From Chlamydiota bacterium (GTDB lineage: Bacteria > Auribacterota > Tritonobacteria > UBA1439), in assembly GCA_037133055.1 (NCBI GenBank), contig JBAXOY010000041.1:1-24747 (forward strand): a stretch of DNA of 24,747 bases, given 5' to 3'. The position numbers and the translations under genes are program-made. The notes beneath the pieces are model-generated. The model saw only the letters and a list, made by a program, of their open reading frames with translations. It did no database searches and was not told the origin of the DNA. Positions 1-24,747 of this stretch are shown here, piece after piece; within the stretch, counting starts at the first letter, position 1, and each line of letters starts with the position of its first letter.

Positions 1-67
1 TATAAAAGGAGACCATTACCTTTTCTATCCACTCCCCCTATCCGCCATTTCGGGGTAATCGCCCCTG

Positions 68-96
68 TTGACAGAACGCAATGGATTGGCTATAGT
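68..96 (+). promoter_or_regulatory. sigma70-type promoter for rubrerythrin
   Basis: TTGACA (68-73), 17-bp spacer, TATAGT (91-96); GAGGAGG RBS upstream of ATG at 178. Confidence 0.75.
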
Positions 97-104
97 AGTA
101 TCAT

Positions 105-121
105 TCGAGAATAATTCCTAG
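105..121 (+). promoter_or_regulatory. candidate Fur/PerR-family operator
   Basis: TCGAGAATAATTCCTAG, an AT-rich imperfect dyad (GAAT-A-ATTC core) just downstream of the -10 of a rubrerythrin gene. Confidence 0.4.
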
Positions 122-177
122 TATCGCATAGTATTCAATGTGCCGTATGAAACGGCGGAAAGAGAGGAGGATCTGAG

Positions 178-756
178 ATGGCGAAGTCGCTGAAGGGCAC
201 GAGGACGGAGAAGAACCTGCTCGCCGCATTTGCCGGTGAGTCGCAGGCGAGGAATCGATACACCTTCTTCGCGAGCGCCGCGAAGAAGGAGGGGTACGAG
301 CAGATTTCAACGCTGTTCCTCCAGACGGCCGATAACGAGAAAGAGCACGCGAAGGTGTTTTTCAAGCACCTCGAGGGAGGGGACGCCGAGATCACGGCAT
401 CGTACCCGGCCGGCAGCATAAGGGACACGAAGAGCAATCTCGAGGCGGCCGCGGCGGGAGAGAAGCTGGAGTGGACCATCCTCTACGTGAACTTTGCCAA
501 GATCGCGAAGGGGGAGGGATTTCCCGAGGCGGCGCAGTCGTTCGAGCAGATCGCGAAGGTCGAGAAATTTCACGAGGCCCGTTACCGGAAGCTGATCGCC
601 AATATCGCCGGCGGACAGGTCTTCAAGAAGAAGTCGCCCGTGAAGTGGCACTGCATCAACTGCGGACGCATCATCGAGGGCGCCGAGGCGCCCATGGTGT
701 GCCCCACCTGCCAGCATCCCCAGTCGTATTTCGAGGTGCTCGCGGAGAACTACTGA
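178..756 (+). CDS. rbr: rubrerythrin
   Basis: [17 protein letters not shown]-terminus, di-iron ExxH motifs (EKEH, EKFH), C-terminal rubredoxin-like CINC...CPTC. Confidence 0.96.
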
Positions 757-785
757 GGGGTGGAGTGCCGCGTCGCGCGCGTATC

Positions 786-812
786 GACGGGGGGCTTTCG
801 GGTCCCCCTGTC
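786..812. terminator. GC-rich hairpin between convergent genes, probable terminator
   Basis: GACGGGGGGCT-TTCG-GGTCCCCCTGTC stem-loop with a TTCG loop; U-tract is weak. Confidence 0.55.
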
Positions 813-838
813 ATTTCACCCCGCCTGATACGCCGAAG

Positions 839-1300
839 TCACTCCTGCCCCGATCCTCCCCACTCCTCGATGACGACGCCCGACAGTTCGAGGTACCGCC
901 GGGCGAGTCCGAAGTTGTAGCAGTCGTCCTTCGCGTAGTCGATCTTCTTCGCGACGACGAGCCTGGCGATGCCCGCCTCGACCATCGTCACCGCGCAGGG
1001 GGCGCAGGGAAACCACTCGCTCAGGTAGAGCGTGCCCCCCTCGACCGGGATGCCCGCCTGGGCGGCGCGGCATATCGCCCTCACCTCCGCGTGGACGCCC
1101 GGGCAGTCCCGCCGGGTCTCCGGGGTGATCGCCCCTCCGGCGAGGCAGCGCGCGTGCGCGCCCGCCCTCCCCGGGGGGCCGTTCCATCCTATGACGCGCT
1201 CGCCGCGCGGCGTCTCGATGACGGCGGCGATGCGCGTGCTCAGGCAGGTGCCCCGCGACTTCCCCTCCGCCAGCAGTCTCAGTATCTCAGTTTTCATCAC
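839..1300 (-). CDS. CMP/dCMP deaminase family zinc-binding protein (ComEB/dCMP deaminase-like)
   Basis: GWNG motif, HAE and PCxxC (PCAPC) zinc motifs; start is GTG 1300 or ATG 1297, overlapping the upstream TGA. Confidence 0.85.
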   Translation of the reverse strand: MMKTEILRLLAEGKSRGTCLSTRIAAVIETPRGERVIGWNGPPGRAGAHARCLAGGAITPETRRDCPGVHAEVRAICRAAQAGIPVEGGTLYLSEWFPCAPCAVTMVEAGIARLVVAKKIDYAKDDCYNFGLARRYLELSGVVIEEWGGSGQE

Positions 1301-1839
1301 ATCCCCGGCGATTCAGCATGCTGAGAGCCCTCCTCGTCGGAGAGGTCCTCCTCGTCCCGCATCCCCACCGCAATGAGGAAGCCCCGCGCCCGCTCGGCCA
1401 GCGGGTATCGGGCGACGAGGCCCCGGAATGCCCGGTCGTGGCGCGGGACCTTCAGGTGCGCGAGCTCGTGGACGATGACGTAGTCCCTCACCCAGCCGGG
1501 CATCGCGCCCACCCGGTGCGAGATGCGGATGCGCCCCGCGCGGCAGTCGCAGCAGCCGTACTTACGCTCCTGACCGGTGACATACTCAATCGAAACCCAG
1601 CGGAGGGCGCCGCCGAAATAGCGATCGTTGAGCTCCCGCGCCCGCGACTCAAGTCCGCCGTCGCGGTTCAGCTCCTCCCGCAGCCTGCGACGCTGGAACC
1701 GCGCCGTAAAGTCGGCGATGAAGATCTGGAGGCGCTCCACGGGGAGGTCGTCGGGGGCGCTCACGACGAGCGTGTCCCGGACGAGGCGCGCGCTCACCGT
1801 CTTCCTGCGCTTGCAGCTCCTGATAACCCTGACGTCCAT
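1297..1839 (-). CDS. YgjP/DUF45-like M48-type zinc metallohydrolase
   Basis: VIRS.KRRKTV N-terminus, YGCC, DYVIVHELAHL..P.HDRAF (HExxH) signature. Confidence 0.85.
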   Translation of the reverse strand: MDVRVIRSCKRRKTVSARLVRDTLVVSAPDDLPVERLQIFIADFTARFQRRRLREELNRDGGLESRARELNDRYFGGALRWVSIEYVTGQERKYGCCDCRAGRIRISHRVGAMPGWVRDYVIVHELAHLKVPRHDRAFRGLVARYPLAERARGFLIAVGMRDEEDLSDEEGSQHAESPGM

Positions 1840-1871
1840 CTGCGTCGTCCTTCCGTTCTCCCCCGGCGCCG

Positions 1872-2012
1872 CGAAAATATTCAGTAAACGAAAATATTCA
1901 GTAAATATTCAGGGTCAGACCTCGTCTATTGACAGAAAAAAGCGGGATTATATCTATCTGTCAATAGATGAGGTCTGACCCTGATTGTTCTGTACTGACC
2001 CTGATTGTTCTG
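1872..2012. repeat. inverted-repeat element (MITE/REPIN-like) with flanking tandem duplications
   Basis: 28-bp arms at 1909-1936 and 1957-1984 (1 mismatch) with a 20-bp spacer; left flank CGAAAATATTCAGTAAA x2 (1872-1905); right flank CTGACCCTGATTGTTCTG x2 (1975-1992, 1995-2012); AT-rich relative to surroundings. Confidence 0.85.
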
Positions 2013-2041
2013 GGCCCCCCATAGGCACGTACCCCCTGCGC

Positions 2042-2458
2042 TCAGAATATCCCGAGGAACTTCCCGCGGCGGGGTTTTTCGGCTGTCTCCTTGAGCGAGG
2101 TGAGCTCCCGCGTCAGAGCCTCGACCCTTTTCGCCTGGAGCCGCGACTCCGTCTTCTGCTGCTCCTGGACGGCCGTGACCGTCGCCGAGAGCTCGGACAC
2201 GTCCTTGGTCATCTGGACCACACGGGAGCGGTAGTGGTAGACCAGGATGATCAGGAGGACCATCACGAAGAGGAGCGCGATCATGCCGTCGGCCCCGTTC
2301 CTCCGGGCGAACGCCGCGGGCGCGGGCGGGGGGGCGGGAGAGGAGTCGGGTCCCTTCGCGGCGCCGACGTCCATGACGCGCTTCGCGTGGTCGAGCGCGG
2401 CCCGGGCGCGCGCGAGCGCCCTGTTCTCCCCCGATCCATCGGATCCCCGGTCTCCCAT
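2042..2458 (-). CDS. hypothetical single-pass membrane protein with C-terminal coiled coil
   Basis: one hydrophobic helix (MIALLFVMVLLIILVY) followed by a heptad-like Q/E/K-rich segment; GGAGGGG RBS upstream. Confidence 0.65.
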   Translation of the reverse strand: MGDRGSDGSGENRALARARAALDHAKRVMDVGAAKGPDSSPAPPPAPAAFARRNGADGMIALLFVMVLLIILVYHYRSRVVQMTKDVSELSATVTAVQEQQKTESRLQAKRVEALTRELTSLKETAEKPRRGKFLGIF

Positions 2459-2541
2459 TTTGTGTCACCCCTCCCAATGCGGCATCGCGGCGCACACAGT
2501 AGCACAACCGGGCACCGGGCGGAAGTATATAGCTTTTGCCG

Positions 2542-2569
2542 TTGACACCCCCCGCGACGGTGCTATGCT
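2542..2569 (+). promoter_or_regulatory. sigma70-type promoter for ORF 2591
   Basis: TTGACA (2542-2547), 16-bp spacer ending in TGc, TATGCT (2564-2569). Confidence 0.55.
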
Positions 2570-2590
2570 CCGAAAAGGGGGGGATGAATT

Positions 2591-3358
2591 ATGGGGGGAT
2601 GGCTGAACAGGCGCCTGTACCGGATCTTCCTCCGCATCCGGCATCCTGAGATCATCCTCGCGCGGTGGCGCGGGCGCGGCCTCGAGCCCCTCGACGCCGT
2701 GTGCGTCGAGTGCGCGGGCCCCCCGGGTGCGGATTCGGCCCCGCCGTCGCTCATGGCCCGCGCGGTCTTTCGCCTCGCCGCGCGAAAGACGTTCCCGTAC
2801 GCTCGCGGGGTCATTTTCACCGGCCGCTCCGACCCGCTGCTCCACGGGGAACTTCGGGAGATGATCCACGCCGCCCGGTCGTACGGGAAAGAAGCGCGAG
2901 TGGTGACGGACGGCATTCTCCTCGACGAGGGGACGATCTGCGCGCTTATCGCGGCGGGGACCGATCATCTCACCGTTCGCCCCGCGGCCGCGGGAACCCC
3001 GGCCTCGGACCGGGCGGCATTCAATATCGGGGTTCTCGGCAAGGTCATGGAGGAGATGGACGTCCCCCGCCCGGCGCTTGAACTGTTGCCGCCCGGGGCG
3101 CCGGCCATCCCGGCCCGGCGCATCGATATCGCATGGGACGGGACGGTACACCCGGGCAGGGCCATGCACGGAGCGAAAACCCCGGAGCCGCTCGGAAACA
3201 TCAGGGGGCTGCCGCCCCGCGCGATCCTGTCCGCCCTTTCCTCGTCTCCGCAGGGGAGGCTTCAGCCCCCCCTCCCCGCCCCCGCCGCATCGAGAGGGAG
3301 TTCGCGACGACGGAGACCGAGCTCGCCGCCATCGCCCCCCCCGCCAGAACGGGGTTAA
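2591..3358 (+). CDS. radical SAM/SPASM-like protein lacking the canonical cysteine motifs (pseudoenzyme or decaying gene)
   Basis: [12 protein letters not shown] (GGEPLL-like), [10 protein letters not shown] (TNG.LL-like), [17 protein letters not shown]...PLGNI (SPASM/twitch-like); no CxxxCxxC; 3' end overlaps copA. Confidence 0.6.
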
Positions 3359-5489
3359 GCAGGATCCCCGTGAACGGGTAGAGGACGCCGGCGGCTATCG
3401 GTATCGCCGCGATGTTGTAGATCACGGCGGCGAAGAGGTTCTGACGTATCTTCCTCATCGCGAGGCCCCCGATCTCGAGCGCGGCGGCGACATCCCCCGG
3501 GTCGTTCCGCACGAGCACGATATCGCCCGCCTCCCTCGCCGCATCGGTCCCCGAGCCGAGCGCGATCCCGAGATCGGCTGCGGCGAGCGCGGGGGCATCG
3601 TTGACCCCGTCCCCGACCATGGCGACCTTACGCCCCGCCGCCTTGAGCCTTCCGATCTCCGCCGCCTTTTCCGCGGGGAGGACCCCGGCGAGCACGCGGC
3701 GTATCCCGACCTGCCGCGCGACGGCCCCGGCGGTCCCGATGTTGTCGCCCGTGATCATCACGACCTCCCGGCCCGCCGCCCTGAGCGCCGCCACCGCCGC
3801 CGCGGAGCGCCCCTTCACCGCGTCGGCCACGGCGATGACACCCGCCGCGGCGCGCCCCACGCAGAGCAACATCGCGGTCTTCCCCTCCCCTTCCCGCGCG
3901 GCGAGCATTTCCGCCGCCGCCGAGAAATCGATCCCCCGCTCGCGGGCAAGCGCCGCGGTCCCGAGGAGCAGCGGCTTCCCGCCGTACAACGCCTCGACCC
4001 CCTTCCCGCTCATGGATGCAAACGACTGTGGGTCGGGTACGTCGATCCCCCGCTCCCGCGCCGCGGCGACAACCGCGGCGCCGAGGGGGTGCTCCGAGCG
4101 TTTCTCCGCGATCGCGGCGAGACGCAGCACCTCCGTCGCGTCGCGCCCGCCGAGCGGCGCCACATCGGTGACGATCGGCTTCCCCACGGTGAGCGTGCCG
4201 GTCTTGTCGAAGACGACGGTATCCACCCGGGCAGCGGTCTGGAGGGCGGCGGCGCTTTTTATCAGTATCCCGCGCGAGGCCGCCATGCCGATCCCCACCA
4301 CGACCGCGGTCGGGGTGGCGAGGCCGAGCGCGCAGGGGCAGGCGACGACAAGGACCGCTACCGAGACCGCGAGGGCGAAGCTGAAGTCCTGTCCCGCGAA
4401 AAGCCAGACGGAGAAGGAGAGGATCGCGACGGAGAGGACTGCGGGAACGAAATATGCCGCGACCTTGTCCGCGAGGTCCTGCACCGGCGCCCGCGAGGCC
4501 TGAGCCTCGCGCACGAGCGCGACCACCTGCGCGAGGAAGGTGTCCTTCCCCGTCCTCGTCGCCTCGAAGGTGAACGCGCCCGCCCCGTTGATCGTGCCCC
4601 CGATCACCTCGTCCCCCCTACGCTTCGCGACGGGCATCGGCTCGCCGGTCACCATGGACTCATCACAGTACGATTCCCCGCTCCCCACGCGGCCGTCCAC
4701 GGGCACGCGCGCTCCCGGTTTCACCACGACGATATCCCCGGGCACGACCTCCTCGGCCTTTACCGTAATCTCCCTCCCCTCCCGGGCCACGAGCGCATCC
4801 GGGGGCGCAAGCTCGATCAGCGCCCGGAGGGCCGACGAGGTTCGCGACCGCGCCGTCGCCTCGAGCCATCGGCCGAGGAGGATGAACGCGACGAGCGTGC
4901 CGGCGACTTCGTAGTAAAGGTGCCCGCCGTGCGCGCGGGAAAGGCCCGGAGACGCCGCGACGCTGGAGAGGAACGCCGCGCCGGTCCCGAGGGCGACAAG
5001 GGTGTCCATGGTGGCGCGGCCGGTGCGGAAGAGCGCCGTGAGGCCCCGCCTGAACACCGAAAATCCCGCGGCGACGACCGGAGCGCAGAGGAGGAACTGG
5101 ATGAGCGCAGTGTGGCGGGAGATGAAGGCCGGAATCCGCACCCCCGCCATCGGCGCCATGGAGACCAGGAGGAGCGGGACCGCGAACGCCGCAGAGATGA
5201 AAAACCTTGCGCGGAGGGTGCGTGTCTCCCGGACACGCTCCCTGTCCTCAAGGTCCTCGATCCGGCCCGCACCCGCCCTGATCACCCCGTAGCCGGCGGC
5301 CTCGATGGCCTGTTCGAGGGCGGCGGGGGCCGTCCTGCCCGGGTCATACTCGACGAGGGCCCTTCGGGAGGCGAGGTCCACGCGCGCCGACGCGACGCCG
5401 GGGACGGCCGCGAGCGCCCCCTCCACCCTGAGCACGCAGGAGGCGCAGTGGAGGCCGGTGACCGGGATGATGACCTTGGTGAGGCTCAT
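3201..5489 (-). CDS. copA: heavy-metal translocating P1B-type ATPase, Cu(I)-exporting type
   Basis: N-terminal HMA GLHCASC, TGE, CPC, DKTGT, HP, GDGVND, YN and MxxSS transmembrane signatures. Confidence 0.95.
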
Positions 5490-5520
5490 GAGATAGCGGG
5501 ACCTTATGGGGAATCATCTA

Positions 5521-6459
5521 TCAGTGTTCCATCGCGTGACGCACGCAGTCGCCGCACTCGAGCTGGATCGTGTAGTGGATGATCCCGAACTCCTTTTTCA
5601 GGATCTCGCCGGCGGCGTCCAGGATGGCCGTCCCCCGGCTGAGGGGCATGTCGTCGATCTCCACGTGGCCGCTCATCGAGTGGAGCCCCGAGGTGATCGA
5701 CCAGACGTGCACGTCGTGGACGCGCCGCACCCCGTCGAGGGCCGCGAGCCGCGATTCGATCTTCGAGATATCGATGTGAGCGGGAGCGGACTGAAGGAGG
5801 ATCTCGACCGATTCACGGATGAGCTGATACGCCCACACGAGAATGAGGACGCAGACGAGGACGCTCAGGATCGGGTCTATCGGGTACCACCCGGTTCGGA
5901 TGATGACGATCGCCCCGCCGACCACCACGACCGATGAAAACATATCTCCGAGCATGTGCACGAACGCGCTCCGGATATTGAGGTCGTCGTGCGCCGATGA
6001 ACGGAGGATGAGCGTCGTGAGGACGTTGACAAGGAGCCCGATGACGGCGACGAGGAGCATCCATCCCCCGGCCACCGGGACCGGGTGGATGAGACGCTTC
6101 ACCGCGAACCAGACGATGAAACCGGTGATGATGAGAAGGGTCGCCGCGTTGAAGAGGGCGGCGAGAATCTCGGCCCGGTAAAGGCCGAAGGTCCTCTTCT
6201 CCGTCGCGGGCCGTCGCGTGATAGTGATGGCAAAGTAGCTGATGATCAGGGAGAAGCCGTGCGTGAGCATGTGCCCCGCGTCGCTCACGAGCGCGAGGCT
6301 CCCCGAAAGGATCCCGGCGACGAACTCCAGCACCATCGTCACGAGCGTGATGGCGACGCAGAGGCCGAGACGGCTCTGTCCCTTCTCTCGCGCGCGGAGA
6401 AAATGCGCATGGGCATGATGCCCGTGATCGTGGTGGTTGTGGGGTGTGGCATCAGTCAT
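5521..6459 (-). CDS. cation diffusion facilitator (CzcD/ZitB-like Zn/Co/Cd exporter)
   Basis: His-rich N-terminus (HNHHDHGHHAHAH), SLALVSDAGHMLT, NIRSAFVHMLGD, VHDVHVWSIT; start reassigned to ATG 6459. Confidence 0.92.
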   Translation of the reverse strand: MTDATPHNHHDHGHHAHAHFLRAREKGQSRLGLCVAITLVTMVLEFVAGILSGSLALVSDAGHMLTHGFSLIISYFAITITRRPATEKRTFGLYRAEILAALFNAATLLIITGFIVWFAVKRLIHPVPVAGGWMLLVAVIGLLVNVLTTLILRSSAHDDLNIRSAFVHMLGDMFSSVVVVGGAIVIIRTGWYPIDPILSVLVCVLILVWAYQLIRESVEILLQSAPAHIDISKIESRLAALDGVRRVHDVHVWSITSGLHSMSGHVEIDDMPLSRGTAILDAAGEILKKEFGIIHYTIQLECGDCVRHAMEH

Positions 6460-6467
6460 GGTGAGGG

Positions 6468-6767
6468 TTACGCCGCTCCTTTCTTGCAGCAGGCCGGGCA
6501 CTCGTTCAGCGTCCTTCTGCACTTCGGGCACACCGCCCGCGAGCCGGCCGACGCCTCCCCCTCCCACCCCTTCCCGCACGACGGGCAGAGGTACTTCACG
6601 TACGTGTGCGCAGGCACCCTCCCCCGCAGGGAGGCGCGCTTCACCACCCTGACCTTGCAGGCGGGGCAGTAGTCGGGAACCCCCTTCCCCTCAGCCCCCG
6701 GCATGGCGCAGCCGAGCAGGGCGGCGAGGAGAAAGACGGACCCACACCGTATCATACGATCACTCAT
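6468..6767 (-). CDS. putative lipoprotein with four CxxC motifs (double zinc-ribbon-like)
   Basis: GGGGAGG RBS before ATG 6767; signal peptide ending LLGC; CPAC, CPSC, CPKC, CPACC. Confidence 0.7.
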   Translation of the reverse strand: MSDRMIRCGSVFLLAALLGCAMPGAEGKGVPDYCPACKVRVVKRASLRGRVPAHTYVKYLCPSCGKGWEGEASAGSRAVCPKCRRTLNECPACCKKGAA

Positions 6768-6833
6768 GCACGCCTCCCCCGGCGCACCCGAGCCCCGCCC
6801 GGTCGGCATCTCGGCCGGACAGGGCCGCGGCGC

Positions 6834-7130
6834 TCACTCCCTCGGCATCTTTTGGATATATTTCTCGGGGTCGGCCTTGAACAGGCCCTGGCAGCCGACG
6901 CAGCAGAAATAGTAGCGTGTCCCCTTGTAGTCAGAGCTGATGCTCTTGTCCGCCTTCCCCCCGAGCACCGGGCACGTATCCCCTTTCATCTCCTTCACCT
7001 CTCCCGCGGGCGTGGTGTTCCCCGCAGCGGCCGAAGCGGGTTCGGCCTTCGGGGCCGTCGCGGCCCGGGCCGCGAGCGCCGGCGCAACCGTCACGGCGAC
7101 CACGACACAAATGATGCGACATGCGTTCAT
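6834..7130 (-). CDS. exported YHS-domain protein (metal-binding)
   Basis: signal-peptide-like N-terminus, CPVLG...YKGTRYYFCCVGCQGLFKADPEKY; ATG 7130 overlaps the fprA stop (ATGA). Confidence 0.85.
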   Translation of the reverse strand: MNACRIICVVVAVTVAPALAARAATAPKAEPASAAAGNTTPAGEVKEMKGDTCPVLGGKADKSISSDYKGTRYYFCCVGCQGLFKADPEKYIQKMPRE

Positions 7131-8359
7131 CTGCTGCCCTCCTCTTTTTGTAGTGAATGCGCGAGCCTCTCCGCCACGCTCCGCCCCAGCGCCGCGCACG
7201 CGGCGAGCGTCTCATCCCCGGGCACGTAGCGTGCGCTCACGCCCTCGCCGACGAGCTCGACCTGCATGGCGCGGAGCAGCTCGTTGAGGATTTTCACGGA
7301 TTCCCCGCTCCAGCCGTAGGAGCCGAACGCAGCGCCGATGAGGCCCCGGGGCTTCAGCCCTTTCAGGTAGCAGAGCGCGTCGGCGACGGTCGGGAAGATG
7401 CCGTTGTTGAGCGTCGGCGAGCCGACGAGGAAGGCGCCTGCGTCCAGCAGTTCGGTCGCGGCGTCGCTCCGGTGGCTCGCGCCGAGCGGAAGGATCTTCA
7501 CCTCGGCCCCTCCCGCGACCACCCCCTCGCCGATCGCGCGGGCCATTCGGTGCGTGGCCCCCCACATCGTGTCGTATACGATCACCGCCTTCCGCCGGGA
7601 CTGCCGGGCGGCCCACGCCGCGTAGCGCGCCACGATCCCCGCGGGGTCCTTCCTCCAGATCGGCCCGTGGTCGGGGGCGATGATCCGGGGGGAGATCCCC
7701 AGTGCCGGAATTTTCTTCAGGAGCGCCGCGACGAGCGGCGAGAACGGCATCAGGATGTTCGCGTAGTATTTCGCCGCCTCCCGCTCGAGCAGCCCCGGCG
7801 GGAGTTCGTCGTCGAAACGCTCGCCCGAGGCGAGGTGCATCCCGAACGCGTCCTGCGAGAAGAGGAGCCCGTCGTCGGGCAGCCAGGTGAACATGCTGTC
7901 GGGCCAGTGAAGCATCCGCGTCTCGTGGAAGGAGAGGTTCGCCCCGCCGAGGTTCATCCGCTCGCCGTCCTTCACCGCGACGAGGCCGGGGCCGAGGCGG
8001 AAATGGTCCGCGAGGGCCTTCACCCCGTTGGCGGAGGCGAACACCCTGTCGGGCTTCACGGCGGCGATCGTCTCCGGAAGGCAGCCGGAGTGGTCCATCT
8101 CCGAGTGGTTCGAGATGAGGTAGTCGATCCGCCCCGGGTGGACCACGGAGGAGATGCGGGCGAACATCTCCTCCCTGAACGGCGCCTTGACCGTGTCGAC
8201 CAGGATGACCTTGTCGGCGACGATCAGGTAGGCGTTGTAGGTGGTGCCATGCGTCGTGGCGTAGCCGTGGAAATCGCGCACCGCCCAGTCCACCGCCCCG
8301 ACCCAGTACACCCGGTCGTTGACTTTAGCTGCCTTGAAAGAATTGGGTTGAATTGTCAT
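7127..8359 (-). CDS. fprA: flavodiiron protein (A-type flavoprotein, O2/NO reductase)
   Basis: GTTYNAYLI, NHSEMDHSG, HWPDSM, QDAFG, PDHG, flavodoxin YDTMWGAT and FGSYGWSG; GGAGG RBS before ATG 8359. Confidence 0.95.
   Translation of the reverse strand: MTIQPNSFKAAKVNDRVYWVGAVDWAVRDFHGYATTHGTTYNAYLIVADKVILVDTVKAPFREEMFARISSVVHPGRIDYLISNHSEMDHSGCLPETIAAVKPDRVFASANGVKALADHFRLGPGLVAVKDGERMNLGGANLSFHETRMLHWPDSMFTWLPDDGLLFSQDAFGMHLASGERFDDELPPGLLEREAAKYYANILMPFSPLVAALLKKIPALGISPRIIAPDHGPIWRKDPAGIVARYAAWAARQSRRKAVIVYDTMWGATHRMARAIGEGVVAGGAEVKILPLGASHRSDAATELLDAGAFLVGSPTLNNGIFPTVADALCYLKGLKPRGLIGAAFGSYGWSGESVKILNELLRAMQVELVGEGVSARYVPGDETLAACAALGRSVAERLAHSLQKEEGSR
8235..8318. repeat. direct repeat, copy within intact fprA (84 bp)
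   Basis: matches 9857-9925 except for a 12-bp indel, a 3-bp indel and a few substitutions. Confidence 0.9.
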
Positions 8360-9856
8360 TACCTCCGTATGCTGTTCCCTAACAAGCATCTGGCTTACTG
8401 CTCTCAGTACGCTCTATTCTGAAACGTGCATGCCGGCATTCATGCCTTCATCAACTTGGGATGACTCAACCGGTCACGTTATGATTTCGCATGTCATCAG
8501 ACAGTGGGGGTCAAAGAAATATTTTTCATTTCTCGATATCACTTTTATACCAATCGTGTGCACGCCTGATCCTATTTTATCTATCGGTATGAGCGCCTTA
8601 AACCCGCAATTCCTGTTTATACACGAATGTAATTCTTCGGAAATATCATCTCGGGGAAAACCATAGAGAGCCGGAAAGAGCCTTCCGTCAATATCGATGA
8701 CCGCCCCACCTGCACTATCACGGACACTGTCGTCGACAGCCCATCCGGAGAGGATGATTTCATCGGAATCGTATATCTGCACAACCCGCGTCTTGGAGAT
8801 GTCGAGCTCATTCAATCTGGAATAACCACAACGTGTTGTTGATCCCCATTTCTTTTTGAGCTGAGAAATATCAGCAGATGCTTTTATATCGGCTTGCGGC
8901 GAGTAGGTTAAATAATCCTGCTTCAATGGCGAGACACGTACGTTTCCGCTGTCCATAAATGGGACTATAACTGCGAGCCATCCAGTGAGATAGCGGGCAG
9001 CATAAGGAACATTGTTACGGGCAAAAAAATCATTGATGGCTTTTGGGACCTCCCCAACGCGACCAACCGTCTTTACTCTGGCATGCTTGACACACTCTCC
9101 ACTAAACTCATGACTGAAAATGACCCCTTCCCTTCTGATCGAAGCGAAGACATTCTGCAGCACATCTGACACTGACTTCCCCAAATCGACATCAAGCCAT
9201 AGGAGGCAAAGGGGTTGATTAAAACCACGCAGCGATTCTTCGTACCATCCCGGAACAAAAGAGACACAGTCAATTCGACCCAGAGTATTGATGGTATTTC
9301 TTACGGATTCCATTCCCCCCGAGCTGAATTCGTGCTTATGGTAAAAGACGCTCCCCACGTCCGGCAGTCCTTGAAAAGAATCTGCTATAATAAGCTGTCT
9401 TCCCAGAAAACTGCACGCCCAGCTCAAGCAGCAGGAAGAGAATCCCCTAAAACAGCCGCACTCGAGTATATCTCCCTGTATACCATAGCTATCCAGATAA
9501 TAGAGGTACCTGGCAATCGACATCATCTCTTCCACAGTCGTCGTCACGGCTGCTTTATCGATTTCACTCCGGCTATCAGGATTCTCCCTTTCGAAGAGAT
9601 GTCGTATGGCATGGAAAATGTTCGACATCGTCGATAAATAGAACACGTATCTTCTTATCGCCGCACTTTCATAGATGCCTTCTCGGATCATCCACGTTTC
9701 AAAACCAATGTCGATATCCCGGGAATCCCCTTTGTTGATACTGTGACTTCCGGAGCCGAGTATCGCATTGGCAAATTCGAGCGCTGCATCTTTTTTCTTC
9801 TCAACGAAATCCACAATATCACGGGGATAAATCACTTCGTCCCTCCCGGATTAGGA
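8319..9856. mobile_element. low-GC genomic islet inserted in the fprA 5' end (no integrase inside)
   Basis: bounded by direct repeats of fprA 5' sequence; hand-counted GC 20/60 (line 8521) and 29/60 (line 9361) versus 43/60 in hcp (line 10261). Confidence 0.75.
8474..9835 (-). CDS. TylF/MycF/NovP-family O-methyltransferase with a C-terminal beta-rich (Ig-like) domain
   Basis: GIQGDILECGCFRGFS, DSFQGLP, VPGWYEESL, LLWLDVDL; C-terminal LSGWAVD...RDDI...GF...GVHTI; GTG start with GGAGGG RBS. Confidence 0.8.
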   Translation of the reverse strand: MIYPRDIVDFVEKKKDAALEFANAILGSGSHSINKGDSRDIDIGFETWMIREGIYESAAIRRYVFYLSTMSNIFHAIRHLFERENPDSRSEIDKAAVTTTVEEMMSIARYLYYLDSYGIQGDILECGCFRGFSSCCLSWACSFLGRQLIIADSFQGLPDVGSVFYHKHEFSSGGMESVRNTINTLGRIDCVSFVPGWYEESLRGFNQPLCLLWLDVDLGKSVSDVLQNVFASIRREGVIFSHEFSGECVKHARVKTVGRVGEVPKAINDFFARNNVPYAARYLTGWLAVIVPFMDSGNVRVSPLKQDYLTYSPQADIKASADISQLKKKWGSTTRCGYSRLNELDISKTRVVQIYDSDEIILSGWAVDDSVRDSAGGAVIDIDGRLFPALYGFPRDDISEELHSCINRNCGFKALIPIDKIGSGVHTIGIKVISRNEKYFFDPHCLMTCEIIT

Positions 9857-9966
9857 TTGTAGGTGGTGCCGCGCGTCGCGTAGCCGTGGAAATCGCGCAC
9901 CGCCCCGACCCAGTACACCCGGTCGGTCACCCGCACCGCGCTGAAAACACCCTGTGGGTCCGTCAT
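9832..9966 (-). pseudogene. displaced 5' remnant of fprA (44-aa ORF)
   Basis: my translation MTDPQGVFSAVRVTDRVYWVGAVRDFHGYATRGTTYNPNPGGTK* aligns with the FprA N-terminus; absent from the ORF track. Confidence 0.85.
9857..9925. repeat. direct repeat, copy within the fprA remnant (69 bp)
   Basis: partner of 8235-8318. Confidence 0.9.
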
Positions 9967-9982
9967 GCCGTCCGTAAGTATA

Positions 9983-11647
9983 TCACGATTCGAGCGCCGC
10001 TTTCAGGTCCCGCGCCGGGTCGTCGGATATCGGCATGATGTTGAACTTCTCCACCAGCACCTTCAGTATCCCCGGCGTCACGAACGCCGGGAGCGACGGC
10101 CCGAGGCGCATATCCCTGATTCCCAGGTACAGCAGCGAGAGGAGGATCGCCACCGCCTTCTGCTCGTACCAAGAGAGGACGAAGGTGAGCGGCAGGTCGT
10201 TGACGCCGCAGGTGAAGGCGCCGGCGAGCGCCTGGGCAACCCGGACGGCCGAGTAGGCGTCGTTGCACTGCCCCATGTCGAGCAGCCTCGGGACGCCCCC
10301 GATCTTGCCCGCGTCGAGCGTGTTGAAGCGGTACTTGCCGCAGGCGAGCGTGAGGATGACGCAGTCCTTCGGCACGAGCTCCGCGAACCGCGTGTAGTAG
10401 TTCCGGCCCGGCTTCGCGCCGTCGCAGCCGCCGATGAGGAAGAAGCGTTTGATCGCGCCGGACTTCACCGCGTTGATCACCGTCTCGGCCACGCCCAGCA
10501 CGGCCTCGTGCCCGAAGCCGACCGTGATCTTCTTCGCCGGCGCCTCCTCGAACCCCGCCAGTTCCTTCGCCTTCGCGATCACCGCGGAGAAGTCCTTGGG
10601 GCGGCCGTCCCTCCCGTCGGGGATGTGCGCCGCCCCCGGCCACGCGACGAGCCCCGTGGTGAAGATCCGATCGCGGTAGGAGACCGCCGGCCTCTGGATG
10701 CAGTTCGTGGTCATCAGCACCGCCGCGGGCGCCGCCGCGAACTCCTTCTGCTGGTTCTGCCAGGCGGTCCCGTAGTTCCCGGCGAGGTGCCCGCGCTTCT
10801 TCAGTTTCGGGTAGCTGTGCGCCGGGAGCATCTCCCCGTGCGTGTAGACGTTGACGTCGGTCCCCTCCGTCTGCTCCAGCAGTTGCTCGAGGTCCAGGAG
10901 GTCGTGGCCGCTCACGATGATCGCGGGGCCCTTTCTCGTCCCGAGGAACACGGCCGTGGGGACCGGCACGCCGAACCGCGCGCGGTGCGCCTGGGAGAGG
11001 AGCTCCATCGTCGCGATGGTGGTCTTCCCGCACTCCATGACGAGCCCGACAAGCTCGTCGGCGCCAACCGTCCCCTCCGCGAGCGCGGCGAGCGCCTTGT
11101 GGATGCCGTCGAAGACGGCGTCAGAGTCGCTGCCGAGGATGTGGGCGTGGTCGGCGTAGGCAGACACGCCTTTGAGGCCGAAGAGGAGCAGGTGCTCGAG
11201 CGAGCGGAGATCCGCGTTCTCGGGGCGGTCGGACGGGAGGCCGACCCTCGCCGCCTCGGCGAGGAGGTTGGCGCGCGTCTTCCCCGGCTCCCACGCCGCC
11301 GCCGCGGGGATCTCCCGGGGGACCTGCGCGCTCGCCTTCGCGGCAAGCGCGCGCGCGGCGCCCTTTACCCGCGCGGCCTCCCGGAGCAGGCCCTCGATCC
11401 TCGCGGGGTCGAAATCCACGTTGGTGATCGTGCTGAAGAGGGCACGGACGGTGAATACCCCTATCGCCCTGTCGCGCGCCCCCTTCCCGGCGGCGAGGTG
11501 CGCGTACCACCCGATCCCCTTCGCCGCGTGGACGAGCAGGTCCTGGAGAGCCGCGGTCTCCGGATCCTTTCCGCAGACGCCCTGGACGGTGCACCCCGTC
11601 CCCTTCGCCGTCTGTTCACACTGGTAGCAGAACATTCCCTGTGCCAT
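9983..11647 (-). CDS. hcp: hybrid cluster protein (hydroxylamine reductase / NO detoxification)
   Basis: MFCYQCEQT...C...GVCGK, SGHDL, THGEMLPAH, TTNC, GGCDG, LACGKYRF, GQCNDAYS, SWYEQKA; AAGGAGG RBS before ATG 11647. Confidence 0.97.
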   Translation of the reverse strand: MAQGMFCYQCEQTAKGTGCTVQGVCGKDPETAALQDLLVHAAKGIGWYAHLAAGKGARDRAIGVFTVRALFSTITNVDFDPARIEGLLREAARVKGAARALAAKASAQVPREIPAAAAWEPGKTRANLLAEAARVGLPSDRPENADLRSLEHLLLFGLKGVSAYADHAHILGSDSDAVFDGIHKALAALAEGTVGADELVGLVMECGKTTIATMELLSQAHRARFGVPVPTAVFLGTRKGPAIIVSGHDLLDLEQLLEQTEGTDVNVYTHGEMLPAHSYPKLKKRGHLAGNYGTAWQNQQKEFAAAPAAVLMTTNCIQRPAVSYRDRIFTTGLVAWPGAAHIPDGRDGRPKDFSAVIAKAKELAGFEEAPAKKITVGFGHEAVLGVAETVINAVKSGAIKRFFLIGGCDGAKPGRNYYTRFAELVPKDCVILTLACGKYRFNTLDAGKIGGVPRLLDMGQCNDAYSAVRVAQALAGAFTCGVNDLPLTFVLSWYEQKAVAILLSLLYLGIRDMRLGPSLPAFVTPGILKVLVEKFNIMPISDDPARDLKAALES

Positions 11648-11661
11648 CGTGTTCCTCCTTG

Positions 11662-11706
11662 TCAAACGGCTTGAACCGTTTGAACTGTTCCAACCGCTTG
11701 AACCTT
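11662..11706. repeat. degenerate 9-bp tandem repeat x5
   Basis: TCAAACGGC TTGAACCGT TTGAACTGT TCCAACCGC TTGAACCTT; includes the dyad TCAAACGG-N6-CCGTTTGA. Confidence 0.75.
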
Positions 11707-12013
11707 ATTCTGGTTCAGGTACACCCCCTGAAGATGCCGCATTGTCTCGTGGAACCTCCCGTGCGTCCCCGCCCAGCCCCTTTTTCGCACGGAGGTAGCG
11801 CGCGTACAACTCCTCCCCCACGCACTCCCTGGCCGCCGCGCACCACTCGATGCACGCGGGGGGCATCTCCCGGCTCACGGGGCTCCCGCACGACGGGCAC
11901 CGGACTTCCCCCTCGTCCGGCCATATCTCGACCTTCCTGCCGCACCCGCAGGGGACCTCGTCGGGAAACGACGCCCTGATCCTCTCCGCCCCCGGGCACT
12001 TGAACCCGCTCAT
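11705..12013 (-). CDS. small Cys-rich zinc-ribbon/Fe-S-type protein
   Basis: MSGFKCPG...CGCGRKVEIWPDE...CPSCG...CIEWCAAARECVG; ATG 12013 overlaps the upstream stop (ATGA); it is the 3' part of track ORF 11705..12811. Confidence 0.8.
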   Translation of the reverse strand: MSGFKCPGAERIRASFPDEVPCGCGRKVEIWPDEGEVRCPSCGSPVSREMPPACIEWCAAARECVGEELYARYLRAKKGLGGDAREVPRDNAASSGGVPEPE

Positions 12014-12846
12014 TTCCTCTCTCCCCGAAGACTTATTTCGACTTCGTGAAAAGGAATATTCGCGCCGGATGCTTTCACGGCCTCGCGCACGAGCTGCACG
12101 AGCCCGAAGCAGCACGGCACCTCCATGCGCGCGACCGTCACCGACCTGATCCCGCTCCGCCTGAATATCTCCTCGAACTTCTCCCGGTACGCGTCCGTGT
12201 CGTCGAGCTTCGGGCAGCCCACCAGGAGCGCCTTCCCCGCGAGCAGCTCGTCGTGGAAGCCCGCGAAGGCGAACGGCACGCAGTCGGCCGCGACGAGAAG
12301 ATCGGCCCCTTTCAGGAACGGCGCCGCGGGCGGCACGAGGTGTATCTGGACCGGCCACTGCCCGAGCCGGGACTGCGCCGCAGGCCCTTTGGGGCGGGCC
12401 GCCTCCGGGCCCTTCCCGAAATCCACCACCCGGGCTCCCGGGCACCCGCATGGTTCGGGCCTTTTGGACCCGCCGGCGGACGGGGCTTTTTCGTTCCCGG
12501 GGATATCGATCTTGTTTTCTCTCAGATATGCCAGCGCCTCCCCGAGATACCCGCCCCGGCCGTGATCCCGAAGGTGCGCGAGGTGCGCGCGTATCACGTT
12601 CTCCCCGCCGCGCGCGATGTTCTCCATCACCCTTCCCTCGTCGTACTCCTCCGCCTCGCGCTCCTCGAACGACAGCGCCCCCTCGGGGCAGTGCCCGATG
12701 CAGGCGCCGAGGCCGTCGCAGAAGAGATCGCTCACGACGCGCGCCTTCCCGTCGATGACCCGGAGCGCACCCTCGGGGCAGTTCGGGATGCAGAGCCCGC
12801 AGCCGTTGCACTTCGCCTCGTCAATTTGTATGATGCTTCTTTTCAT
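12010..12846 (-). CDS. 4Fe-4S dicluster ferredoxin-domain protein of the type commonly found beside hcp
   Basis: CNGCGLCIPNCP and CDGLGACIGHCP; CGCPG, QWPVQ, AADC, GCPKLD, MEVPCC. Confidence 0.88.
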   Translation of the reverse strand: MKRSIIQIDEAKCNGCGLCIPNCPEGALRVIDGKARVVSDLFCDGLGACIGHCPEGALSFEEREAEEYDEGRVMENIARGGENVIRAHLAHLRDHGRGGYLGEALAYLRENKIDIPGNEKAPSAGGSKRPEPCGCPGARVVDFGKGPEAARPKGPAAQSRLGQWPVQIHLVPPAAPFLKGADLLVAADCVPFAFAGFHDELLAGKALLVGCPKLDDTDAYREKFEEIFRRSGIRSVTVARMEVPCCFGLVQLVREAVKASGANIPFHEVEISLRGERK

Positions 12847-13270
12847 CGCCGTTGTCTCCCGCGTAGAGGTCCGCCAGCGCGGACAGCTTCGTTCCCGAAA
12901 GGTACCCCACGAGCTGCGCGTTCACTTTTTTCAAAAGCCCTCCGAGGATGCACCGCGGCGCCCCGCACCCCGGCGCGTCGAAGAGGCACCCGCTCGCGCA
13001 GTGGCGCCCCTCGATCGTCTCGTAGACGTCGAGCAGCGTGATCTTCCCCGGGCTCTTCGATAGGATGAATCCGCCGCGCGGCCCCCGTATGGAATTCACC
13101 AGTCCGGCCTTCGCGAGGCGCTGGAGGACCTTCGAGAGATGCGCCCCGGACGCCTTGAGTCGGGCTGCCGCCCTTCCCGTGGAAAGGGGCTTTCGCGACT
13201 CCGCCGCCATGAGGACCATGACGTGCATCGCGAGCGCGGCGGCTTCCGAGATCCTTATCATCTTCGCCAT
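12821..13270 (-). CDS. Rrf2-family transcriptional regulator with C-terminal cysteines
   Basis: HLSKVLQRLAKAGLVNSIRGPRGGF, ITLLDVYETIEG, C..GCLF...C...C. Confidence 0.93.
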   Translation of the reverse strand: MAKMIRISEAAALAMHVMVLMAAESRKPLSTGRAAARLKASGAHLSKVLQRLAKAGLVNSIRGPRGGFILSKSPGKITLLDVYETIEGRHCASGCLFDAPGCGAPRCILGGLLKKVNAQLVGYLSGTKLSALADLYAGDNGDEKKHHTN

Positions 13271-13290
13271 GCGGGGCGCTCCTTTTCCAT

Positions 13291-13316
13291 TAAACAGGTA
13301 CCACTATACCTGATTA
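13291..13316. promoter_or_regulatory. palindromic operator, probable Rrf2 autoregulatory site
   Basis: TAAACAGGTA-ccacta-TACCTGATTA, 9 of 10 dyad positions match, overlapping the -10. Confidence 0.7.
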
Positions 13317-13330
13317 TGTTTTCCTGTCAA
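13303..13330 (-). promoter_or_regulatory. sigma70-type promoter of the Rrf2-hcp unit
   Basis: minus strand TTGACA (13330-13325), 16-bp spacer, TATAGT (13308-13303); AAAGGAG RBS. Confidence 0.7.
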
Positions 13331-13391
13331 CATATTTTTTCGCGGCCTCGGGGTTGGGGGCACATCGTTACTCTTCTGTGACGGAGCGCGT

Positions 13392-14639
13392 CTAATGAGC
13401 GGCGGCGTTCGTGCCGGCGAGGTATCCGGAGGTGAAGGCGAACTGGAGGTTGAAGCCGCCGCAGTCGCCGTTGATGTCGAGCATCTCCCCCGCGAAGTAG
13501 AGCCCCTTGACGAGTCTCGACTCCATCGTCCTTCCCTCGACCTCCGCCGTGCGCACCCCGCCAGAGGTAACCTGCGCGTCCCTGAAGCCGCGCGTCGCGG
13601 TGATCTTCAGCTCGAGGCCGGTCAGGATGTCCACGATGCGGGAGCGGTCCGTCCGCGTCACCTTGTCGGAGGGCATCTCCTCGTCCATCCCGAGCACGTT
13701 CCTGAAAAGCACCTGGGGCAGCTTCTTCGGGAGGATCCCCATCAAACTGTTGCCGAGGGAGCGTTTCGGATTGTTCTTCCAGAGGGAGAGGATCTTCCCC
13801 TCCACCTCTTTGCGTGGCAGCCCGGGAAAGAAGTTGATCCTGAGCGCCGTCTCCATCCCCGGTAGCCCGCGCGTGACGAAGCTGCTCACGTGGAGCACCG
13901 CGGGGCCGGAGACGCCGTAGTGCGTGAAGAGGAGTTCATCCGTCGCGGACGCGACGGGCTTCCCTCCCTGAGTCGCCTTCACCCCCGCGCGCGCCTTCAC
14001 TCCCTGGAGGTCGAAGAGCGATTTGTCCCCGATCTCGAGCGCGACGAGCGCGGGTGACGGCGGGACGATCGTGTGACCGAAAGCCTTTGCGAACGAGTAG
14101 CCGTCCTCGCACGCGCCGAGCTGCGGATAGGCGGGCCCGCCCGTCGCGACTACCAGCGCGCGGGAGGTGAAGGTCTTGCCGCCGGAGCAGCGGGCGGAAA
14201 ATTCACCGCCCTTTCCCCGGGCAACCCCCTCGACCCGGACACCGGGCACGACCTCCACGCCGCACCGCCCGACCTCCTCTTTCAGGACATCCACGATCGT
14301 GGATGCCTGGTCGGTGACGGGGAAGATGCAGCCCTGATCCTCTTCCTTGAACTCGACCCCGCGCTCCCCGAACCATGCGAGCAGGTCGTCGTTCGTGAAC
14401 CGCGGCAGGACATTGTGGAGGAAGCGCGTGTCCTCGCCGTGGTAGCGCTCGAGGGCGATGCGGCGGTTGCTGATGTTGCACCGGCCGTTACCGGTCTTCC
14501 CGAGCTTACGTCCGAGCATGTGGTTGTGCTCGATAAGGCAGACACGGCGGGTTTTCCCGTCATGCCGGGCGGCGGTGACGGCGGTGAAGATCCCGGCGGG
14601 GCCGCCGCCGATGACGAGGATGTCGGCATGGTCGGGCAT
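13392..14639 (-). CDS. HI0933/YhiN/BaiN-family flavoprotein (NAD(P)/FAD-dependent oxidoreductase)
   Basis: VIGGGPAG, GRKL..TGNGRCN, ATGG..YP..G, LLFTHYGVSGP, AQVTSGGV, GLYFAGE.LD..G.CGGFNLQ.AF.SG; start reassigned to 14639. Confidence 0.93.
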   Translation of the reverse strand: MPDHADILVIGGGPAGIFTAVTAARHDGKTRRVCLIEHNHMLGRKLGKTGNGRCNISNRRIALERYHGEDTRFLHNVLPRFTNDDLLAWFGERGVEFKEEDQGCIFPVTDQASTIVDVLKEEVGRCGVEVVPGVRVEGVARGKGGEFSARCSGGKTFTSRALVVATGGPAYPQLGACEDGYSFAKAFGHTIVPPSPALVALEIGDKSLFDLQGVKARAGVKATQGGKPVASATDELLFTHYGVSGPAVLHVSSFVTRGLPGMETALRINFFPGLPRKEVEGKILSLWKNNPKRSLGNSLMGILPKKLPQVLFRNVLGMDEEMPSDKVTRTDRSRIVDILTGLELKITATRGFRDAQVTSGGVRTAEVEGRTMESRLVKGLYFAGEMLDINGDCGGFNLQFAFTSGYLAGTNAAAH

Positions 14640-14645
14640 GGGAGT

Positions 14646-14674
14646 ACTATAATATGGATGCGGGAGCGTGTCAA
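14646..14674 (-). promoter_or_regulatory. sigma70-type promoter, likely giving a leaderless transcript
   Basis: minus strand TTGACA (14674-14669), 17-bp spacer, TATAGT (14651-14646), 6 nt, then ATG. Confidence 0.7.
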
Positions 14675-14711
14675 AGGTGGGAGGAAGCAGGGAGGGGGCC
14701 ACGCCCGTCGC

Positions 14712-14739
14712 CCCAGGGCACACTTAAGTGTGCCCTGGG
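14712..14739. repeat. perfect 28-bp palindrome, copy 1
   Basis: CCCAGGGCACACTTAAGTGTGCCCTGGG. Confidence 0.95.
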
Positions 14740-14843
14740 ACTGTGAATAATTTTTGGGCCGGAATGAGGGGGCAAACTCCCGGCAAAAAGATCATCACTT
14801 TTCCATCCCCCGTGCTACAATACCGGCCCTCCGGAGCATGTGT

Positions 14844-16463
14844 ATGCTGACCTTCATCTTTCTCATCGCGGTGATAGCCTTCGCGGCGGCCTACGTCGTC
14901 TACGGCCGGTTTCTCACACGGTTCTTCGGCATCGACAACGCCCGACCCACCCCCGCCCACGCGGACTACGACGGGGTGGACAGGGTGCCCGCGCACCGGG
15001 CGGTCCTCTTCGGCCACCACTTCTCCTCGATCGCGGGCGCGGGCCCCATCGTCGGCCCGATCATCGCCTCGGTCGCCTTCGGCTGGCTCCCCGCGCTCCT
15101 CTGGGTCGTGGCGGGGGCGATCTTCATCGGCGGGGTCCACGATTTCGCGACCCTCGTGGTGTCCATCCGGCACCGTGCCCGCTCGATCGCGGAGATCGCG
15201 AGGGAGTACATGTCGCCGCTCGCCTACAAGCTCTTCCTCTCCTTCATCTGGCTCACCCTGGTGTACGTCCTGATCGTCTTCACCGACCTCACCGCGACCA
15301 CGTTCGCCATGGACGGCGGGGTCGCCGTCTCCTCGATCATCTTCATCGCGCTCGCCGTCGGTTTCGGGCTCTGCGTGTACCGCCTGCGGCTCACCGTGCT
15401 CTTCTCCTCGCTCGTCTTCGTGCCGCTGGTGTTCCTCTCGGTGTGGGTCGGCCAGATGGTCCCGATCCGGGCCGATGCCATGCGGGACCTTACCGGCCTC
15501 GACCCCGTCAAGACGTGGGATCTCTTCCTGATCATCTACTGCTTCGCCGCGTCCACGACCCCGGTCTGGATCCTCCTCCAGCCGCGCGACTACCTCTCCT
15601 CGTACCTCCTGTACGCCTCCGTCCTCGGCGGCTTCCTGGGCATCTGCCTCGGCGGCTTTCCCGCGAGTTTTCCCGCCTTTATCGGCTGGTCTGCGCCCGG
15701 GCTGGGGAGTCTGTTCCCGATCCTCTTCATCACGGTCGCCTGCGGGGCCTGCTCGGGGTTCCACGCCGTGGTCGCCTCGGGCACCTCCTCAAAGCAGATC
15801 GACCGCGAATCGGACGCGAGGCTCGTAGGGTACGGGGCCATGCTCGTCGAGGGGCTCGTCGCCGTCATCGCCCTCGCGACGGTCATCATGCTGTCGAGGG
15901 GAGACCCCCTCTCGGGGAGGCCGCCCCTCGAGATCTACGCGACCGGGATGAGCAGGTTCCTCGCGCTCTTTTTCATCCCCGCGAAGACAGGATACTCGTT
16001 CGGGCTCCTCGCCCTCTCCACCTTCATCCTGACCACCCTCGACACCGCCACGCGCCTCGGGCGGTACATCTTCGAGGAGTTCTTCAATCTCACCGGCGCC
16101 GCAACGCGCTACTGGTCCACCCTCGCCACGCTCGTCCTGCCCGCAATCTTCGTGCTCATCACGCTCAGGGACGCGCGGGGAAACCCCGTGCCGGCATGGA
16201 AGGTCATCTGGCCCGCGTTCGGGGCGACCAACCAACTGCTCGCGGCCCTGACGCTCCTCGTCATAACCCTGTGGCTCAAGAAAGGAGGAAGGCGGACCGT
16301 CATCGTGCTCGTCCCCATGGTGTTCATGATCGTCATGACCGTCTGGGCCCTCACGCTGCTCATCGGCCAGTACGGGTGCACGATCATCGGCGCCATCGCG
16401 GCCGTGCTCCTCGTCATGGCGTTCCTGCTGGTCTGGGAGACCATGAAGGCGCTGCGCGCCTGA
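14844..16463 (+). CDS. cstA: carbon starvation protein A family transporter (peptide/pyruvate)
   Basis: TPAH...DGVD.VP, LFGHHFSSIAGAGPIVGP, GGVHDF, LLQPRDYL, ITVACGACSGFH, GYGAMLVEG, TTLDTATRL, FGATNQLLA; GGAG RBS before ATG 14844; TGcTACAAT upstream. Confidence 0.93.
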   Translation: MLTFIFLIAVIAFAAAYVVYGRFLTRFFGIDNARPTPAHADYDGVDRVPAHRAVLFGHHFSSIAGAGPIVGPIIASVAFGWLPALLWVVAGAIFIGGVHDFATLVVSIRHRARSIAEIAREYMSPLAYKLFLSFIWLTLVYVLIVFTDLTATTFAMDGGVAVSSIIFIALAVGFGLCVYRLRLTVLFSSLVFVPLVFLSVWVGQMVPIRADAMRDLTGLDPVKTWDLFLIIYCFAASTTPVWILLQPRDYLSSYLLYASVLGGFLGICLGGFPASFPAFIGWSAPGLGSLFPILFITVACGACSGFHAVVASGTSSKQIDRESDARLVGYGAMLVEGLVAVIALATVIMLSRGDPLSGRPPLEIYATGMSRFLALFFIPAKTGYSFGLLALSTFILTTLDTATRLGRYIFEEFFNLTGAATRYWSTLATLVLPAIFVLITLRDARGNPVPAWKVIWPAFGATNQLLAALTLLVITLWLKKGGRRTVIVLVPMVFMIVMTVWALTLLIGQYGCTIIGAIAAVLLVMAFLLVWETMKALRA

Positions 16464-16485
16464 TGCCGGAACCGCCCCCGATCCC

Positions 16486-16800
16486 ATGCAGACCATCGTG
16501 AATCCGCTGTCGCTGAAAGAACACCTCTCCCGGGGGAAGGAGACCGTCGTCCTCTTCGTCTTCAGCACCTGCCCCTTCTGCAAGGCATTCAGGCCGCGCT
16601 TCGAGGCGTTCGCCGCGCGCGGCGCAGCCGCCCGCGAGCACCTCACGGTGGTGCTCGACGATTTCGGCAACCCGCTCTGGGACGCCTACGGAATCGACGT
16701 CGTGCCGACGGTGATCGTCTTCGCGGGCGATGCGGTGAAGGCGAGGCGGGACGGCCGGGCGGGTGTGGGGCTCACGGAGAAGGACCTGGAGTCGCTCTGA
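16486..16800 (+). CDS. thioredoxin-family protein
   Basis: CPFC active site, YGIDVVPTVIVF cis-Pro segment, 104 aa. Confidence 0.85.
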   Translation: MQTIVNPLSLKEHLSRGKETVVLFVFSTCPFCKAFRPRFEAFAARGAAAREHLTVVLDDFGNPLWDAYGIDVVPTVIVFAGDAVKARRDGRAGVGLTEKDLESL

Positions 16801-16847
16801 GGGTGCGGGGTGCGACGAATGCCCCCCCTGTCTCGCGGGGCCCGGAT

Positions 16848-16873
16848 ACAGGGCACACTTAAGTGTGCCCTGT
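16848..16873. repeat. perfect 26-bp palindrome, copy 2 (contains the nth stop codon)
   Basis: ACAGGGCACACTTAAGTGTGCCCTGT; 24-bp core identical to copy 1. Confidence 0.95.
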
Positions 16874-17527
16874 GAAAACTGCGAAAGACGGGCAGAGGCG
16901 TTTCAGGGGGCACCCCGGGCAGTCCGGCTTCCTCGCACGGCAGACCGCCCTCCCGTGGTTCACGAGCAGGTAGTTGAAATCCAGCCAGTCTTTCCGGGGG
17001 AGGATCGCCATCAGGTCGCGTTCGATCCTGACCGGGTCCTCCTCCGCGCTCAGGCCGAGCCGCTGCGACAGCCGCCGCACGTGCGTGTCCACGGCGATCC
17101 CCTCCGCTTTGCCATAGGCGCTCGAGAGCACGATGTTCGCCGTCTTGCGGGCGACCCCGGGGAGCGACACGAGCTCCGCCATCGTCGCGGGCACCTCGCA
17201 CCCGAACTCCCCCGCGATCATTTTCGCAGCCCCGATGATGTTCCGCGCCTTGTTCCGGAAAAACCCGGTTGAGCGGATTTCCCCCTCGAGGACCGCCTGC
17301 TTCGCCCTCGCGAAGGCGCCCGCGGACGGATACTTCCTGAAGAGGGCCGGGGTGATCATATTGACCCGCGCGTCGGTGCACTGGGCGGAGAGGATGGTGG
17401 CGACGAGGATCTGGAGCGGTGTTTCGTAGCAGAGCGCGGTGCGGCTCCGCGGGTAGGTCCCGCGGAGGATTCCGATGATCCGCCCCGCGAGGGCGGACAA
17501 GGCCTCACGTACGGCGGGTAACTTCAC
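16859..17527 (-). CDS. nth: endonuclease III
   Basis: LVATILSAQCTD.RVN, LPGVARKTAN (HhH), AVDTHV.R, C-x6-C-x2-C-x5-C; start (GTG 17527) is approximate. Confidence 0.93.
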   Translation of the reverse strand: MKLPAVREALSALAGRIIGILRGTYPRSRTALCYETPLQILVATILSAQCTDARVNMITPALFRKYPSAGAFARAKQAVLEGEIRSTGFFRNKARNIIGAAKMIAGEFGCEVPATMAELVSLPGVARKTANIVLSSAYGKAEGIAVDTHVRRLSQRLGLSAEEDPVRIERDLMAILPRKDWLDFNYLLVNHGRAVCRARKPDCPGCPLKRLCPSFAVFTGHT

Positions 17528-17565
17528 CCCCCCACCCCGACCCTCCCCCTCAATGGGGGAGGGGG
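17527..17565. repeat. short palindromic intergenic repeat of the CCCC(T)CACCCnnnCCCTCnCCC-loop-GGGnGAGGG type
   Basis: CCCCCCCACCCCGACCCTCCCCCTCAATGGGGGAGGGGG; stem CCCTCCCCC/GGGGGAGGG. Confidence 0.6.
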
Positions 17566-17661
17566 ATGGTGCGGGAGCCCCCCGAGCGCGCCCCGGTACG
17601 CGCGCGGGCGGCGGTCTCACGGCGCCTCGATGAATCCTGTGCGGGGGCATATCATCGACCG

Positions 17662-18381
17662 TCAACCCTCCGGAGAGAACTGGTCCTTTCCCGCGCCGCA
17701 CACCGGGCACACCCAGGCGTTGGGAAGTTTTTCGAACGGGGTGCCGGCGACGACGCCGTTGTCCGGGTCTCCCTCGGCCGGGTCGTACACGTACCCGCAC
17801 ACGTCGCAGATGTACTTTTGCATGGCATTCTCCTTTCGCTCGTTCGCCTCTGTGCCCGCCGGGGGCGCCGGCATGTAGGTGGGGGCGTTCTTCGGGGTCT
17901 TCCCCCGCAGGTGCTCCCGGTAGTAGGAGTAGGTGAGCGGCTTCCCGGCCTTAAGGGTTTCCGCGCTCACCACGTCCGCGATGAAGATGGTGTGGGTGCC
18001 CGCGTCGACCTGCCCGACGACCCTCCCCTCGAACACCGCGATGCTGTTCTCGATGACGACGGGGCAGCCCGTTTTCCCGACCGTCGCGCAGACCTTCGCC
18101 ATCTTATCAATTTTTCTCCCGGAGTTGAAGCCGAAGATGCCGATGAACTTGAGCGGCGCCGACTCGTCGAGGACCGAGACCGAAAAGGCCCTGCTCTTCA
18201 TGATGTAGTCGTGCGTGAGGTTGCCCTTGTGGATGCAGACCGAGATGCGCGGCGGTTCCGCGGTCACCTGGCACACGGTGTTGGCGATGAGGCCGTCCGT
18301 CCTCTCCCCGTCGCAGGAAGATACGATGTAGAGCCCATACGTCACCTTGAACAGCGCCTTGAGGTCGATCTCCGGATGCAT
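17662..18381 (-). CDS. flavin reductase-rubredoxin fusion (high-molecular-weight rubredoxin, Hrb-like)
   Basis: [35 protein letters not shown]-terminal [15 protein letters not shown]...WVCPVCG. Confidence 0.92.
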
Positions 18382-18432
18382 GGCTCCTTTCCTCTATGCG
18401 GGATGCGCCGACGCCCCGCTCCCCTGTTCTTT

Positions 18433-19356
18433 TTAGGATTTGGGATTCGGGATTCGGGATTTATCTTCCCTCCTCCTCAGCAGATAGGTCTTCACGGTGA
18501 AGGCGGGGCAGTACGATTGCTTCGCCTTCCTCAACCCCTCAATCCCCAGGTCCTGCTCGCGGTTGAGGTACTCGTACATCCCCTGGAGGACGCGGGCGGT
18601 CTCCCAGTTTATCGCCTGCGCGGACCCCTTGATCTCCGGGTCGTACTTTTCGAAATGGATATCCGCGGTGTTCCGGTTCAGCCGGTCGAAGATCGAGAAC
18701 GCCGCAAGCCGCCCGTCGGTGAAGAGGACGAGGCCCTCGAGCCCCAGCTCCCCGAACCGGTCGAAGGCCCGCTTCATCGCCGAGGTTTCGTGGGTGAAGC
18801 CGATCGCCTCGCAGCTCTTATCCTCGCACCACTTCTCGGCCAGACTGAAGCACTCCGCCGCGTGGCGCACCGTCATCGCCTCGCACCGGCAGCCGGGGTT
18901 GTTGCGGCGGAACTGGGACAGGAGGTTCTTTTTCTTGTGCAGCTTGTTTCCCCTCAGCTCCACGAGGGCCTTCGTCGAGTAGACGTAGTCGGCGTTGTCC
19001 GGGTCGACGCGCGGGTCGAAATGCGCCGCGAGGGAGGGGTTCCGCTCGGCGAACTCCGCGTCGACAAGGGCGAAGTCGCCGCTCTTCCCCCGGCTCCGGA
19101 ACGCGTCTGAAATCGCGCTGAGCTCGTCCGCCCCGATCGGCGCCCCGACGGGCATCAGGAGGACATCGTCCTTTCCGCTGTAGACGAGCAGGCGGTCCCG
19201 GTGGATCTTCCACCCGAGCCCGTAGATCTCCCCCCACGCGTACAGGTTGGCGAAGTTGTAGTCCGACGAGACGCGGCCCGCCGCGGCGAGGAACGGCTGG
19301 ACCGCCGCGCGATCGCGCAGCTCCACCGCCTTGAAGGAGCCGGGGTCAAGGGTCAT
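18433..19356 (-). CDS. DUF2156 / phosphatidylglycerol lysyltransferase C-terminal-like (GNAT-fold) protein
   Basis: SDYNFANLYAW, DYVY....L.EL.G.K.HKKKN, IHFEK, YLNREQDLG.EGLRKAK.SY.P; ATG 19356 overlaps the upstream stop. Confidence 0.88.
   Translation of the reverse strand: MTLDPGSFKAVELRDRAAVQPFLAAAGRVSSDYNFANLYAWGEIYGLGWKIHRDRLLVYSGKDDVLLMPVGAPIGADELSAISDAFRSRGKSGDFALVDAEFAERNPSLAAHFDPRVDPDNADYVYSTKALVELRGNKLHKKKNLLSQFRRNNPGCRCEAMTVRHAAECFSLAEKWCEDKSCEAIGFTHETSAMKRAFDRFGELGLEGLVLFTDGRLAAFSIFDRLNRNTADIHFEKYDPEIKGSAQAINWETARVLQGMYEYLNREQDLGIEGLRKAKQSYCPAFTVKTYLLRRREDKSRIPNPKS
18435..18462. repeat. heptamer tandem repeat x4 (RGGATTY)
   Basis: AGGATTT GGGATTC GGGATTC GGGATTT, encoding the KSRIPNPKS tail. 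Confidence 0.8.
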
Positions 19357-19769
19357 CGCCCCCCCCACCGCATGGGGACGTAGCGCCGCATCGCCCCGAA
19401 ACCGAGCCCCCGGTAGAACGCCAGGGATCCCGGCTCCGCGATGAGGCCGATCCAGTCGACCCCGCGGCGCCGGAGGCATCCGACGATCTCGGCGATGATC
19501 CGCTTCCCGACACCCCGATTCCTGAAGCCGTCGAGCACCGTGACATCCTGGATATAGGCGTCGCTCACGCCGTCCGAAAGGCACCGGCCCATCCCGATCA
19601 TCCGCCCCCCGCAAAAAGCCCCCACGAAACAGGTCGAGCCCTTTACGATCGCGTCGAGGTACCCCGGCGGAGGGGGCGAGGCCGGCTTCCACCAGCCCGC
19701 CTCCCGGTAGAGACGCAGCAGGTCCCCGCGGCGCACCCTCCTGACGACCTTCACCTCGATTGTTCCCAT
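19353..19769 (-). CDS. GNAT family N-acetyltransferase
   Basis: IGMGR.LSDGVSDAYIQDV.V...FR.RGVG, FY..LGF; start reassigned to ATG 19769. Confidence 0.9.
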   Translation of the reverse strand: MGTIEVKVVRRVRRGDLLRLYREAGWWKPASPPPPGYLDAIVKGSTCFVGAFCGGRMIGMGRCLSDGVSDAYIQDVTVLDGFRNRGVGKRIIAEIVGCLRRRGVDWIGLIAEPGSLAFYRGLGFGAMRRYVPMRWGGR

Positions 19770-19776
19770 GGATCCG

Positions 19777-20013
19777 TCAGAGCCCCAGGGCGCCGTCGAT
19801 CGCTTCCCGGTCGAACCCGACAATCATCTTTCCGTCGATCTCGATCACGGGGACTCCCATCTGCCCCGACTTGCGCATCATCTCATCGGCCCGCGCGCGG
19901 TCGCCGCCGACGTCGACGTACTCGAACTGCACTTTCTTCCCATCGAGGTACCCCTTCACCTTGGTGCACCAGGGGCACGTGGCCGTCCCGTACACCGTCA
20001 CCTTCGTCGCCAT
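19777..20013 (-). CDS. glutaredoxin-like protein (NrdH/YruB type)
   Basis: CPWC, KSGQMGVPVI, IVGFDR; AAAGGA RBS. Confidence 0.92.
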   Translation of the reverse strand: MATKVTVYGTATCPWCTKVKGYLDGKKVQFEYVDVGGDRARADEMMRKSGQMGVPVIEIDGKMIVGFDREAIDGALGL

Positions 20014-20017
20014 ATGG

Positions 20018-20653
20018 TCATCCTTTCGGTTGATGGTTCGTGCCGCTCACAAGCCGCTCGCCGAGCTCGCGCGCCGCCTGCAGCATCTCCGGCCTTTCCC
20101 CGACGATCCCCTTCCGTTCCACGCCGGGGCAGTAGAGCTCCCCGCCCCAGCGGGCGTGCAGCGTCGCGCTCCAGTTCCTCGCGATCGCCCGCGCGTTCGC
20201 GAAAAAATCCGGCCGGTCCCCTGCGGACACCGCGATGAAGGCGCAGGCCCTCTCCCCGGGGAAAAAGCGCACGCCGCGCCGGCGCCCGGCGAGCCACACG
20301 CACTGAAACCGGTCGATCATCGCCTTCATCTGCGCGCTCAGGCTGCCGAAGTAGATCGGGGACGCGAGGATGACCGCGTCCGCGTCCCGCACCGCGCCGT
20401 AGACGGCATCCATGCCGTCCCGCACGGCGCAGGGTTCGTCTTCGCCCGGCCCGTCGCACGCGCGGCAGGGCGCGATCCCGAGCTCGCAGAGCAGGAGCTT
20501 CCGGGTGCGGGCCCCGCGCCCCGCGGCGCCGCGCAGCGCCTCGTCGAGAAGGAGATCGCTGTTCCCGCCCCTCCGGGGGCTCCCGCCGATGCCGACCAGC
20601 AGCATTGGCTCAGGGTTCAGGGTTCGGGGTTCAGAGTTCAACGCCGCGGTCAT
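20018..20653 (-). CDS. flavodoxin-fold protein (iron-sulfur flavoprotein / NADPH-dependent FMN reductase family)
   Basis: GSPRRGGNS, CRACDG...C, ASPIYFG.LSAQMK..IDR; start is ATG 20653 (coupled to the upstream stop) or 20605. Confidence 0.88.
   Translation of the reverse strand: MTAALNSEPRTLNPEPMLLVGIGGSPRRGGNSDLLLDEALRGAAGRGARTRKLLLCELGIAPCRACDGPGEDEPCAVRDGMDAVYGAVRDADAVILASPIYFGSLSAQMKAMIDRFQCVWLAGRRRGVRFFPGERACAFIAVSAGDRPDFFANARAIARNWSATLHARWGGELYCPGVERKGIVGERPEMLQAARELGERLVSGTNHQPKG
20612..20639. repeat. heptamer tandem repeat x4 (RGRGTTC)
   Basis: AGGGTTC AGGGTTC GGGGTTC AGAGTTC, encoding NSEPRTLNPE. Confidence 0.8.
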
Positions 20654-21111
20654 TTGATGTGCCCCGGCGTGAGGTCGACGATCTCGTCCACCTCGAGGAC
20701 GATGAGACGCTTCGGCGCGGGCAGGAGCGCCTCGGGGTGCCGGGGGTGCCTCTTCTCCCCCTGGATGCTCCTGATGATCCGGTGCGTAATGCGCCCGCTG
20801 ATCTTCCCGCGCCATTCCTCGATCATCGCCGGGTCGATCTCCTCCCTCTTCACGAGCCGGGCAGTCCCCTTCAGGCAGTAGCCCTTGAACCGTTCCTCGT
20901 CCACGACGGTGATGCTCATGCGGGGGTTCGCCTTGAGGTTGCGCGAGGTGCTCCCCGTGTAGAGGTCGAAAAGGTACACGCGGCCCTCGGCCTCCATCTT
21001 CACGATCCCCTTGCAGGCGGCGTGCGGGGTGCCGTCCCGCCCGACGGTCCCGACGATGGCGTAGCGCTGGGCGCCGAAGAACCGGATGATCTCCCGCGGA
21101 ATCTCGCGCAT
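20650..21111 (-). CDS. pyridoxamine 5'-phosphate oxidase-like FMN-binding protein
   Basis: VGTVGRDGTPH, T.RNL.ANP.MSI.V, GYCLKG.A; GGAGGG RBS before ATG 21111. Confidence 0.82.
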   Translation of the reverse strand: MREIPREIIRFFGAQRYAIVGTVGRDGTPHAACKGIVKMEAEGRVYLFDLYTGSTSRNLKANPRMSITVVDEERFKGYCLKGTARLVKREEIDPAMIEEWRGKISGRITHRIIRSIQGEKRHPRHPEALLPAPKRLIVLEVDEIVDLTPGHIK

Positions 21112-21143
21112 CGATCCCTCCCCTCCCCCCCCGCGGCGGCCCT

Positions 21144-21305
21144 TTACCGGCCGCCCGCGATGAGCGCCCCCAGCACCGCGCCGACCACGGTGCTCACCCA
21201 CGGGTTGCTCGTGAGCGGGCACGTCCCCGTCGCGCACCTGCCGAAATACCCCACGGCGAACCCCGCGCCGCCCCCTATCGCGATGCCCAGCAGAAGTCTG
21301 ATCAT
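21144..21305 (-). CDS. small two-helix membrane protein, DUF6132-like
   Basis: 53 aa; two Gly-rich hydrophobic segments flanking CATGTCPLTSNP; AAGGGAG upstream. Confidence 0.78.
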   Translation of the reverse strand: MIRLLLGIAIGGGAGFAVGYFGRCATGTCPLTSNPWVSTVVGAVLGALIAGGR

Positions 21306-21357
21306 GGTCGCGCTTTCTCCCTTCGACGGATAGTATACCCCGGTTCTTTCTTCCGTG

Positions 21358-22206
21358 CTACATGCGCCCGGCCAGCAGGGCGCGGATTTTTTCCGCCCTG
21401 CGGGAGGCGGGGCGGGCGGGGGCAAACCCCTGCTCGAACGAAGGCCTCTCCGCCCGGTAGAAGACCCCGAGCGCGATCCGGCCCTCCGCGCCGTAATTCC
21501 ATTCCCGCGCCCTCGCCGTGGCGGCGTCGAAATCGGCCGGATCGTGTCCCTCGAGTTCGTAGACCCTCTTGTTATAGTCGGCGTAGAGGTTGTAGAACGT
21601 GACGCAGACCTGGAGCACCTCGACCAGCGAGAACCCCCGGTGGCGCATGGCCTGCGCGACGGTCTCTTTCAGGAGGTCCATCCGGTTCGAGTATCCCCGC
21701 GCCACGAAGGTCGCCCCCGCGGCGAGCATGAGTGTGAGCGGGTTCAGCGGGTCCTCCCGCGACCCGTCGGGCGTCGAGCGCCCCCTGAACCCCGGCGGCG
21801 AGGTCGGGGTGCACTGCCCCGTGGTGAGCCCGTAGACCCGGTTGTCGTGGACTAGGACCGTGATGTCGAGGTTGCGCTTCGCGGCGAAGATGAGGTGCTC
21901 GATCCCTTCCCCGTACGCGTCGCCGTCGCCCGCGCACGAGATCACCGTGAGCCCGGGGTTCGCGAGCTTCAGCCCCTCCGCGACGGCCACGCCCCTGCCG
22001 TGGATCGAGTAGAAGGAGTGGACGTTGAGGTAGTCGGCGATCTTCGCGTGGCAGCCGATCCCCGAGACGAGGACCACGCGCTCGAGGGGCGCCCCGGAGG
22101 CCGGGAGCCCGCCGAGCACGCTTTTGAGCGCGTTCAGGATGGCGAAGTTCCCGCAGCCCGGGCACCAGGTGTTCACCGCGCGGGTCGAGAGGTCGCGCGC
22201 GCTCAT
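21358..22206 (-). CDS. 2-oxoacid:ferredoxin oxidoreductase beta subunit (TPP-binding)
   Basis: WCPGCGNF, SGIGC, HGR, GDGD, DNRVYGLTTGQ; ATG 22206 overlaps the alpha-subunit stop. Confidence 0.94.
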   Translation of the reverse strand: MSARDLSTRAVNTWCPGCGNFAILNALKSVLGGLPASGAPLERVVLVSGIGCHAKIADYLNVHSFYSIHGRGVAVAEGLKLANPGLTVISCAGDGDAYGEGIEHLIFAAKRNLDITVLVHDNRVYGLTTGQCTPTSPPGFRGRSTPDGSREDPLNPLTLMLAAGATFVARGYSNRMDLLKETVAQAMRHRGFSLVEVLQVCVTFYNLYADYNKRVYELEGHDPADFDAATARAREWNYGAEGRIALGVFYRAERPSFEQGFAPARPASRRAEKIRALLAGRM

Positions 22207-23861
22207 CGGATGGCCCCTTCCAGCTCCCGCTGCATCTCCTCGATGGAGAACGGTCGCCCGTCGTATCTCAGGACCCGCCTCGCGGGGACGAATCCGTGCG
22301 CGGCGGCGAGCGCCGCGAACTGCCCCGTGGCGCTGTGCTCGACGGAAATGATTCGCTCCACGCCCGCGAGCGCCGCGGAAAGCTGCTCCGCCGGGAACGG
22401 GGACAGCAGCGAGAGGCTCACCGCCCGGAGGCCCATCCCGCTCGCAACCTCCCCGCAGACGCCCGCGTTGGAGCCCCCGCAAAGGACCGCGGTCTTCCCC
22501 CGGGCATCGCCGCCGACGGTCACGGCGGGGAACCCTGCGAGGTCGGCGACGAGGGACGCGCCCTTCCGGAGCCGCTTTTCCTGCATCTTCTTCACCGTCT
22601 CCGGCGCCTCGGTGGTGAGGCCCGCCTCGTCGTGCTCGTAGCTGTTCACCTTGACCACCGCCTCCGGGTCTGGGGGGAACACGAGCGGAGAGACGCCGGT
22701 TGCGGTGTCGAGATATCTCCTATAGCCGGCCGCGGCGCCGAGGGGCGTCTCCTCCTCCCGCGCGCCGCCGGCCGATTCGATGTCGAAGCTGAACGTCCCC
22801 TCGCAGAGCGTCTTGTCGACGAGGACGATGGCGGGAATCCCGTATTTCCAGGAGAGATTGAGCGCGGCCGCGGACCAGAAGTACGCCTCCCCGGGGGTGC
22901 CGGGCGCGACGACCAGCCGCGGGAACTCGCCCTGCCCCGCCGAGAGGGCGAAGTTGAGGTCCGCCTGCGAGGTGTAGGTGGGGAGCCCCGTGCTCGGACC
23001 CGGCCGCTGACCGAGGACGATCACGACGGGGATCTCCGCCATTCCCGCGAGGCTCATCCCCTCGGTCATCAGGCAGAAGCCCCCGCCGGAGGTCCCGACC
23101 GCCGACCGCTCGCCGGCCGCGGCGAAGCCGAGCGCCATGAGGATCGCGGCGATCTCGCTTTCCGGGTGGACGACCTTGAGGTCGAACTGGCGAGCCGCGG
23201 ACGCGAGGAAGTGCAGGAGATTCGAGGTCGGGGTCATCGGGTAGGAGACATAGGCGTCGAGCCCCGCCGCGAGGAGCCCGAGGCCGATCGCCTCGTTCCC
23301 GGTGACGAGCGGGAGGGGCGTCGCATCGAGGGGCGCGAGCGGCGGGCCGGGAGATGCCGCGTCGTATCCCCTCCGCGCGAGTTTCAGGTTGAGCGCGGAA
23401 TCCTTCCCCCCCTCCCCCGCATAGACCTTCTCGACGGCCCCCCAGCCGACCCCCGCCTTCCCCGCGAACGCCCCGATGAGGCACGAGTTCCGCATGATCG
23501 CGGGGGCGCCCGCATCCCTGAGGATCGCCTGGATCGGGATCCCGGTGCCGTCGACCTTCACGGTTTCCGGGTCGTGGATGAGGCCCGCGGGGTCGCGCAG
23601 CCGCCCGCGGTGGCGGTCCGCCGTCCCCTGGTCCAGCGCGAGGACAAAATCCGCCGCGTCACGGTGCGCGGCGATCGGCGCTTCCGCGCCCCGCACGATC
23701 GCGAAGTTGTGTCCGCCCCGGATGAGGGAGGGGTAGTCGATCAGGCCGTAGACGCGGTATCCCAGGCCGGCGAGGATACGGCCGAGGAGTTCCGCGGCCT
23801 GGTTGATCCCGTCCCCCGCCTGTCCCCCGATCAGCACTGACAACTCTTTCATATTCTTCAT
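22203..23861 (-). CDS. 2-oxoacid:acceptor oxidoreductase alpha subunit (fused gamma-alpha)
   Basis: GGQAGDGI, SLIRGGHN, TGNEA, YPMTP, ESEIAA, TSGGGF.LM.E, QRPGPSTGLPT. Confidence 0.95.
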   Translation of the reverse strand: MKNMKELSVLIGGQAGDGINQAAELLGRILAGLGYRVYGLIDYPSLIRGGHNFAIVRGAEAPIAAHRDAADFVLALDQGTADRHRGRLRDPAGLIHDPETVKVDGTGIPIQAILRDAGAPAIMRNSCLIGAFAGKAGVGWGAVEKVYAGEGGKDSALNLKLARRGYDAASPGPPLAPLDATPLPLVTGNEAIGLGLLAAGLDAYVSYPMTPTSNLLHFLASAARQFDLKVVHPESEIAAILMALGFAAAGERSAVGTSGGGFCLMTEGMSLAGMAEIPVVIVLGQRPGPSTGLPTYTSQADLNFALSAGQGEFPRLVVAPGTPGEAYFWSAAALNLSWKYGIPAIVLVDKTLCEGTFSFDIESAGGAREEETPLGAAAGYRRYLDTATGVSPLVFPPDPEAVVKVNSYEHDEAGLTTEAPETVKKMQEKRLRKGASLVADLAGFPAVTVGGDARGKTAVLCGGSNAGVCGEVASGMGLRAVSLSLLSPFPAEQLSAALAGVERIISVEHSATGQFAALAAAHGFVPARRVLRYDGRPFSIEEMQRELEGAIR

Positions 23862-23880
23862 GGAGACTGGGAGCCTGTCC

Positions 23881-24438
23881 CTATTTCCTGTACTTTCCGA
23901 TCAGCGTCCCCTCGGCGATGACGTGCCCCTTCATCTCCTTGAGGAGCCGCGCCTTGGTCACCCTGCCCTTGAGATCGAGCTTCGCGTCGAGGGCGTAGAG
24001 CGTGAAGAAATACCGGTGCGTCCCGCCGGGAGGACAGGGGCCGCCGTAGCCGATCTTGCCGAAATCGTTCATGCCCTGGGCTGCGCCGCCCTCGATTTTC
24101 TCGGCCTTGGGCATTCCCTCGTGGAGCAGGCGAAGGTCCGGGGGCATGTCGAAGACGACCCAGTGCACCCATCTGCCCATCGGCGCGTCCGGGTCGTCGC
24201 AGATGAGCGCGAGGCTCTTCGCCGCTCCGGGAACGGAGTCCCACTCGATCGGGGGGGAGAGGTCCTCCCCCTGGCAACTGTATTTCCCGGGTATCATCCC
24301 CCCTTCCTCGAACGCGGGGCTCCGCACCGGCATACGAGCCCCCCCTCCCGCGCCCTGCGCCGCGCCTTCGCCGTCGGCCCCTTTGCACGCGCCGAGCAGC
24401 GCCGCCAGGCCCGCCACCCACACCCACGCGTATCTCAT
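23881..24438 (-). CDS. YbhB/YbcL family (PEBP / Raf kinase inhibitor-like) lipoprotein
   Basis: lipobox LGAC, SPAF..GG.IP..Y, DDPDAP...WVHWV, YGGPCPP.GTHRYFF.LYALD; start reassigned to 24438. Confidence 0.92.
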   Translation of the reverse strand: MRYAWVWVAGLAALLGACKGADGEGAAQGAGGGARMPVRSPAFEEGGMIPGKYSCQGEDLSPPIEWDSVPGAAKSLALICDDPDAPMGRWVHWVVFDMPPDLRLLHEGMPKAEKIEGGAAQGMNDFGKIGYGGPCPPGGTHRYFFTLYALDAKLDLKGRVTKARLLKEMKGHVIAEGTLIGKYRK

Positions 24439-24747
24439 CGATGCCCCCTCTCGGTTTCTTCGCCTCGCATGCGCACGTCCAACAGCGCCTCGAGATCCCT
24501 CGTCGCCGTCACGGGGAGCGCGCACGCGCCCGACGCGCACAGGTAGGCCGTGGCCTTCCCCCCGCGCGGATCCATCCCCCGGAGGTGCGGCGCGAGCTTC
24601 TCGATCTCCCTGCCCCTCTCCCCCCCCGCGTGGAGCACGACCAGCGCGCCGGGCATGAACCTCCCCCTCACCGTCCGCAGCATCCGGCGCGTGTCCCCGC
24701 TCCCCGGCTCCCCCGCGATGACGATCTCCCGCGCGGGGTTGCGCGCG
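24435..24747 (-). CDS. C-terminal part of a YyaL/SSP411-like thioredoxin-domain protein (runs off the window)
   Basis: open frame from the window edge: EIVIAG....DTRRML..VR.RFMP...KLAP.L..M....GKATAYLC....C.LPVT. Confidence 0.78.
   Translation of the reverse strand, partial: ARNPAREIVIAGEPGSGDTRRMLRTVRGRFMPGALVVLHAGGERGREIEKLAPHLRGMDPRGGKATAYLCASGACALPVTATRDLEALLDVRMRGEETERGHR

Follow-up and report, generated by a model that had tools for sequence, protein, structure and literature searches.

The 5′ end of fprA is interrupted by foreign DNA that lies between two copies of an fprA segment, and the working gene has been rebuilt with a foreign start. This arrangement probably arose as an insertion that duplicated a long piece of its target, by homology-anchored recombination. 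Seven other gene ends of the genome have this layout too, so the insert is likely to be a trace left by ordinary uptake of DNA anchored by homology, and not a new element with fprA as its target.

The insert and the two fprA starts

The window, meaning the whole 24,747-nt stretch of DNA analysed, comes from an uncultured lake bacterium, and the features described here all lie on its minus strand. The host gene hcp (9983..11644) lies upstream of the site and encodes a hybrid-cluster protein (Pfam Prismane, E = 1e-160; NCBIfam above cut-off; GC3 0.94). Exactly as the initial annotation had it, the fprA 5′ segment occurs twice, at 8235–8318 and 9857–9925, with 79.8% identity over 84 alignment columns (E = 3e-15); in a genome-wide search, this pair was the sole significant match of the fprA-start region. 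The repeated segment corresponds to fprA codons 15–42 and flanks, on both sides, an insert of 1,538 bp that holds one gene only, for a TylF-family methyltransferase. Its GC content of 0.467 (8331–9856) against 0.644 for the genome agrees with the earlier description of about 1.5 kb of low-GC DNA carrying a single gene. By synteny with relative G002, no host DNA was lost, leaving a net duplication. The imperfect repeat contains exact blocks of 28, 28 and 14 bp, and the 28-bp exact core (8291–8318) falls in the downstream, intact copy (8235..8318, codons 15–42). Codons 15–42 are host-type in both copies.

After insertion, the target gene is restored. The working, chimeric fprA (7127..8359) encodes a 410-residue protein with metallo-β-lactamase and flavodoxin domains (Pfam; PDB 1ycf, E = 5.5e-124), and this two-domain architecture and the located diiron motifs, both present, place it among FprA proteins. 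We take the motifs to serve as diiron ligands. The flavodiiron product is of the oxygen- and nitric-oxide-detoxifying kind. Codons 1–14 (8319..8359, GC 0.385) are a genuine FprA N-terminus of foreign origin: of 509 host-like gene starts, just 2 have a GC content as low, and their FprA profile score of 19.5, against a homologue median of 19.8, was reached by none of 308,610 null 7-mers. Nine of these 14 residues differ from the native start, while over residues 15–400 the protein is identical to the FprA protein P0143 at 374 of 386 residues. The foreign/host boundary falls at codon 14/15, where the conserved DRVYWVG motif begins. Nucleotide identities of the replacement start, 23/42 to two family members and 17/42 to a same-genus genome, are uninformative over 42 nt and identify no donor. 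Upstream of it, a foreign spacer (8360..8473) carries a replacement ribosome-binding site (GGAGG, 8362–8366); no consensus promoter or terminator was found in the spacer, with counts at chance level.

The orphan 5′ fragment next to hcp (9832..9966) is a 44-residue open reading frame with a foreign tail fused to it, its stop overlapping the GTG start of the cargo gene. Its first 14 codons (9926..9966) have host-like GC content (0.67 over codons 2–14) and match the full-length P0143 at 13 of 14 residues, which supports the orphan as the native fprA start. Its repeat copy (9857..9925, codons 15–42) lacks 12 nt, in frame, that lie between two copies of GGGCGGTG and make up four codons of the WVGAVDWAV stretch, and a further 3 nt, also in frame. 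It differs from the intact copy by two substitutions only, and deletions aside, codons 15–36 are identical in the orphan and the working gene. The second joint is abrupt, at native codon 42, onto low-GC foreign DNA (9836..9856) that contains, by sequence and stop/start overlap, the last codons of the fused frame and the cargo GGAGG (9842–9846); this stretch probably derives from the end of the gene that lay upstream in the donor. The two N-termini, both GGAGG sites and the break at GTTYN had been recognised before and agree with the sequence. The upstream copy had also been described as a host-like start that then breaks off; start and break both stand, but with its 12-nt and 3-nt deletions the copy is not a clean prefix.

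Contig junctions and empty sites

The genome is metagenome-assembled, and contigs of one run, X1, break at the repeat, both of which could speak for a misassembly of two strains or organisms. We checked the junctions on contigs of eight runs (X1–X8). The insert DNA was covered in all eight, and single contigs with 0–1 differences bridged the fprA-side junction in X1, X2, X3, X4 and X6 and the hcp-side junction in X1, X2, X3, X6 and X7. A single X2 contig covers the whole stretch with zero differences; X1 and X2 may be the runs from which this DNA was assembled. With each junction bridged by separately assembled contigs in five runs, misassembly, which had been named as a possible refutation of the insertion, has a negligible probability.

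The X1 contigs break at 8289–8318 and 9898–9927, the branch points expected in a 31-mer graph if an empty junction were present at the first 28-bp block, and the X1 bin depths allow one short further record at a depth of about 2. This pattern is an indirect hint that an empty junction exists as a rare variant. It would fit an actively mobile islet without a recombinase, of the microcin H47 type, in which small circles of gene end and cargo are cut out and put back by a host recombinase acting on identity blocks in imperfect repeats. Parts of PMC3191183 describe the H47 island as having no recombinase of its own, and direct repeats that are extensive, imperfect and contain several blocks of identity, as at fprA, and many such islets in one genome would also suit this explanation. 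The H47 island differs in being 13 kb long, experimentally mobile without homologous recombination and inserted at one widespread att site. An islet of this type is distinctly unlikely here: the X1 signal could be one chimeric fragment or the allele of a close relative, no insert-skipping or circular joint occurs among the contig matches listed for the eight runs (contigs drop rare variants), and decaying orphans point to one-way events. Decay is seen as deletions at fprA, as a stop at the sister case C11 described below and as substitutions at hcp of relative G005.

The empty allele that the initial annotation had proposed to look for was found in relatives: hcp and fprA are uninterrupted in all six family genomes with an fprA match. 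P0143, a full-length FprA with the native start and 97% identity, is evidence for the empty allele at the protein level. Together with the profile score and GC content of the replacement start, this native-start protein supports the earlier proposal of an insertion in the 5′ end of fprA with a replacement N-terminus. A tandem fprA duplication, with decay of one paralogue and an unrelated gene landing between the two, would explain why the orphan shows decay (two deletions), but relatives carry a single fprA at the site and the orphan stops abruptly at codon 42, where low-GC DNA begins. Nor can duplication alone yield 9 of 14 differing start residues beside identical codons 15–36 (deletions aside), and we consider this history very unlikely.

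Searches at fprA and at other gene ends

No recombinase is linked to the insert, with no match anywhere on the contig, and mobile-element genes were found neither within nor beside it. The genome (92% complete) has six tyrosine-recombinase matches, all off the contig, and no serine recombinase was found in it. Among the matches listed, none of 391 other genomes (78 + 251 + 62) has a duplicated fprA start, in a sample where fprA fragments shorter than about 25 codons may escape detection; the same holds for all 80 genome loci. A 60-aa query against 79 genomes of the phylum returned a short orphan in the source genome only, and a 42-aa query against 251 and 62 further genomes gave matches in at least 150 and in 33 genomes, respectively. 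Seven fprA cases with short frames trace to a single frameshift, a single in-frame stop, contig ends (four cases) and a truncation at residue 170, and none has a duplicated start. At locus L157, fprA is truncated at residue 82 and has no duplicate, and at L167 a weak second match sits in another, upstream gene. In viral contigs, a single query found no relative and the deleted-form motif had no matches; of four loci from a profile search, three are antisense chance matches. Phage and plasmid matches, as tabulated, are ordinary or unannotated and below 60% identity, and att-like fprA fragments were found in none of the viral contigs, phages or plasmids. An integrase beside fprA 5′ fragments had also been suggested as a check: the duplicated start described here has none, and at L203, the fourth of the viral-contig loci, a serine recombinase lies upstream of an fprA start, a normal one at a contig end where no repeat was seen. 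The data do not support fprA as a recurrent or dedicated integration target.

These searches bear on the possibility that a site-specific integrative element (ICE, IME or prophage type) once targeted the fprA 5′ end and supplied a replacement start, and that the insert is what is left of it, now a single gene or dependent on mobilisation in trans. SXT supplies prfC with a new 5′ end. Passages of PMC5812530 place SXT in the 5′ end of prfC, a precedent that fprA resembles in that SXT/R391 elements insert into the 5′ end of a protein-coding gene whose function is kept, as is predicted for fprA; the same passages give these elements an integrase of their own, a short fixed core and a recurrent target, none of which was found for the fprA insert. 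The exact in-frame restoration by a genuine foreign FprA N-terminus, the perfect 28-bp block that begins at the foreign/host boundary and the six tyrosine-recombinase matches on other contigs would all suit such a relic. Against it, in addition to the searches above, host-type sequence runs on for 56 bp past the 28-bp core in both copies, no inverted repeat reaches 7 bp in the junction windows, and eight gene ends of one genome would need one lost integrase each. A relic of this kind is unlikely. The window has no tRNA, and Rfam gave no match across 6000–14000.

An orphan end, cargo and an intact end follow one another at seven further gene ends in the source genome (C96, C76, C6, C11, C12, C29 and C86), with duplications of 48–122 bp that enclose a single cargo gene or a few; 5′ as well as 3′ ends are affected. 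These cases were chosen by eye from 24 raw hits, plus one from a separate scan; a further candidate, C4, has a 15-bp repeat that was judged to be chance. No common motif was seen among the sister repeats and no similarity among the inserts or their ends. An empty site was shown for C96 (in G002, G004 and G006) and C6 (in G007), and none for C86, C11, C12 and C76, four of the seven. The C29 insert breaks off within a gene, its last part being a 5′ fragment of the gene found as the neighbour in G002, which marks it as a chromosomal fragment and not a defined element; from the alignment to G002, its joint would comprise 7 nt common to that fragment and the orphan. In relative G005, hcp itself has an equivalent layout, with a 67-bp repeat of 90% identity. 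With a filter that favours GC-rich genomes, there were 8 cases in the 2.99 Mb of the source genome, 2 in 1.93 Mb from four relatives and none in 1.16 Mb from 78 other loci. Given this layout at unrelated gene ends, the absence of a linked recombinase, the lack of recurrence and the 0 of 85 cargo-relative loci that adjoin fprA, the earlier proposal, in which an element mobilised in trans uses fprA to integrate or to capture genes, is not supported, and fprA is not established as a new integration target.

We also considered that the lineage runs an integrase-free cassette system, in which small circles of a gene end and one cargo gene, often for a surface-modifying methyl- or glycosyltransferase, would enter and leave many housekeeping gene ends, bring the terminus of the previous host to mend the gene and, as the X1 break points hint, occasionally excise even now; this seems rather unlikely.

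Recombination route, known classes and cargo

For the homology-anchored insertion that we favour, a cross-over at the conserved motif would have grafted foreign upstream DNA and an N-terminus onto a host-type fprA, and the 84-bp duplication would then follow from the position of the non-homologous joint, downstream of that cross-over. The arrangement may have formed through a second transfer, from a same-species donor already grafted; through a re-circularised fragment and a single cross-over; or through pairing with two sister chromatids. The three routes yield an identical product and are indistinguishable here. Such events would persist at gene ends because only insertions there leave the gene intact. 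The genome encodes ComEC, DprA and ComEA-like domains, in favour of DNA uptake, but these are weak evidence because the competence families are widespread (10–11 of 14 control genomes). Several points count against the homology-anchored insertion. Two deletions beside two substitutions in 84 bp are an odd pattern of decay, exact gene restoration by a foreign N-terminus is also typical of site-specific elements, and with cargo relatives near fprA at 0 of 85 loci the donor arrangement is hypothetical. Classical homology-facilitated illegitimate recombination (HFIR) moreover yields a deletion and not a duplication (PMC3240628, in part), so that an extra step is needed.

Parts of that source also report duplications of 109–950 bp in E. 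coli from DNA homologous at one end, and parts of PMC3784515 describe duplications from interchromatid integration. The fprA site shares with HFIR and with orphan-module arrays, as portrayed in sections of PMC3240628 and PMC5361080, a homologous anchor provided by a conserved gene, a non-homologous joint at the other side and a displaced orphan end. HFIR is further marked by 3–10 bp of micro-homology at its illegitimate joint, and at the sister site C29 the alignment suggests 7 shared nt. It differs in that host DNA is duplicated, whereas HFIR usually deletes host DNA of similar size, and in that the orphan arrays are known from toxin/immunity loci while fprA is a housekeeping gene start. Unconventional circularizable structures, in the portions of PMC7843796 that treat them, likewise have no recombinase gene and direct repeats at their flanks, but these repeats exceed att length more than 100 times and circles were shown by PCR; the fprA repeat is 84 bp.

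The closest likeness is to the class that parts of PMC2853133 (Furuta, Abe and Kobayashi 2010) define by inserts below 20 kb, duplications above 30 bp and no mobile genes, mostly in competent species. The fprA insert is small (1,538 bp), has a unique 84-bp duplication and no mobile genes, and its site is empty in relatives; duplications in the class vary in length, and some published repeats overlap gene ends. The screen in that source used restriction and modification genes as its cargo criterion, and its supplements list more cases, possibly with 5′-end ones among them. The fprA insert works like this long-target-duplication class, yet it is not a restriction-modification member and departs from the published form in the 5′-end site, the grafted foreign homologous N-terminus, the TylF cargo and the eight cases in one genome. 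Single genes can enter operons in this way with no mobile-element enzymes and no loss of the gene hit, and gene termini are swapped between species in the process. The route has been poorly understood so far, and eight cases of differing ages, with empty sites in relatives, make it testable outside restriction-modification genes.

The cargo gene (8474..9835, GC3 0.49) encodes a 453-residue TylF-family O-methyltransferase with an extra C-terminal domain. PF05711 scores 46.8 bits against a cut-off of 23 (E = 3e-12), and this match and the conserved acidic motifs assign the protein to the TylF/MycF O-methyltransferases; its relatives share the MIYP start. None of the 85 cargo-relative loci matches any other gene of the window. 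We predict that the gene is transcribed by read-through from the hcp operon, aided by the stop overlap of the orphan frame, and that its product methylates a surface glycan. The open reading frames listed near the nine closest relatives are, by eye, mostly glycosyltransferase- or polysaccharide-like.

Layout of the fprA locus and its replacement start

On the minus strand, hcp (11644–9983; Pfam Prismane) is followed by an orphan open reading frame of 44 codons (9966–9832), a cargo gene of 453 codons (9835–8474; Pfam TylF), a 114-bp spacer and fprA itself (8359–7127; 410 codons; Pfam beta-lactamase and flavodoxin). The initial annotation described a duplicated fprA 5′ segment around low-GC DNA carrying one gene, and this we confirmed. 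The segment at 8235–8318 recurs at 9857–9925 as a direct repeat (84 columns, 79.8%, E 3e-15), the only such pair in a genome-wide comparison, with exact identity blocks of 28, 28 and 14 bp. The copies differ by two in-frame deletions in the upstream one (12 nt and 3 nt) and by two substitutions that fall within one codon. The TylF gene lies in the 1,538 bp that separate the copies, where GC content is about 47% versus 64% for the genome.

The orphan was proposed to hold the native fprA start, and a near-identical full-length FprA, P0143, bears this out. It belongs to the three-member protein cluster of the window FprA, whose nearest named relatives carry the label Candidatus Aureabacteria/Auribacterota, a group in which the host, too, is likely placed. 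Compared at the protein level, its first 14 residues match the orphan at 13 positions and differ from the working gene at 9, while residues 15–400 are identical to the working gene at 374 of 386 positions. The working gene's own start is AT-rich and homologous, as also proposed: codons 2–14 have a GC fraction of 0.385, as low as in 2 of 509 host-like gene starts, and residues 8–14 score 19.5 against a profile from 119 homologues (median 19.8), a value attained by none of 308,610 7-mers of low-GC DNA. Despite its low GC, it is a true FprA N-terminus. Both repeat copies are host-type from codon 15 onward, which places the foreign/host boundary at the beginning of the conserved DRVYWVG motif; the second joint of the insert is at native codon 42. 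The predicted empty allele was found in relatives: in each of the six family genomes that gave an fprA match, a single whole fprA comes after hcp and the cargo is missing. A search of the seven family genomes found the cargo gene in none of them.

The 3′ end of fprA is altered too, since its final 10 codons (7127–7160) are unlike P0143; these codons extend across the ribosome-binding region and overlap the beginning of the YHS gene. Elsewhere in the window, a perfect 24-bp palindrome at 14714–14737 and 16849–16872, with near-identical copies on contig C175, is likely a dispersed repeat, and an inverted repeat (1904–1989; 33 bp, 91%, 20-bp loop) lies within a low-GC intergenic stretch.

The arrangement in metagenome assemblies

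We compared the window with contigs from eight metagenome runs (six coded studies) of 24 listed. The insert DNA was present in all eight, the fprA-side junction was bridged in five and the hcp-side junction likewise in five, and a single contig from run X2 covers the whole stretch with zero differences. The islet arrangement is real; misassembly, which the initial annotation had named as a refuting explanation, is ruled out by these contigs. Because X1 and X2 are possibly the source of the window DNA, and the six studies possibly one campaign, the bridging contigs show reproducible assembly only, not wide distribution. None of the joints listed for the eight runs skips the insert.

In X1 alone, contigs break at 8289–8318 and 9898–9927, at two distinct 30-mers on either side of the first 28-bp block, exactly where a 31-mer graph would branch for an empty junction. 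One X1 record can be placed at two positions, and in one depth bin the value is higher than the listed contigs account for, the surplus agreeing with about 27 bases at depth 2 (16.9 observed, 16.3 computed). Collapsing the 28-bp block in silico gave a gene that is in frame and begins with the native start. These break points are a hint of an empty junction and only that, since the allele of a close relative or a single chimeric fragment would leave an identical picture.

Sister cases in the genome and its relatives

The pattern of orphan end, cargo and intact end is general in the source genome, which we scanned first for low-GC islets and then for two-copy repeats located at the ends of genes. 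The second scan returned 24 raw matches: seven were accepted (fprA included) after a detailed view of ten, three were dropped on inspection, and fourteen were dropped from sequence lines as simple repeats, hairpin elements or paralogous domains. One further case from the low-GC scan brings the number to eight, fprA included.

At nadB (contig C96, L207; 1048–1169 and 3292–3413), the 5′ end and upstream region are duplicated (122 bp, 98%) around one low-GC gene for a 641-aa membrane protein, and the site is empty in G002, G004 and G006. Two imperfect 59-bp copies also lie within one end of this insert. A second gene is duplicated at its 5′ end on C76 (10222–12262, 70 bp). Gene 3′ ends are duplicated on C6 (1464–2376, 63 bp; empty site seen), C11 (35737–36606, 91 bp), C12 (8756–11926, 100 bp), C29 (7452–8937, 77 bp) and C86 (6710–8488, 48 bp, a radical-SAM gene). 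These six each enclose one or a few cargo genes. The C96 and C86 cargoes, long membrane proteins, have no Pfam match; the others we take, from motifs, to be membrane glycosyltransferase-like proteins, one methyltransferase-like protein and one toxin-antitoxin pair, presumably with transposase-like ORFs in C12 as well. By eye, no motif common to the joints was seen. The C29 insert ends within a 5′ piece of a gene, the one that directly follows in G002, with 7 nt fitting both sides. C11, C29 and C76 adjoin more low-GC DNA, as if insertions had stacked.

Four relatives (1.93 Mb sampled) yielded two accepted cases: an upstream-region duplication in G004 and, in G005 (L033; 10044–10110 and 11482–11548), an intact hcp start preceded by one gene of 429 codons and, ahead of this gene, by a decayed copy of the start (67 bp). 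The 429-aa product has no NCBIfam match and is presumably P-loop ATPase-like. Zero cases were found in 78 other loci (1.16 Mb), a set from which two loci labelled Auribacterota were excluded; the filter used favours GC-rich DNA. G005 also has tandem lipoprotein-like genes, both seemingly intact, with a common 114-bp 5′ region 98% identical (C3, L257; 3549–3662 and 5306–5419). In the source genome, low-GC islets between tRNA-type repeats on C70 (1100–8360, with an integrase remnant) and C28 (42–1074) are conventional tRNA islands. A lone low-GC methyltransferase gene on C4 (L209; 38400–39500) sits between host genes with low-GC-looking adjoining ends and no convincing duplication.

Recombination and function at fprA

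The initial annotation read fprA as an integration or gene-capture site, for which our searches give no support. We found no second duplicated fprA start in 78 genomes of the phylum, in two other groups (251 and 62 genomes), in 80 loci from genomes or among phages, plasmids and viral contigs, these sets being samples in which very short fprA fragments can escape detection. Of the six tyrosine-recombinase matches in the genome (92% complete), none is on the contig of the window, and a serine recombinase was not found. Junction windows contain no inverted repeats of at least 7 bp, cargo relatives lie near fprA or other window genes at 0 of 85 loci, and literature listings showed no description of fprA as an insertion target. 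The data do not establish it as one. Separately, on a viral contig (L203), a large serine-recombinase module (4697–8151) lies 5′ of a normal fprA start that is located at the contig end. Broken fprA genes occur at L157 (5413–5660, truncated at residue 82) and at L331, L332 and L336 (a frameshift, one in-frame stop and a truncation at residue 170), with no duplicated start in any of the four.

The varying lengths, many unrelated targets, lack of a recombinase and a fragment that breaks off within a gene indicate that the host's own recombination acted on chromosomal DNA brought in from outside. Insertion with long target duplication has been defined by such features among RM genes, for the most part of competent species (PMC2853133). 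In E. coli, 56 of 60 clones obtained with DNA homologous at one end carried a duplication (109–950 bp in 14 sequenced clones) that arose via single cross-over of a re-circularised molecule, classical homology-facilitated illegitimate recombination leading to deletions (PMC3240628). Interchromatid integration yields duplications (PMC3784515), and anchored illegitimate recombination has been invoked for orphan gene ends (PMC5361080). The fprA islet is a variant of this known, mechanistically open class, to which it adds a 5′-end case with a foreign N-terminal graft and eight cases in one genome. The ComEC, DprA and ComEA-like domains encoded in the genome are widespread and no more than permissive. 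For fprA, we lean towards a cross-over within the conserved motif, by which the cargo and the foreign start would have arrived, and a non-homologous joint 28 codons further along, by which the native start would have been left upstream, whether in a single step or in two.

Alignment with solved flavodiiron proteins begins at residue 12; the replaced residues lie ahead of the aligned part, which makes it likely that FprA tolerates the grafted start. The spacer of the insert showed neither a promoter nor a terminator, and the cargo is thus likely transcribed by read-through from the rrf2-hcp operon. The cargo begins at the conserved start of its family and its relatives are located among glycosyltransferase-like genes, which suggests a putative role in methylating a surface glycan.
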